Below are positions 1 to 64,000 of a stretch of 64,000 bases of DNA, piece after piece. Where the stretch lies: the NCBI GenBank assembly GCA_963841915.1, contig CAWJEN010000006.1, positions 256,001 through 320,000 of the forward strand, given 5' to 3'. The position numbers and the translations under genes were made by a program. The first letter of the stretch is position 1, and every line of letters starts with the position of its first letter. A model generated the notes under the pieces. It worked only from the letters and a program-made list of their open reading frames with translations, had not been told where the DNA came from and searched no databases. Source of the stretch: an uncultured Planctomycetota bacterium. Lineage in GTDB: Bacteria > Planctomycetota > Phycisphaerae > Tepidisphaerales > Tepidisphaeraceae.

Positions 1-954
1 GGCGGTGAGTACCGGTTCGAAAGCCGCGTGACGGGCCTCGACATCGAGCCGACCGGCGACGGGACGCGGCGGGTTCGTGGCGTCGTGCTGTCGAACAATG
101 AACACGTCGCCACCAACCAGGTCGTCCTGGCCATCGGGCACAGCTCACGCGACACGTTCCAGGTGCTTCACGACCTTGGCGTTCATATCGAGGCCAAGCC
201 ATTCTCGCTGGGCTTTCGCATCGAGCATCCGCAACCGCTCATCGACGTTGCCCGGTTTGGCCCCAACGCCGGCCATCCGATTCTCGGGGCGGCCGACTAC
301 AAGCTCGTCCACCACGCGTCGAACGATCGGGACGTCTACAGCTTCTGCATGTGCCCCGGCGGGACGGTGGTCGCTGCTACGTCAGAAGAAGGCCGGGTCG
401 TGACGAACGGGATGAGCCAGTACTCGCGGTCTGAGCGGAACGCCAACGCGGGCATCGTCGTCGGCATCACGCCTGAACGCGACTATCCCGAAGGCCCGCT
501 GGCGGGCGTTGCGTTCCAGCGCAAGTGGGAAACGGCGGCCTTCGTCGCCGGCGGCGAGACCTACGCGGCACCGGCGCAACGGGTCGGAGACTTCCTCGCC
601 GGGCGCGCCAGCAAAGCTATCGGCAGCGTTGTCCCGTCGTACAAGCCGGGCGTTCACCCGACGAATCTGAAAACATGCCTGCCCGACTTTGCAATTGAGG
701 CCATCCGCGAAGCCATTCCGGCATTCGGTCGCAAGATCCGTGGTTTCGACAGCGACGACGCGGTGCTGACAGGCGTGGAGACGCGAACGTCGTCACCCAT
801 TCGCATCAGCCGCGACGAGACGTTCCAGAGCGTCAACACCCGCGGCCTCTTCCCCGCCGGCGAGGGTGCGGGCTACGCCGGTGGCATCTTGTCGGCCGGT
901 GTCGACGGCATCAAGGTCGCCGAGGCCGTCGCCCAAAGCGTGCTGGCCGGTTGA
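1..954 (+). CDS. FAD-dependent oxidoreductase (uncharacterised flavoprotein family), 5' end outside window
   Basis: Motifs LAIGHSSRD, YSFCMCPGG, VVTNGMS, GVETRTSSP and PAGEGAGYAGGILSA; frame is open from the window start. Confidence 0.9.
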   Translation, partial: GGEYRFESRVTGLDIEPTGDGTRRVRGVVLSNNEHVATNQVVLAIGHSSRDTFQVLHDLGVHIEAKPFSLGFRIEHPQPLIDVARFGPNAGHPILGAADYKLVHHASNDRDVYSFCMCPGGTVVAATSEEGRVVTNGMSQYSRSERNANAGIVVGITPERDYPEGPLAGVAFQRKWETAAFVAGGETYAAPAQRVGDFLAGRASKAIGSVVPSYKPGVHPTNLKTCLPDFAIEAIREAIPAFGRKIRGFDSDDAVLTGVETRTSSPIRISRDETFQSVNTRGLFPAGEGAGYAGGILSAGVDGIKVAEAVAQSVLAG

Positions 955-976
955 AGCGTGCCATCCCACAACGGAG

Positions 977-1010
977 AAAGCCGCCGCAAGTGCGGCGGCT
1001 TTTGCTTTTC
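977..1010 (+). terminator. Rho-independent terminator
   Basis: AAAGCCGCCGCA-AG-TGCGGCGGCTTT followed by TGCTTTT, just after the stop at 954. Confidence 0.8.
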
Positions 1011-1447
1011 AAGGCAGAAGATCGGGGCGATGCGACGCCGGTTGAACGGTTTTTAGAAGCTGCTTTGCACGAGTTCTGCCTCTGACCTCGGTTTCTGTCG
1101 CGGGGCGATCTGGCGAATGAGCTTGCGATGGGGCGAGACGGCGTAGCCCGAAATGTCGGACAGTGCTCAAGTCGTGTCAAGATAGCGAGCGCTCCCGCCG
1201 GCCTTTGCATTGGCGTGCAGCAGCCTCGGCCGACCATGCGTTTCCCAGGAGCAATTGCTCAAGGCGATGCTGTCGCAGTGCCCACTCTTCATCCGCAGCG
1301 AGCACGAGGAGCTTCCGGCCGACCGATGAGCGGAACGTCGAATTTGATGATGGCTCCAAACGCGCAGGCCGTTCTTGGTGGAACTTCAACGGCGGGATGC
1401 AATCTTGTCCAAGGCGATTCACCTCATCGTCAACACGCGGTTCGAGG

Positions 1448-2373
1448 TCAGGCGCGCGTTCGGCGACGCATGGCGACAATCGCGAGCAGCGCGGACGTAC
1501 CCAATGCACTGACCGGCTCGGGGACGGCGGTGATGGAGATAAAGCCGTTGCCGGCGTTGAGGCCGCCCTGGAGCGAGGGGTTCAGGGCGAAGTCGGCGAG
1601 GAACGACCCACCGCCGCCGCCGCCGCCAACGACGAAGGAGTCGCCGGCACCGCCGCCGCCGCTGTAGCCGCCGCCCCCGCCGCCGCCCTGGATGCCCGAG
1701 CCGCCACCGCCGCCGAAGCCGCCGATGCCTTGGAAGAGGTTGCCGCCGCCGCCGGCGAGACCATTTAGGTAGGACTGGCCGCCAAATCCCCGCTCACCCG
1801 TCGCCCCATCGCCACCGTCGGTGAAGAAGCCCCCGCCGCCGCCAGCGCCACCAAAGTTGCCGCCCGCGCCGCCGTTGCCGGCGAGTCCGCCGGCACCACC
1901 GTTCGTTCCCGCGCCGCCGGAAGGTGTCGTCAAGCCCGGGTTGCCGCTGACGGAGGAGCGTGTCCCGCCACCGCCGCCGGCGATGACGAGCGGGATATCG
2001 CCCGGGCCGACGACGAAGCTGCCGCCCCCGCCGCCGGCGTATTGCACGTTGATTCCTGCCGTTTGACCTTGGCCACCAACGGCAAGCGTCAAGATCTGGC
2101 CTTGGCTCAGGGCGAAGTCACCGCTGATGATGGCTCCCAAGCCGCCGCTGGAGGTATTGCCGCTACCGCCCTGCGCCCCGCGGCGGTGATGGTGTAGGTG
2201 CCGGTGGCAGGGACCTCGAAGGTGGTGAAGTCGCCGGTGAAGTCGATTAGCGCGGCCGACGCCGGCGCCGGCGATGCGGCAGCGGCGAGGACCGCCGCCA
2301 ATACGGTCGTGCCGAAGCGGGTCAGGCGGGACAGCAGCGATGTGGAGCCGGCGTGGCGTGCGGGTTGGGACAT
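1448..2373 (-). pseudogene. Glycine-rich PEP-CTERM protein split by a 1-nt frameshift (pseudogene or assembly indel)
   Basis: Signal peptide plus FEVPATGTYTITAAG in one frame; AQGGSG...VPEP-TM-RRR in another. One extra G in the GGGG run (2176-2179) joins them. Confidence 0.8.
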
Positions 2374-2444
2374 GACTTTCTCCGGAAAGGTGGTTGCGAC
2401 AAAGCGTGTCGTTCGCGGTGGCGGACGCCCGCCTCCGGTCACAG

Positions 2445-2476
2445 AGCGTGAAGCGCGCCTGATCGGGATCAGAAAA
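2445..2476 (-). promoter_or_regulatory. Putative ECF sigma promoter TTTTC-TGATCC-N17-CGCT
   Basis: Same motif and spacing as 5712-5743 and 8254-8280. Confidence 0.6.
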
Positions 2477-2484
2477 ACCTTCGG

Positions 2485-5046
2485 CTACTGCTCCGACGCC
2501 GCCTCGAACCGTTGACGCCAGTCGGCGGCCTGCTCCGAGTCGCCTTTCCGCTCGTACAGCGTGGCGAGGCTTTCGAGTATGCCCGCCCGCCGCGGGTGGT
2601 TCGGCGGTAGGATCCGCTCGGCGAGCGTGTGGGCCTCCAGCAGCAACGGCTCGGCCCCGGCGAGGTCGCCGCCGTCGCGGTGGACGATGCCCTTCTTGCG
2701 CAGGATCGAGAAGATGACGTAGTCCATGTCGAGCGGCGACGCGCGTGCCAGTTGCAACGCCTCGTCGAAGATTGGATCGGCCTCCTCAATTCCCCTGTTC
2801 AAGCCGATGATGAAAGCAAGATCTGCCAGGCCGCGTAGGCGCTCGGGGTGGTCGGCGCCGCGTCGTTGAACCTCGAGTGCGTCACTTTCGCGTCGCAACG
2901 CGATCCCGCGGTCGACATCACCGAGGATCCGGTAGTAATCGCCGAGCGTCTGCATGGTGGAGACGGTTCCGGGATAACTCGGAGCGAAGTGCTCACGTTG
3001 GAGGTTCAGCAACTGCTCGGCGTGTGCAAGCGCTTCCTCGCGTCGACCTAGGAACCACAGAGTTCGGTGGAGCCAGCCGAGCGTTTCCAAGGTTTCGCTA
3101 TGGCGGTCGCCGAGCAGGCGTCGCTGGTCAGCGAGGTCGGCTTCGAGCAGCGGGAGGGCTTCGGCAAACTCGTTCCTGCGAAGTAACACCTGTGCCAGCC
3201 CCGTCCTCGGCCAGGTCGGCCGATCGGGCTCGCCCATCTGAAAGGCCGTTCGGTCTATCGGATGCTCGAGGATCTGCCGGTACATTGCCTCGGCCTCATC
3301 GAGACGATGCAAACTGGCGTAGGCGTTGGCGAGCTGTTCGCGGCTCTTGAGCAGCCGCGGGTCGCTCGGTGGGAGCGTGGCCTGCTCAAGGTCGACGACC
3401 TTCTCGTGCTCCGCGAGCGCGTCCTGATATCGGCCCATACCGGTGTAGCTCACACCGATGAGGCGGTGGACGCGGGCGGCGACGAGCGGGTAATCGGGAA
3501 ACGCCACGTCGACCCTGGCCGCGGCGCGGTCGATGGCCTCGACGAGCGTCGTCGCCGGGCCGCCGTCGGTGCGATCGGTGTTGGCCAGCGCCAGCACCTC
3601 GAAGGCGAAGAAGTCGTTCACGCCCTCGGCCATGACCTGGCGGTCCTCGGCCTCGGCGCGGGCTTCGGCCTCGGCCTGGCGGGCAAGCTCCTCGGCCGCA
3701 AGCGCCGCCTGTGCCTTGTCGCGCTGGTCGGCGACCCGCTGCGCCTGCCAGGCAAACCCGATCACGCCCAGCAATAGCGCCGCCGCCACCGCGGCAGCGC
3801 TGGCCACCAGGCCGCGGTTGCGACGCACGAACTTTTTGAGTTGATACGATCGGCTCGGCGGGACCGCTTCGACAGCGTCTCCGCGAATGTACCGCTGCAA
3901 ATCGTCCGCCAGTTCTCCCGGCGAGCTGTACCGACGCCGACGGTCCTTTTCCAACGCCTTCATCGCGATCCAGTCGAGCTCGCCCTCGATCAGGTTGCTG
4001 AGCCGACGTGGCTCGAGCCGGCGATTGGCCGCGACATTGCCGAGGGTGTTTCGGGACTGCGAGAGCTTTGTGCTCGGCCGGGGCGGATCGACTTCGGTGA
4101 GGATGCGGCAGATCTCCGCATACGCGGCGCTTCGCAGCGACGTTCCATCGAACGGGGTCTCGCCGGTCAGCAATTCGTAGAGCAGCACGCCGAGCGAGTA
4201 GACGTCGGTCCGCGTGTCGATGTCCATCGCGCCGTCGGCCTGCTCGGGGCTCATGTACTCCGGGGTGCCGATGAGCTGGCGGTGCTCGGTGTAGAACGTC
4301 TTCTCGGTCAGCCGTCCAGCGGTTGCTTTGGCGATGCCGAAGTCGATCACCTTGGCCTGCGGGGTGTCGTCCCTCGTGGTGACCAGCACGTTGCCCGGCT
4401 TCAGGTCACGGTGGATGATGCCCTTCTGGTGAGCGTGCTGCGTCGCTTGGCAGACCTGAACAAACAACTCGAGTCGCTCGGCGATGCCAAGACGATGCCT
4501 ATCGCAGTACCGCGTGATCGGTTCGCCCTCACAGAACTCCATGACGAAGAACGGCCGGCCCGCGGGTGTGCTGCCGGCGTCGAACACCTTGGCCACGTTC
4601 GGGTGATCCATCACCGCCAGCGCCTGCCGCTCCTGCTCGAAGCGGGCTACGACCTGCTCGGTGTCCATGCCGAGCTTGACGATTTTCAATGCCACGCGTC
4701 GACGTACCGGCCGGCGCTGCTCGGCGAGAAAAACGTGCCCGAAGCCGCCCTCGCCGACTTTCTGCACGAGCTTGTACGGGCCGATCTCCGAATCGGCGCC
4801 CTCGGCGACCGGTGCGGTGTCGGACGACTGCGCTGACGCACCCTCGATGTCGCTCGGCTCCAGCGTCGGGTCGCTCAGAAATTGCTCGTCATCGGCCGCG
4901 GCGACCATGGCTTTTAGTCGCGTGCACAGCTTTGGCTGCTGCTTGCACGCCTGCTCGACAAATGCGTCGCGCTCCTCGGCCGGCAAATCCATGGCCGACT
5001 CGAACAGCGTGCGGAGCGTCTTCGAAAGATCGTCGCCAGCGTTCAT
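2485..5046 (-). CDS. Membrane Ser/Thr protein kinase with C-terminal TPR repeats
   Basis: [24 protein letters not shown] and GTPEYMSPE motifs; TM segment; TPR-like repeats. Confidence 0.95.
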
Positions 5047-5067
5047 CGTTGTCCTGCTCGATCAGTT

Positions 5068-5652
5068 TTAAACGCGCCCGGACTCGATGGCCTCCTTCAG
5101 CCATGCACGCGCGTAGGCCCACGACCGCTTTACCGTCGAGGTCGACACGTCCAGCGCCGCGGCGGTGTCCTCGACGCTCAGGCCGGCGAAGTAACGCAGC
5201 CGCACCACCTCGGCGGCATCGGGGTCGCTGCCCGCTAAGCGAGAGATCGCCTCGTCGAGGATCAGAAATCCTGCGGCTTCTTTCTCCGAGTTTGGATCAG
5301 GCAGGCCGGCTAGGTCGATCGCGGCACGGCGGGCATCGGGGCCGCCCCGTTTGCCGGCGGACTTCTTGCGGGCGTGATCGATCAGGATTCGCCGCATCGC
5401 ATCGGCGGCAGCGACAAAGAAGTGCTTGCGATTCTGCCACGGCACCTGCCGTGGGCCGGCCAGCTTCAGGTACGCCTCGTGCACAAGCGCCGTCGCCTGC
5501 AGCGTGTGCCCGGCCCGCTCGGCCTTGAGCTGCTGCTGCGCGACGGCCCGAAGCTGCGTGTACACCAACGGCAACAGCTTGTCGGCCGAGGCTTGGTTGC
5601 CGTCGGAGGCCTGCTGCAGAACCTGGGTGAAGTCGCGCTCGACGGATGACAC
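5068..5652 (-). CDS. ECF RNA polymerase sigma factor, TIGR02999 type
   Basis: LLPLVYxxLR, HTLQATALVHEAYL, AMRRILIDHAR, LRYFAGLS and WAYARAWL motifs; lies directly upstream of the kinase. Confidence 0.95.
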   Translation of the reverse strand: MSSVERDFTQVLQQASDGNQASADKLLPLVYTQLRAVAQQQLKAERAGHTLQATALVHEAYLKLAGPRQVPWQNRKHFFVAAADAMRRILIDHARKKSAGKRGGPDARRAAIDLAGLPDPNSEKEAAGFLILDEAISRLAGSDPDAAEVVRLRYFAGLSVEDTAAALDVSTSTVKRSWAYARAWLKEAIESGRV

Positions 5653-5711
5653 AAAGAAGCTTCCGCACGCAATCTGCCACGGGCGGGAAAAAATTCAAAG
5701 CGTCGCGGGGA

Positions 5712-5743
5712 TTTTCTGATCCTTTTTCCGGGCGGTTCTCGCT
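5712..5743 (+). promoter_or_regulatory. Putative ECF sigma promoter TTTTC-TGATCC-N17-CGCT
   Basis: Upstream of the PEP-CTERM protease and divergent from the ECF gene; motif recurs in the locus. Confidence 0.6.
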
Positions 5744-5821
5744 TAGGGGGCAGTTCGTGCAGGCACGTCGTCACCGATGTCAGCCACGCGACACCCCACA
5801 AACCCTAACCCGGAGACTCGA

Positions 5822-8134
5822 ATGCCTCGCACTCGCACCGCCTCGTCCATCCTCGCCCTGGCCGCCGCCGCCACGTTGGCCGCATCGGCTCAAGCCCAAG
5901 TTACCTTCAACGTCACCTTCGAAGACGTCACCGCCAACAACGGTATCGGCTTCGCCGACCCCAACGAGGGCGCGGCCCGCCGACAAACGATCACCAACGT
6001 TACCAACTACCTCAGCACCGTCCTCGACGGACGTGGCTCGGCCAACTTTGTGTTCCGCGCCAGCGAGAACAAACCCAACAGCAACACTCTGGCCAGCTTC
6101 GGCCCGACCCGCGGCAGCTACACCGGGCAGCAATTCTTCTACAACGGCCTGCCTTATCAGCGCCTGCGCATGGGCAACACCGTTTTTGGGCCCAACGACA
6201 CCGACGGGGCCGGCTCGTTCAACTTCGGCAAGAACTTCTACGCCGGCACCGGCACCGTGCCGGCCGACCAGTTCGACATGTACTCGACCGCGCTGCACGA
6301 GATCACCCACGGCCTGGGCTGGATCGACGGCGTCGGCCCCGGCGGCGTCCCAGACGCCAACCGCACGCAGTTTCCCGTCCTCTCCAGTTGGCTCCGCCGC
6401 GGCAGCGGCACCAATGCGACGCCTCTGTGGGAGCGGGACGTCAACAGCCCCAACTACGGAAAGTTCGTCGGCGACCAGAGCACCTTCACGAACGCCAACG
6501 ACGCGAACACCGGCCTCTTCTTCCACGGCCCGTTCGCTAAGGAGATCTTCGGCGGCGCTGTGCCGATGTTCGCGCCCAACCCCTACCAGGAGGGCTCGAG
6601 CATCGCCCACACCAATGTGAACCCGGTCGCGCTGATGAACCCCTCGACGCCCCGAGGCCCCGGCGAGCGCACGTACAAACCGTTCGAGATCGGCATGCTC
6701 ATGGATCTGGGCTACAACCAGTACAAGTGGGACGACGCCGACGGCACCTTCCTGGCCGGCAGCACTACCGAAACCCTCGCGCAAAGCAACTGGCGCTCCG
6801 ACGACGCATTCCTCCGGCTCAACGGCACTAACTACAACACCAAAGCCAGCCCGCAGCCCGGCAATGTCCTGGCGCCCTACGCAAAGGTCACCAGCAACAT
6901 CAATCTCGAGTTCGGCGGCACAGGCACGACCGGCTACACCGCCACCAACGACGTTGGCACCACCGCGGCTGATCCCTTCCGCCTGGCCCGCATGCAGCTC
7001 AGCTCGACGTCCACTGCCGCCAACACCATCGCCGGCGGGCACTTCACCTGGGGCCAGAACGCCGACGGCACCGCCAGCGCACTGGCGCCGGCCATTGAGC
7101 AGAACGGCACTGGTGCCTTCGTCATCAGCTCGACCATGAGCATCCCCAATGGCCTGACCGTCCGCGGTACCGGCAACGGCGACCTCACGATCGCCGGCGC
7201 TGTCGACGGTGCCGGAGCGCTCACCAAGCAAGGGGCCAGCAAGCTCATCCTCAACGGCAACGGCGCGGCCAACAGTCTCTCGTTCGCTGGAGGCCTCAAC
7301 GTCAACGCGGGCACCGTTGATCTCAACACCGCCTACACCGGTGCGATCAACAACAACGGCGGCACGCTCAACAACAACGCCGCCAACATGATGGCCACCG
7401 TCAACAACAACGCCGGCACGACCAACGTCAACAACAATGCCGGCACCGTCAACAACAACGGCGGCATGGTCAACGTCGGCATGAACGCCAACGTCGACAT
7501 GATGATGCAGAACGGCGGCATGACCAACGTCGCCGGCACCGTCGACAACTTCGACATGTTCGGCGGCACCGTCGGCGGCGACGGCACCATCGACGACTTC
7601 GACTTCTGGGACGGCGCCTTCGACCCCGGCAACAGCCCCGGCGACCTCACCATCAACAACACCACCATCTACGGCGCCGGCGACATGTCCGCCAACGGCA
7701 CCGCCGGCGGCAACGCCTACTACAACTGGGAGATTGACACCCTCCCGATCGACGGCGGCCAGGCCGGCGACATCGAGGGCTGGGACCTTTGGGAAATGGG
7801 CAACCTCGATCTGCGCGACAACGCGTTCGAGATCGAGCTCAGCAGCATCGACGACCTTGGCAACCTGGCGCCGCTGCCGAACTGGGACCCGAACCTGGAA
7901 TGGAGTTTTCTGATCGCGACGGTGACGAACAACGAGTTCCTCACCGATGCCGCCAGCTTCTTCGTCGACGACACGCTGTTCGCCAGCTTCAACAACGTTG
8001 GCGGCGGCGACTGGGGCCTGTCCACCGTCGACGGCAGCGGCCTGTACCTCGACTGGACGCCTGTCCCCGAGCCGGCCAGCCTCGCCCTGCTGGCCTTGCC
8101 GGCCCTCGCACTTCAGCGCCGGCGGTCCGCTTAG
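5822..8134 (+). CDS. PEP-CTERM protein with a zinc-metallopeptidase-like domain and autotransporter-type beta-strand repeats
   Basis: Signal peptide, HEITHGLG (HExxH), GSSIAH, GALTKQGASKLIL repeat, VPEP-TM-RRR. Confidence 0.88.
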   Translation: MPRTRTASSILALAAAATLAASAQAQVTFNVTFEDVTANNGIGFADPNEGAARRQTITNVTNYLSTVLDGRGSANFVFRASENKPNSNTLASFGPTRGSYTGQQFFYNGLPYQRLRMGNTVFGPNDTDGAGSFNFGKNFYAGTGTVPADQFDMYSTALHEITHGLGWIDGVGPGGVPDANRTQFPVLSSWLRRGSGTNATPLWERDVNSPNYGKFVGDQSTFTNANDANTGLFFHGPFAKEIFGGAVPMFAPNPYQEGSSIAHTNVNPVALMNPSTPRGPGERTYKPFEIGMLMDLGYNQYKWDDADGTFLAGSTTETLAQSNWRSDDAFLRLNGTNYNTKASPQPGNVLAPYAKVTSNINLEFGGTGTTGYTATNDVGTTAADPFRLARMQLSSTSTAANTIAGGHFTWGQNADGTASALAPAIEQNGTGAFVISSTMSIPNGLTVRGTGNGDLTIAGAVDGAGALTKQGASKLILNGNGAANSLSFAGGLNVNAGTVDLNTAYTGAINNNGGTLNNNAANMMATVNNNAGTTNVNNNAGTVNNNGGMVNVGMNANVDMMMQNGGMTNVAGTVDNFDMFGGTVGGDGTIDDFDFWDGAFDPGNSPGDLTINNTTIYGAGDMSANGTAGGNAYYNWEIDTLPIDGGQAGDIEGWDLWEMGNLDLRDNAFEIELSSIDDLGNLAPLPNWDPNLEWSFLIATVTNNEFLTDAASFFVDDTLFASFNNVGGGDWGLSTVDGSGLYLDWTPVPEPASLALLALPALALQRRRSA

Positions 8135-8160
8135 CGGACTTGAAACCCTGCACGTACCGG

Positions 8161-8187
8161 GCCACCGTCTTTCGACGGTGGCTTTCT
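8161..8187 (+). terminator. Probable terminator hairpin
   Basis: GCCACCGTC-TTTC-GACGGTGGC followed by TTTCT. Confidence 0.65.
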
Positions 8188-8253
8188 CCGCTGTCGGTCT
8201 GTCTGCCTTCCAGAACGAGAATCGAGAAACACTTCGATAATTACCAGTTTCCC

Positions 8254-8280
8254 TGAACCCTCCCAAGCCGAGTCGACGCT
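8254..8280 (+). promoter_or_regulatory. Putative ECF sigma promoter TGAACC-N17-CGCT
   Basis: Third copy with identical spacing, upstream of the CDS at 8397. Confidence 0.55.
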
Positions 8281-8396
8281 TTGTGGGCATCCATTGCACG
8301 CGCTGCGGGGTGTTTTCCGGGTCGAACCGTCGACCGCCCCTGCCGCCGCGTGCGGGTTGCCCGATGATGCGGGCTTTCAACTCGAGAGGGAACCCC

Positions 8397-11300
8397 ATGA
8401 CCGCCCGCCGATCCACCACCATGCCCGCCACCGAAGCCAGCGTTCGTCGCCGTCCCGTTGTCGAGACGCTGGAGCAGCGCAAGCTGCTGACATTGATGCT
8501 GGGTGACCCGCAGATCTCAAACCCCGGATTCGAGATCGGCGCGATGGAGACCGCCGATTTCAATGGCGACGGCATCCTCGATGTCGCCGTGGTCGAGACA
8601 GTCACGCGATACAGCCAGCCCGGCGATGGGGTCGTCAAGATCGGATTGGGTGACGGCACCGGTTCTTTCGAATTCGGCACCGGCTACGAGGTCATCCTCG
8701 AGATTCCGACCAACCAGAGCTACGTCGTCAACCTCACCGTCGGCGATATCAACGGCGACGGTCATCAAGATCTGGCCGGAGCACATGCGCTCGACAATGG
8801 TATCTTTTACATGATCAATCGTGGCGACGGCTCTTTTTTCACTCCGTCCCACTACATTACACGAGGCGAAAGACCCAACAACCCCCGGCTCGCCGACATC
8901 AACGGAGACGGGTATGCCGACATCTTCTTCGTCTCAAACAGTGACACGCAAGGCCACGCAGCGATCCTCTACGGCAACCCAGACGGTTTCGACGACAATC
9001 GTCGAGTCATCTTCACTGGGGAAGAAGCCATCGGGACATATATCGGAGATATTAACGGGCAAGGCACGCTCGATATTGGCGTTATGACGACCAATTCAGC
9101 AGCATCGGCAAATGACCGAATCACGACGTTTCTGTCTTTTTTCGGCCCGGAGTACAACTTCGCGCTCGCCCAAGAATTGAATGGACATGCCCAATTTGTC
9201 AAGGCTGCAGAAACGGATCAAAACCCCCGTGGAGAGCTCTATTTCTCATCGTCGGATCGCCGAGCTCTCGGTGCTTTCCCGGACTTTCTTGATCCTGTGA
9301 TTCGCACCTTCCCCGCCGGCAACGAACCCCGTAAATTCGACGTTGGAGACCTTGACGGTGACGGCAACGCTGATCTGGTGACACAGGCTGGATTCAGCTC
9401 AGGCTCGATTCTCTTCTTGCCCGGCAATGGCGACGTCACGTTTGGTGCCCCTACGACACTTCATACCTACACGAGCCCACAAGGATCTGGGATCGCCTTG
9501 GTAGATCTTGATGGTGACGGGGACAATGACCTGCTGCACGCGGAAGGCCGTAATGTCCATGCACTCCGCACGTTGAACGAGGCGCCCACAGTCGACTTTT
9601 CAACACCGCACGTCACTCGCTATACCAACCAAGGCGTTGTTGACCTTTTCGCCGCGACCAATCCCAACACCGGCGGCGGCACCTTCAGCGGGCCAGGGGT
9701 GACGAACAATCGGCTCGATCCCGCCGCCCTGCAGCCGGGCACATACACCCTCGAGTACACGCTCAGCGACGGCTTTGGGACCCCCAGCACCACGACGTTG
9801 CCGGTGGTTATCCGCGGTGAAAATCGCAGCCTGCACGTCACCCAGACGGCCGACGCCGACAATCATAACGACTACCAGACCAGCCTGCGCGAAGCGGTGC
9901 AATTTGCCAATGTCGTCCCGGCCGCGACGGACTTCAGCGTGCACGAGTGGATGTTCAACGGCTCCGCCTTCTCCCAGGGCGACACGCTCACCCTGACCAC
10001 TAACCAGCAGGGCCAGGCCGGCAGCGCGTGGATGCAGGAAGCCGTCAACGTTCGCGACTTCACCGCCAGCTTTACCTACGACCAGGACCGCGGCGCGGAT
10101 GGGGCCGACGGGTTCACCATCACCCTGCACGGCAACGACCTGAACGCCGTGGGCGGCAGCGGCGGCGGTCTCGGGTATGCCGGCATCGGCAACTCGATCG
10201 CCCTGGCCTTCAACATCTACGCGGACGCGACGCCGGGCTTTGCGATGTTGCTCAACGGAAACGTCAGCGGCGGCTACACGCCCCTCGGCGGTGGCATTAG
10301 CCTGACCAACGGCCAGCCCATCGATATCACCGTGCGAGGCACGATCAACAACCTGCTTCTCACGCTGACGCAAGGCAGCAACACCTGGACCACGTCGACC
10401 CCCGGTGCCGCCAACTTCACCGGAAGCGCCGCAGCTTACTTCGGCTTCACCGGCGCCACCGGCGCCGGCACCGCCAGGCAGACCATTACCAATCTCAACG
10501 TTCAAAGTCAGCCCCTGACCCGCACAGTCACCTTTGACAGTGCCCTTGCCGGCCAGACTTTCGTTCTGAACCAAGGCTGGAACGCCGCGAGTGATCACAG
10601 CGCCTTCGCCATTGACGGAAACGTCGCCATCGACGGCGGCGATGCCGGCTTGACCTTCGTCATCGACGATGCGACGGATCGCCGCCACTTCACGGTCAAC
10701 GGCGGCGGCAACCTGAGGCTCAATCGCTTGAACCTGACCGGCGGCTTTGGCGACTTCGGCGGCTCCATCTGGAACCACGGCAGCTTCTCCGCCCACAACA
10801 GCGCCTTCTTCGGCAACCGTGCCACCCAGGAAGGTGGCGCGATCCAGAGCTGGGGCGGCTCCACCTCGCTCTACCTCAACAATGTGACCCTGGCCGGCAA
10901 CACCAGCGACAGCACGGCCGGCGCGCTCGGCACCGGCGCCGCAACCAGCGGTCTGGAGCACGTTACCATTGTCGACAACACCGCCGCGGCCAACGGCGGC
11001 AGCGTGCTCATTTACCAGACCGACCTCTACGTCGGCAACTCGATCATCGCCCGCAACGTGAACGACGGCGTCGTTGTCAATGGTGACGGCAGCGGCAAGC
11101 TTCGCTTCAACAGCCACGACAACCTGCTGGGCATCGGCAACTGGCCCAACGTAACCGACGGGCAAAACGGCAACCGCCTGCAAGTGACAAGCGGCGACCT
11201 GCTGATGACCACGTTGGGCGACTTCGGCGGCCCGACGTCCACCCTTGCCCTGCTGCCCGGCAGTCTCGCGATCGACGCCGCCGCCGGGGGCGCGGCGATC

Positions 11301-12164
11301 GATCAGCGGGGTATCGCCCGCAACTTTGGCGATGCTCCCGACATCGGCGCGTTCGAAAGCCGCGGCTTCAACCTCGCCAAGCTCGCCGGCGACAATCAGG
11401 CGGCCGACATCGGCACCGCCTTCAGCGACATCGTTGTCGGCGTCACCAGCGACTTCGGCGAACCGGTCAATGGCGGCCGCATCACCCTCACCGGCCCGGC
11501 CAGCGGTGCGAGCATCTCGCCCAACCCGATCGCCGCCACGATTGCCAACGGCCAGGCCAGCTTCGCCGCCGCGCCCAACGACATCGACGGCAGCTACGAG
11601 GTCACCGCCACCGCGAACGGCGTCGAGATTGGTGTCAGCTTCTCGCTCACCAACGTCGCCGGCGATGTCATCGCCCCCATTGTCACCGACGGCCACTTCG
11701 AGTTTGAAACGCCGCACGCGATCGCCTTCACCTTCAGCGAAGACGTGACCGCCAGCCTCGACCGAAACGAGCTCATCGTCGTGAACACCACGACCAACGA
11801 GACGATTCCGGTCGACGCCCTCGGCTGGGACGGCAACACCGCCTGGTTCGTCTTCGCCGACCAGCTGCCCGACGGCAACTACGTCGCCACCCTGCCCGCC
11901 GGCAGCGTGGAGGACGCGGCCGGCAATGGGCTGGAAAGCGACGTCAACTTCGGCTTCTTCGTCCTCGCCGGCGACGCCAACCGCGACCGAAAGGTCGACC
12001 TCTCTGACTTTGCCATTCTTCGCAACAACTTCGGCACCGATTCGACCTTTAGCCAAGGCGATTTTAACTACGACGGCCGCGTAGACCTCGCCGACTTTGC
12101 CATGCTTCGCGCGAGCTTCGGCAACACCCTTCCAGGCAGCGACGACGACGACGGCCTGTTCTAA
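8397..12164 (+). CDS. Large extracellular protein: planctomycete leader, FG-GAP repeats, L-type lectin-like domain, choice-of-anchor-Q-like region, Ig-like domain and dockerin-like tail
   Basis: ETLEQRKLL; DFNGDGILDVA / DINGDG / DLDGDG repeats; GADGFTI and AYFGFTG; GSLAIDA...DQRG...PDIGAFE; GDANRD...GDFNYDG. Confidence 0.88.
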   Translation: MTARRSTTMPATEASVRRRPVVETLEQRKLLTLMLGDPQISNPGFEIGAMETADFNGDGILDVAVVETVTRYSQPGDGVVKIGLGDGTGSFEFGTGYEVILEIPTNQSYVVNLTVGDINGDGHQDLAGAHALDNGIFYMINRGDGSFFTPSHYITRGERPNNPRLADINGDGYADIFFVSNSDTQGHAAILYGNPDGFDDNRRVIFTGEEAIGTYIGDINGQGTLDIGVMTTNSAASANDRITTFLSFFGPEYNFALAQELNGHAQFVKAAETDQNPRGELYFSSSDRRALGAFPDFLDPVIRTFPAGNEPRKFDVGDLDGDGNADLVTQAGFSSGSILFLPGNGDVTFGAPTTLHTYTSPQGSGIALVDLDGDGDNDLLHAEGRNVHALRTLNEAPTVDFSTPHVTRYTNQGVVDLFAATNPNTGGGTFSGPGVTNNRLDPAALQPGTYTLEYTLSDGFGTPSTTTLPVVIRGENRSLHVTQTADADNHNDYQTSLREAVQFANVVPAATDFSVHEWMFNGSAFSQGDTLTLTTNQQGQAGSAWMQEAVNVRDFTASFTYDQDRGADGADGFTITLHGNDLNAVGGSGGGLGYAGIGNSIALAFNIYADATPGFAMLLNGNVSGGYTPLGGGISLTNGQPIDITVRGTINNLLLTLTQGSNTWTTSTPGAANFTGSAAAYFGFTGATGAGTARQTITNLNVQSQPLTRTVTFDSALAGQTFVLNQGWNAASDHSAFAIDGNVAIDGGDAGLTFVIDDATDRRHFTVNGGGNLRLNRLNLTGGFGDFGGSIWNHGSFSAHNSAFFGNRATQEGGAIQSWGGSTSLYLNNVTLAGNTSDSTAGALGTGAATSGLEHVTIVDNTAAANGGSVLIYQTDLYVGNSIIARNVNDGVVVNGDGSGKLRFNSHDNLLGIGNWPNVTDGQNGNRLQVTSGDLLMTTLGDFGGPTSTLALLPGSLAIDAAAGGAAIDQRGIARNFGDAPDIGAFESRGFNLAKLAGDNQAADIGTAFSDIVVGVTSDFGEPVNGGRITLTGPASGASISPNPIAATIANGQASFAAAPNDIDGSYEVTATANGVEIGVSFSLTNVAGDVIAPIVTDGHFEFETPHAIAFTFSEDVTASLDRNELIVVNTTTNETIPVDALGWDGNTAWFVFADQLPDGNYVATLPAGSVEDAAGNGLESDVNFGFFVLAGDANRDRKVDLSDFAILRNNFGTDSTFSQGDFNYDGRVDLADFAMLRASFGNTLPGSDDDDGLF

Positions 12165-12223
12165 TCGGCCCACCTCAATCCCTCTGCCGACACCAAACTC
12201 GGTGTCCCCGGCGGCGACGAATT

Positions 12224-14083
12224 GTTTCCGTCGCCGCCGAGGTTCACGGGTACGCCGCCGATCCGGAGGACGACCGCCTCACGCTGTTCTACGTCGTCGA
12301 CGCGACTGCCGATGAGCCGCTCGGCACGCCCGTCGCGGTCCCGACAACGCCGAAGGCGGAGGTAGACCACGGCATCCGCCGACTGCTCGCGTTCGTGAAG
12401 CTCGGCCGCGACGATCGGCATGACATCGAGCAGTCACTGCCGGCGGCCGAGCTGGCGGAGATGGTGCGTGGGGCCTCGGCCAACGGTGTCCGCCTCGTCC
12501 TCCAAGTGCTCACGACCGGTCGCCTGACGGATCGGGCAATTGCCGCGGGCGACGGCCGCGACGCCGAGTGCGAGGTGTCGGACGTGGTGCGCCTGATGCG
12601 GGTGCTCGGCGGCGTCCGCGACGGGACCACCGACGTCGATTTCGAGTCTGACCACGGCGGACCGCTCCCGTGCCTCGTAACGCCGCCGGCGGCTGACGGG
12701 TTGCGCGTCCTGCTCACGTGCTTGCCTGACGAGCTATTGGCGGCCGTCTACAACCGCCACCGTTCAGCACTGCTGGAACGGAACGTCAGAACGTTCCTGC
12801 AGTTTGCCGGCAAAGTAAGTAAATGCATTCGCGACACACTGTTGAACGAGCCGCAGAGGTTCCTGCCATACAACAGCGGCCTGTCCGCGACCGCCCGCGA
12901 GGTAAATCTCACGGAGGGGGAGAGTGGCGTTGGCCGCATACGTTCGGCCGTCGATTTCCAGATCGTCAACGGCGCTCAGACGACCGCCTCCATTGCCGCA
13001 GCAGCTCGGAGGGCCAAAGCGGACCTCTCGGACGTCGTAGTGCCAATGAAGCTGACGGTCGTGCCGGCGAGTCGGATCGACGAGCTCGTGCCGAAGATCT
13101 CGCGCTACGCTAACACGCAGAACCGCGTGCAGGACTCGGACTTCAGTGCCAACGAGCCTTGGCACGTCGGCGTTGAGCGGCTTTCGAGGGACACTTGGCC
13201 AAAGCCGACTGAGGCGGCCCCACGAGTCGCGCGTTGGTTTTACAAACGGTCTCGCGGCCAGTACCGCGACGAGTTGGCTGCGTGTGGCACGACGGCGACT
13301 CGAAAGAGGTTCCGCGCGGAGAACCCGCCAAGTCAGAAGCTCACGAAGACCGATCTCGCCAAATATCTGTCGAGTTGGGACCAGTACCCGCACGTCGTCA
13401 GTCGCGGAGCGCAGAAGTGCTTCCTGGATTTCATGCAGCGGCTCGGGTCGGCAGCACGACGGCATCCGAAGCCCGAGGAATTTCGCCGCTACGTCGCGCT
13501 GGCGATCCTGTTCCGCCGAGCCGAGCGATTGCGTGGCGAGATGGACTATTAAGAGAATCGCGGCAGTGTCGTCACCTATGCCGTTGCGGCACTGTCGCGT
13601 ATAGGCTCGCGGCGGTAGGACGTCGCGGGCATCTGGTCGGCCCAGCGGTTGCCGAATGACTTGGAGGCTGCGCTGCGGATCGTTCTGACAGGGGTGCGAG
13701 ATATCGTCACGAATCCGCCGACCAGGTACCGCAATGTCACGGAGTGGAGCAAGCGGCCGGAATGCTGGGACCGCGTGATGGACACTCCTTTTGATGTCCG
13801 GTCATGGCGGTCAGACGACGAAGCGGTCAGCGCGGTTGTTCCCGAGACAAACGCTCCCGTGGCGACGGCAGTCGAGCAGGAGATGATTGCGGCCGCCGCC
13901 GGCATCTCGGGTGACGTGTGGTTTGCTGTGTCAAAGTGGGCGAAGGAGACCGACAGCCTCGCGTCATGGCAACGGAGCATTGCTTTCTCACTGGGGAAGC
14001 TCTCCGCCAGCGGTCGAAATCCCTCTTCGAAGCAGGCGCGACAGGGCCGGAAGCTTTTGCTGGATTTAGCAATCCACAGCTAA
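12224..14083 (+). pseudogene. AIPR (abortive infection phage resistance) family pseudogene
   Basis: LLERNVRTFLQ, QIVNGAQTTASI, ISRYANTQN and WFYxRxRGQY motifs; no 5' start; in-frame TAA (13550) and TAG (13616), with homology continuing in the same frame. Confidence 0.85.
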
Positions 14084-14294
14084 ACATCGAACAAATCGAC
14101 GCGATCCGAACGGCGGACGGTTGAGCCATTGCCTGCCCGAAGCGGGGGCATCTTTCCTGTTATGGCGGAAGCGTGAACTACTGCTACCTGTTGAGAGTAG
14201 ATTGAACCGCGCGTGGCAGGTCAACTTCGTCCTATGCCGCCCACTGTGGTGTTGAGAATGAAGAGCGGCGGCCGGGTGGTGTCGGGGCCGCCGC

Positions 14295-14876
14295 GTGGAT
14301 GTGGGTTGGAGATTGGTGTCAGCCGGCCTTCGGTCGTCGCCGGCAGGTGTAGCACGGGCCGTCGTGCGGGCAAATCCGCTGCGGCTCATGACGCGCCTGC
14401 CGACGATGATCACGGCTGCCCTCTCGGTCATCCTCGTGCTCTTCTTCAGCGCCGAGGTCTGGGACGTCGGCAGCACGGTCGAGCTGTACCAACTCGCCAT
14501 TCTCTCGCTCATCGCCGTCGGCACCGCCACCGTCGTGCTCTACCGCTCGTTCGCCTTCAGCGGCGTGCTCACCCGCGGCCGCGTGCTGGCGGAGTCGACC
14601 GTCGTCACCAGCGCCGCCACCGCGCTGAGCGTCTTCCTCACCATGCTGCTCTTGTTTCTCTGCTTTACGGGATTGGCCTACCTCGGGGCCATCACTGTTT
14701 TTCCCCGCAAGCTGATGGAGACCTGGCCGACGGTCGACCCGGCGGTCCGCACGCTCGACCACGTGAAGCTCGGCATGTTCATCGCCGCCCTCGGCGTCCT
14801 CGCCGGCTCCCTCGGCGGCCGGGCCGACAGCAAAGACCTCGTCCGCACCGTGCTCTTCATCGACGAAGAGACCTAG
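14295..14876 (+). CDS. Hypothetical multi-pass membrane protein, probably 5'-truncated
   Basis: Four hydrophobic segments and strong GC3 bias from about 14355; no convincing start. Confidence 0.55.
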   Translation: MDVGWRLVSAGLRSSPAGVARAVVRANPLRLMTRLPTMITAALSVILVLFFSAEVWDVGSTVELYQLAILSLIAVGTATVVLYRSFAFSGVLTRGRVLAESTVVTSAATALSVFLTMLLLFLCFTGLAYLGAITVFPRKLMETWPTVDPAVRTLDHVKLGMFIAALGVLAGSLGGRADSKDLVRTVLFIDEET

Positions 14877-14885
14877 CCCCCTGCG

Positions 14886-16385
14886 CTACACCGCCACCCA
14901 GAGGCTCACGCTGCCGCCGCGGCAGTGGAACTCGGCCATGCCCTCGTCGTCCGTCGTGACCGGCTCGATCACGCTCCCCGTGATGTCGCGGTAGGTGCAC
15001 TTGCCGCGGAACGTCTTCATCGTCTTGAACGCGTCGTCGCCGACGCTCATCAGCACGACCAAGCTGCCCGGGTGCACGTCGTCGCCGCTCCAGACCCAGC
15101 CGACGCACTGGGGGTGGTCGAAGTAGTCGTGCTGATCGCCCCACGTCAGGCGCTTCCGCACGCCGAGCATGTCGTCGATGAGCTTCCGGTGGCTCGTGAG
15201 CGGCGTGTGTTCGCCCGAGTTCCCGAAGTAGTCGCCGTAGAAGACGCACGGGTAGCCGTCGTGCCGCAGGAGGATCAGCGCGTACGCGAGCGGCTTGAAC
15301 CAGTCGTCGATCCAGCTCTCCAGGCTCTGCCCCGGCTGCGTGTCGTGGTTGTCGACGAACGTCACCGTCATCAGCGGGTTCGCCTGCAAGAGGCTCCCGT
15401 CGAAGATCGTCCGCAGATCGAAGTCGCGCCCGGCCTTGCTCGCTTCCATGAACCGGAAGTGCAACGGCACGTCGAGCAGCCGCATCACGCCCTCCGTCAC
15501 CTCCAGGTACTTCTGTAGCTCGGCCACGTCGGCGCTCCAGTACTCGCCGACGCCGAACAGGTCGCGGTCGCCGAAGTGCGTGCGCAGGTGGTTGAACCAG
15601 TCGCGGTAAAAGCTCGCCGGGATGTGTTTGACCGCGTCGAGCCGGAACCCGTCGAGGCCCGCCGTGTCGACGATCCACCGGCCCCAGTGGAACAGGTCGT
15701 CCCGCACCGCCTCGTGATAAAGGTCGACGTCGCACCCCATGAGGTAGTCGAAGTTGCCGTGCTCGATCGACACCTCGCCGCTGAAGCTTCGATCGGCCGC
15801 GTGGTAGACGTGCTGCACGCCGTTCTCGTCTTCGAGGCCGAAGCCGCCGAAGTGCTCGGCGGTGTACGTCATCTCGCTGTACTGCCCGCCGCGGCCGGCG
15901 AAGTCGAACCGGCTCCAGACGCGGATCTCCTGCTCGCCGCCGACGTCGGTCGAGCGGTCGCTTTTGTCCACCTCGACGACGCGGATCGTCTCCTCGCCGT
16001 CGGCCCCCATGCGGTGGTTGAAGACGACGTCGGCGTAGGCGAACATGCCCGCCTCCTTCACCGCCGCGACGGCCGCGAGGTACTGCTCGCGCGTGCCGTA
16101 CCGGGTGGGGACGCTGCCCTTCTGGTCGAACTCGCCCAGGTCGTAGAGGTCGTAGACGCCATACCCGACGCCGTTCGGCCCGTTCATGTCCTTGTAGGCC
16201 GGCGGCATCCAGACGGCCGTGACGCCGAGGTTCGCCAGCTCGACGGCCCGCCCGCCCAGCTCGTCCCACAGCGTCCCGCCTTCGGGCCCGTTCCACTCGA
16301 AGTACTGGAACATGACGCTGCGCGTGGCGGGGGAGGAGGTATCACGCTTCGGAGCGGCAACCGGGTCGGCCTGGAGGTTGGGCAT
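14886..16385 (-). CDS. amyA: Alpha-amylase (GH13, AmyA/liquefying type)
   Basis: MFQYFEW, YDLYDLGEF, DVVFNH, GFRLDAVKH, VGEYWS and FVDNHDTQ conserved regions. Confidence 0.93.
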   Translation of the reverse strand: MPNLQADPVAAPKRDTSSPATRSVMFQYFEWNGPEGGTLWDELGGRAVELANLGVTAVWMPPAYKDMNGPNGVGYGVYDLYDLGEFDQKGSVPTRYGTREQYLAAVAAVKEAGMFAYADVVFNHRMGADGEETIRVVEVDKSDRSTDVGGEQEIRVWSRFDFAGRGGQYSEMTYTAEHFGGFGLEDENGVQHVYHAADRSFSGEVSIEHGNFDYLMGCDVDLYHEAVRDDLFHWGRWIVDTAGLDGFRLDAVKHIPASFYRDWFNHLRTHFGDRDLFGVGEYWSADVAELQKYLEVTEGVMRLLDVPLHFRFMEASKAGRDFDLRTIFDGSLLQANPLMTVTFVDNHDTQPGQSLESWIDDWFKPLAYALILLRHDGYPCVFYGDYFGNSGEHTPLTSHRKLIDDMLGVRKRLTWGDQHDYFDHPQCVGWVWSGDDVHPGSLVVLMSVGDDAFKTMKTFRGKCTYRDITGSVIEPVTTDDEGMAEFHCRGGSVSLWVAV

Positions 16386-16577
16386 GTGGGTCCGCGGACG
16401 ATACGAGACGCCGGCCCACGCCGTAAGCGGCGAAGTCCGACCGCCCGACCGCGACGCCGCCGGTTGGGGCCTGTGCGCCCGCAGCCGCAATCGCACGCCG
16501 GACGTCGGCAGCGATCCCGCCCACCCCGACCTCTCCGCCCGCGACGCGGCGGTGGTGGGGTAACGGTCATGGTGAGA

Positions 16578-16603
16578 GGGTGCCACTACACAAGGTGTAG
16601 TAA
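16578..16603 (+). repeat. Variant REP-like palindrome (family A)
   Basis: GGGTG-CCACTACAC-AAG-GTGTAGTAA, compared with family A GGGTG-CCACGACAC-NNN-GTGTCGTGG. Confidence 0.6.
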
Positions 16604-16642
16604 TCGACCCTGCCGCCAATCGAATCCACCACACTTCGTATA

Positions 16643-18229
16643 ATGGCACCCGCTCCTCCTCTACCCGAACGCATGTACGAATACGAGCTACAACTGGACT
16701 TCGACACGTGGCGCGGCGACGACAACGAGGACATCAACACTTTTCTCGAACGTCGCAAGCGGGTGAACGAGTGGCTGACGCCGCGGCTCAAGAAGTTCGA
16801 GCAAAGGGAAGGAGAGCGGATTGGCAACCGCTATCTGCCCAACGAGCAAACCTGCCGGGCGGCGCCTGACCTGCTGCGGGCGATGCCGGAGGAGCCCGAC
16901 GCCCGCGTCGGCTTTGCCAAGCTCCGCGCCAAGCAGCCGCTGGATCAGGCCGAGTGGTTCATCGTTTGGCCGGGGTTCGAGGATCTGCCGATCGATTCCA
17001 AGGCCGACGGCACGATCTGCATGAAGGGCGATCGCGTGAAGGGCCGCAAGCCGCTGCGGCGCTACAGCGACTGGCTGTTCCTCGGCGAGAAGTTCGTGAC
17101 GTTCCTGGAGAAGAACGGCGTCACTGGCCTCGACACGCTCTCGTGTCCTGACACCGGCAAGTACGCCGCGCCGCAGTGGTGGGTGCCGGTGCCCACAAGT
17201 TTTGTTGGCCGCGGCGTCGATCATCCTTGGTTCGATCCGACGACACGCGGGCAGTTCAAGGAAGAAGGTTACCTCGAAGTCCAGCCGACCGACCCGAAGT
17301 GGAAGATTGGCGTGCGCAAGTGGGCGCTAGCTCAGAGCCGACCTATCCATACAGGGCTCACGGCGCTCGACGCACTCTTCGAAGCGTTGCGTGAGTTCGA
17401 ACCGAACTACCGCATTACCCTTTCCACGCCTCACCGCCTTTTGCGGGCGCACCTGCCGGAGACCGACTTCGCGTATCTCCGCGTCGCAGCCCCGTTCGAG
17501 CGGGAGGCTCAGCGGCTCGACAGCGTTCGCCTTTGCTGCTCGGCGACCATGCGGGAAACTCTGGTGAACGAGCGCCTCGCCCTGCCGACGGATTTCGTCG
17601 GGCTTGAGGTAGTCGATGGTCCCGGCGACTCACCCGTCTTCGACGACCAACCGCCGCCACCGTACGCGTGGGACGTCAAGGAGCGGGCCCGGCGGGAGGA
17701 GGCGGTCGAGCGGATGCGAGAGAAGCTGGCGAAGAAGCCCAAGCCCGAGCGACCTGTCACGCCTCTGCCGATCTCCAAGCTCGTGCCGAAGATCAAGCGT
17801 GTGGTGAAACGCCAGACTGGCGAGAAGGCGGCTAAGGGCGCGACCGTCGAGCAGCTCGATGCGGTGGAAGCGAAGATCGGTCGGAAGCTCCCGACGCGCT
17901 GGCGCGAATTGCTCACCGCCATCAATGGGTTTGATATTGACAACAGCGATGCCCTCGATGGCACTGCCGAGCTGCGCATCAGCGATACTGAGCACCTCGC
18001 CGACGTGAACGAGGGCAATCACGAGATGGCCGAGTTACTGGAACTTCGCGACAGCCACATCGGCGTCGGCGACAACGACCTCGGCGACCCGATCTTCCTC
18101 GCCGCCGGCGACGGGGACGGCGACGATTGTCCGGTCATTCATGTCGATCACGAAACAAGCGAAATCGTCATGACTTGGCCAGCGATCGGACTGTTTCTGG
18201 CCGACGCCGTGGAGACCGGGAGCGAATGA
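16643..18229 (+). CDS. Protein with a C-terminal SMI1/KNR4 (SUKH) domain
   Basis: GATVEQLDAVEAKIGRKLP..WRELL..ING ... GDNDLGD ... PVIHVDHE. Confidence 0.8.
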   Translation: MAPAPPLPERMYEYELQLDFDTWRGDDNEDINTFLERRKRVNEWLTPRLKKFEQREGERIGNRYLPNEQTCRAAPDLLRAMPEEPDARVGFAKLRAKQPLDQAEWFIVWPGFEDLPIDSKADGTICMKGDRVKGRKPLRRYSDWLFLGEKFVTFLEKNGVTGLDTLSCPDTGKYAAPQWWVPVPTSFVGRGVDHPWFDPTTRGQFKEEGYLEVQPTDPKWKIGVRKWALAQSRPIHTGLTALDALFEALREFEPNYRITLSTPHRLLRAHLPETDFAYLRVAAPFEREAQRLDSVRLCCSATMRETLVNERLALPTDFVGLEVVDGPGDSPVFDDQPPPPYAWDVKERARREEAVERMREKLAKKPKPERPVTPLPISKLVPKIKRVVKRQTGEKAAKGATVEQLDAVEAKIGRKLPTRWRELLTAINGFDIDNSDALDGTAELRISDTEHLADVNEGNHEMAELLELRDSHIGVGDNDLGDPIFLAAGDGDGDDCPVIHVDHETSEIVMTWPAIGLFLADAVETGSE

Positions 18230-18247
18230 GTTCAAGTCGAACGGCGC

Positions 18248-18333
18248 GGTGGCACGGGTCAGGCGGAGCCAGACCCGTGGGCCGGGATCAGACGTGCCCG
18301 ACAAGGGTCTGTCTGCGGCCGACCCGTGCCACC
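18248..18333. repeat. REPIN-like element (family B)
   Basis: Perfect 13-bp terminal inverted repeat GGTGGCACGGGTC...GACCCGTGCCACC; each end is part of a smaller hairpin. Confidence 0.75.
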
Positions 18334-18362
18334 TTGTCCCTGGGCAGCACCTTGCTCGGGCC

Positions 18363-19176
18363 CTACGTCATGATGGGGTCGAAGCCGACAAGGCCCTCGC
18401 GGCGGTTGATGACGGCGTGGGCGACGACGGTGTAGACGGATAGAGGGTCAGCACCGGAATGCCGGCGACGATGCCGAGGCCGACAGCCATCACGTACCAC
18501 TCGATCCCCTCGATGCCGGCGCGGTCGAATTGCCAGCCGCGGGCGTCGATCAGTGACCACGTGTTCGGGTCGCGGCCGGTCGGTTCGAGCAGGAGTTCGC
18601 GGTAGGCGAAGTGGTCGTTCGACAACGCCGTAGTCTCAACGGTGACGAGCCAGAGGCGCCGGCCGTCCCGCGTGGTGAAGTCAAAGATCGTGCCGCTCCA
18701 CTCAGCAGGGGCGGCGTTGTAGGAGCCGGTCGGCACCTTGCCGGTGCTGACGAGGAAAGCGCGGAGGCCGACGAGTTCCTGTGACTCCATGGAGGTCAGT
18801 CGGATGCCGTCGATGACGGCCCGGCCGTCCGAGGCAAGCCGCGCTCCGGCGTCGCTCAGGGCCTTTTCGATGCGCAGGAGGAGACGGAGTACGAGTCGCC
18901 GCCCTTCGGCAGCTTGATGGCCTCGGTCGCGGAGCGCGGCACGATGTCCGTCGCCGCCGCTCCATTGGGCTGCCAACTGGCAGGGTCATAGCGGGTCAGG
19001 CTGTGCAGTTGCGTGGCCTGCCGCACCGCGCGTGCCTCCCCCGTCCGGCTGACGAAATAGCCCCAGTACCCTTTGCTCCAGACCATGCCGACGCCCACCG
19101 CGAGCGTGGCCGTCGCCAGCACGACAACCAGCCAGACCTTCCCCAAGCCCCTTTTCGTCTGCGGGATCCATCGCAT
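18363..19176 (-). pseudogene. Hypothetical membrane protein, apparently frameshifted
   Basis: N-terminal TM ORF (from 19176) and ORF 18368-18976 appear to be one gene broken near 18890; a second possible shift near 18445. Confidence 0.5.
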
Positions 19177-19204
19177 CGACTGCAAGTCTACGGAAAAAGC
19201 AGCC

Positions 19205-19325
19205 GGGTGCCACGACACGCAGTGTCGTGGTGGAACCGTGAGTTCCTCGAATGCTTCGGCCTGGTGGACGGTGTGGGGGCCGGCGTCCGAGGGGGTCTTC
19301 CACGACACTCCGTGTCGTGGCACCC
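19205..19325. repeat. REPIN-like element (family A), copy 1
   Basis: Two inverted CCACGACAC-N3-GTGTCGTGG hairpins (19210, 19300) with outer GGGTG/CACCC tags. Confidence 0.85.
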
Positions 19326-19360
19326 GAGCTTCACCCCGCCATCGGCGGTAACGTTGCCGA

Positions 19361-19738
19361 ATGGCTCAAAGGCGGACTGAGGAGGCAACCGAACCTGGTG
19401 TGAGGCCTTGGGAGCGGCGATGTCTCGCTGCAATTCTGGGCGGATCGGACGAGGCGAGCGACGTGCTGCGGGCACAGGTCGAGGTCGCGACCGTCGTCAG
19501 GCGCGAGTGGAGCGGCTGCGGCGTCTTCACGCACTTCGCCGTGCCGGAGACGGCACCGCGAATACCTGCGTCTGTCCACGTTCTCGGCGGTGAGATTGCC
19601 GGCTTTCTCCCGACCGAGCGCGAGCCGTTCTGCTGTTTCGTCCTCTTCGTCAGAAACGGTCGCCTCGACATGCTGGAGGCGGCCGCCTTTGGCGACGACT
19701 GGATCGATGATGAGGAACGCCTGATCATCCGCGGTTGA
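19361..19738 (+). CDS. Small conserved hypothetical protein (immunity-protein-like)
   Basis: LRAQ..A.V..RE.SG.G.FT.F.V ... FVLFV..GRL..LE pattern; the ORF exactly fills the space between two REPINs. Confidence 0.65.
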   Translation: MAQRRTEEATEPGVRPWERRCLAAILGGSDEASDVLRAQVEVATVVRREWSGCGVFTHFAVPETAPRIPASVHVLGGEIAGFLPTEREPFCCFVLFVRNGRLDMLEAAAFGDDWIDDEERLIIRG

Positions 19739-19764
19739 GTAGGTCGTGCTTCAGCCCGGTGCCC

Positions 19765-19884
19765 GGTGCCACGACACGCCGTGTCGTGGTGGAACCTTGA
19801 GGTCGGTGAGCGGGTCGGATCTGGACTCGATGCGGGCGCGGGGGTTCGGGAAGGTCTTCCACGACACTCCGTGTCGTGGCACCC
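19765..19884. repeat. REPIN-like element (family A), copy 2
   Basis: Hairpins at 19769 and 19859, with the same 90-bp offset as copy 1 and shared TGGAACC and GGTCTT flanks. Confidence 0.85.
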
Positions 19885-19941
19885 AACTGCCGGGGCCTGT
19901 GGGTCTTGCCTCGGCGTAACGATCTGCTTCTTCGTCGCGTC

Positions 19942-20151
19942 GTCGCGGACGCGGCGGGCGGGTGCGGCAACGCAGCGGGCGTTGGTTCCGATGCTCAAGG
20001 CGGCGTTGTCGACGGGGCTTTCGTTTGTGCAGACGGAGGCCGCGGGGTGTCGGACGGGGCGGGCGGGTGCGTCGACGGATGCCGGGTCTGCGGCGGCGGA
20101 AGGTCCGAGTTGATCGACGGGGGAAAGGTGGGTGGCGACGTGAGTCGATGA
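19942..20151 (+). repeat. Degenerate 21-bp tandem array, about 10 units
   Basis: GACG-like core at 19948, 19969, 19990, 20011, 20032, 20053, 20074, 20095, 20116 and 20137; units 1 and 6 match at 18/21. Confidence 0.7.
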
Positions 20152-20230
20152 ACGGCAAAGAGCGGGCGGCGCGTGTCGTGTGGGATGCGTGTGGCGGCCC
20201 GAAGACCGTTCGACAACCGCGAGGCAAATC

Positions 20231-20968
20231 ATGCGACACGACTTTCTGCCGCGAAAGGATGCGGATCTTAAGGGATGGACGGGGAATTTCGCCCGGCAAC
20301 TGCGGCGGGAGCCGAGTCCGTATCCGGTCTCGCCGGCGGAGGCGGCGGCGTACGGGGTACTGCAGCGGCGGTTCGCCGAGCGGCTGCAGGCGGCGAGTGA
20401 CGAGGCGACGCGCGGGATCAAGACCGTCTACCTCAAGGACGAAACCCGGCGGGAGCTCGTGGCGGAGACGCGTCGTTTGGCAAAGCGGATTCGTGGGGCG
20501 GACGTCGAGCCGGGGCTGTTACTGGATGCCGGGCTGACGGTGCCGACACCGCGGCGGAAGGTGGCGAGCGCCGTCGAGGAGGTGCCGTGGCTGGTTGTCG
20601 AGATCGGCGCAGGCGGCGTGCTGGAGATCGGCCTGGGCCGCCCTGTCACGGGCACGACCGCCCGGCCGGCCGGGGCGACCGGGGCGTTGCTGCTGGCGTG
20701 CGTGCGTGACGCCGAGCCGCCGCGGACGCTGGGGGCGTGGGCGGTTGTCGGCACGACGACGACGACGCGGGCGACGCTGCGGCCGGGGGACGTGCCGGGT
20801 TGTGTCGAGGGGCCGGACGGATTGAATCGCCTGTGGCTGTCGGCGGCGTGGGTCGGGCCACGGCTGCAGGTGGGCGGCTTGGCCGAGCCGGTGCGGGCGG
20901 CGTCGGCTTGGGGGTCTTGCCTCACGCTTCCGGCGAACAACGGGCAGACGTTCAAGCAGGCGGCATGA
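20231..20968 (+). CDS. Hypothetical protein (helical N-terminus, Ig/FN3-like C-terminus)
   Basis: MRHDFLPRKDADL..W..NF N-terminus; beta-rich C-terminus with RPAGATG and AAWV motifs. Confidence 0.7.
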   Translation: MRHDFLPRKDADLKGWTGNFARQLRREPSPYPVSPAEAAAYGVLQRRFAERLQAASDEATRGIKTVYLKDETRRELVAETRRLAKRIRGADVEPGLLLDAGLTVPTPRRKVASAVEEVPWLVVEIGAGGVLEIGLGRPVTGTTARPAGATGALLLACVRDAEPPRTLGAWAVVGTTTTTRATLRPGDVPGCVEGPDGLNRLWLSAAWVGPRLQVGGLAEPVRAASAWGSCLTLPANNGQTFKQAA

Positions 20969-21534
20969 AGGGTCTCTCGGGTCGCCGTCTGCGGAGATCT
21001 GTGTCGGGTTCTCCGCCGTTGCCACCCCCCACCACCGACTCGGATCGCGCGGACGCAAACCATCTTCGGGAGCAGACCCCGCAGGACGACGTAAGGGTTC
21101 AGAACCTTATCGCGGCGGTCGTGACGCCACACCGGGTGTCACGATCTGAGCCGCTTTCTGACTTGGGCGAACCTTGAAGGTGCCGCGAAGCGTCGCCGAC
21201 ACGGGTGGTCCGCACGGTCAGCAGGCCGGCGTCGAGAGACGAGGCGTCGATCACCTCGAAGCCGCGGCGGACATGAGGGGCGAGGAATCGCGTCACGGTT
21301 CGGCCGGGGCAGCGGTCGCACAGCGGGTCGATGCCGGGCCACACGCCGCCGAGGTCGGCGCGAGGGCCGAGCGTCCTTCGGCCGGATCGTCTCCGTCGCG
21401 TCAGGTGGGATCGATCCGTCCGGATGAACAAGAGGGCGCGCAACGCTGATCTGCACCGTCCGCCCCTGCCTCCTGCGGACAAAGCGCGACGGGTTGCTCG
21501 ACCTTCAAGATTCGAACGTCCGCCACAAATTTCC

Positions 21535-21599
21535 TATGTCGCTGCCACATGGAGGAAGCCCTTCGATGGGCTCATCGAAGGGCTTGAACTCGCCAGAAG
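21535..21599 (+). pseudogene. Possible C-terminal remnant of a large serine recombinase at the tRNA-Pro 3' end, containing a 13-bp hairpin
   Basis: Translates to TWRKPFDGLIEGLELARSRADRI running into the tRNA; hairpin AAGCCCTTCGATG-GGCT-CATCGAAGGGCTT at 21556-21585. Confidence 0.45.
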
Positions 21600-21674
21600 T
21601 CGGGCTGACAGGATTCGAACCTGCGACCTCTTGACCCCCAGTCAAGCGCGCTAACCAAACTGCGCCACAGCCCG
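21600..21674 (-). tRNA. tRNA-Pro(GGG)
   Basis: Cloverleaf CGGGCTG...; anticodon arm CTTGA-CTGGGGG-TCAAG; T-loop GGTTCGAATCC. Confidence 0.96.
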
Positions 21675-21781
21675 TTGAGCCGACAGCCTACACGGGTCGT
21701 CCGACCACTTCCACCGCAAGATTCGCCGCGAGCCGACCGCTACACTGCCGCCCCTTGGCAGATGCAGCATTTAGCGGAACG

Positions 21782-23062
21782 ATGAATGTGGCCCTTCTCG
21801 GTTCCGGCGGACGGGAGCACGCCCTCGCGTGGAAACTGTGCCAATCGCCCCGGCTCGGCAAGCTTCACGCGTGGCCCGGCAACCCCGGCATCGCGGCCGT
21901 CTCGCCCAAAGTCACGTGTCGCGGCGTCAACATCAACGACGGGGCTGAGGTCGTTCGCCTCGCCAAAGAAGCCGACATCAAGCTGGTGATCGTCGGGCCA
22001 GAAGACCCGTTGGCCAAGGGCGTGGCAGACGCACTCGCCAAGGCCGGCATTGCCTGTTTCGGCCCGTCGCAAGCGGCGGCGAAGCTCGAGGCCGACAAGG
22101 CGTTCGCCAAGGACGTCATGAAGATCGCCAATGTCCCGACGGCAGAAAGCCGGACGTTCATCCGCTTCAACGAGGCCGACCGGTACGTCAAGCGACGCGA
22201 AGCGCCGATGGTCGTCAAGGCCGCAGGCTTGGCCAAGGGCAAAGGTGTCACGATCTGCCGCACCAATGCCGAAGCGGCAGAAGCGGTCAAGCAGATGATG
22301 AAACTCGACGCGTTCGGCGACGCCGGCCACACCGTCGTTGTCGAGGATCTTCTTGAGGGCGTCGAGTGCAGCCTGCTTGCCCTCGTCGACGGCCGCAGCA
22401 TTTACACGCTGCCCGCCTGCCAGGATCACAAACCCGTGGGCGACGGCAACACCGGCCCGATGACCGGCGGCATGGGCGCGTTCTGCCCTGCCGACACGCT
22501 CACGGATACGCTTCGCCAAAAGATCGAGACCGACGTCATCGTCCCGACGCTCGACGTCCTGGCACGCGACGACGTCACGTACCGCGGCTGCCTGTACGTC
22601 GGCCTGATGCTCACGAGCGACGGGCCACGCGTGCTGGAGTTCAACGTGCGCTTCGGTGATCCCGAGACGCAGCCCCTCATGGCTCGGTGGAAAGGCGATC
22701 TGCTTGAAGCGTTCTACGCGACGGCGACCGGCACTCTGGCCGACTTCGTCGACGGTGGCGGTATCGAATTTGCCGACGACGCGGCGGTGTGTGTCGTTGT
22801 CGCTAGTGGCGGTTACCCGGGCGATTATACCAGCGGCCGCGAAATCACGGGTGTTGATCAGGCTGACCTGCTTGAGGGCGTGCAGGTCTTCCACGCCGGC
22901 ACCGCGAGGCGTAGCGACACGCTTGTCACTGACGGCGGCCGCGTGCTGGGTGTGACGGCGACAGGCTCGAACCTCAAGCAGGCCCGCGAACGCGCTTATG
23001 CCGCGTGCGGCAAGATCAAGTTCGTCGGTGCCCACTACCGCAGCGATATCGGCAGTATGTGA
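21782..23062 (+). CDS. purD: Phosphoribosylamine-glycine ligase
   Basis: GSGGREHAL, GNPG, VGPE, GLAxGKGV, GPMTGGMG, EFNVRFGDPETQ and GGRVL motifs. Confidence 0.98.
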   Translation: MNVALLGSGGREHALAWKLCQSPRLGKLHAWPGNPGIAAVSPKVTCRGVNINDGAEVVRLAKEADIKLVIVGPEDPLAKGVADALAKAGIACFGPSQAAAKLEADKAFAKDVMKIANVPTAESRTFIRFNEADRYVKRREAPMVVKAAGLAKGKGVTICRTNAEAAEAVKQMMKLDAFGDAGHTVVVEDLLEGVECSLLALVDGRSIYTLPACQDHKPVGDGNTGPMTGGMGAFCPADTLTDTLRQKIETDVIVPTLDVLARDDVTYRGCLYVGLMLTSDGPRVLEFNVRFGDPETQPLMARWKGDLLEAFYATATGTLADFVDGGGIEFADDAAVCVVVASGGYPGDYTSGREITGVDQADLLEGVQVFHAGTARRSDTLVTDGGRVLGVTATGSNLKQARERAYAACGKIKFVGAHYRSDIGSM

Positions 23063-23072
23063 AGGATCGGCT

Positions 23073-24971
23073 ATGCAAGAGGCAAGCGCCAGGCTGACGT
23101 CGTGGCCTGCCGCGATCGTGGCGGCGGCGCTGATTTGCCTGGCGCTTTGGCCGGCAACGCGATGGGTGGAGCTCTCCACCGGTAGCGAACAACTCGTCGT
23201 CGCTGCTGCACTGGAATCGCAACGGGACGGTTCATGGCAACGCCGCCTGGTCCCGCAGATGGCCGGCGAGCCACGGCTTCGCAAACCGCCGCTGACAACG
23301 TGGCTGGCCATGGCCGTCGTCTCGCCCGACGAAGCGCGACATCTAGCAAAACCCACCGGAGCCGCGGTCCCACGGACCGCCGGTCTGACGACGAGCGAAG
23401 CACCGGCGCTTCACGCTTCCAGCCAGGCGTCTTCCGCTTCGCAAGATCGCATCCAGAAAGACACGACCGCGGCGCCATCGACTTCGTCAGACCAACGGTC
23501 CGTGGAACCGGGGCTCTCGACCTCTCTCGACGATGATGGATTTCGCTCGCTCGCCGGTCGGATCCGCGGCGTCGCGTTGCTGCTGGGACTCGCGACGCTG
23601 CTGCTGACGTACGAGCTGGGCCGAGTGCTGTCTGACAGCCGCCTTATCGGGATGGCGTCGCTGCTGATTTGCGGGTCGACATTCTTCTTCGCCGAGCAAT
23701 TTTCGCGGCTGACAACTGACGTGGTGTTGGCGACGACGGTCGTCGCGGCCAACGTTGCCTTTGCCCACGCGGTGCTTCAGGGGCGACGCATCGGTTGGGT
23801 CGTGGCAGGCATGGTCCTGGGGCTTTCGTTCATGGCCAAGGGGCCCGTGGGGGTGCTACAGACGGTGGTGCCTTTGGGCGTGTTTTTTGTATTCGCTCGA
23901 AGCCGACTGCGGGTTGCAGACCCGCAGCTACCTTGGGTTTCGCTGCTTCTGGGGGTTGTTCTGTTCCTTCTCGTGGCTCTGCCTTGGTTCGGATACGTGC
24001 TAGCGAGCGAGCCCGGGGCTTGGGCGACGTGGACGCAGGAAGTGGCGCGGACGGACGCGACGGTGCCGACGAGCAAGCCGCTGGCGTACCTCGTGCTGCC
24101 GTTGCTGGTGGGGCCTTGGACCATCTTCGCGGTGCTGGGGCTACTGACGGCAACGATCGAGATCGTGCGGCGAGCAGGTTGGCGGCCACGTTTCCTGCGT
24201 GCGATCGGCCGCGTGCGGGCGAGCGGGCTGCTGTGGGCGCTGCTGATGGTGCTCGTGCCGATCGTCATCATGACGCTCTTCCGCGACCGCAAGGACCGGT
24301 ACCTCTTACCGATGATTCCGCCATTGTGCGTCTTGGCGGCGATGGCGTTGCAGATGGTGTTTGCCGACATTCGTCGGCGACCGGTGGCCGCTTCGCTGGC
24401 GATCGGCGGGCACTGGCTCATCGTGTTGGTGCTCGTCGTGGGCTTGCCGATCACGATGACGCAGTTGCCGCGGGATCAGTACGACGACGCGACGCCTTGG
24501 ATGAGCGGCACGCTCGGGTGGACGCTGGCCTCGATCGGCCTGATGCTTTGGGTTGTTGGGGTTTTGGCTTGGAAGGTCGCAAAGCCACTGAAGTGGCGTT
24601 GCCGGGGTGAGTCGTTGATCTGCGTCGCGACGTGTCTGTTGTTCCTTTACGCCTCGAACGTCTTTTTATGGGGTTACTCGACCAGCCGAGAGGCGCAGGC
24701 CGACCTCAAGCCGATCGCCGAAGCCATCGTCGCAGGTGCTCCGAACGCGGCGGTGTGGCATGGCGAACCGTTCGTGCCGCCCGATCTGCTCATCTACAGC
24801 GGCCGCGTCATCAGGCCGCTTCCGAGCGATCTGCCGCCAGGGCAGCACGTTTATGTCGTTAGGCAGCGGCGCAGCGACATTGATCCCGAACCGACCATGC
24901 CGCCGCCCTGGCGACTCCTGGCAACGGCCCGTCGTGATCGCAGTCTGTGGTGGGCATTTATCACGGATTGA
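23073..24971 (+). CDS. ArnT/PMT-like (GT39/GT83) membrane glycosyltransferase
   Basis: RLRKPPL..W, MAKGPVG, PW and RYLLP motifs; many TM helices. Confidence 0.85.
   Translation: MQEASARLTSWPAAIVAAALICLALWPATRWVELSTGSEQLVVAAALESQRDGSWQRRLVPQMAGEPRLRKPPLTTWLAMAVVSPDEARHLAKPTGAAVPRTAGLTTSEAPALHASSQASSASQDRIQKDTTAAPSTSSDQRSVEPGLSTSLDDDGFRSLAGRIRGVALLLGLATLLLTYELGRVLSDSRLIGMASLLICGSTFFFAEQFSRLTTDVVLATTVVAANVAFAHAVLQGRRIGWVVAGMVLGLSFMAKGPVGVLQTVVPLGVFFVFARSRLRVADPQLPWVSLLLGVVLFLLVALPWFGYVLASEPGAWATWTQEVARTDATVPTSKPLAYLVLPLLVGPWTIFAVLGLLTATIEIVRRAGWRPRFLRAIGRVRASGLLWALLMVLVPIVIMTLFRDRKDRYLLPMIPPLCVLAAMALQMVFADIRRRPVAASLAIGGHWLIVLVLVVGLPITMTQLPRDQYDDATPWMSGTLGWTLASIGLMLWVVGVLAWKVAKPLKWRCRGESLICVATCLLFLYASNVFLWGYSTSREAQADLKPIAEAIVAGAPNAAVWHGEPFVPPDLLIYSGRVIRPLPSDLPPGQHVYVVRQRRSDIDPEPTMPPPWRLLATARRDRSLWWAFITD
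23358..23516. repeat. REPIN/MITE-like inverted-repeat element inside the ArnT-like CDS
   Basis: 23359-23391 matches the reverse complement of 23484-23516 at 29/33; each arm holds a CGGTYCCACGGACCG hairpin. Confidence 0.75.
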
Positions 24972-25524
24972 GCAGCGTCATCGACCACGTACCGTCGCCG
25001 CCGAGCCGGTATCGCTCGCGGCGGTGCAGGCGGGCCTCGCCGTCGTGCCAGATCTCGATGTCATCGGCGACAATCCGCCAGCCGCCCCAATGCGGCGGCC
25101 TCGGCACCTCGCCCGGATACGTCGCCTCCACCTCCGCCACGCGACGCTTCAGATCTTCAAAATCGTCCAAAGGCCGCGACTGCTCGCTCGCCCACGCCCC
25201 AACCTGACTGCCACGCGGTCGACTGGCGAAGTAAGCGTCGCTCTCGGCGGGCGTGACCTTCTCCACCCGGCCGGCGACGCGGACCTGCATGAGCGTCTCG
25301 TGCCAGTACACCGCCATCGCCGCACACGGGTTGGCGGTCAGATCGGCTGACTTGTCGCTCTCGTAGTTCGTAAAGAAGACAACGCCCCGCTCGTCGACAC
25401 CTTTGACGAGCACCACGCGCGCCCGCGGCCTGCCGGACGCGTCGACGGTCGCCAGTGTCACCGCATTTGGCAGGTCACGCGTCGGCCGCTGTAGTTCCTG
25501 TCGCACACGGTCGAGCGGATTCAT
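24961..25524 (-). CDS. pdxH: Pyridoxamine 5'-phosphate oxidase
   Basis: RVVLVK, FFTNYESDK, QVRV.G, YFASRPRGSQ.GAWAS.QS, PPHWGG and RLHRR motifs. Confidence 0.95.
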   Translation of the reverse strand: MNPLDRVRQELQRPTRDLPNAVTLATVDASGRPRARVVLVKGVDERGVVFFTNYESDKSADLTANPCAAMAVYWHETLMQVRVAGRVEKVTPAESDAYFASRPRGSQVGAWASEQSRPLDDFEDLKRRVAEVEATYPGEVPRPPHWGGWRIVADDIEIWHDGEARLHRRERYRLGGDGTWSMTLLNP

Positions 25525-25537
25525 GCCAATCCCAACT

Positions 25538-25969
25538 TCAGATGTGGTACATCACGTCGTCGGACCCGGCGGCGCGTCTGGCGTCCTCGGACAAGTCCGA
25601 CAGCGTCCAATCGCCGCACGTCTTGTTCTGCTGGTCGGCCAGCCGATCGGCGACCATGGCGACGGCACGTGATCCAACGGTCGGCGGCTCGGGCGTATCG
25701 AGCTCGTCCGTCGGCTCTAACGCCTCGAGCACCTGCCGCACCGTGATCTGCGTCGGCGGCCTGCGGAGGCGATACCCGCCGCCGCTACCGACTTTGCTTT
25801 CGAGCAGGCCGGCCCGACGCAGGACGAGCAGCACCTGCTCGAGGAACTTGGTCGGCATCTTTTCGCCGTCCGCCAGATCCCGCGACTGCGCAAAACCACC
25901 GGCCGAATGGAGGGCGGCCAGCCGCACCGCAGCCCGCAGGCCATATTGAGTTCGCTTTGACAGGTGCAA
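25538..25969 (-). CDS. Rrf2 family transcriptional regulator
   Basis: YGLRA, KFLEQVL..LRRAGLLES..G.GGGY.L; TTG start. Confidence 0.92.
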   Translation of the reverse strand: MHLSKRTQYGLRAAVRLAALHSAGGFAQSRDLADGEKMPTKFLEQVLLVLRRAGLLESKVGSGGGYRLRRPPTQITVRQVLEALEPTDELDTPEPPTVGSRAVAMVADRLADQQNKTCGDWTLSDLSEDARRAAGSDDVMYHI

Positions 25970-26019
25970 CGCTCAGCCCCCAGACAGGTGAATAGCTCGT
26001 GATCTACGCTCGTCACGCT

Positions 26020-27858
26020 ATGCCCGGTCGTCTTCGTTTGTTCATCGTGCTGCTCGTCGGCCTGCTCTCGGTCACGCCAGCCGTGGCACAAACAGGCCTC
26101 GACCTCTTCGGTGATACTGCACCCAAACCGGCGTTCGGCGACAAAGCAACCGTCGAAGCGTCAGCCAACTTCGAGACGGTCCAGCCCGGTCAGCAGGTCG
26201 TCATCGCCATCGTGCTCGATGTCGTCGATGGGTATCACGCACAGTCTGCCACGCCGCTGACCGACAACCTCATCGCCTTCCGCATCGACTCCACCGGCGA
26301 CGACTACACCGCTTACGAACCGACCTACGCCCCCGGCAAGGTCAAGATCTATCCGCTGCTCTCGCCCGAGACGCAGGGCAAAGTCGACCTGTACGAAGGC
26401 CGCTCGGTTCACTACGTGCCGGTCGAGATCGATCCCGACACAACCGTCGGCTCGACCATTACCATCACCGGCACGGCCACGTATCAGGCGTGCGACGACC
26501 AGTCGTGCGACCCGCCGACGACGGTCGACTGGTCGGTCGCTCTGCCGGTCGTCGCACGCGAGGTCGAGACCGCCGACCAGGCGTTGTTTGCGGACTTTGA
26601 CCCGACGACATGGACGCGGCTGCAGGAAGCGACAGGCGCGTCCCAGGCGTTCAACCTCTTCGGCTGGGAACTCGACCTGGCCAACTTCAACACGCTGGGC
26701 GTACTGGCGCTTGCCTTTGTCGCGGGCATCTTGTTCAACGTCGTGCCGTGCGTGCTGCCGGTGCTGCCTTTAAAGGCGATCAGCTTTTACGAAGCGAGCC
26801 AGCACCGCCGCGGCCGGACGATCGTGCTCGGGCTTGCGTTCGGCCTGGGCGTCGTACTCGTCTTCGTGGCGCTGGGCATCATGCTGTTTTCGCTGAAGCT
26901 CTTTACCTGGGGCGAGCCGTTCAGCAATCCGTGGTTCAGCGGCATCGTCGCACTCGTGCTGCTGGTGATGGCGGCCTACCAGTTCGACGTCATCACCTTC
27001 GCGCTGCCGATGAAGGTCTACTCGCTGACACCGCGCCACGACACCGTCACCGGCAACATCGCCTTCGGCGGCCTGACCGCCGTCCTGTCGACGCCCTGCA
27101 CGTTCGGCCTCTTTGCCGCCCTGCTGTCGTGGGCACTGGCACAGGAAGCGTGGCTCGCCGTCCTCGGCATCACTGTGGTCGGCATCGGCATGGCATCGCC
27201 TTACGTGTTGCTCAGCGCATTCCCCGAAAGCGCCCGCAAAATCCCTCGCAGCGGCCCGGTCAGCGACGTCGTCAAGAAAGCGACCGGCTTCCTCGTCCTG
27301 GCCATTGCTGTCTTCTTCGCCAAGGTCGCCCTACGCCCGATCCTGCCGGGCTTTATCAGCGGCAACGCGTACTGGTGGCTCGTCTTCGTCCCCGTCGCTG
27401 CGGCGTGCGTGTTCCTCATCGTCCAGGGCAGCCGCGCCACGGGTCGCATCGGCACGGCCATCTGCATCACGCTCGGCGTGGGCACGTTGATCGCCGCGCT
27501 GATCTTCACCGGCCGCCTGGCCAGCGAGCCTTTCGAGAAGTTCGACACCGCCCGACTCGCCAGCATCGAGAACCCGATTGTCGTCAAGTTCACCGCCGAC
27601 TGGTGTCTCAACTGCAAGACCATCGAAGCTCGCGTCTTCGGCGACAGCGACTACGTCGACGGCCTGCGATCGGACGACGTCACGCTGCTCAAGGCAGACC
27701 TCAGCGACGCCGACGCCGAAGGCTGGGCATTGCTCGAGGAGCTCAATCCCTCGCGATCGATTCCCTTCACGGCCGTCTACCTCCCCGGTGAATCCCGCCC
27801 GCGGACGCTCACCGGCATGTACAGCGCCGACGACCTTGACGCTGCATTGCAGAAGTAG
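26020..27858 (+). CDS. dsbD: Thiol:disulfide interchange protein (DsbD-like)
   Basis: N-terminal domain with YQACDDQSC; TM domain with PCVLPVLP and STPCT; C-terminal thioredoxin FTADWCLNC. Confidence 0.9.
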   Translation: MPGRLRLFIVLLVGLLSVTPAVAQTGLDLFGDTAPKPAFGDKATVEASANFETVQPGQQVVIAIVLDVVDGYHAQSATPLTDNLIAFRIDSTGDDYTAYEPTYAPGKVKIYPLLSPETQGKVDLYEGRSVHYVPVEIDPDTTVGSTITITGTATYQACDDQSCDPPTTVDWSVALPVVAREVETADQALFADFDPTTWTRLQEATGASQAFNLFGWELDLANFNTLGVLALAFVAGILFNVVPCVLPVLPLKAISFYEASQHRRGRTIVLGLAFGLGVVLVFVALGIMLFSLKLFTWGEPFSNPWFSGIVALVLLVMAAYQFDVITFALPMKVYSLTPRHDTVTGNIAFGGLTAVLSTPCTFGLFAALLSWALAQEAWLAVLGITVVGIGMASPYVLLSAFPESARKIPRSGPVSDVVKKATGFLVLAIAVFFAKVALRPILPGFISGNAYWWLVFVPVAAACVFLIVQGSRATGRIGTAICITLGVGTLIAALIFTGRLASEPFEKFDTARLASIENPIVVKFTADWCLNCKTIEARVFGDSDYVDGLRSDDVTLLKADLSDADAEGWALLEELNPSRSIPFTAVYLPGESRPRTLTGMYSADDLDAALQK

Positions 27859-27899
27859 GCATCTCTGGAAGCGGAAAGACACAGCCATAGAAACGTCGC

Positions 27900-28580
27900 G
27901 TGCACTGGGCCTTTGACGAAGTCGCCGACGCTGTAGGCCGTGCGTTGGAACAAGCCGAGGCTGATTTGCGGCTGGAGCAGGCGGTGTACGGGCTCGACGC
28001 AATGAAGGAGGTGCCGTTGCAGGGCGTCCTCGCCGACGGGCTATCGGCGTCGGGATTCTGCAGCGTCACGCGTGAGGCCCATTACCCGTCGGATCTGTCA
28101 AAGAAAAAGCCCGGTCGGCGGCGGTGCGACCTGGTGCTGACGAAGCCTGGCACGTCGTTGCTGCAGGCCGATGCGGTCGACCTGTTCACGCCGACCGACG
28201 CCTCTCCGCCCGGTGAGGCGTTGTGGCTGGAGGTGAAGGTCGCCCACCAGTTTGCCGAAGGTGGCAGACGGCACAGCGGCTACGGCGAGCAATGGCGTGG
28301 TGCAACCATACGCGACCTGCAAAAGATGGAGACCGAGACCGCTGTCCGTGAGGCCGGTCTGCTGCTGATCGCCTTTACCGGTGACGAGGCGACGGTGGAC
28401 AGTGACCTGGAGCTGTTCGAGACGGTGCTGGCCCGCAAGGAGGTGCTTGCCGGGTTCCGCCAGGTGCGTGGGTTGCCGATCCTCGAACGCAACGGCCACA
28501 CCCGCGTGACGGCAGCGCTCTGGCCGACGATTCAGCGACCGGCCGACCAGACGGCACAGCCGCTCGATTCCGCACCGTGA
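27900..28580 (+). CDS. Hypothetical protein with a PD-(D/E)XK-like signature
   Basis: REAHYP...RCDLVL...LWLEVK...DL.K pattern. Confidence 0.6.
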   Translation: MHWAFDEVADAVGRALEQAEADLRLEQAVYGLDAMKEVPLQGVLADGLSASGFCSVTREAHYPSDLSKKKPGRRRCDLVLTKPGTSLLQADAVDLFTPTDASPPGEALWLEVKVAHQFAEGGRRHSGYGEQWRGATIRDLQKMETETAVREAGLLLIAFTGDEATVDSDLELFETVLARKEVLAGFRQVRGLPILERNGHTRVTAALWPTIQRPADQTAQPLDSAP

Positions 28581-28612
28581 CGCAAATGGACGTCGCTGGT
28601 ACGGTTCGAGAC

Positions 28613-29203
28613 ATGTTCGACACCACCAACCGCTCCTGGATCTCACTCGCTGCCGCCTCTGCCCTTGTCGTCGGCGGGCTGACGCTCGTCGGCTGTGACG
28701 ACGGCGACGAATACGAAGGCGATGCCTCTGCGCCTGCCGAAAGGGTCGACGCGCCGGACGTCGGCGAAGAGTCCTTCAATGCTGCCGACTTCGCCGAAAA
28801 GGCTGGCGAAACCGCAAAGGCGGCCGTCGCCGATGTCAAGAAGGAGATCGACGAGGTCATGGCCGGCGACGGCACGGCTGCTGAGAAAATGTCGTCGCTC
28901 CTCGAGACCGGTCAAGAGCGGTTTGCCTCACTCAGCTCCAGCTTCAGCGACGACGGCGACGAAGCCACCGGTTCGTTCTTCGGGTCGCTCAATGACAAGT
29001 TCGACGGCCTGAAAGAAGCCGTGTCGAGTAAGAACTACACCGGCCTGGCGTCGCAGTTCTCGTCGCTGCAAAACCTCGAGATCCCGGCCGCGGCCAAGCC
29101 TTACGTCGAGCCGTACATGGAGAGCATCAAGGGTTTGATTCCCAAGCTGACGAGCGGCAACATCGGTGAGGCCGCCGGTAAGCTGCTCGGTGGTGGCGAG
29201 TAG
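28613..29203 (+). CDS. Hypothetical lipoprotein
   Basis: Hydrophobic signal ending LVGC, followed by an acidic, helical body. Confidence 0.7.
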   Translation: MFDTTNRSWISLAAASALVVGGLTLVGCDDGDEYEGDASAPAERVDAPDVGEESFNAADFAEKAGETAKAAVADVKKEIDEVMAGDGTAAEKMSSLLETGQERFASLSSSFSDDGDEATGSFFGSLNDKFDGLKEAVSSKNYTGLASQFSSLQNLEIPAAAKPYVEPYMESIKGLIPKLTSGNIGEAAGKLLGGGE

Positions 29204-29251
29204 GCGTCCCTCTGCCGAGGGTTTCCGTCGCAGTCTCATGAAACCCAGCCC

Positions 29252-29285
29252 TCGCCCGCGCATGAACAATGCGTGGGCGATTTTT
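29252..29285 (+). terminator. Rho-independent terminator of the lipoprotein gene
   Basis: TCGCCCGCGCAT-GAACA-ATGCGTGGGCGA-TTTTT. Confidence 0.75.
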
Positions 29286-29405
29286 GTGGACACTGTTGAT
29301 GCCCAACGGTCGGCACAGCCGACATAACCTGCAGGCAGCAACGTTAAACTTCACAAAGCGTTCGACCGAGACAAACCCGATAACTAACAAGTTGTCACAC
29401 GACCA

Positions 29406-29433
29406 TTGACAGACACCCACGCCCCCGTATGAT
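29406..29433 (+). promoter_or_regulatory. Sigma70-type promoter
   Basis: TTGACA-N16-TATGAT within an AT-rich intergenic region. Confidence 0.7.
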
Positions 29434-29439
29434 AACTTG

Positions 29440-29549
29440 GGCAAGATAAACGGGACGCAGCGGCAGCAACAACGGCTCGCTCGCGACCCACGACGGCGCA
29501 TTTTCTCCCCTCCGGAAGACACCGACCCTCACGGGCGGTGTCTTCTTTT
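29440..29549 (+). ncRNA. Candidate small RNA (~110 nt)
   Basis: Lies between a strong promoter and the terminator GAAGACACCG...CGGTGTCTTC-TTTT; no ATG-started ORF; has a 5' hairpin and a single-stranded CU-rich tract. Confidence 0.6.
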
Positions 29550-29619
29550 GGTTTCTGCCGTCGTCCAGCGCAGCACGACAATCACCCTATAACGCGGGTT
29601 GCGTGCACATCTGAGTCGG

Positions 29620-29979
29620 TCAGCCCGGTGGCCACGTCAGGTCGCGACCCGCCAGAACGTGGACGTGCAGGTGGAACACGGCCTGCCCTGCCGCCTCGCC
29701 TGTGTTGATGACGGTGCGAAACGCGTCGTAGCCCGCTGCCTTGGCGACATTGCCGGCGACGACGAGCAGGTGTCCCAGCAGCGGAGCGTCGTCTACCGCC
29801 GCCTGCGCCAGCGACACTATCGGCCGCCTGGGCACAACCAGCACGTGCAGCGGAGCCTGCGGATCGATGTCCCTGAATGCGATGCACTGTTCGTCTTCGT
29901 GAACGATGTCGGCCGGGATCTCGCGGTCGATGATGCGCTCGAAAAGTGTCTTGTCTAACGGATGAGAAGAGGCGGCCAC
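29620..29979 (-). CDS. hinT: Histidine triad nucleotide-binding protein
   Basis: TLFERII.REIPA, FRDI.PQAP.H.LV and GQ.VFHLHVH motifs; start uncertain. Confidence 0.93.
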   Translation of the reverse strand: MAASSHPLDKTLFERIIDREIPADIVHEDEQCIAFRDIDPQAPLHVLVVPRRPIVSLAQAAVDDAPLLGHLLVVAGNVAKAAGYDAFRTVINTGEAAGQAVFHLHVHVLAGRDLTWPPG

Positions 29980-30083
29980 AGCCTCATGGTGACAGACGCG
30001 CACCGCTGCTGCCACGGCACAAACCCGTCAAGCCGGGCACCGCCCCCGCAAACCCCGCGCGGCACCGCTACTGTGCCCTCACG

Positions 30084-32168
30084 ATGGAGAGCAAGACCGG
30101 CAAAATCGCCTTGGCAGTGTTCGGCTCCGTGCTGATGATCACCTTTCTGCTCCCGGCCGGCATGACCGGCAGGGGCGGCGCGGGAGGCGGATCGATCGGT
30201 GAAGTCGACGGTGAACCCATCGGCGCCGACGACGTCCGCACCGCCGACATCTTGTTCGGCTATAGCAAGTCGATCCGCGTGCAAGGCTTGCCGCTGCCCA
30301 ATCAGCTCCTGGTTCAGCCGGAGCTGCAGCGCATTCAACGGCAGATCGGCTCGTTGAACCAGCAGCAGTTCAGCGCCAGGTACCAGCAGGCGATGGCCGA
30401 ATCCAACCGCCGCGTCGAGGCGATCAGTGACGACAAGGTGGCGCTGTACCTGCTGCTGCGTGAGGCCGAGACAATCTCGGGCGTGACGGACGACGACGCC
30501 CGGCAGTTCCTGCTGGGCGATGGCGTTGAGATTGCGCTACCCAATGAAGGCGGGACGATTCGGTTCAGCGACATTGAGGGCGAGCAACTGCAAAGCCGCT
30601 ACATCGCCGCCGCAAAGGCCGCGATCAGCATGGCCGTTGCCTCGCGTCGATACGGCGACGTGACGAAGGTCAGCCGCCCGCTTGCCGAGCGGATCGTCGC
30701 CTCGCAGTACCAGGAAGTGACCGTCGACGCCGTCGCGGTGCCGTTCGATGATTTCGTCGCCACGGTCGACGAACCGACCGACGCCGAGCTGCAGGCGCAA
30801 TTTGACAAATACAAGGATGTCGCCCCCGGCACCGTCACAGCCGACAACCAGGCCGGCTTTGGTTATCTCCAGCCCGCCGGTGTGCGGTTGGCCTACCTGC
30901 AGATCGAGCGGTCGGCCATCTTGGACAGCGTTGTGGCCGAGCTCGTCGCCCAGCCAGTCGCCGCCCGCGAGCAAGCGATATACGCATTCTTTAACGAGAA
31001 CCGCGCCCTCTTCGCCAGTGCCTCGACGCAACCGGCCACGCGCCCGTCGACCCGGCCGACGACGCAGCCGAGCCAGGGAATCGAGGCCTTACAGTTCGAG
31101 ACGAGCGATGCCGTCGCCGACTTTCTGAACAGCCAGGCGGCAGAGCTCCAAGGCGACAGTTTGGCGACGTGGCAGGCGTTCATCAATCGTCACGACGACG
31201 TCGTCCTGGCGATGGTCAACACACAGGCCAGCCAGCAGGAGCGCAAGGCCGTGCAGCGGGCTGAGTCGATTTTGTCGGCCGACTACGCCACGCTACGTGC
31301 TGCCGGGGAGAAGCCCGATGAGGCGATGAGTCGAACCGGCGTTGCCGTGACCTCAGCCGGCTACCTCGACGCCGTCGCCGATGCCGTCGGTGAGCAGACG
31401 GGCGTCCGCCCGCAGGTCATCGACCGGACCGACCCCTTGCTGCCGCTGAACGCGTTGGCCTCGCCTGCCATCGTCGGCGACATCGCCGGGGCGCAGCTGC
31501 AGGGCGTGCCGTTCCTGAACCTGATCGCCGGCCTGACGCCTGGGCTCTACACAGGCGAGTCGCGTGAGCAGGTCGAGAAGCAGAACGTCACGATCGAGCC
31601 GATGCGACCGGGCCCGATGGTGCAGAATCGCGCGGGCGACGCCTTTTTGTTCCGCCTGACCGACGCCACTCCGGCGGCAGCGCCGGCATCGATGAACGAC
31701 GTGCAGGATCGCCTGCTGGCCGACCTGCGTCGCAGCGCCGCCTTCGAAAAAGCTAAGGAGCGTGCCGCCGCACTGGTCGCCTCTGGCGACTTGACAGGCG
31801 ACGTCGTCCGCATCGGGCCGTTCGTCCCGTCGACCGGCGGTTCCGTTGCTTTGCCGACCGACGGGCCTTTGTCGAGCCTCGACCTCTCGGCTCAGGAGGC
31901 CTTCGCCAACGGCGTTGTCAGCCTTGTGGCCGACGCATCGGGTGAGTCCGGTTTCCTGACGGTCATCGAGCTACCGACGGCCGGCATCGCCTTGGCGACA
32001 CGGCTGGCGTCGGCCACGAGTGATCTGCCGTCGCCCGAGATGCTGGCCACCGCTTTGACCCGGGTGCGTGCCGCCGCGGTGACAACGATGGACGATCAGC
32101 AAGTGGTGGCCGACTACTTCAACCCGCAGAGCATCGCCCGCCGCACCGGATTCGAGGCCGACGAGTAG
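30084..32168 (+). CDS. Membrane-anchored periplasmic protein, PpiD/SurA_N-like
   Basis: N-terminal TM then GEVDGEPI; EPTDAELQAQFDKYK; V..RL..D pattern typical of PpiD-like chaperones. Confidence 0.6.
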   Translation: MESKTGKIALAVFGSVLMITFLLPAGMTGRGGAGGGSIGEVDGEPIGADDVRTADILFGYSKSIRVQGLPLPNQLLVQPELQRIQRQIGSLNQQQFSARYQQAMAESNRRVEAISDDKVALYLLLREAETISGVTDDDARQFLLGDGVEIALPNEGGTIRFSDIEGEQLQSRYIAAAKAAISMAVASRRYGDVTKVSRPLAERIVASQYQEVTVDAVAVPFDDFVATVDEPTDAELQAQFDKYKDVAPGTVTADNQAGFGYLQPAGVRLAYLQIERSAILDSVVAELVAQPVAAREQAIYAFFNENRALFASASTQPATRPSTRPTTQPSQGIEALQFETSDAVADFLNSQAAELQGDSLATWQAFINRHDDVVLAMVNTQASQQERKAVQRAESILSADYATLRAAGEKPDEAMSRTGVAVTSAGYLDAVADAVGEQTGVRPQVIDRTDPLLPLNALASPAIVGDIAGAQLQGVPFLNLIAGLTPGLYTGESREQVEKQNVTIEPMRPGPMVQNRAGDAFLFRLTDATPAAAPASMNDVQDRLLADLRRSAAFEKAKERAAALVASGDLTGDVVRIGPFVPSTGGSVALPTDGPLSSLDLSAQEAFANGVVSLVADASGESGFLTVIELPTAGIALATRLASATSDLPSPEMLATALTRVRAAAVTTMDDQQVVADYFNPQSIARRTGFEADE

Positions 32169-32266
32169 ATCGCGTGGTCGGCACGCAAAGCGACGCTCGA
32201 CAGCCGCCCCTGACCGTGCCTACTCTTCCCGCCCGCGTCGCCGGGCCACGCCAACGCGACGCCGCC

Positions 32267-33787
<1,521 letters not shown>

Positions 33788-33909
33788 CGTGTTGCGGTTC
33801 GGCCGGCGTAATCCCAGCGGACTAGGCGTGCGGCGTCGAGAACCACACGCCGGTGTTAACATCGCCCACAGCAGCGGGCGCGTCAACGGGAACCGTTGCC
33901 CGCCGCGGT

Positions 33910-34185
33910 TCAGGCGGAGCGACGGCTTTTCTTGCCGATGGTCACATTGCCGTTGAGCCAGTCGCGTAGCCGGTCTACCGGGTAGATCACACAGCGGCCG
34001 AGCTTCTTGCATGGGATGTCGCCGCGGTTCGTGTAGGTCCAAAGTGTCCGCTCGCTGATGCCGAGCATTGCCGCGGCATCACGCGGCTTAACGGCTAGCG
34101 GCGGCGGGACCACGGGGAGCGTCGCGTCGTTTTGGTTCTGCCGCAAGGTGCGGCCCGGTTCATCGTGTTGCGTTGAGTCGTTCAT
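33910..34185 (-). CDS. Excisionase-like helix-turn-helix protein
   Basis: PRDAAAMLGISERTLW....G.IP..KLGR...Y....L..W; upstream of the integrase. Confidence 0.85.
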   Translation of the reverse strand: MNDSTQHDEPGRTLRQNQNDATLPVVPPPLAVKPRDAAAMLGISERTLWTYTNRGDIPCKKLGRCVIYPVDRLRDWLNGNVTIGKKSRRSA

Positions 34186-34272
34186 CACCCCGCAGATCGG
34201 GAGCGGGTGCGCGGCGATGAAGGCGGCACATGTCCCACCGTGTCCCCGGCCGGCTCGATACATGATCGTCAT

Positions 34273-35181
34273 TCACAACCTCGGATGCTCGTCAAGTGCC
34301 CGTTCCCCGGCTGTCGTGATGCAGTACGGGCCGTGTAGATTGCCCACGCAGTTCATGCCATCGGCCGCTATGTAGCCGGTTTTGCACATCGCCTTGCGGG
34401 CGGTGCGAAAGCTTGGGCAGTTCCTGTAGCCGCTGGCTTTAGCGATAGCCGCGTCGTCGGCCAGCGGCCCCCGCTCCCGCAGGGCTTGCAGCATCGCCGC
34501 CTCACGCCCTCCGAACTTTGGCGGTTCCGCCAGCCCCGCTGCGGCCGGTTCTAGCAGCCACGCCGCGTGAGGGTGAAGTCGCAGCAGAGACGACGCAACG
34601 GCCGACCGGCCACCGTCCAATGATGCCAGAAGGGCCGCGGTCGCCGCGTTTTCTTCGTCGTCCTCCACCCGCGGCATCGGCGGCATCGCTGCCGCTTCGT
34701 CCGCCCGTTGCTCCAACGGCGGCTCCGGCAGGTTCGACAAGCCGGAGAGCATAACTGCGTGTATCGACCGCATCGCTCCAAGCGGCCGCACCAGCGGTCC
34801 GTTCTGGAAGCACCATTCGACGCATCGAGTCACGGCTTCACGATCCAGCGACGCCGGCGACCGCCTCTGCACTTCATCGAGCGCGTCGCCCCACAGCGTC
34901 AACGGCAACGGTTCCTGTCCCGCGGCCTCGGCAGACAGCACCCACATCGTTTCCTGCATCCGCTTGCAGTGCTTTCGCCCGGCCGGGGAATCGTCCTGAA
35001 GCCAAGCGACCGATCGCTTCACCCGACGCTCACCGTCGCCGCAGAGCGTGTGCGCGACGAGCATCGCGAGCAAGTCAGCAAGCGTGGCTGTACCACCGAG
35101 AAGGTCCGCCAGCGTCGGTTGGTCGTAGTCGATGTAGAACCAGCCCGTGTCGTCTGCTCCGCAGGTCGTCACGCCTGTCAT
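34273..35181 (-). CDS. Hypothetical protein, possible C-terminal winged helix
   Basis: C-terminal ML.ALRERGPL....IAKASG...GYI...Y.IT.AG pattern. Confidence 0.55.
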   Translation of the reverse strand: MTGVTTCGADDTGWFYIDYDQPTLADLLGGTATLADLLAMLVAHTLCGDGERRVKRSVAWLQDDSPAGRKHCKRMQETMWVLSAEAAGQEPLPLTLWGDALDEVQRRSPASLDREAVTRCVEWCFQNGPLVRPLGAMRSIHAVMLSGLSNLPEPPLEQRADEAAAMPPMPRVEDDEENAATAALLASLDGGRSAVASSLLRLHPHAAWLLEPAAAGLAEPPKFGGREAAMLQALRERGPLADDAAIAKASGYRNCPSFRTARKAMCKTGYIAADGMNCVGNLHGPYCITTAGERALDEHPRL

Positions 35182-35359
35182 TATCGGCCACGATCAGCCA
35201 GTCGCTGGGACGCGGCAGGGTGTCGTTACAGTCGGGTCGTGATGCCGGGCAATGACTTGTCGCCGCCGGAAAATCTTGGCGGCTGGGTATGGTTACACCA
35301 CCGCAGATGGTGTCTTTGACTCTCGTCGGTCGGTTGAAGCGTCACCACCGGCCGCAGGA

Positions 35360-36653
35360 TCAAGCGGCAGCAACGGCTAGCTCCGTCCACCGCGTCGTGT
35401 ACCGCGGCGTGAGCATGGCCCGCCGCGTGTGGTGGACCCGCTCGGCATCGCGTCCAGGCGTGGCGGCGGCCGTTCCGAGACGTACGGCATCGCGACCGAA
35501 CCGGCGGCACGCCTCGTCCATTACGGCCGCGGCACGTCCACGCCCATCGGGCCGGGGCGGATCGGCGGCATCGAACAGCCCGAGTTGCCGCGATGACGCG
35601 CGCGACAGGTCGAACAGCATCACGCCCGTGCCGGTACTCGTAGCCGGCGATGAACACCCGCTCGACCGCCCGCAGCGCGGCCGCAACGCACGCAGACGGG
35701 TCGGCGGTCGGCGTCGCGAGCGTAACGGTCGCCGCGTTGGCGTACTGCGGCCGCTCCGTGCGAAAGCGGTCGGTATCGATGAACGACTGCAAGCCACCCG
35801 CCACCAGCCCTTCCCGCCTCAGCTTGGCGGCCGCCATCGAGGCGACGGACGCCGCCGCCTTGTCCACGTCCTCACGCCGCGCGGTGGCCGCCGCGAACGT
35901 GCGGGACGCGCACGCTTGCTTGCGACAAGGCGGCTGCGTGTCGAGCGTCAGGCACGGCTCCCCGAGCAGTTCCAGCACCGTCCGTTGCAACGTCACCGTG
36001 CCGCGGGAGCGGGCGGCCGCCGGCGGCATCTGCGACAAGCCCCAGGCTGTTCGCACGCCCTCGGCAGCGAGCCGACGCGACCACGCCCGCTCAACGCCCC
36101 AAACGTCCGCGGCCGGCAGCCACTGAAAGACCCGCTCCCGGTCGGCTTCCGTCGTGATGGCGAAGCTGCCGCCCGTCTCGACAGAATGCTTCTTCGCTTA
36201 ACGGTTGGCCGCCTTGGCGAGCGTCTTGGTCGGCCCGAACCCGACGCCGCAAGGCACGCCCGTTCACCGCCGCGCGTCGCGGCGTAGCTCCCGGACGAAC
36301 GCTGCCGGGTCGCCGATGCCGGTGGCGTCGCCGACTGACTCGTCGATGCTGTAGACCTCCACGGCCGGCAGCCGATCCCGCAGCACGTCATTCACCCGCC
36401 GGCTCATATTGCCGTACAGCGCGTAGTTGCTCGACAGCAGCGCGACGCGTTGTCGCCGCAGCTCGTCGCGAATCTTGAACGCCGGCGTGCCCATCTTGAC
36501 GCCCGGCGCCTTCAACTCGTCGCTCCGAGCGATCACGCAGCCGTTGTTGTTGCTCGACAAGCCCACGGGGCGGCGGTGCAGCCGCGGGTCGAAGGACCGC
36601 TCGCACGAGACGTAGAAGTTGTTCCCGTCGATCATGCTAAACATTGTTGGCAC
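35360..36653 (-). pseudogene. umuC: Y-family DNA polymerase V subunit pseudogene
   Basis: D.NNFYVSCER, SSNYALY, EVYSIDE, GPTKTLAK, DVWGV and PRYTTRW motifs; in-frame stops at 36264 and 36198, frameshift near 35630. Confidence 0.9.
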
Positions 36654-36662
36654 CTTCCCCGG

Positions 36663-37151
36663 CTACGGCTTGTGGATTACGGCCAGCACGACGCCCCAGA
36701 CCATCACGCCGCCGTCCTCGCACTCGTCGTCGGGCAGGTCAAATACCAGCGGCGGGTAGGCGGGGTTCGCCGCCTCTAACGCTACCGTTCGGCCGCGGCG
36801 ACGTAGACGCTTCACCGTCATCTGCCCATCAATGCAGGCGACGATCACGGTTCCGCCCGCGGCATCGGCCGCCAGCGAGCGATCAACGATGAGCAGGTCG
36901 CCGCCGTGGATGCCCGCCCCCGTCATGCTGTCGCCAACCACGCGCAGGAAGAACGTCGCCGCCGGCCGACGAATCAGCAGATCGTTGAGTTCTAGCCCCG
37001 CCTCAACGTAATCCTCCGCCGGCGACGGGAAGCCAGCCGGCCTGTGCGACAGCGACAACGGCAGCCGCAGCGGTCGTGGGGCGTCGGCAGCCCGGCCGAG
37101 CGGCACGAGCAAGGCGGCCTGCACGACAGCCGGGGAGGAGCGAGCAGACAT
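36663..37151 (-). CDS. umuD: UmuD-like S24 peptidase
   Basis: AGFPSPAEDY, TFFLRVVGDSM, GDLLIVDRSL, TVKRL and VWGVV motifs. Confidence 0.92.
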   Translation of the reverse strand: MSARSSPAVVQAALLVPLGRAADAPRPLRLPLSLSHRPAGFPSPAEDYVEAGLELNDLLIRRPAATFFLRVVGDSMTGAGIHGGDLLIVDRSLAADAAGGTVIVACIDGQMTVKRLRRRGRTVALEAANPAYPPLVFDLPDDECEDGGVMVWGVVLAVIHKP

Positions 37152-37247
37152 CGCCAGCGAACCTAACGGCGTCCGTACAGGCGGTTGACGGGTAAGCCTG
37201 AGCCGCACCAAGGGGGTCCAGAACCATCGTCGCGCCGCGCAGCCGGT

Positions 37248-37607
37248 TCAGTTGCGCCTCCACCGCCAAGCGGCGAGTATGCCATCTTGATCGAAGCCTA
37301 GCTCAAGCCGATCGGTGTAGCTCGTGTCAACTTGCGTCGAGCCGATGTAGCTGCCGTCGAAGGCGTTGTACATGGGCTGGCTGTAGCGCGTGCCCCGAGA
37401 GTGGTCTATCCAAACAGCGACCGTGAAGCCATCGCTCAAGGTCTCTTTCTGCTGCGGCGGACCCTTGGCCCGCACGGCGTCGTCGTAGTGGTAGGTGCCG
37501 AGGCGGGCGTCCCACACCTTCTGCACCCGCGAGGCGGCACACCCGCCGGCAAGCTACGCGCAGGCGATAAGGATCAATAGCGGTCGAAAGCGGAGCATGA
37601 TCTGCAT
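37248..37607 (-). pseudogene. Small lipoprotein with an in-frame TAG in its signal peptide
   Basis: MQIMLRFRPLLILIACA*LAGGC...; stop at 37554-37556, in frame with ORF 37248-37526. Confidence 0.55.
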
Positions 37608-37880
37608 GTCCGCGATCCTGAATCCTGGTCAGAGCGGCAGCCACCGGGGCAAAGTTATCGGCCTAGGTCGCCAGTCGCCTCCATCTCACGCTTTCGATCC
37701 GTTCTTACCATAGATCAGCAACTTCGCCTCCCTAACACGCGGTTGCGGCGGCTTCCGGCGCGGGTACCACATGACGGCAGCAGCACGTCGCCTTACCGGA
37801 CGGCTCGCCGTGCTGCAACGCCCTTCAAGGCCCGTAGAGGCCGACCATGAAGGCCGGGCGGGCTTGACAGTGCCCGGTCC

Positions 37881-39866
37881 TCACGCCGGTTCCCGCAATC
37901 TGTCAACCGCGCGTCCAGTGCCCGCGTCATCACCTACCGCGGGCAGCAGGTCCATCCGCAGGAACAGCACGCGACGGGCTTCGTTCGCCGTGTGCGGCCG
38001 AATGAGCTTCCCCAGTCCGAGGCTGTTTTGAAGAACTGCCCGCAGCTTGCGATTCGGCTTCTCCGTGTGCCAGCCGAAGCACGCGGCAAGCGTGTTGACG
38101 GGGAGGAAGATGTCGGTGTTGCCGGCCTCGTGTTGCATCCACGCCAGCAGCGACGCAACGCGGTGAAGGTCGCCGCCGGCAGGCATCAGCATTAGCAAGT
38201 CGTCATCGTCGGCGGGCACCACGAGCGGCCACCGCTCCGCCAGCGGCACCGCCACATCCACGGGTGACTCCCGGCCTGCCCAGCTATCGACCTTTGCGAA
38301 CTTCTCCGCAAGGTCCGCCGGCTCCTCGCAGGCGTCGCCGAAGGCTCGCCGCCAGCCGTCGCTTCCCCAGCCCCAGGAACTGAATAGTCTGCCGACAGCC
38401 AAAGCCACGCTGCCGGGCGTCGCGTGTCGCACTTGCGGGTGGGCACGCAAGTAGTGGCCGAAATCGAACAGCCAATCAGGGTCACGCTGCGGGTGTTTCC
38501 GCACGTTCGCCGCCGGCGGGTGGTCGGGCTTCGCCAACGCCCGCGCCAGGCACGCCGCAATATGGTCGCCAACTTCGCCACCGGTTTCCCGCCGTGCCTC
38601 CGTTGCCTCAATCATCGCGAGCATCCGCGGGTCATCGCCATCTTCGCTTGGCGGCCGCACGCCCGTAGGAACAGAAATCGTGAGTTCCTCTCGGTCGCGG
38701 TAATCCCTGTCGTTCCAGTCCTCCCGTTCTTCCCGGTCTTTACTCTCTTCACTCACGTGCGACGACGGGGGCTCATCCGCCACGTTTACCCGTCGCCCCA
38801 CCCACGTATCCAGTAACTCGGCCGCGCCCGCCGGCTCATCACCGTGCAGCTCGCCCAGAAGTCGAGCGAGCTTCGGCCGGCCCGCTACATCTTCACGGTC
38901 CGCCAGCCGCTTCGCCGTCGAGTTGATGCAACCGGCGATGTCGGCCGCATCACCGTCACCAATTGCGGCGGCCGCAGCCGTTATCACGGCCGCAGCGTCA
39001 TCCCTCGCCCAATCTGCCCGCAGCAGCACGCCTGCGACGAGATAACGAAACTCGTGCCGCTGGCTCGGGTCCGGCCAAACCGCGGCCAGCAGCGTCGCCA
39101 CTGCCACCCGCCGCGCCGCCTCCCACAGCTTCACAGCATCGACCACGGCCGCCTCGCCGTCCGCCCCTTCCGACCAGCACAACGGCTCTTTGCTGCCGTC
39201 CACATTCCCGTGCATTGACGGCGGCACGCGGGTAAACACTTCACCCTTAAAGCCACGAATGTCCACCAGGTCCGCCCGGTCGCCGCCGTGCCTTTCGAGC
39301 TTCCGCAACGTCTCGGTGAGGCTGAACTTACCCGATGCTTTCACGCTGTCGCAGCCGGTCGCAATGTAGAGGCGGTGCGAGTCGGGAGAACCCGGCCGCC
39401 CGAAGCAGAAGCCGGTCGGCGGCAGGCGGTCCGCCAGCTTCGCCGCTATCGAGCAATCGAGGTCGAGGTCCAGCAGCCGCGCGTGCGGGTCGCTGACAGT
39501 CGGGTGCCCCATCAGCCCGTTCCGGCCAATGAACAGGCCGATGCCAGGTTCGGCCTTAACTTTTGCCCGCTTGATGCGTTGGCGGGCTGCACGATGTTCC
39601 TTCTCCACCGCGGCGGCGTCGCGAAGCCTGTCCTGACGCACTTTGGAAGGCGCAGGCCATTTACCGTCCTTGCGTCCCTTGCCGGTGCCGGGCGGCATCA
39701 ACGGCATCGTGTTGAAGCCGTTCTCGCAGAAGGCGAGTGCAGCTTCGAGTGGGTCGGCGGTGGTGACGTACAGACGGGGTTCATCATGGGACATTGCAGC
39801 CCGTGCATCGGCCGGGCTGGCGGCGTCGCATGGCGGGTGCGTGTCCCCTTGTGTCTCCGGCGACAC
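37881..39866 (-). CDS. Bifunctional DNA primase/polymerase (Prim-Pol) domain replication protein
   Basis: AALAF...GF...PL, K.P, GIGL, LDLDLD, SHRLY, DIRG and VPPSMH motifs; start uncertain; no Walker A seen. Confidence 0.8.
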   Translation of the reverse strand: MSPETQGDTHPPCDAASPADARAAMSHDEPRLYVTTADPLEAALAFCENGFNTMPLMPPGTGKGRKDGKWPAPSKVRQDRLRDAAAVEKEHRAARQRIKRAKVKAEPGIGLFIGRNGLMGHPTVSDPHARLLDLDLDCSIAAKLADRLPPTGFCFGRPGSPDSHRLYIATGCDSVKASGKFSLTETLRKLERHGGDRADLVDIRGFKGEVFTRVPPSMHGNVDGSKEPLCWSEGADGEAAVVDAVKLWEAARRVAVATLLAAVWPDPSQRHEFRYLVAGVLLRADWARDDAAAVITAAAAAIGDGDAADIAGCINSTAKRLADREDVAGRPKLARLLGELHGDEPAGAAELLDTWVGRRVNVADEPPSSHVSEESKDREEREDWNDRDYRDREELTISVPTGVRPPSEDGDDPRMLAMIEATEARRETGGEVGDHIAACLARALAKPDHPPAANVRKHPQRDPDWLFDFGHYLRAHPQVRHATPGSVALAVGRLFSSWGWGSDGWRRAFGDACEEPADLAEKFAKVDSWAGRESPVDVAVPLAERWPLVVPADDDDLLMLMPAGGDLHRVASLLAWMQHEAGNTDIFLPVNTLAACFGWHTEKPNRKLRAVLQNSLGLGKLIRPHTANEARRVLFLRMDLLPAVGDDAGTGRAVDRLREPA

Positions 39867-40162
39867 ACTCTGGCAGTGAAGAGCGGATTGCTTCGTTTGG
39901 CACTATGTCCAGGTTCATGACTGCCCGCTGCCGCAGAGGGTGGTACGTCCAGGGATGAAGTCTGAACATGAAATGACGGCTTCAAATGCCAGCAACCTTC
40001 TGTACTCATCCTCGTGAGCGTCGGGAGCAATGGTGAGCAGCCGCTGATGCTTGCACCGGCATCGACGTCGAGTTAGTCTCGCACGACTGCCGCAGTGGTG
40101 AGGGAGATCAAGGGGGAACTTGATCGGCCGACGCGGCTTCCCGTGCATCTTGCCGTTCCGCC

Positions 40163-43100
40163 ATGCCGTCCGCCGCCGCTTCTGTCGTTGAGGTTCGCTC
40201 GCCCGTCTACGCCGAAGCCCTCGAACGCCGCCTGCTGCTCGCCACCGACGTAGCGATGCAGTCGGCCGCGTTGTCCGGCACCCGCTTCGTCGAGAACCGC
40301 GGGCAGTGGGACGACGAGATCGTCCTCGCCGCCCACGACAGCGGCGGCAAAACGATCCTTTTCACCGACACCGGCCCGGTCTTCCGCCTGACGCAGTACG
40401 CCGAAGCCGAGACTCCGGCCGACGACGATGACGCCTTCGCCCGCTCGTTCGACCCACGAGAGGATCGGCCGCAATTGGAGTTGGAGGCGTGGGACGAGCT
40501 GTCGCTGACCTTCCCCGGCAGCCGGGCGGTAGAGCCCCGCGGCATCAACCGCCTCGAGACGGTCCACAACTACTACCTCGGCAACGACGAGAGCCGCTGG
40601 GCCGAGAACGTCCCGACCTACAGCGGCGTCGTTTACGAGAACCTCTATGACGGCGTCGACCTTTATTTCCATCGTGACCCTGCGACAGAGGTCTTCCACG
40701 GACGCTTTGAAATACACAACGACGCAGGACACGACAAAATTCGCATTCGTCGAGGTACGGAGGAGGTGCCGATTGAGGTGATCGATCCCCGCCAGATAAC
40801 CTTTGTCCCGCTGTCCCCCTCGACATTGGGTCTTGAAGGATCTGCCGCGTACGTCGATCTGGACAAGGACCAATCGAGGCTTCAGCCGATGCAAGCTGGC
40901 GGGACCTCGGCACCAGAACTTGCTTTCGGCAGCTACTTCGGCGGCGGCGGCGGCGACTTTCCCAGCGGCGGCGTTGCCGCCGATGGAAGCGGTGGCGTAT
41001 GGCTTGCGGGATACACGACCTCTGCGAATCTTCCCACACCAGGAGGGTTCGACCCACAAACAAACGGTGGCGACGACGCCTTTGTGGCACGTCTCGACAC
41101 TAGCGGCAGCCTCGTGTACGCAACCTACTTCGGTGGCAGTGGGGACGAAATATCGGAAGCGATCGTCGCCGAGACCGTCGACGGCGTCTGGATTGCTGGA
41201 TATACCTCTTCAACGAACATGCCGGTCGTAGCTGCCCTCGACAGTACTTCGAACGGAGAAATTGACGCCTTTGTAGCTCGAGTGTCAGGCGATGGCTTGC
41301 TCACAACATCAAGCTATTTTGGCGGATCAGAAGATGAACACATAACGGGACTTGCAAGCGATGGGGCAGGAGGCGTATGGGCCACCGGTTTTAGCTTTTC
41401 CGATGACCTGCCCATCACTTCCTTCTCATCGCCGGGCGACCCCGAATCCATCGACGGATTTGTCGCACGAGTGGACGCTGTGGGATCATTGCGTTTTTCT
41501 TCATATTGGGGTGGATTGGAAACGGATGTTGGCATAGCGGCTGCATCAGACGGTTCCGGTGGCGTTTGGATCAAGGGTTTTACGGATACGCCGGGCCTCG
41601 CATCATTGGGAGCGTTCGGTCCTGAAAAAAGTCTCGGGACTGACGGAATTCTTCTGCGATATTCGAGCAGCGGTCAACGTGTATTTTCAACCTATCTCAA
41701 CACGAGAGATAACGTCGGAGGTGACATCGCCCCCGACGGCTTTGGGGGTGTTTGGATCACAGGGACCACCTACGCAGTCGACTTTCCGACGTTGGATGCT
41801 TTTGATAATTCGTTCGCGGGAACCCAGTTTATCGGAGACGCCTACATCTCGCACGTCAGCGCGACTGGCGAGTATCTCTTCGGCAGTTTCTTTGGTGGGA
41901 CGGGGCAAGACTTTGGTAAAGGAATCGTGGCTGATCTGACTGGCGGTGCGTGGTTCGTCGGTTACACCGGATCCTCGGACCTTCATGTGCAAAACGGTTT
42001 TGACTCCACGTACAGCGGATCATCAGACGCATTCATTGGCTACGTCAGCGCCGCTGGAAACCTCACGTTTTCCACATACTTCGGTGGCGGAGCATTCGAC
42101 GCTGCTGTTGATGTCGTGGCAGATGGACGTGAAGGAGCTTGGATTGCGATTGCCACCGGATCGCAAGGATTGCCGACGCCCGGCGGCTTCGACAGCGTAC
42201 GGAGCGGTAGCAGGGATGCATTTATCGCACGTGTCACAGCTGCCGAACTCCCGGCTGAGATCCTCGCCAAAGGCGTGGCTTATTCCGATGGCCCCGTCAA
42301 TTCCGACAATCCCGACGATGGTGACGATGACTATGAGGTTGGCAACGACGTCCTCTTTCCGGGCTTAACGGGTGACTTCAAGGTCTCCCGCCGCTTTGAA
42401 AATCAGATCACTGGCTTGTTCGCTTACGGACTCACTTCGGCCGTCCACGGTCCAGCACTGGTTTACCGCGGCACCGAGGACGCGATCGACTTGTTTGCCG
42501 ATAGCGATCCACGCGGCGTCGGTTACGGGCAATTTGCTGCCGCCTGGCGGGAAGTGAAGAACTGGCTCAACGGGCTGGACGAGCCTGCCGACCTGATCGG
42601 GCACAGCCTCGGCGGTGCCCTCGTGCAGTGGACAGCCGCGGCAGGAACGGCATCGCTTGCCGGCTACCCGGGGTTCGGCGACATCGTCTTCGATCAGGTC
42701 TTCACATTTAACTCGCCCGGCATTAGCGATGGCTCGGGCGGCGCGCCGCTTATTGCCGACGTCGGCGACTTCGACCCGTCCCGCGTCAAAGGCGTCACGC
42801 ACTACGTCGCCTCTGGCGACATCGTCAGTCTTGCCGGGGACGCGTTCATTCCCGGCGACGCCATGATTGCCACGTGGCAGGCATTCGATGGTGCTGGCGA
42901 CATGTTGACACTCGCCGAAGACTGGCACCTGCTGCCGATCACAGAGCCGGAGATCGAAGGCCGCGGGATGCGGCCGGCGGATTTGACACTTTCGCCGATC
43001 AGCGTCGCCGACCTCAGCAGTCCCACGTTCGGCCACCTCGACAACCCCGACTTTGCCGCATTCCTTGCCTCCCTGCAGACGGCGGCGTTGCTCGATCCGC

Positions 43101-45013
43101 TTGTGCCTCCCGCCCTCGCCCTCGGCGTCGACGCGTTGACGACGCGGGAGTCAACGGAGTCGCTGCGTCAGGGGGTGGGGCGGTTGCTCCGACTCCTGAC
43201 CGTATTCCGATACGACGCTCAGCCGGGCGGCCCGATCGAGGTTCGATTCGCGAATGGGTCCGACTTCGAAGCCGGAATCCGGCTGATCCTGTCTCGAGAC
43301 CTGAACGTCTCGAACACGCTGGGATGGCCGCCCTACATGGAGATCACTGGCGGGATGCGGATCGAGTTCGACAACCTCGTAAGCGTCTCACTACCGGGTT
43401 GGCTGCCGAGTGGATTGGGCGGCGCGATGCTGGAGGTCGTCGACCTTGACGGGGCGGCGAGCCTTACGACGTCGGGGTTGCGGTTCAGCGGCGGGGCGTC
43501 GATTCTCGGCGGTGCGTTAGAAGTCGACGGCGATTTCCACGTTGATTTCGCGAACCTCCGACTCAGCTTGGAGGGGGATGCTTCGGTCCTCGGCAACGCT
43601 CTATCCGGTGAGTATGCGGGTTCCTTTGACTCGGGCCTGAACTTCGCATCCTCGGGTAACGTCACACTCGCCTTCCCTGAAGAGGCGCCTTTAGTCGGTG
43701 GGCTGGTCGTTGCGAACGCAGGCAGCCGGATCGAGTTCTCGAACGACGGCGACTGGTCGAATGACTCGGTGGCGGGTTGGGGGCAGTTGGGGCCGATCAA
43801 ATTAGGCCTTGAGGTCTTCTTTGACGGAAGCGTTGACTGGCTGGGCGGCCTCGGTTTCGCCCGTTTTGGGCGAAATACAAGCTATGATAACTCATTCGAT
43901 GTGCCCACCGGCGTCTCCCATGCCCTACTGGCAGCCGAGTGGGCAACGCCTGGTGCAGCGGCATTGAGGGTCACCCGGCCAGACGGAGTGATACTGGACG
44001 AAGCCGACTTTGACGCGCAGTCAGGCGTCGCTCTCTTTGACGAACTGAATACGGGCCGCCGCCGAGCCGTTCTACTGTCGAGTCCGCAGGCAGGCACCTG
44101 GACGATTGAGGCAGTCGGCATTGATCCGGCGGGCTTAACTTACGAAGGCATCCGCATGATCCCGGAGGCAGCCGTTGTGGTAACCGCGGCCGGTGGACGA
44201 CGGCGGGGTCCGGTCACTATCGACGTGACCGTCGCAGACCCATTGGGTGCGGGCACGGTCGCGCTCTACCACGATGACAACGGCACCGGCCTCGACGGCA
44301 CACTAATAGCTGCCGGCCTTGTGCCGTCGGCCGGGGCAGTCCGATACGTCTGGAACCCGCCAACCGGGCCGGCAGGCACGCGGCACATCTACGCCGTCCT
44401 TGACGAGCCGGGCTTGATCCCGGCCAGCGACTACGCGAACGTACCGATCACGATCACGGAGCTGCGACCCGAGGTCATCGCGAGCGACTTCGAGTTCGAG
44501 TTCCGCCAGCGGGCGACGCTCGACTTCTCGCAGGACGTCGGTGCGAGCCTGACGGCAAACAGCGTGTCGATCGTCAACCTCGACACGTCCACGACGCTGC
44601 CGACGACGAGCTACGCCTTCAGCTACGATCCGTTGCTGAATCGTGTCGCACTTGGCTTCGAAGGTGGAACTCTGGCGAACGGAAACTACCGCGTGACGAT
44701 CGACGCCGACGATGTCGTCAACTCATCCGGTGAAGCAATGGCCGCCGACGCGACGCTCGACTTCTTCGTCCTGGCTGGCGATGCCAATCGCGACGGCAGT
44801 GTGTCGATCCTCGACTTCGCCATCCTTCGCGGGAACTTTGGCCGGAGCGACTCGCCGTTGTTCTCCGAGGGCGACTTCAACTACGACGGCAGCGTGTCGA
44901 TCCTCGACTTCGCGATCCTTCGCGGCAACTTCGGGGCCAGCGTGCCGGCGGCGTCGCCAGTAGCAGCGTCGCTGTTCGCCAGCGGCGAGGAGGAAGAGGT
45001 GTTGCTGAGCTGA
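40163..45013 (+). CDS. Large extracellular protein: SBBP-type beta-propeller repeats, class-3-lipase-like domain, Ig-like domain and dockerin-like tail
   Basis: EALERRLLL; FVENRGQW; repeated S/TYFGG...G.T.S...DAFVAR; YRGT...GHSLGG...TFNSPG; GDANRDG...GDFNYDG. Confidence 0.88.
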   Translation: MPSAAASVVEVRSPVYAEALERRLLLATDVAMQSAALSGTRFVENRGQWDDEIVLAAHDSGGKTILFTDTGPVFRLTQYAEAETPADDDDAFARSFDPREDRPQLELEAWDELSLTFPGSRAVEPRGINRLETVHNYYLGNDESRWAENVPTYSGVVYENLYDGVDLYFHRDPATEVFHGRFEIHNDAGHDKIRIRRGTEEVPIEVIDPRQITFVPLSPSTLGLEGSAAYVDLDKDQSRLQPMQAGGTSAPELAFGSYFGGGGGDFPSGGVAADGSGGVWLAGYTTSANLPTPGGFDPQTNGGDDAFVARLDTSGSLVYATYFGGSGDEISEAIVAETVDGVWIAGYTSSTNMPVVAALDSTSNGEIDAFVARVSGDGLLTTSSYFGGSEDEHITGLASDGAGGVWATGFSFSDDLPITSFSSPGDPESIDGFVARVDAVGSLRFSSYWGGLETDVGIAAASDGSGGVWIKGFTDTPGLASLGAFGPEKSLGTDGILLRYSSSGQRVFSTYLNTRDNVGGDIAPDGFGGVWITGTTYAVDFPTLDAFDNSFAGTQFIGDAYISHVSATGEYLFGSFFGGTGQDFGKGIVADLTGGAWFVGYTGSSDLHVQNGFDSTYSGSSDAFIGYVSAAGNLTFSTYFGGGAFDAAVDVVADGREGAWIAIATGSQGLPTPGGFDSVRSGSRDAFIARVTAAELPAEILAKGVAYSDGPVNSDNPDDGDDDYEVGNDVLFPGLTGDFKVSRRFENQITGLFAYGLTSAVHGPALVYRGTEDAIDLFADSDPRGVGYGQFAAAWREVKNWLNGLDEPADLIGHSLGGALVQWTAAAGTASLAGYPGFGDIVFDQVFTFNSPGISDGSGGAPLIADVGDFDPSRVKGVTHYVASGDIVSLAGDAFIPGDAMIATWQAFDGAGDMLTLAEDWHLLPITEPEIEGRGMRPADLTLSPISVADLSSPTFGHLDNPDFAAFLASLQTAALLDPLVPPALALGVDALTTRESTESLRQGVGRLLRLLTVFRYDAQPGGPIEVRFANGSDFEAGIRLILSRDLNVSNTLGWPPYMEITGGMRIEFDNLVSVSLPGWLPSGLGGAMLEVVDLDGAASLTTSGLRFSGGASILGGALEVDGDFHVDFANLRLSLEGDASVLGNALSGEYAGSFDSGLNFASSGNVTLAFPEEAPLVGGLVVANAGSRIEFSNDGDWSNDSVAGWGQLGPIKLGLEVFFDGSVDWLGGLGFARFGRNTSYDNSFDVPTGVSHALLAAEWATPGAAALRVTRPDGVILDEADFDAQSGVALFDELNTGRRRAVLLSSPQAGTWTIEAVGIDPAGLTYEGIRMIPEAAVVVTAAGGRRRGPVTIDVTVADPLGAGTVALYHDDNGTGLDGTLIAAGLVPSAGAVRYVWNPPTGPAGTRHIYAVLDEPGLIPASDYANVPITITELRPEVIASDFEFEFRQRATLDFSQDVGASLTANSVSIVNLDTSTTLPTTSYAFSYDPLLNRVALGFEGGTLANGNYRVTIDADDVVNSSGEAMAADATLDFFVLAGDANRDGSVSILDFAILRGNFGRSDSPLFSEGDFNYDGSVSILDFAILRGNFGASVPAASPVAASLFASGEEEEVLLS

Positions 45014-45735
45014 CGGGAGATTCTCTCTGTTGCACCCGACGGCTGCGATGAGAGTTCTCTGCTCAAGCCGACGCCCGGTGCGGCCGGTCGGCTGTCCCAT
45101 TTAATGCGACGGCGGGCCGGATGACGCTCGCTCCCACTGCCGTGATGTATGGAAGGGTGTCCTGAAGCTCTCTTGCAGGATGCAACTTCCTTGCCGGTTC
45201 CTCCTTCGCCCTCCTGTCGATGCAAGGCGGTCTGAGCGGCACCGTGTCGAGGCCGGCCTGGCAGAAGCAACGCGTGACTTCCAACGGGTCAAAAGCAATG
45301 ACGGCCGAATGAGGCTTCTCGGCAGCACCACAGCGTTTGCATCGGCCCGCCCAACTTTGACGCTTTCAGAATTCGTGTACTGGACCTCTTGAACGACAAG
45401 CTGCTGGTCTCGCGGTTGGCAACGAAAATCAGGTCGCCCTTGGCAGCACAATGTCTAGGTTCACGACCGCTCATCACCGCGGAGGGTGGTACGCCGGGGG
45501 GTTGGGCGGGCAACCGCTGCTCCACTTGCTGTAAGGCGAGTGGCTCAACCCGCACCGCGGTCGGGGAACCCCGCGACCATCGCCAGCACGCCGCGGCGTA
45601 GCTCCTTTGGTAGCCGCGGCCACGCATCGACTACCCGCCGCAAGTCGGCATCCCGAATGTCGGGACTACAGGGGGCACAACACGCAGACGCTTCGCAAGC
45701 CGATTCCGGTGAATGGCTTGCATCGTCCGCCAGAA

Positions 45736-45780
45736 GACTCTTAATCAGCGGGTTCCAGGTTCAAGTCCTGGTCGGGGCAT
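45736..45780 (+). repeat. attR: duplicate of the tRNA-Lys 3' half
   Basis: GACTCTTAATCAGCGGGTTCCAGGTTCAAGTCCTGGTCGGGGCAT, identical to 32296-32340. Confidence 0.95.
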
Positions 45781-45820
45781 GCGAAAGTTTGGCACAATTG
45801 GCGTTAGGATCTAGGCCGCC

Positions 45821-48346
45821 TTACGGGCGATCGTTCGTTTGGCGGGTCTCTAAGGCGGCCAGTCGTTCTTCGGCCCGGCGATTAGGGCCGCCGGTGAGCA
45901 GGACACGAAGCTGCGTCATCGCCTCGGCCTCGTCGCCTGCGTCTTCGAGCAAGCTCGCGAGGCTCAGTCGCCACGTCGCGTTGCCGGGGCGACGGTCAAG
46001 CGCACGGCGGTACAGATCGATCGCTACGGCGGTGTTACCAACGCTTGCTTCGTGTTGAGCCAGGTCGCCTAACGCATTGGCGTCACCCGCGTCGGCATCG
46101 CTACGGAGCAGGGATAGCTGTTTCGCCTGCACACGAGCGACACGATCCGGGGCCAGACCCTCTGCATATCGACCCGCAAGGTCACGCCACGCTCGGCGGT
46201 CGAGGCCGGCCGCCTGCTCGGCGGCATCCAATGCTTGCACGCCCAACAAGAAGTCGATCGCCCGGCTTCGCCCAAGACCTTGCGATTGAGCAACAGCGAC
46301 GGCGTCGACAGCGATGTCCGTCTCTCCAGACGACCAGGCCAATGCCGCCATCGCCATGGCAACAAGCGGCTCGTCGGCAGCGTGCTCGTACGCCCGACGG
46401 AGAAGCTCGTACGCCAACGCTTCGTCGCCACCCGACTGCAACGCGATCATTGCCGACGCCGCGGCAAGGCGACCATCCGCCGGGGCAAGCCGCATCGCCT
46501 CATCAAGATCGGCCGCGATCCGTCGGCCGATGACCTGCAACGCCGCCCGCTCGTCGGGCGTCGCCTCGGGCAGTTGCAACCGCACTGCCCGCCACCGCAG
46601 GTCGGCCAGCTCGTAGTGCAGCCTCGCATCGTGTCGCCACAGCGCAATCGCCTCCTCATAAGCGCGAATCGCAACGGACAGGTTCTGCGGCGTCGCTTGC
46701 CAACTGGGCCCGAGCCTGTCACCGGCATCGGCCAATACGCGTTCGGCGGCCGCCTCGTTTCTGGCGTCGGTGAATGACACCACAGAGCCGACGAGCAACG
46801 CGACCATGAGCGCCGCCACCCCGACCTTCGCCGGCCGACCGTCCGCCACGCGGCCGTCCCACGCGATCGCGATGCCGAATAGCGTCGCCGTTCCTACCGC
46901 CACTGCGGGCAGATATTGGCCGTAGTCGGTCATCGACGCGACGAAAAGCGCGACCAGCCCCGCCGCCGCACCCGGAACGGCAAAGGCGGCGCGATTGTCC
47001 TTGGCCGCGACGGCCCGCACCGATTGCCGCACCGCCACCGCGACGAAGGCCACGCAGAGGAGCGTCCCAAGAACGCCGGTTTCGTAGACAAGTTGCACGA
47101 ACGCGTTTTCGGCGTGCGTGGCCGTGCCGCCGATGACGTCGCGGGATCGAAAGGCGGCGTAGGTGTCGCCGAACGTGCCGAGGCCGGTGCCCAGCAGCGG
47201 AAAGTCGCCCACGACGGTCATGGCGTCTCGCCATAACAGCCAGCGGATGCCGACAGCTTTAGTGACCTCATCAGTGCCCGAAAGCGTTTCGAGCCGGTCG
47301 ACGACGTCGTCACCGCCGAAGGCGAGCAGGCCGAAGAGCGAGCCGACGATGGCCACCGCGACGGCGACAAAGACGAGCCGGTCGTGACGACTGCCACTCG
47401 CGCTTGATCGGCCGCGGCGCTTGAGGCGATAGAGCATGGCAAAGGTGACGAAGCCGATCACCATCGCCATCGTGCCGCCGCGGGTCAGGCTCAGCGGGAT
47501 CGACATGGCCACGACCGCCACGCCCATCGTCAACGGCACGAGCCACCGGTACCGCAATGCGATGTCGCGTCGGCTGCTGGCGATCGAGAGCATGACGGCC
47601 AAGCCCGCACCGATAGCGACATTGCCGAGCTGGCCGTAGTGGCTGTGGTTGACGAGTGGGCCGCTTGCTTCAGAGGTCGAATTGCCCTTGCGCTGGAGCC
47701 AGCCTCGAAGCGTCGGCAGATGTTCTGGATGCTGGGCAACCTGCCAAACCACTACAATTGCCGCCGCGACACCGACGATCGCAATGCCCGTCAACAGCCA
47801 CCGAGCCCGCCTCGCGTTGCCGGCAATCTGCGTAACGGCCACAAAGCAGCAGACGACGGCCAGCAGCAACCGCAGATGCCGCTGCGTCGCGATCGGGCTC
47901 AGGCTCAGCGGCCCTGCCCCGTCGGTGCCGAGCGCGTCGCCGCGAATCGTGGCCGTGTGCGGCGAGACGATGCCCAGCACCCACGCCGGTACCGACGCGA
48001 GGTGCGCCAGCGACAGCAGCACGAACAGCGCCACCGGCACGTACGCCACCGTGACCCGTGGCCCGCCGTGGACGAATCGGCCGACGACTGCCACGACCGC
48101 CGCCGCCGCGGTCAGGGCGATCAGCCACGTTTGGGCCCAAGGCTCGGCAGCACCGGCGGTAAACGTCGCCCACCCGAATGCTGCCACGACGAGTGCAACG
48201 GCCACGTACCCCAACCACCGGCCGACCCGCTGCTCCCGTGAGTCGACCAGACGCGGCAGGCTCGCCCGCACCCTCGGCCGCCTAGGCAAGGCGGCCGAGA
48301 CGCGCGTCAATCCCGAACCGTCAACATTTAACAACGGCTCACGCAT
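45821..48346 (-). CDS. O-antigen ligase family protein with C-terminal TPRs
   Basis: GPLVNHSH, SLTRGG, R...W, PLLGTGLGTF and HAEN..VQ...E.G motifs. Confidence 0.88.
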   Translation of the reverse strand: MREPLLNVDGSGLTRVSAALPRRPRVRASLPRLVDSREQRVGRWLGYVAVALVVAAFGWATFTAGAAEPWAQTWLIALTAAAAVVAVVGRFVHGGPRVTVAYVPVALFVLLSLAHLASVPAWVLGIVSPHTATIRGDALGTDGAGPLSLSPIATQRHLRLLLAVVCCFVAVTQIAGNARRARWLLTGIAIVGVAAAIVVVWQVAQHPEHLPTLRGWLQRKGNSTSEASGPLVNHSHYGQLGNVAIGAGLAVMLSIASSRRDIALRYRWLVPLTMGVAVVAMSIPLSLTRGGTMAMVIGFVTFAMLYRLKRRGRSSASGSRHDRLVFVAVAVAIVGSLFGLLAFGGDDVVDRLETLSGTDEVTKAVGIRWLLWRDAMTVVGDFPLLGTGLGTFGDTYAAFRSRDVIGGTATHAENAFVQLVYETGVLGTLLCVAFVAVAVRQSVRAVAAKDNRAAFAVPGAAAGLVALFVASMTDYGQYLPAVAVGTATLFGIAIAWDGRVADGRPAKVGVAALMVALLVGSVVSFTDARNEAAAERVLADAGDRLGPSWQATPQNLSVAIRAYEEAIALWRHDARLHYELADLRWRAVRLQLPEATPDERAALQVIGRRIAADLDEAMRLAPADGRLAAASAMIALQSGGDEALAYELLRRAYEHAADEPLVAMAMAALAWSSGETDIAVDAVAVAQSQGLGRSRAIDFLLGVQALDAAEQAAGLDRRAWRDLAGRYAEGLAPDRVARVQAKQLSLLRSDADAGDANALGDLAQHEASVGNTAVAIDLYRRALDRRPGNATWRLSLASLLEDAGDEAEAMTQLRVLLTGGPNRRAEERLAALETRQTNDRP

Positions 48347-48381
48347 GCGCGGGCACTCTACCCGAGTCGGCTCACCGCGTG

Positions 48382-50736
48382 TCACTCGCCCCGACCGTGA
48401 CCGTTGACACCCTCGGCAGGCAGCGCTTGCTGGGCCGGCTCGCCGTAGCCGTACCCGTAGTGGCCGTACCCGTAGCCGTAGTTCTCGTAGCCGAAGCGGT
48501 TCCTCTTGATCTTCACATCGTTGGCGACAAAACCGACGAGGTCGGCGTTCGTGCGAACAAGCCCGTCGCGGGCGACCGTCGCCGCCTTGCGACTCGTCAC
48601 GCCCGCACGCACGACAAGCACTGTTGCGTCGACCATCGAGCCCAGCACCCGCGCGTCCGTCACTGGCAGCACGGGTGGCGAGTCGATCACCACGCGGTCG
48701 TACTCGCTCGACACGGTGTGCAACAGGTCGGCAAACGCTTCGCTGTTGAGCATCTCCGACGGATCCTGCGGAAGCGGGCCACAAGGCAGCACGTCGAGGT
48801 TGACCAGCTTCGTCGACTGGATTGTCTCCTGGAGTGTCGTCTTGCCGCTGAGAACGCTTGTCAGCCCGACGGGGCCGCCGCCATGTTCATGGTCACCGGC
48901 AAAGCTCTCGGGGAGCAGGTAGCGGTGCAGTCGCGGCTTGCGGCAGTCGGCGTCGATGATGAGCGTCCGCCGATCAAGGCGTGCAAACGCCGTCGCCAGG
49001 TTTGCCGCCAGCGTCGTTTTGCCGTCACCCGACAGCGGGCTTGTGATGAGAATCGACCGCGCTTGTTCGGCATCGAGTTCGCCTTCGGCCTCGCGGTCGA
49101 AGACGCGTTGCTGCAGCAGTGCCAGCAGCGTCGTCCGCAGGCTGCGATAGGCCTCCGACGGCTCGCTGCGTGGCTGGTCGATCATCTGCCGGGCCCGCTC
49201 GGCCGGTGTTTCGCTGTCGCCGAACTTGGGCACGAGGCCCAGCACGGGCAGCCCCAGCACGCGTTCGATGTCATCGATCGTGCGCATCCGCGGGTCAAGC
49301 CATTCCTGCAGGAACGCCAGCCCGAAGCCGCCCATCATGCCCAGCACAAGCCCCATGCCCAGCAGCTGCGCCGCCTTGGGCGCGACCTGCACGCCGGGTC
49401 CGGGCAGTTGCACGTCCTCGGGCTCGGCAGCGCCGCTGCGGTCGGCGACCTCGATCTCGCTGACCCGCTGAGAAATCTGACGCAGCCAGTCCTCGACGAA
49501 TTCGATGTCGCGTCGAACCTTTTCCTCATCTGCGGCCCGCGCATTGACGGCCAGCAGGTCCTCGCGACGGTCGGCGTAAAGCTTCGACAGTTCCGCCGCT
49601 CGCGATTCGGCGATGGCCAGGCGACTGGTCAATATCCCGAAGCGACTCTTCAGGTCCTGCTCTTCGAGTGCATCAACCTCAGACTCGAGATCGTTGATCT
49701 TCTGCCGCAACGTCAACACGCGGCTGTTGTTGGCACCGCTCGTGTATTCCAGGTCGCGCAGCTGATCGCGCAACAGCGCCACCTCGGCGCGACGCCTCGC
49801 CGCTGCGCCGCCTTCTTCAAGCGTCGGCAGCAACTGCGCCAGCTGCGCCGGATCGTCCGTCGCCGCCTCTGCCTGGGCGAGTGTCAGGCGAAGGTCCGAC
49901 GCCTCTCGCTGGGCCGTCAGCAGGTCCGTGCTGAGCTTGCCCAGCTCCATCGCCTCGATGCTCGTCCGGCGACCGTCGCGGACGTCGATCTCGCCGAGTT
50001 CTCTGGACAGGTTCGACCGCAGAGCCCACAGCTCGTCACGATCGGTCTCGGCACGGTTCTTCTCCGACCGCAACTGCTGCAACAGGTTGGCGGCGTCGGA
50101 CGTGAAGTCGTCCTTCGTGTAGTCGATGTAAGCCGTCCGGACGGCGTCGACGATCTTCTGGGCATCGAGTGGCTGGGCGGCCTCGGCACGGATCACGAGG
50201 AAATTCGTCGGCTCCGTCACGACCACGCTCACAGCCTCAGCGAGTGAGCCGACGACGCTTTCCGAGCCCTCGAAGCTCTGCAGCTCGCTGATCCCTGGCC
50301 GGGCAGCGGCACGGCTCAGGATGATGCCGCTGTCGATGATCGCCGCCTGCTGAGCCAGGAAGTTGGTCCCACCGCCGCCGAGCCCCGTCTCACCCATCGC
50401 GGTGCTGGTGTTCGACCGCACGTTCATGATGGCCGAACTGGCATAAACGGGCGGCGTGTTGCGGAAGACGCCGTACCCACCGGCCAGCCCCAGGATCGTC
50501 AGGATGATGATCGTCCACTTGCGTCGCCACAGAACCTTGGCGATGTCGATTTGCGGCCCCTCGTCGTCGCCTCCACCCGGCTGATAGGCCGACTGCTGAT
50601 AACCGGCGTAGGGATCGTTGACAGGGACGATGCGCCCGCCCGGTCGTCGGCCGGAGCGCGTGACGAGGCTGCCCGCGTCGTCGCGGCCTGGAAGAACGTC
50701 GATGCCGTTGTCGTAACTCGTGCCGTTGGCAGCCAT
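48382..50736 (-). CDS. wzc: Polysaccharide biosynthesis tyrosine autokinase (Wzc-like)
   Basis: Wzz-like N-terminus; EAYRSLRT, Walker A GDGKTT, DADCRKP and IDSPP; C-terminal Tyr cluster YGYGYGHYGYGY. Confidence 0.93.
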   Translation of the reverse strand: MAANGTSYDNGIDVLPGRDDAGSLVTRSGRRPGGRIVPVNDPYAGYQQSAYQPGGGDDEGPQIDIAKVLWRRKWTIIILTILGLAGGYGVFRNTPPVYASSAIMNVRSNTSTAMGETGLGGGGTNFLAQQAAIIDSGIILSRAAARPGISELQSFEGSESVVGSLAEAVSVVVTEPTNFLVIRAEAAQPLDAQKIVDAVRTAYIDYTKDDFTSDAANLLQQLRSEKNRAETDRDELWALRSNLSRELGEIDVRDGRRTSIEAMELGKLSTDLLTAQREASDLRLTLAQAEAATDDPAQLAQLLPTLEEGGAAARRRAEVALLRDQLRDLEYTSGANNSRVLTLRQKINDLESEVDALEEQDLKSRFGILTSRLAIAESRAAELSKLYADRREDLLAVNARAADEEKVRRDIEFVEDWLRQISQRVSEIEVADRSGAAEPEDVQLPGPGVQVAPKAAQLLGMGLVLGMMGGFGLAFLQEWLDPRMRTIDDIERVLGLPVLGLVPKFGDSETPAERARQMIDQPRSEPSEAYRSLRTTLLALLQQRVFDREAEGELDAEQARSILITSPLSGDGKTTLAANLATAFARLDRRTLIIDADCRKPRLHRYLLPESFAGDHEHGGGPVGLTSVLSGKTTLQETIQSTKLVNLDVLPCGPLPQDPSEMLNSEAFADLLHTVSSEYDRVVIDSPPVLPVTDARVLGSMVDATVLVVRAGVTSRKAATVARDGLVRTNADLVGFVANDVKIKRNRFGYENYGYGYGHYGYGYGEPAQQALPAEGVNGHGRGE

Positions 50737-50927
50737 GCGTGTTCCTTGTTCCCCCTGCACCCTTCTCTGCTCCCTATACGACGATGCGGGCTCGCGGTTG
50801 CCAGTGGCAGCCACGAGACCCGGATCGGGCCAGGAATCTACACGATTCGAAGCGGTCGGTCACACAGATTGACGCCGTTGGGCACTCAAACGTACCGGCG
50901 CGCCCTTATCGGCCGCCGATCGCCCTT

Positions 50928-51241
50928 CTATCGCCGCTCAACAGGTCCGCGAAGTCGCGGCCGCATCGGACCCAGCGGGTGCTTTGAGTAAGGCGGCAGA
51001 CCGTCCAGCCCGCCGATCGCGTCGAGGCGGTCGAGCATCTCCTGCGTCTGCGACGACGGCTGGCGAAGCGCCTGCCCATAAGCCGACGCCGGGACGTCCC
51101 GCAACAGATACGGGTCAAATACCCTCGCCTCACCGGGCAGCGGTTCGGGCGCGTCGGGCTCGGGGTACTGCGCTCGCGCAGCCACGGGACGAGACAGACG
51201 AGCAGGCCGACCGCAATGTAGAGCCTGCTGCGACGCCGCAT
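50928..51241 (-). pseudogene. Small secreted hypothetical protein, possible frameshift near 51185
   Basis: Signal-like MRRRSRLYIAVGLLVCLV in one frame and ARAQYPEP... in another. Confidence 0.35.
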
Positions 51242-51381
51242 GGTGAGCGATGGTAGAGGCCGGCGTCGCGGTGAGGCATCACGCAACGTTGCCGCCGGGC
51301 ATCGACCGGCACCGTCGGCCGCGACATGATCGCGTCCTGGGCTGTAAGCGCGACCTACGGCACGTTTGCCCGTGTCGGTTC

Positions 51382-51804
51382 ATGTCGCTCGCCGCCGCCG
51401 GACCGCTGATTGCCGCCTCGCTGGATTTGCAGTTGGTTCGCCTGATCCGCGGGGCGATCAACGCCAACCGACGTGAAGAGGGGCAGCCGTGTGATGATCG
51501 GCCGTTGCGCCAGCACCGGGACCGACCGGCGGCGGTGTCGGCAGAGCGGGTGATTTACCGCGACCTGCCGGCCGTCGCGCCTGTCGATCGGACGCGAACG
51601 GAGCGAACGTCGGAGGTGGTCGAGGTGCTGGTGGAGCGGCCGACATTGCCACCGGCGGTCGGGCCGCTGCCTGCGCCTTGGCAGGTGTTGCTGCGGGAGA
51701 AGGTGTGGAACCGCCCGATCGAGGTACCGCCGCCTGTCGTGGTGGCGAAGGCGTACGCGACACCGACGCCGTTGAGCGGGTCGATCGTCGACGCATTTCT
51801 CTGA
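51382..51804 (+). CDS. Hypothetical protein
   Basis: ORF with plausible codon bias; C-terminus G..VD.FL. Confidence 0.55.
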   Translation: MSLAAAGPLIAASLDLQLVRLIRGAINANRREEGQPCDDRPLRQHRDRPAAVSAERVIYRDLPAVAPVDRTRTERTSEVVEVLVERPTLPPAVGPLPAPWQVLLREKVWNRPIEVPPPVVVAKAYATPTPLSGSIVDAFL

Positions 51805-51956
51805 TCGGCGGCCGCGGCGGCGCAGCGCGATTTTCGCGCAACAAGCACGCACGCGTGCGTGCTCGTACAGCACGGCAACCCGACGAGCGGGCGTACCGCC
51901 ATCGCAGCCATGCCTCACGGCCGACGACCCGCCGACGCAGTCGAAAGCCCGAAACG

Positions 51957-51972
51957 TGTTCTACGTGGAACA
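51957..51972. promoter_or_regulatory. parS: parS site
   Basis: TGTTCTACGTGGAACA, one mismatch to the palindromic parS. Confidence 0.8.
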
Positions 51973-52031
51973 TTGGCCAACTCGATCGCGTGTCGAAACC
52001 CGGTTTAGGACGCGTAGGAGCGGGTGGCGAA

Positions 52032-52047
52032 TGTTCCACGTGGAACA
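52032..52047. promoter_or_regulatory. parS: parS site
   Basis: Perfect palindrome TGTTCCACGTGGAACA (extends to 22 bp). Confidence 0.9.
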
Positions 52048-52114
52048 TTCTGCCCCGCCGCCCGACCCACAACCCCCGGCGGCCGAATCGGCGCAGCGCT
52101 TGCCGCGCGGTACG

Positions 52115-52585
52115 ATGAAAAGCATGACCCTTGCCGAGCCCGCTGTCGTTCCCGAGGCCGTCGTGGCGGCGGGTCGCGATGGGCGCGGGCGTAAGCGGTT
52201 GCTGGCCGTGACGGCGGCGTCGCTGGTGGCCGCCTGGTTGGTGTGGAAGCTCGCCGGCTCGACCGAGGCCGGCTCGCTGGCGGTGATGCTGCTCGTGCTG
52301 GCGTCCATGCTTTGCCTCGCCCTTGCCGTCTGGCGAAGAGCACACAGCTTCAAGGCCACACCTGACGGCCTTCGCTTTCAAGACGGCGGTAAGGCGTTCG
52401 GTGAGACGTACCTCGTCGGCTGGCCCGAGGTCAAAGGCCTCGGCACCCAGCCAACCCGCGGGGGCAAAGAACGCCTCGTCTATCAACGGCGTGGCAGCGA
52501 GCGGTGGGTTCGACTGCCAACGCCACCCGCCGAACCTGATCGTGCGCAAGCGATGCTGCGGGCCATCGAGGCCATGCGAGGCTAA
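52115..52585 (+). CDS. Hypothetical membrane protein (2 TM plus small cytoplasmic domain)
   Basis: Two TM helices followed by an F.ATPDGL.F...VGWPEV pattern. Confidence 0.6.
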   Translation: MKSMTLAEPAVVPEAVVAAGRDGRGRKRLLAVTAASLVAAWLVWKLAGSTEAGSLAVMLLVLASMLCLALAVWRRAHSFKATPDGLRFQDGGKAFGETYLVGWPEVKGLGTQPTRGGKERLVYQRRGSERWVRLPTPPAEPDRAQAMLRAIEAMRG

Positions 52586-53556
52586 CGCGTCAGCGACAAG
52601 TCGAGCTGCCGAAGGGCCAGGCTCACGTTCACGTTGGCCGACAGGTACCGGTCACAGCGGACGACGGCGTCGATGCGGTCGCAAAGATCAGGCGTCGGCC
52701 GGTCGGCCAGGCGGTGCCGGTAGTGCCGTGCGACGAGACCGAGCCAAAGGCGATATCCGCCGCGGGTGAAGGCGTCTTTGCTGCCGAGCGGATCACGCTC
52801 CAGCTCGGCCTTGGCGGCAGCGTCCGCGGCTGCGGTGAGGAAGTCGGACACCGGCTCACCCGCATCAAGCTGGCTGACCAGCGCCTGGTGGTTGTCGACC
52901 ACGCCGTCGTCGAGGAACTGCATCGCCCGGCCCGGCGCCCCGCCGGCCACTGCAAACGCTGCTTGAGCCGCCTCGGCCGTGACGTGCTGTCGCTTGAGCA
53001 CCGCTGCCGTCTCGTCGGCTGTCAGCTCGCCGAATCGGAACGTCTGGCAGCGACTACGCACCGTCGGCAGCAGCGCGTCGACCTGATCCGTCAGCAACAC
53101 AATCAGCGTGCGACCGGCAGGCTCTTCGAGCGTCTTGAGCAGCGCGTTCTGGGCGGCCGTCGACATCGTCTGGGCCTCCTCGACGATGAAGACTTTGCCT
53201 TGGCCTTCGGTCGATGCACGGTTGGCCGGCTCGACGAGCTCAGGCCGAATGACCTTGACGCTGAGGTCGATGGCTTTGCTCTTGCCGCCCGAATCGTGGT
53301 GACGGATGAGCTGGCGCGTCACCACGTGAAAGTCGCCGTGCGTGCCACCGGCGATACGGCGTGCGATGTCATCCGTACCACCGAGAAAGGCAACCGCCAG
53401 GGCCTGGGCGGTGGTCCGCTTCCCGACGCCGACGGGTCCGGCGAAGATCAGGCCGTGCGGGAGCCGGTCCGATGTCAGCGCCTCGGCAAGCCGCGTGACG
53501 GTCGCGTCGTGTCCGATGATGTCGTCAAGGCCTGGCACGCGGGCGACGGTAGACAC
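52582..53556 (-). CDS. holB: DNA polymerase III subunit delta'
   Basis: HGLIFAGPVGVGK, H.DF, KVFIVEEA, AQNALLKTLEEP and LPTVRSRC motifs. Confidence 0.93.
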   Translation of the reverse strand: MSTVARVPGLDDIIGHDATVTRLAEALTSDRLPHGLIFAGPVGVGKRTTAQALAVAFLGGTDDIARRIAGGTHGDFHVVTRQLIRHHDSGGKSKAIDLSVKVIRPELVEPANRASTEGQGKVFIVEEAQTMSTAAQNALLKTLEEPAGRTLIVLLTDQVDALLPTVRSRCQTFRFGELTADETAAVLKRQHVTAEAAQAAFAVAGGAPGRAMQFLDDGVVDNHQALVSQLDAGEPVSDFLTAAADAAAKAELERDPLGSKDAFTRGGYRLWLGLVARHYRHRLADRPTPDLCDRIDAVVRCDRYLSANVNVSLALRQLDLSLTR

Positions 53557-53563
53557 GCACGCG

Positions 53564-53752
53564 CTACAGCTCTGTTCCGCAGCTTCGGCAGAACCTCGCG
53601 AATCGCGGGTGACTCGTTCGGCACGACGAGCACGACTTCGTCGCCCCGACCGGAACCGTGCGCCGCTTCGGTGTCGGCAGGAAGATGCAACGCAGGATGG
53701 CCCACAGCCCGATCGTCATGGCGATGACCGCCCAGGCACTGCCCTGGTCCAT
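53564..53752 (-). CDS. Small membrane zinc-ribbon protein
   Basis: TM segment then CSSC...ARFCRSCG. Confidence 0.7.
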   Translation of the reverse strand: MDQGSAWAVIAMTIGLWAILRCIFLPTPKRRTVPVGATKSCSSCRTSHPRFARFCRSCGTEL

Positions 53753-53845
53753 CGTCCCGTCAAACATGCTGCAGGATCGGGCAAGTACAAGGGTCGTGAG
53801 GTGCTCCATGATGACGCTCCGGCGTCATGTTATCAGACACCCGCC

Positions 53846-55643
53846 TCACGCGTAGCTGTGTAATCCGACCAGGAAGAAGTTCACGCCGATCCAGTTGAAC
53901 AGCATGATGATGAAGCCGACGATCGACAGGATGGCCGTCCACAATGCCTTGTTGGGCGTGGCGATCCGCACGTGCAGGATCACGAGATAGACGATCCAGG
54001 TGACAAGCGCGAACGTCTCCTTGGGGTCCCAGCCCCACGGTCGGCCCCAGCTCATGTCGGCCCAGACGGCACCCAGGATGATGCCCGTGCCCAGCAGCCA
54101 GAAAGCCAACTGCAAAACGACCACGTGGGCGGCGTCGATGCGCTGCAGCAGCGTCTTGCCCTTCTCCGCCTTGGTTGGCGCGGGGGCGGCGTCAGAGAAT
54201 GCGCCTGCCGAGGTTCCACGTGGAACAGGCAGGAAGACAGCCTGTGCCATCGTGCGGAAGAAGCCGCCGTTGACGGTCGGCACAGGTGCCAGCACGTTGC
54301 CGTTGCCGCGAGCCTTGGCGACAAGGTACCAGACGCCCAACAGGAAGCTCATGCCGATGAGCGCGTAGCTGGCGACGACGGTCGTGACGTGCACGTAGAG
54401 CCAGTAGCTCATGAGGATGCCCTGAGCCTGCTCGAGCTCACCGCCGATGTCGCCGAAAACGTGCGGCGAGGCGAAGAGGGCCAGAAGGCTCAAGAATCCC
54501 ACGAACGCCGCCGCGGCGCCGAAGACACCGCCGCCGGCCTTCTTGCGACGCAGCTCCAGCACGGTGCCGACGATGGCCCCGAACCAGGCGCTGAACATGA
54601 CGCTCTCGAACTGGTTCTTGATCGGGATCGCGTGGAACCAGCCGACGTTGTCACCGCCGGACTGCTCGACGAGCCACCAGCGGACGGCGATACCGACCGT
54701 GTGGACGACCAGCGCCAGCAGCATCGCCCGCACGGCCCAGAGGCGCAGCTTGCGGTGCTTCGCCATAAGCGCTGAGCAGGAACAGCACGAGGGCGACGAA
54801 GTAGACGAACGATCCCGGCAGCGTGAGCCCGCCGAGGCGGTTGTACGCGACTTCGCCCTTACGCTTGAGCTCGGTCGGATAGGCTTGCGGGTTGACGGCA
54901 ATGAGCGACGCAGCGAGCACGTCGGCGGCCGCTTCGATGTCTCCGCCCTCGCTCAGCCATGCCATCCGCAGGTCGCTGGCCGCTTGTGCGACTTTGGAGA
55001 TCGGCTGCTCTTCGACCGGGACGAGCATGCCGTCGGCGTCGACGGTGGCGTAGGTGGCCATGACCTCGGGCGAGGCGATGAGCTCGTCGAGGCTGTGCCA
55101 TTTTCCGTCGCCTCCGTTGCCCGGAGCCGGCGGAATCAGCCGCAACGGCGGGAGCAGCGGTGCCTCGAGAAATGCCCGCGCCGCCGCCTGCTGACCCAGC
55201 AGTTCGTTGATCGCCGGTGCCTTGACGAGGTCGCGGGCGGCAATCTGCTCGAACGTCCGCTGAATCTTCGGATCCGCCAGGAAGATCGGCGACACCTTGG
55301 CCTTCTTGAGAAACTGGTGCTTCTCGTCGCCCTTGAGCCCGACGGCGTCGGCCAGGTCCTGCCGCAGGGGCAGGTGCTTGATCTTGACCATCTCCCGCGA
55401 CGCGTACGCCTCGGGCCGATAGGCCATGTCGAAGACCGTCTGGACCGGCGGCTGACCGTCAATCCGCGACCGGCCGCTGATGTCACCGATGACGCGACGC
55501 GAGATGGTGTCGAGCGTCTTCAGCGTTGAATCGTGCTGCACCGTCGCCCGCTCGAGAGCCGACAGGTCCGCCGCCGCGCAGCTATGCAAAGAAGCGAAGA
55601 GGCAAAGACCCGAGCAAAGGAGGAAGAGTTTGAGGTTGCTCAT
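53846..55643 (-). CDS. ccsA: Cytochrome c biogenesis protein CcsA/ResC-like, with a 1-nt frameshift near 54752
   Basis: LKTLDT; P.KNQFES; YWLYVHV; GAVWADMSWGRPWGWDPKE; GLHSYA. The N-terminal frame joins at SAYGEAP|KLRLW. Confidence 0.88.
54212..54227. promoter_or_regulatory. parS: Intragenic parS site
   Basis: GGTTCCACGTGGAACA within a variable loop of ccsA. Confidence 0.7.
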
Positions 55644-55697
55644 CTTGCAGTGTTTCTGAGGACTTCGCTCCGACTTTGCCTCTTAGCGGCTTTGCGT
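55584..55697. repeat. Inverted pair of 3 x 8-bp repeats overlapping the ccsA start
   Basis: ATGCAAAG-AAGCGAAG-AGGCAAAG matches the reverse complement of CTTTGCCT-CTTAGCGG-CTTTGCGT at 20/24. Confidence 0.65.
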
Positions 55698-55704
55698 TTC
55701 TGAG

Positions 55705-57855
55705 TCACCGCCCGACGGCTGCGAGCGCCCTCGCCTTGCGGCGGTTGATGATCACCGGCTTGACGTAGAACGCGAACAGCAGGCCCAGCACGATCATCAC
55801 GCAGCCGAGCGTCATCGTAAAGACGCCTGGCCGATTGCCCACGCCCAGCACCGTAAATGCCTGGTTCTCCGGGTCCCACTGGCTTTGGAACAGCAGCCAC
55901 GACTGCTTGGGCCAGATCGCTCCGAGCGGGCCGGCAACGGGCACATTGAGGTAGTGCGGCCGATTGAGGCTCACCGTCGCCTCGTGCTCGACACCGCCGC
56001 GCGGCTCGATCGACAGGTTGCTCTTGAAGTCGCGCATGGCCGAGTTGGCCGTGAAGTCGCCGGCGTACGGCACGAGTTCGAAGTCGTCGAGCCGCACCCG
56101 CGCCGGAATCGGCCGTCGCGTGTTGCCGAGCTGGAAGCGAAGCGGGTCGGCCAGCCCCGGCACCGTCACGGCCGACGGCTGCCACGGAATCTGGTCAATC
56201 CACTGCGTGTAAGGGACATGCACCGTCTCGCTCCAGTCGCCGCGACTGACCCTCAGCGTCACGACCTGGTTGATGCCCGCCTGGGCTTCGCCGCTGTCAC
56301 GCTGTTCGAGCGGCACGTCCTGCACCCAATCACTTCGCATGACGGCGTCGGCCCGCTCGACGTCGAGGTCGAGCGTGCGGTCCGTCACTTCGCCCGTCGC
56401 AGGATCGCGACGTTTGCCGTTGATGGCGAGTTCCAGCAGGCCGGCGTCGATCTGCTCAAGCCGAGCCGGCAGGTCACCGCGGGTGACGAGGTGGTAGAAC
56501 CCAGGCTCGTTTTCCTTCGTCAGCAGCGTGTGCCGCTCGTCTTCGCCCGCCCGCGGGAGCAGGTCGAGGGCGTCGTTGAGGGCGTAGTGCAGGTGCAGGT
56601 TGGCGTCGACGACTTCCGTCTGCCGCTGCCCTTTGGGGCCGCTGCCTTCGATGCCGAGGATGAAGTCCGTTTCGTTGTCCTGGCCGTCGATGACGTAGCG
56701 ACGAAACGGCTTGCCGTGCGGCGAATCGGCAGGCGGGTGAATGATCAGCTCCAGCAGATCGACCGGCTCGCCGCTGCCCGACAGCGGGAAACCTGGCAGA
56801 TACGCGACGGCCTCGACCTCATAACCCGTATCGCCGAAGGCTTTGCGATCGCCGGGCTCGAGGGTGACGCTGCCGCTGACGACTTCGTCTGCTTCGTGCT
56901 CGCCTGGGGCGTGGTCGTGATGGTGGTCGCTTCCGACGGACCAGTTGAGTTCGTGCCCGACCCTGGCGGCAGAGGCGAGCAGTTCGCCCGTCAGGTCATC
57001 ACCGCGGTGCAGGTGGCGGATCCGAAGGGTGGCAAACGAGTCATCGTCGGCGTCGTCCCGCGGGTGACCCGGCTGTTCGCCGACGATCCAGCTCGAGCGT
57101 TGGTGCCCTTCCTGCGGGTCACGCAGCGTGACCTTCAGGCCCGTCAACTCACCCATGCCGTTGGAATACGTCGCCTGGGTCAAGGCGTACGGGTGGTAGC
57201 CGATGACGTCGATAACAAGCGGCTCACCGCCTAGGCCGAGCGCGTCGCTCGCGTTCATCTCGCGGCCTTGACGGGTCTGCTCGTCGTAGGTGAAGAACGT
57301 CGGCTCAAGCCCCGCCAGCCCACGGCCGGCGAGATAGCTCGCGTCCTCATAGCTGTTGAAACGGGGCAGCCCGTCGAGGCTCATCGGCACGGCCTTGCGC
57401 TTGCCTGCCGTGGCGTAGAGGGCACGCTCGTGGGCGTCGTAGTACCAGTCGACCTGCTCACCCGTGCGAATGAGCGTCAATCCCTCGGTCTTCTGCGAGA
57501 AGTGGAACGTCATGCCGAAGATCAGCACGACGATGCCGGCGTGAATCGTCCAAACGCCCAGCCGCGGGAGCGTGAACGGGATGCGGTTGAGCGAGACGGT
57601 CAGCAGGTTGGCCACGAGCAGACCGGCCAGCACCCACATGGGCCAAGCGTTGAAGAACTCGGGGTCGCTCATCTCGAACCACGCCCGCAACGCCGGGAAC
57701 CCGCTGCCGACGGCCACGAAGAGGCCGAGGGCGACCATAAGGAAGATGCCGAAGTAGACGCTGTTAAGCGTCTTGTCCCAGAGCGACACGACAAACGCCA
57801 CCGCCGCCGGTGGCGGACGGCTGTTCTTCGGCGAAACCGGCGTGGGACGCGGCAT
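55705..57855 (-). CDS. ResB/CcsB-like cytochrome c biogenesis protein
   Basis: Three N-terminal TMs with G...IHAG; P..VRL.DF...Y...RDF.S; SLN.P; FQS.W; PG followed by a C-terminal TM; upstream of ccsA. Confidence 0.8.
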   Translation of the reverse strand: MPRPTPVSPKNSRPPPAAVAFVVSLWDKTLNSVYFGIFLMVALGLFVAVGSGFPALRAWFEMSDPEFFNAWPMWVLAGLLVANLLTVSLNRIPFTLPRLGVWTIHAGIVVLIFGMTFHFSQKTEGLTLIRTGEQVDWYYDAHERALYATAGKRKAVPMSLDGLPRFNSYEDASYLAGRGLAGLEPTFFTYDEQTRQGREMNASDALGLGGEPLVIDVIGYHPYALTQATYSNGMGELTGLKVTLRDPQEGHQRSSWIVGEQPGHPRDDADDDSFATLRIRHLHRGDDLTGELLASAARVGHELNWSVGSDHHHDHAPGEHEADEVVSGSVTLEPGDRKAFGDTGYEVEAVAYLPGFPLSGSGEPVDLLELIIHPPADSPHGKPFRRYVIDGQDNETDFILGIEGSGPKGQRQTEVVDANLHLHYALNDALDLLPRAGEDERHTLLTKENEPGFYHLVTRGDLPARLEQIDAGLLELAINGKRRDPATGEVTDRTLDLDVERADAVMRSDWVQDVPLEQRDSGEAQAGINQVVTLRVSRGDWSETVHVPYTQWIDQIPWQPSAVTVPGLADPLRFQLGNTRRPIPARVRLDDFELVPYAGDFTANSAMRDFKSNLSIEPRGGVEHEATVSLNRPHYLNVPVAGPLGAIWPKQSWLLFQSQWDPENQAFTVLGVGNRPGVFTMTLGCVMIVLGLLFAFYVKPVIINRRKARALAAVGR

Positions 57856-57977
57856 GGGCAGCGATGGTACGAGCTACCGGCCGGACCCGTTCCTTCAAAG
57901 CTCAACCGCGTGGCGATGTGCCGCGGTTGCTGCTGAGGCAGCGCGTCACTCAGATGACTCAAAAGCGAAATGTTCCG

Positions 57978-58187
57978 TTGACAAGCAGGCGTAGGCCGCT
58001 ACCTTGCCGGCCCGTCATGCGTCACGCCTTACTCGCCAACCTTAAGCAGCCGCCGGCAGCCAATGCTGTGCGATGTCTTTGTGGGCAAATGGCTCATGAC
58101 CTGACGGGACCTGTTCTGCCGCGGACTTCAAGCCGCCTGCGACCCGTCGGAAACTTCCCGACCCGTCGCAGGCGGCTTTGTTTTGTT
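57978..58187 (+). promoter_or_regulatory. rtcB promoter and leader with uORF and terminator (putative attenuator)
   Basis: TTGACA-N16-TACCTT; uORF 58063-58104; 14-bp stem 58130-58143/58165-58178 followed by TGTTTTGTT. Confidence 0.6.
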
Positions 58188-58201
58188 CCGAAGGAGAACA
58201 C

Positions 58202-59617
58202 GTGTTTGTCATGAAAGAGAAAGAACTCAGGAAGATGGGCGTTGCGCCCGAACTCGTGCCGCGTGTCCGCAAGCACGTCAAGCAACTCGCCGCCGCCGGC
58301 GTTTTCGACGGTCGCGACGCCAGGAAGAACCTGTGGCCGGTCGTCAACGACCCGGCGAGCTTCGTCGACAGCGAGCACTGGGGCGAGATCGCGCCGGCCC
58401 TGCTGGAGGCCAAGATCGCGCACGAGAACCGACACCCGTTCACGCCACGCGAGACACCGGCCGAGGTTGCCATCTGGGGCGAAGACCTCGACGCCAACGC
58501 GCTCGAGCAGATGGACGTGGCCTCGACGCTGCCGGTGGCGGTGCGTGGCGCGCTCATGCCCGACGCCCACCTCGGCTACGGCCTGCCCATCGGTGGCGTG
58601 CTGGCGGTCAGGAACGCAGTCATCCCGTACGCGGTCGGCGTCGACATCGCCTGCCGTATGCGGCTGAGCATCTACGACCTGCCGGGCGAGCGGCTCGAAG
58701 GGCTTCGCGAGAAGCTCAAGGGTGCGATCGACAGCGAGACGCGCTTCGGCATGGGCAGCGAGTTCGACGAGCCCAACGACCACGACGTGCTCGATGCCGA
58801 CTGGACCGTCAGCCCGATCACCAAGCGGTTTCACACCAAGGCCCGCAAGCAACTCGGCACGAGCGGCAGCGGGAACCACTTCGTCGAGTTCGGCACCGTC
58901 ACGCTCGATCACGAAGACCTTGGCCTGCCGGCGGGGACGTACCTCGCCCTGCTGTCGCACAGTGGCAGTCGTGGCACAGGTGCCAGCGTGTGCGACCACT
59001 ACAGCCGCCTGGCGATGGACCAGCACCCGGAGCTGCCCAAGCCGCTCAAGCACCTGGCGTGGCTCGACCTCGACAGCGAGGCCGGCGCCGAGTACTTCGC
59101 GGCGATGAACCTCATGGGCGACTACGCGGCTGCCAACCACGAGATCATCCACAAGCGTGTCGCCAGGGCGGCGGGCCTGAAGATCGCGACGACGGTCGAA
59201 AACCACCACAACTTCGCCTGGCTCGAAGAGCACGACGGAGAACAAGTGGTCGTCCACCGCAAGGGCGCAACGCCCGCAGGCGAGGGCGTGCTGGGCGTCA
59301 TCCCCGGCTCAATGGCCACACCCGGCTACGTCGTCCGCGGCAAGGGCAAGGCCGAGTCGCTCAACAGCGCCAGCCACGGTGCCGGCCGCGTCATGAGCCG
59401 TCGCCAGGCGAGCCAGACGTTCCGCTGGAACCACGTCAAGCCGCAGCTCGAAGCGGCCAACGTGGAGCTGATGAGCGCAGGCCTGGACGAGGTGCCGGGC
59501 GTCTACAAGGACATCGAAGCGGTCATGGCCGCCCAGACGGACCTTGTGGACGTGGTGGCACGCTTCGACCCACGCATCGTGAAGATGGCCCCCGCCGGCG
59601 AGAAGGCGGAGGATTAG
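58202..59617 (+). CDS. rtcB: RNA-splicing ligase RtcB
   Basis: MPDAHLGYG, GVDIACRM, GSGNHF, HSGSRG, HRKGAT, PGSM, SHGAGR and DE.P..YK motifs; SD AAGGAG before GTG 58202 (alternative ATG 58211). Confidence 0.96.
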   Translation: MFVMKEKELRKMGVAPELVPRVRKHVKQLAAAGVFDGRDARKNLWPVVNDPASFVDSEHWGEIAPALLEAKIAHENRHPFTPRETPAEVAIWGEDLDANALEQMDVASTLPVAVRGALMPDAHLGYGLPIGGVLAVRNAVIPYAVGVDIACRMRLSIYDLPGERLEGLREKLKGAIDSETRFGMGSEFDEPNDHDVLDADWTVSPITKRFHTKARKQLGTSGSGNHFVEFGTVTLDHEDLGLPAGTYLALLSHSGSRGTGASVCDHYSRLAMDQHPELPKPLKHLAWLDLDSEAGAEYFAAMNLMGDYAAANHEIIHKRVARAAGLKIATTVENHHNFAWLEEHDGEQVVVHRKGATPAGEGVLGVIPGSMATPGYVVRGKGKAESLNSASHGAGRVMSRRQASQTFRWNHVKPQLEAANVELMSAGLDEVPGVYKDIEAVMAAQTDLVDVVARFDPRIVKMAPAGEKAED

Positions 59618-59620
59618 ACG

Positions 59621-59650
59621 AACGCCCCGACGTGCAACCGTCGGGGCGTT
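59621..59650. terminator. Terminator hairpin between convergent genes
   Basis: AACGCCCCGACG-TGCAAC-CGTCGGGGCGTT. Confidence 0.75.
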
Positions 59651-59677
59651 GTCGTTGAATGATGAAGCTGCAATCGT

Positions 59678-60358
59678 CTATCTGCGTCGACGCAGCACGA
59701 GCCCGCCGGCGGTGGCAAGAGCGAAGGCAGCGCCCGGCTCAGGTATGGCGGTGTCGTCGAGAACAAAGTAGAACGGGCCGAGGTCGGCCGCGACGAAGTC
59801 GCCGTCACCCGACACGTCGGCGCGGGCGGCTGACATGCCGCCCATGAAGCTGCCGGCGACCCAGAAGAAGTCATCGTCGAGATCGTTGGCCGTGTCTGCC
59901 AGCACCGAGAACCATAGCGTTTCACCCGCCGGCAGAGACGTCGGCGTGACGTTGGCGGCAAACTCGTAGAGGTCGCCGCCGAACACGTCGGATCCTGTGT
60001 CGATCACATCGGCGGCGGTGGCAAAGTTGATCGCGGTGCTTGACAGCACTGCCGACTTGTCCGGCAGGCCACCCGCATCGGCGTAGAAGATCACGTCGAA
60101 TGACAACGGAAACGTCGGCGTGTCATTGAGCCCGTACGCGCCACGCCAGACGACGCTCCGCACTGTGGCGGGCGTCGCTAACGCAAAGTTGTCGGCCAGC
60201 TGCTCGCCGTCGGTCGTCGTGTCGCGGTCCGATTGATCGGCTGACATGATCACCGTCGGCGTCTGCGAGAAAACGGGAACAGCAGCTGCCCTGTCAAAAC
60301 AGACGACCACAGCGGCCGTCGACATGACAAGCAGCACACTTGCATTTTGATGTCGCAT
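59678..60358 (-). CDS. PEP-CTERM protein
   Basis: Signal peptide; QLADNF.L......V.W.G domain; IPEP-TM-RRRR. Confidence 0.85.
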   Translation of the reverse strand: MRHQNASVLLVMSTAAVVVCFDRAAAVPVFSQTPTVIMSADQSDRDTTTDGEQLADNFALATPATVRSVVWRGAYGLNDTPTFPLSFDVIFYADAGGLPDKSAVLSSTAINFATAADVIDTGSDVFGGDLYEFAANVTPTSLPAGETLWFSVLADTANDLDDDFFWVAGSFMGGMSAARADVSGDGDFVAADLGPFYFVLDDTAIPEPGAAFALATAGGLVLRRRR

Positions 60359-60507
60359 TTCTCTTTCCCTTTGCATTTCCACCCAAACTCACCGGCCTGC
60401 CCGCCACCTTGACACGACTCGACCTGTGACGGCGACAACGTAAGGCCTTGGATCAGAAACGCAAGGCCCGGTGCAGCAGGTCGGCTCGCGGTGTCTGGCG
60501 ACTCGGC

Positions 60508-61794
60508 TCAACCACGGAGCAGCGGCGGTGCTTCCCAATTGCCGCCGAGGATGGTCGCAACGGTCTTGGGATCGCAGTCGAGCCACTGGTTCAGAACGCT
60601 CGCGTAGCACGTGCGGAAGTCGGTCGTGTACTTGAGGTCGCCCGCGTCGAGGTCGATCAGCGACGGGTGCGTGCCGAGCAGGCCTGGCTGGGCGAGTCGG
60701 TCGCTGACGAAGAACATCGGGGCGGCGGCGCCGTGATCGGTGCCGCCCGAGGCATTTTGCTTGACCCGGCGGCCGAACTCGCTGAACGTCATGACAGCCA
60801 CACGATCGCTGTTGCCCTGATGCCGCAGGTCGGCCATGAGGGCATCGATGCCGGTGGCGAGTTCGGTCATCAGGCGGTTGTGCTTCGCCTGCTGGCCGGC
60901 GTGCGTGTCGAATCCGCCGAGGCTGACGTAGTAGACGCGGGTGGGCAGTCCGCCGCGGATCATGGCGGCCGTCGTGCGCAGCGCGTCGCCGAACTTGCCA
61001 CGCGGGTAGTCCTTTGGCGGCACGTGACCGTTGATGGCTGCCAGCACCTTGTCGCTGCTGACGCGGGCGTCCATCGCCGTGCGGGTCAGGAACTCCATCT
61101 CTTTGCCGTGCTCGCCGCCGAGGTGCAACGCCGCCATCGCGTCGGCGTCGCCGCCCTTGTACCGATAGTCGGCCGGGCTCTCGAAGCTCAGCGGCATGAC
61201 CAGGTCGCCTTGCATCGCCAATTGATTGTCTTCGCCGAGACTCACGCCCATCTGTGGGTCGGCGGCGACCGCGGCGTCGACAGCGTTGCCCTTCGGGTCG
61301 CTGCCGGCGCACTGGGCATCAAAGTAGCGGCCGAGCCAGCCGCTGCGCAGCGCTTCGCCGCCCGTGTCGGCACTGTGCCAGACATCCATCGACTGGAAGT
61401 GGCTGCGATTCGGGTTCGGGTAACCCACGCCCTGCACGATGCTCATGCGGCCTTCGTCGAAGAGGCCTTTGATCGGCGACAATGCCGGGTGCAGGCCGAT
61501 GTGGCCGTCGATCTTGAGCACGTCGTCGCCACCGAATCGGATCATCGGCCGGGCCGCGTGGTAGGCGTCGTCGGCGTAAGGAACGACGGTGTTGAGGCCG
61601 TCGTTTCCGCCTGAAAGCTGAACAACGATGAGGATTTTACCATCCGTGCCGCTATCTGGCTGCGTGCTTTTAACGTCGAGCGGATCGCCGACGGCAAAGG
61701 CGGTGCGGCTGACAAACGACGGCACGCTCGCCCCGGCGGCGACCATCGTTAGGCCCTTCGTCAGGAAAGCACGGCGGGTGGTGGGCGTGGGCAT
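60508..61794 (-). CDS. DUF1501 family protein with a Tat signal
   Basis: TRRAFL, GGNDGLNT, RSHF, GGFDTH, SEFGRR, GTDHG and DFR motifs. Confidence 0.92.
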   Translation of the reverse strand: MPTPTTRRAFLTKGLTMVAAGASVPSFVSRTAFAVGDPLDVKSTQPDSGTDGKILIVVQLSGGNDGLNTVVPYADDAYHAARPMIRFGGDDVLKIDGHIGLHPALSPIKGLFDEGRMSIVQGVGYPNPNRSHFQSMDVWHSADTGGEALRSGWLGRYFDAQCAGSDPKGNAVDAAVAADPQMGVSLGEDNQLAMQGDLVMPLSFESPADYRYKGGDADAMAALHLGGEHGKEMEFLTRTAMDARVSSDKVLAAINGHVPPKDYPRGKFGDALRTTAAMIRGGLPTRVYYVSLGGFDTHAGQQAKHNRLMTELATGIDALMADLRHQGNSDRVAVMTFSEFGRRVKQNASGGTDHGAAAPMFFVSDRLAQPGLLGTHPSLIDLDAGDLKYTTDFRTCYASVLNQWLDCDPKTVATILGGNWEAPPLLRG

Positions 61795-61804
61795 GGTCGG
61801 TGGT

Positions 61805-61892
61805 GAAAAGAAACGAGTGATAAGGAAACGAGTGCAGAAGGACAGCGGAGCGGGAACTTGCTCGTTCCTCGGTCCTTACTCCTCGTTGCTCG
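61805..61892. repeat. Inverted degenerate heptamer repeats (NAACGAG / CTCGTTN)
   Basis: AAACGAG...GAAACGAG on the left; CTCGTTC CTCGGTC CTTACTC CTCGTTG on the right. Confidence 0.55.
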
Positions 61893-63344
61893 CTAGCAGA
61901 GCTGATACTCCGGCATGGAGACCATCAGCTTCACCGCCGACCGCAGGCCGCCGGGTTGGCTGACGGTGGCGACGAGGCGGCGTCGCTTCGTCGCGTCAAC
62001 GGCTCGTGGGATCAGACGGTCGAGCCAGTAGTCGACAGAGGCGTCGGGCGAGCCTTTGCCTTGCGGGTCGGCATCGGCGGCGACCTCGCTGGCGAAGTTG
62101 TACCGCGCCAGCAGCGTGGCCGTGTTGATCCAACGCCGGCCGTCGAACTGGCCCGGCCAGCCTTTGACGTTCGGCGGAGCGAACGGCACCTGGCCCAGCT
62201 TCTCGAGTTGACGATTGATCTGCGTCGCACCAGGCACTTGAACAGCAAGCAAGCGGTGCGTGCCGGCCAGCAGTTGCACCGGGCTCTTAATGCGGTTGCC
62301 GATGTTGGCACTGTCGTAGAACGCGCGGCTGCGAAGAATCGTGCGAAGCAGCGGCCGAAGCTCGAAGTTGGCGTTGACGAGCACGCGTGCCAGCGACGCC
62401 ACAACGGCTTCGTCGGGCGCTTCGCCCACGAAGTAGTGATACAACCGTCCGCTGACGTAGGGCCCGCAGGCCGGGTGCTGGGCGAGCAGCGCGATGACTT
62501 CGTCACCGCCCATGTTGCCGGTCACGCCGAAGACGGACTTTTCGCCGTCGTCATGGAAATCGGGGCGGAAGCGGAACTCAACGCCGTCGTGACCCCAGCC
62601 GGTGAAGGCGCGGGCGACTTCTTTGATGTCACGTTCGCTGTAGTTGCCGACACCGAGCGTGAAGAGCTCCATGAGCTCGCGGGCGTAGTTCTCGTTGGGG
62701 CTGTTTTTGTTGTTGCGGTCGTTGTTGAGGTACTTCAGCATCGCCGGGTCGCGGCTGACCCGCCTGACGAGCTCGATGAAGTTGCCTGCCGCGTGGCGAC
62801 GCAGCAGCTCGTTCTGGTTCCACAGCCGCCACGAGCCGTCACGGTCGTCGCGGAAGGAGCTGGTGAAGTGGCCGGCCCAGAAGAGCGTGAGCTTTTCCTG
62901 GAGCGGGTACGGCCCGTCTGCCATACGGCGGATCCACCACTGTTGGCACTCGGCAATGTGCTGACGGCTGGCGCGGGTCCACGCTTGCCGCAGCAGCTGC
63001 ATCGCCGTCCGCGTGTCCTGATCATTCCCGCCGGCCTGCTGACGGGCCTCGGTCATGGCTTGGCGGCGTTCGATGTCGTTCCGCGGCACATCTGTCAACG
63101 ACGACTCGTCGGGGACGTCGTTGGCGTTCATCTCCACTGCCGAGGCGTCGGGAAAATCGAGCAGGATGTCCGCCGCCCTGTCGGGGCCGATCTCGACCAA
63201 CGCATCCAGCTCGTCAGGTGTGCCCCCGAACGCCGCCCGGTTCATGAGGTGCCCGGCTCTGAAGCGATCGAATGGCTCATCGGGCGTGGGCTCCCACGGT
63301 GCCAGTGACGGGTGCAACTCGCGGTCGTAGGTGGGTTCAGCCAT
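61893..63344 (-). CDS. DUF1800 family protein
   Basis: HL..RA.FG, EKLTLFW..HF, PNENYARELMELFTLG, ARAFTGW, KSP and PPNVKGW motifs. Confidence 0.93.
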   Translation of the reverse strand: MAEPTYDRELHPSLAPWEPTPDEPFDRFRAGHLMNRAAFGGTPDELDALVEIGPDRAADILLDFPDASAVEMNANDVPDESSLTDVPRNDIERRQAMTEARQQAGGNDQDTRTAMQLLRQAWTRASRQHIAECQQWWIRRMADGPYPLQEKLTLFWAGHFTSSFRDDRDGSWRLWNQNELLRRHAAGNFIELVRRVSRDPAMLKYLNNDRNNKNSPNENYARELMELFTLGVGNYSERDIKEVARAFTGWGHDGVEFRFRPDFHDDGEKSVFGVTGNMGGDEVIALLAQHPACGPYVSGRLYHYFVGEAPDEAVVASLARVLVNANFELRPLLRTILRSRAFYDSANIGNRIKSPVQLLAGTHRLLAVQVPGATQINRQLEKLGQVPFAPPNVKGWPGQFDGRRWINTATLLARYNFASEVAADADPQGKGSPDASVDYWLDRLIPRAVDATKRRRLVATVSQPGGLRSAVKLMVSMPEYQLC

Positions 63345-63481
63345 GGGAGCTCCTCGCAGTCGTATCGACACAACGCCGCCGACGGCGATGGTATTGCGGC
63401 ATACGTGAGCTGGTGCTTCACAACGTCACAGAGCGCATGAGCCATGACCTCGAACCGTGACTCGAGACGGAGGCCCCACGC

Positions 63482-63516
63482 AAAGCGGCCCGCCCCCGGA
63501 TCGGAGGCGGGCCGCT
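63482..63516 (-). terminator. Terminator of the PEP-CTERM gene
   Basis: AGCGGCCCGCC...GGCGGGCCGCT stem with TT on the minus strand. Confidence 0.65.
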
Positions 63517-63540
63517 GATGGCGATGACGACGGTGTGACC

Positions 63541-64000
63541 TCAGGCCCGCCGACGCCGCAAGCCGACGAGGCCGAGCAAGCCGAGGCCCCCAGCGGCGAG
63601 GGGTTCGGGGATGACGGTCACGTCACCCGTCACTGATATGTTGTCGATACGAAGGGTGCCACTGCTGCCAGAAGCACCGGACCCACCAATGAAGAAGGTG
63701 GTTGCCCCAGTCACATCATCGACGGACGTGATGTCGATCGTGAAAGGTGTTGAACCGAAGGAAGTTCCATTCGACACGGAGCCGAAGCTCGTTCCCCCGA
63801 CAACTATTGGGGAAGAAGTCGGCCCCGTATCTGAACGGCGACTCACGAAGCTGAATTCTGTGAAGTCAACCTCGAAGCCGCTCTCCGGGGTGATGATGAA
63901 GGAAAAACCTTGCCCTGCCGTCGTGAAGCCGTTCGTTGCTATCGCGTCACCGCTTGCCCCACCAAAGAAGCTGACATTGCCGTCGGTGACAGTCACATCA
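63541..64000 (-). CDS. PEP-CTERM protein, 5' end outside window
   Basis: GTLRIDN...IPEP-TM-RRRRA. Confidence 0.85.
   Translation of the reverse strand, partial: DVTVTDGNVSFFGGASGDAIATNGFTTAGQGFSFIITPESGFEVDFTEFSFVSRRSDTGPTSSPIVVGGTSFGSVSNGTSFGSTPFTIDITSVDDVTGATTFFIGGSGASGSSGTLRIDNISVTGDVTVIPEPLAAGGLGLLGLVGLRRRRA

Follow-up and report, generated by a model that had tools for sequence, protein, structure and literature searches.

Two genes flank the feature described here in the 64,000-nt stretch of DNA that was analyzed (the window). Upstream, an ORF at positions 28577 to 29203, which had no Pfam match, ends before an intrinsic terminator of its own on the plus strand (29252 to 29290), in which a 12-pair stem with 8 GC pairs (29252 to 29280) is followed by TTTTTG; downstream, a HIT-family (hinT-like) gene (PF01230, 90.3 bits) occupies positions 29620 to 30015 on the minus strand, as a convergent syntenic neighbor outside the RNA. 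Since the upstream gene has its own terminator, the unit that lies between the two genes is set apart from that gene. This unit is headed by a plus-strand sigma-70-type promoter at 29406 to 29433, TTGACA-16-TATGAT, which matches 11 of 12 consensus positions. The surrounding 2-kb region contained three promoter-like sites, compared with a mean of 0.4 in shuffled sequences, and TTGAC-N17-TAnGAT occupied the same place in the alignment of family relatives. The upstream terminator and the promoter had both been part of the original prediction for this DNA, and both were recovered.

The interval from 29438 to 29551 on the plus strand is, with high confidence, a previously undescribed small noncoding RNA (sRNA) gene of about 113 nt, with a predicted start near 29440 and a 3′ end within a U-tract. 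The only plus-strand frame over the sRNA was a 51-amino-acid TTG frame at 29437 to 29592, which runs through the terminator. No plus-strand ORF was conserved among 82 relatives, the longest frame being shorter than 10 codons in 38 of them, in agreement with the earlier claim that the roughly 110 nt held no credible ORF. At the gathering score, Rfam returned two tRNA genes for the whole window (21600 to 21674, minus strand, and 32267 to 32339, plus strand) and nothing else. Rfam 15, including SRP, 6S, tmRNA, RNase P, and known sRNAs, gave no match in 29150 to 29700 even at an E value of ≤10; this was the search that the original prediction had proposed, and it bore out the view given there that this is no known housekeeping RNA. 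The locus thus has the features of a free-standing sRNA gene: a promoter of its own, a same-strand intrinsic terminator, and no ORF that is conserved. The independent plus-strand gene that had been foreseen is supported by this promoter and this terminator. A single full-length copy was found in the source genome by the covariance model introduced below (G000:C6:285438-285551, 71 bits, E value of 1.3e-19).

The intrinsic terminator of the sRNA, at 29514 to 29549 on the plus strand, consists of a 13-pair helix and a U-tract; the hairpin GGAAGACACCG...CGGUGUCUUC spans 29514 to 29546 and is followed by UUUU. It was called on the basis of minimum free energy (MFE) folding and covariation, the terminator scan having missed the hairpin through its loop limit. 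Read on the minus strand, the hairpin leads into CCGGAGGGG and lacks a U-tract, as expected from the claim of a second terminator whose U-tract is on the plus strand only. In the 82-sequence alignment A1, the terminator helix was paired in 99.8% of 1,065 cells, compared with 46 to 70% in slid controls. Covariation among relatives, which had been suggested as a check, was also found: 6 of the 13 terminator pairs showed compensatory changes within the family, a number reached by none of 500 shuffles, and in 12 distant members from the class, 9 of the 13 pairs were compensatory. The basal pair of the helix is G-U in 82 of 82 family sequences and in 12 of 12 distant members, and a further G-U pair occurs in one locus (L004). 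In a minus-strand transcript, these G-U pairs would become C-A mismatches; the pairs, the U-tract, and the two promoter motifs (the second of which is described below) jointly fix the plus strand as the one transcribed.

The same evidence bears on a minus-strand interpretation, in which GGAGGGGAGAAAAUG would supply the Shine-Dalgarno (SD) sequence and start codon for a small protein or leader peptide encoded downstream of hinT, and the hairpin would serve as a regulatory stem at the 5′ end. The reverse complement, GGAGGGGAGAAAATG, does read as a textbook SD sequence, a 5-nt spacer, and an ATG, and a 131-amino-acid minus-strand frame lies at 29127 to 29522. However, the frames behind this ATG span only five to eight codons in the short-form relatives and are not conserved, and the complement of the ATG is lost outside the order, where the sequence is GAGUUUUCUCC. 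Moreover, the basal G-U pair in all 82 sequences and the other G-U pairs would become mismatches; the orientation of the T-tract, of the two promoter motifs, and of the 5′ leader is in each case that of a plus-strand gene; and hinT is a neighbor in just 8 of the 20 loci examined. A minus-strand element is therefore hardly credible.

The neighborhoods of the sRNA also speak to the idea that it is a cis-acting piece, either belonging to the upstream gene, as its terminator or as an RNA derived from its 3′ untranslated region (UTR), or acting as antisense to a read-through hinT mRNA. Among the 20 loci, which included L005 to L020 from relatives, the HIT-family gene was downstream and convergent in 8, and since the hairpin offers no U-tract to hinT, transcription running through from that gene would yield an RNA perfectly antisense to the sRNA. 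In 10 of the 20 loci, the upstream neighbor on the same strand is an acyltransferase gene (PF01553), and in two loci (L006 and L113), the seed-plus-terminator module directly follows the stop codon of a coding region and is without a promoter motif. Against a cis role, the neighbors vary between loci, the promoter motifs are conserved in most of them, and the upstream gene in the window is a different gene that has no Pfam match and carries its own terminator. On balance, a cis-acting origin for the element appears very unlikely. The modules at L006 and L113 may be 3′ UTR-borne versions of the same RNA.

For the plus-strand sRNA itself, the predicted structure of the 115-nt RNA had an MFE of −46.1 kcal/mol (z = −2.52). 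The RNA opens with a 5′ leader at 29438 to 29450, UGGGCAAGAUAAA, for which the family consensus is UAGGYAA..; in A1, G4 and A8 of the leader were invariant, and T2, G5, and A7 were conserved at ≥90%. The MFE structure places a hairpin of variable sequence (hairpin 1) at 29452 to 29489, consistent with the 5′ hairpin drawn in the original prediction. This hairpin is expanded in the genus of the window, whereas most relatives have a short GCGC..GGCGC hairpin there or none. All seven long-form sequences in A1, from genus relatives and others, folded a stable hairpin 1, each from a different sequence, and the hairpin was not recovered by RNAalifold on the MAFFT alignment. Hairpin 1 is followed by an invariant core at 29493 to 29513, ACGGCGC-AUUUUCUCCCCUCC, which includes the putative seed at 29500 to 29513, with TTTTCTCCCCTCC located at 29501 to 29513. 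The functional core of the molecule is UUUUCUCCCCUCC (or close variants), an invariant pyrimidine-rich stretch with the terminator directly after it. Across A1, the anatomy comprises TTGAC-N17-TAnGAT, the UAGGYAA leader, a variable hairpin, the invariant GGCGCAUUUUCUCCCCUCCGGAAG, the covarying stem, and the U-tract, and the usual length of the RNA is about 84 nt. The mean unpaired probability of the seed was 0.62, compared with 0.41 for the rest of the RNA, and exceeded 0.8 in 11 of the 82 sequences; where paired, the seed is predicted to partner the purine-rich 5′ leader. The unpaired CU-rich stretch that had been noted at 29501 to 29513 is thus present and is the most conserved part of the molecule, but it is predicted to be only partly free.

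The RNA proved to be widespread. A BLAST query of 29400 to 29560 against 60 relatives, comprising 36 same-family and 24 other-family genomes, matched the 3′ half (29493 to 29549) at 81 to 100% identity in 30 of the 36 same-family genomes, each from a different genus, and gave no match at an E value of ≤1e-3 in the 24 genomes of other families. One of the 36 same-family genomes (G006) is unpublished; nothing concluded here depends on that genome by itself. An exact scan with a 19-base core, using one genome per species, yielded at least 119 stretches; the matches listed were nearly all labeled Tepidisphaeraceae, Tepidisphaerales, or Phycisphaerae, and they included a copy in the isolate Fontivita pretiosa B-254 (L082). 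Together with the earlier loci, the listed matches amounted to at least 121 distinct sequences, all of which had a hairpin and a T-tract except L069, L083, and L133; these three lack the hairpin and look like chance matches.

A covariance model (R1) matched 73 of 151 sampled Phycisphaerae genomes at an E value of ≤0.01, unevenly by family. Matches were found in 18/20 genomes of family f1, 8/8 of f4, 14/14 of f13, 6/6 of f18, 5/7 of f10, and 10/20 of f5, and in 1/19 of f2, 0/16 of f3, 0/7 of f7, and 1/7 of f12. In a sample of 151 genomes from the phylum, R1 matched four: the source genome itself, another member of its class, and two genomes with weak matches (24.6 and 22.8 bits), which were the only ones outside the class. 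The word “orphan” in the original prediction therefore does not apply, given the BLAST and covariance model results: the RNA is a new sRNA family, of a known kind, spread through the Phycisphaerae (Planctomycetota). A literature search for Planctomycetes and Phycisphaerae sRNAs and for the core sequence, with supplements and subscription journals outside its scope, returned nothing on this RNA. Distant members retain UUUUCUCCCCUCCGG, or UUCUUUCCCCUCCGG or UUCUCUCCCCUCCGG, across the class while the stem sequence changes. Furthermore, the f13 genomes carry two or three sibling copies that have the same stretch, GAGUUUUCUCCCCUCCG, and unrelated terminators. That the stretch is kept while stems and terminators differ indicates that the single-stranded stretch is the constrained functional unit. 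In one genome (G062), which had seven model matches in total, degenerate copies of seed and terminator (L221 and L222, at G062:C52 and G062:C13) lie inside a repeated element that shares flanking sequence.

A second promoter motif was present farther upstream in most family members. CCGAT occurred upstream of the sigma-70-type promoter in 80 of 91 family loci, mostly 65 to 72 nt before the 5′ motif of the RNA, and a sigma-28-type motif preceded the RNA in 69 of the 91. The motif was derived from these 69 loci, chosen for a CCGAT 55 to 100 nt upstream of the 5′ motif; they share a fixed partner 17 nt before CCGAT (T in 65, A in 63, and G in 65 of the 69), preceded by A/T-rich sequence. A position weight matrix (PWM) scan of the whole genome gave 23 matches above 14 bits, and the top intergenic matches lay upstream of the genes for flagellin, FliW, and FlgM (Pfam confirmed), with the same motif and spacing as in the family loci. 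Further instances were found before a rod gene and before a third flagellin gene. FliA is encoded in the source genome (248.6 bits, above the curated cutoff). The elements match the −35 TCTAAAG and −10 GCCGATAA given for the Pseudomonas aeruginosa fliC promoter, with 16 nt between the two G's in the present lineage versus 14 in the promoter as given there (PMC12784957).

The motif extends to other families, where TAAAG-N16-GCCGA[AT] occurred in 8 of 16 loci, all from AT-rich families, starting 43 to 45 nt before the seed; by our own rough estimate, about 0.02 occurrences per locus would be expected by chance. No sigma-70-type promoter was found between the motif and the seed in these loci, and in several AT-rich families, nothing else resembling a promoter accompanies the motif. 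If the published distance from −10 element to start is applied, the RNA in the AT-rich families would have a length of about 60 nt and a start about 7 nt ahead of the seed. At the window locus, the corresponding plus-strand element at 29354 to 29384 (CAAAG at 29354 to 29358 and ACCCGATAAC at 29375 to 29384) is degenerate: 17 nt separate the G from the position before CCGAT, compared with 16 in the family consensus, and the element scored below 14 bits in the PWM scan. Of the two, it is therefore the sigma-70-type promoter that is credible at this locus. Overall, promoter sequence makes it probable that the sRNA family is wired to sigma-28. The family may have begun as a member of the late-flagellar (FliA) regulon, with the Tepidisphaeraceae later gaining a second, sigma-70-type promoter, which would be the only one that still looks intact in the source genome.

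Flagellin genes were found in 114 of the 151 class genomes, with a distribution that does not mirror that of the sRNA. In f7 and f12, all seven genomes of each family had flagellin and the sRNA was present in 0/7 and 1/7, respectively; in f5, the sRNA was present in 10/20 genomes and flagellin in 4/20. In addition, four f5 copies from genomes without a flagellin match had no sigma-28-type motif close to the RNA. With co-occurrence unclean and these copies lacking the motif, the function of the RNA cannot be purely flagellar.

Two flagellar loci of the source genome, both outside the sRNA locus, had features of their own. A fliW-csrA-flagellin cluster (G000:C5:764151-767449, L217) has sigma-28-type motifs before fliW and before the flagellin gene, and the leader of the latter is 329 nt long with repeated GGA. 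The third flagellin paralogue (G000:C6:1201317-1202819, L263 283-1785), which lies outside the window, opens right after a TGA stop codon and has no ATG, GTG, or TTG before its conserved N terminus (..HIRIVSNIPSL). A sigma-28-type motif lies 85 nt upstream, and if translation began at an ATC codon that lies 5 nt downstream of a strong GAGGGGAGG, the product would start with MRIVSN.., resembling the MRINTN.. of a paralogue; the gene has no close orthologue elsewhere (31 to 34% identity). It has either a noncanonical start or is a dead gene.

As regards mechanism, the seed is complementary to start regions of the GGAGG, GGAG, and GGAGAAA types. The 3′ end of the 16S rRNA of the source genome is ..CACCUCCUUUCU, and CCUCC is common to the seed and the 16S tail. 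The likeliest of the mechanisms considered, which on the sequence we give an even chance of being correct, is anti-SD pairing: the RNA would act in trans, without Hfq, and its CU-rich seed would pair with purine-rich SD regions (GGAG, GGAGG, and GGAGAAA-like) and so block translation initiation. No Hfq match (PF17209) was obtained at an E value of ≤0.01 in the source genome, which is 93.8% complete, and the RNA accordingly does not classify as an Hfq-dependent sRNA. CsrA is encoded in the same genome, between FliW and flagellin.

Target searches used rough in-house gene calls and start sites (2,993 genes). A 7-mer complementary to the seed occurred in 39 of the 2,993 start regions, compared with 16 to 66 for 20 shuffled patterns. 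Thus, of the earlier anti-SD seed claim, the complementarity to GGAGG-type sites stands, together with the CCUCC shared with the 16S tail, but no enrichment of seed complements in start regions accompanies it. The longest exact seed complements, of 13 and 12 nt, lay at the start sites of two genes, one encoding a subtilase and the other a PEP-CTERM protein; about six such 12-mers would be expected by chance (our own estimate), neither is a conserved housekeeping gene, and both were rejected as targets. Duplex energies, calculated in this single genome both for all seed-complement sites and for start regions, were dominated by G-rich noise and uncertain starts and were rejected as evidence. In five AT-rich f13 genomes, no recurrent target was found; the perfect matches were sibling sRNA genes, and the matches with two mismatches had no gene in common. 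Among the flagellar start regions of the source genome (rod, hook, and flagellin), just one flagellin paralogue had a 9-bp seed complement, namely, the GAGGGGAGG before the third flagellin. The flagellin start regions of 18 other family genomes showed weak seed pairing and no conserved target. The family flagellin start regions share a GUCAYGGAGAGAC hairpin, which we take to be of the CsrA-site type. Target prediction, another of the checks that had been proposed, therefore gave no conserved target, either from duplex energies or from exact complements.

These negative results, together with the length of the conserved stretch, speak for a protein-binding or decoy RNA. In that case, the partner of UUUUCUCCCCUCCGG (17 invariant nucleotides) and of the terminator base would be a conserved RNA-binding protein, for example a ribosome-associated factor or a protein that binds pyrimidine tracts, instead of mRNAs. 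An invariance of 15 to 17 nt across the whole class exceeds what most seeds need, seed complements are not enriched in start regions, and no conserved target was found. Furthermore, CsrA is present and lies in a flagellar cluster, and GGA follows the seed in most members. The RNA has just one such GGA, however; it sits at the base of the helix rather than in a loop and is replaced by GGU in L179 and the f5 copies. Siblings keep the single-stranded stretch and swap the hairpin, a pattern typical of pairing seeds, and no candidate protein co-occurs with the RNA or adjoins it, the neighbors being the acyltransferase and the HIT protein. We consider a protein-reading role unlikely.

The genes with the most SD-like starts were also examined. 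GGAG precedes the start codon in just about one-tenth of the called genes of the source genome, and the most SD-rich class comprises the approximately 100 genes whose products end in a PEP-CTERM sorting signal, identified by regular expression. GGAG was present in the start regions of 44 of 100 PEP-CTERM genes and 274 of 2,893 other genes, and GGAGAAA was present in 11 of 100 and 5 of 2,893, respectively; GGAGA, too, was enriched in the PEP-CTERM start regions. PEP-CTERM signals were found in 149 of the 151 class genomes, with or without the sRNA, and in a genome free of the sRNA, the PEP-CTERM start regions contained GGAG in 13/24, GGAGA in 7/24, and GGAGAAA in 2/24 cases. Given that the signal is near universal and that the same motif occurs in a genome without the sRNA, the pattern says nothing specific about the sRNA, and a PEP-CTERM regulon was dropped as specific support.

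A more ambitious proposal, which we regard as improbable, is that a class-ancestral, FliA-fired sRNA works as a global switch, silencing the small SD-led share of the proteome in swimming cells. The flagellar sigma factor would fire the sRNA at the end of flagellum assembly; the sRNA would carry a longer version of the anti-SD sequence that the ribosome itself uses; and its targets would include one or more flagellin paralogues along with the approximately 100 surface proteins of the PEP-CTERM type. If true, the Planctomycetota would thereby gain their first characterized regulatory RNA.

Taken together, a Phycisphaerae sRNA family that pairs in trans with SD sequences, free of Hfq, and that originated in the FliA regulon is the best overall explanation, and we lean toward it, if only slightly beyond even odds. 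According to a table in a 2022 review, the Planctomycetes-Verrucomicrobia-Chlamydiae group as a whole has just eight annotated sRNAs (PMC9029176). With its invariant seed, covarying terminator, siblings, and recognizable sigma-28-type promoter, this class-wide sRNA offers an entry point to posttranscriptional control in the Planctomycetota. A cultured carrier for experiments exists in F. pretiosa B-254, and the sigma-28 promoter motif obtained for this lineage provides a means of mapping the late flagellar regulon there.

The C/U-rich anti-SD sRNAs of Firmicutes and alphaproteobacteria, RsaE/RoxS, LhrC, and CcsR, are Hfq independent and carry several short C-rich motifs in loops, and some genomes hold several siblings. 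The RNA described here resembles them in its G-free pyrimidine-rich stretch complementary to GGAGG-type ribosome-binding sites, in the presence of several sibling copies in some genomes, and in its apparent Hfq independence. It differs in having a single linear stretch of 13 to 15 nt beside the terminator, in lacking Rfam homology, and in that no candidate target was conserved. Alternative-sigma-driven sRNAs of the RybB/MicA type have their seed at the 5′ end. The RNA of the AT-rich families, predicted to be about 60 nt long with a seed about 7 nt from the 5′ end, the terminator directly after it, and an alternative sigma factor, would be similar to these, although the sigma factor and the phylum differ and no Hfq was found; in addition, about 60 nt of leader, hairpin included, precede the seed in the window's copy.

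Sigma-28-dependent sRNAs, expressed along with late flagellar genes, have been described in two other systems. Campylobacter CjNC1 and CjNC4 are Hfq-independent sRNA paralogues with predicted pairing to 5′ UTRs (PMC4626219), and the FliA-driven UhpU, MotR, FliX, and FlgO of Escherichia coli tune flagellar and ribosomal genes (PMC10578931). The RNA described here has no sequence relation to either set (Rfam, E value of ≤10), and some nonflagellate genomes keep it. The E. coli RNAs are UTR derived and Hfq bound, whereas the present RNA is free standing in most loci and no Hfq was found. A sigma-28-type motif precedes the present RNA in most relatives and would predict FliA dependence for it, and sibling copies, which recall the CjNC1 and CjNC4 paralogues of Campylobacter (PMC4626219), occur in the f13 genomes.
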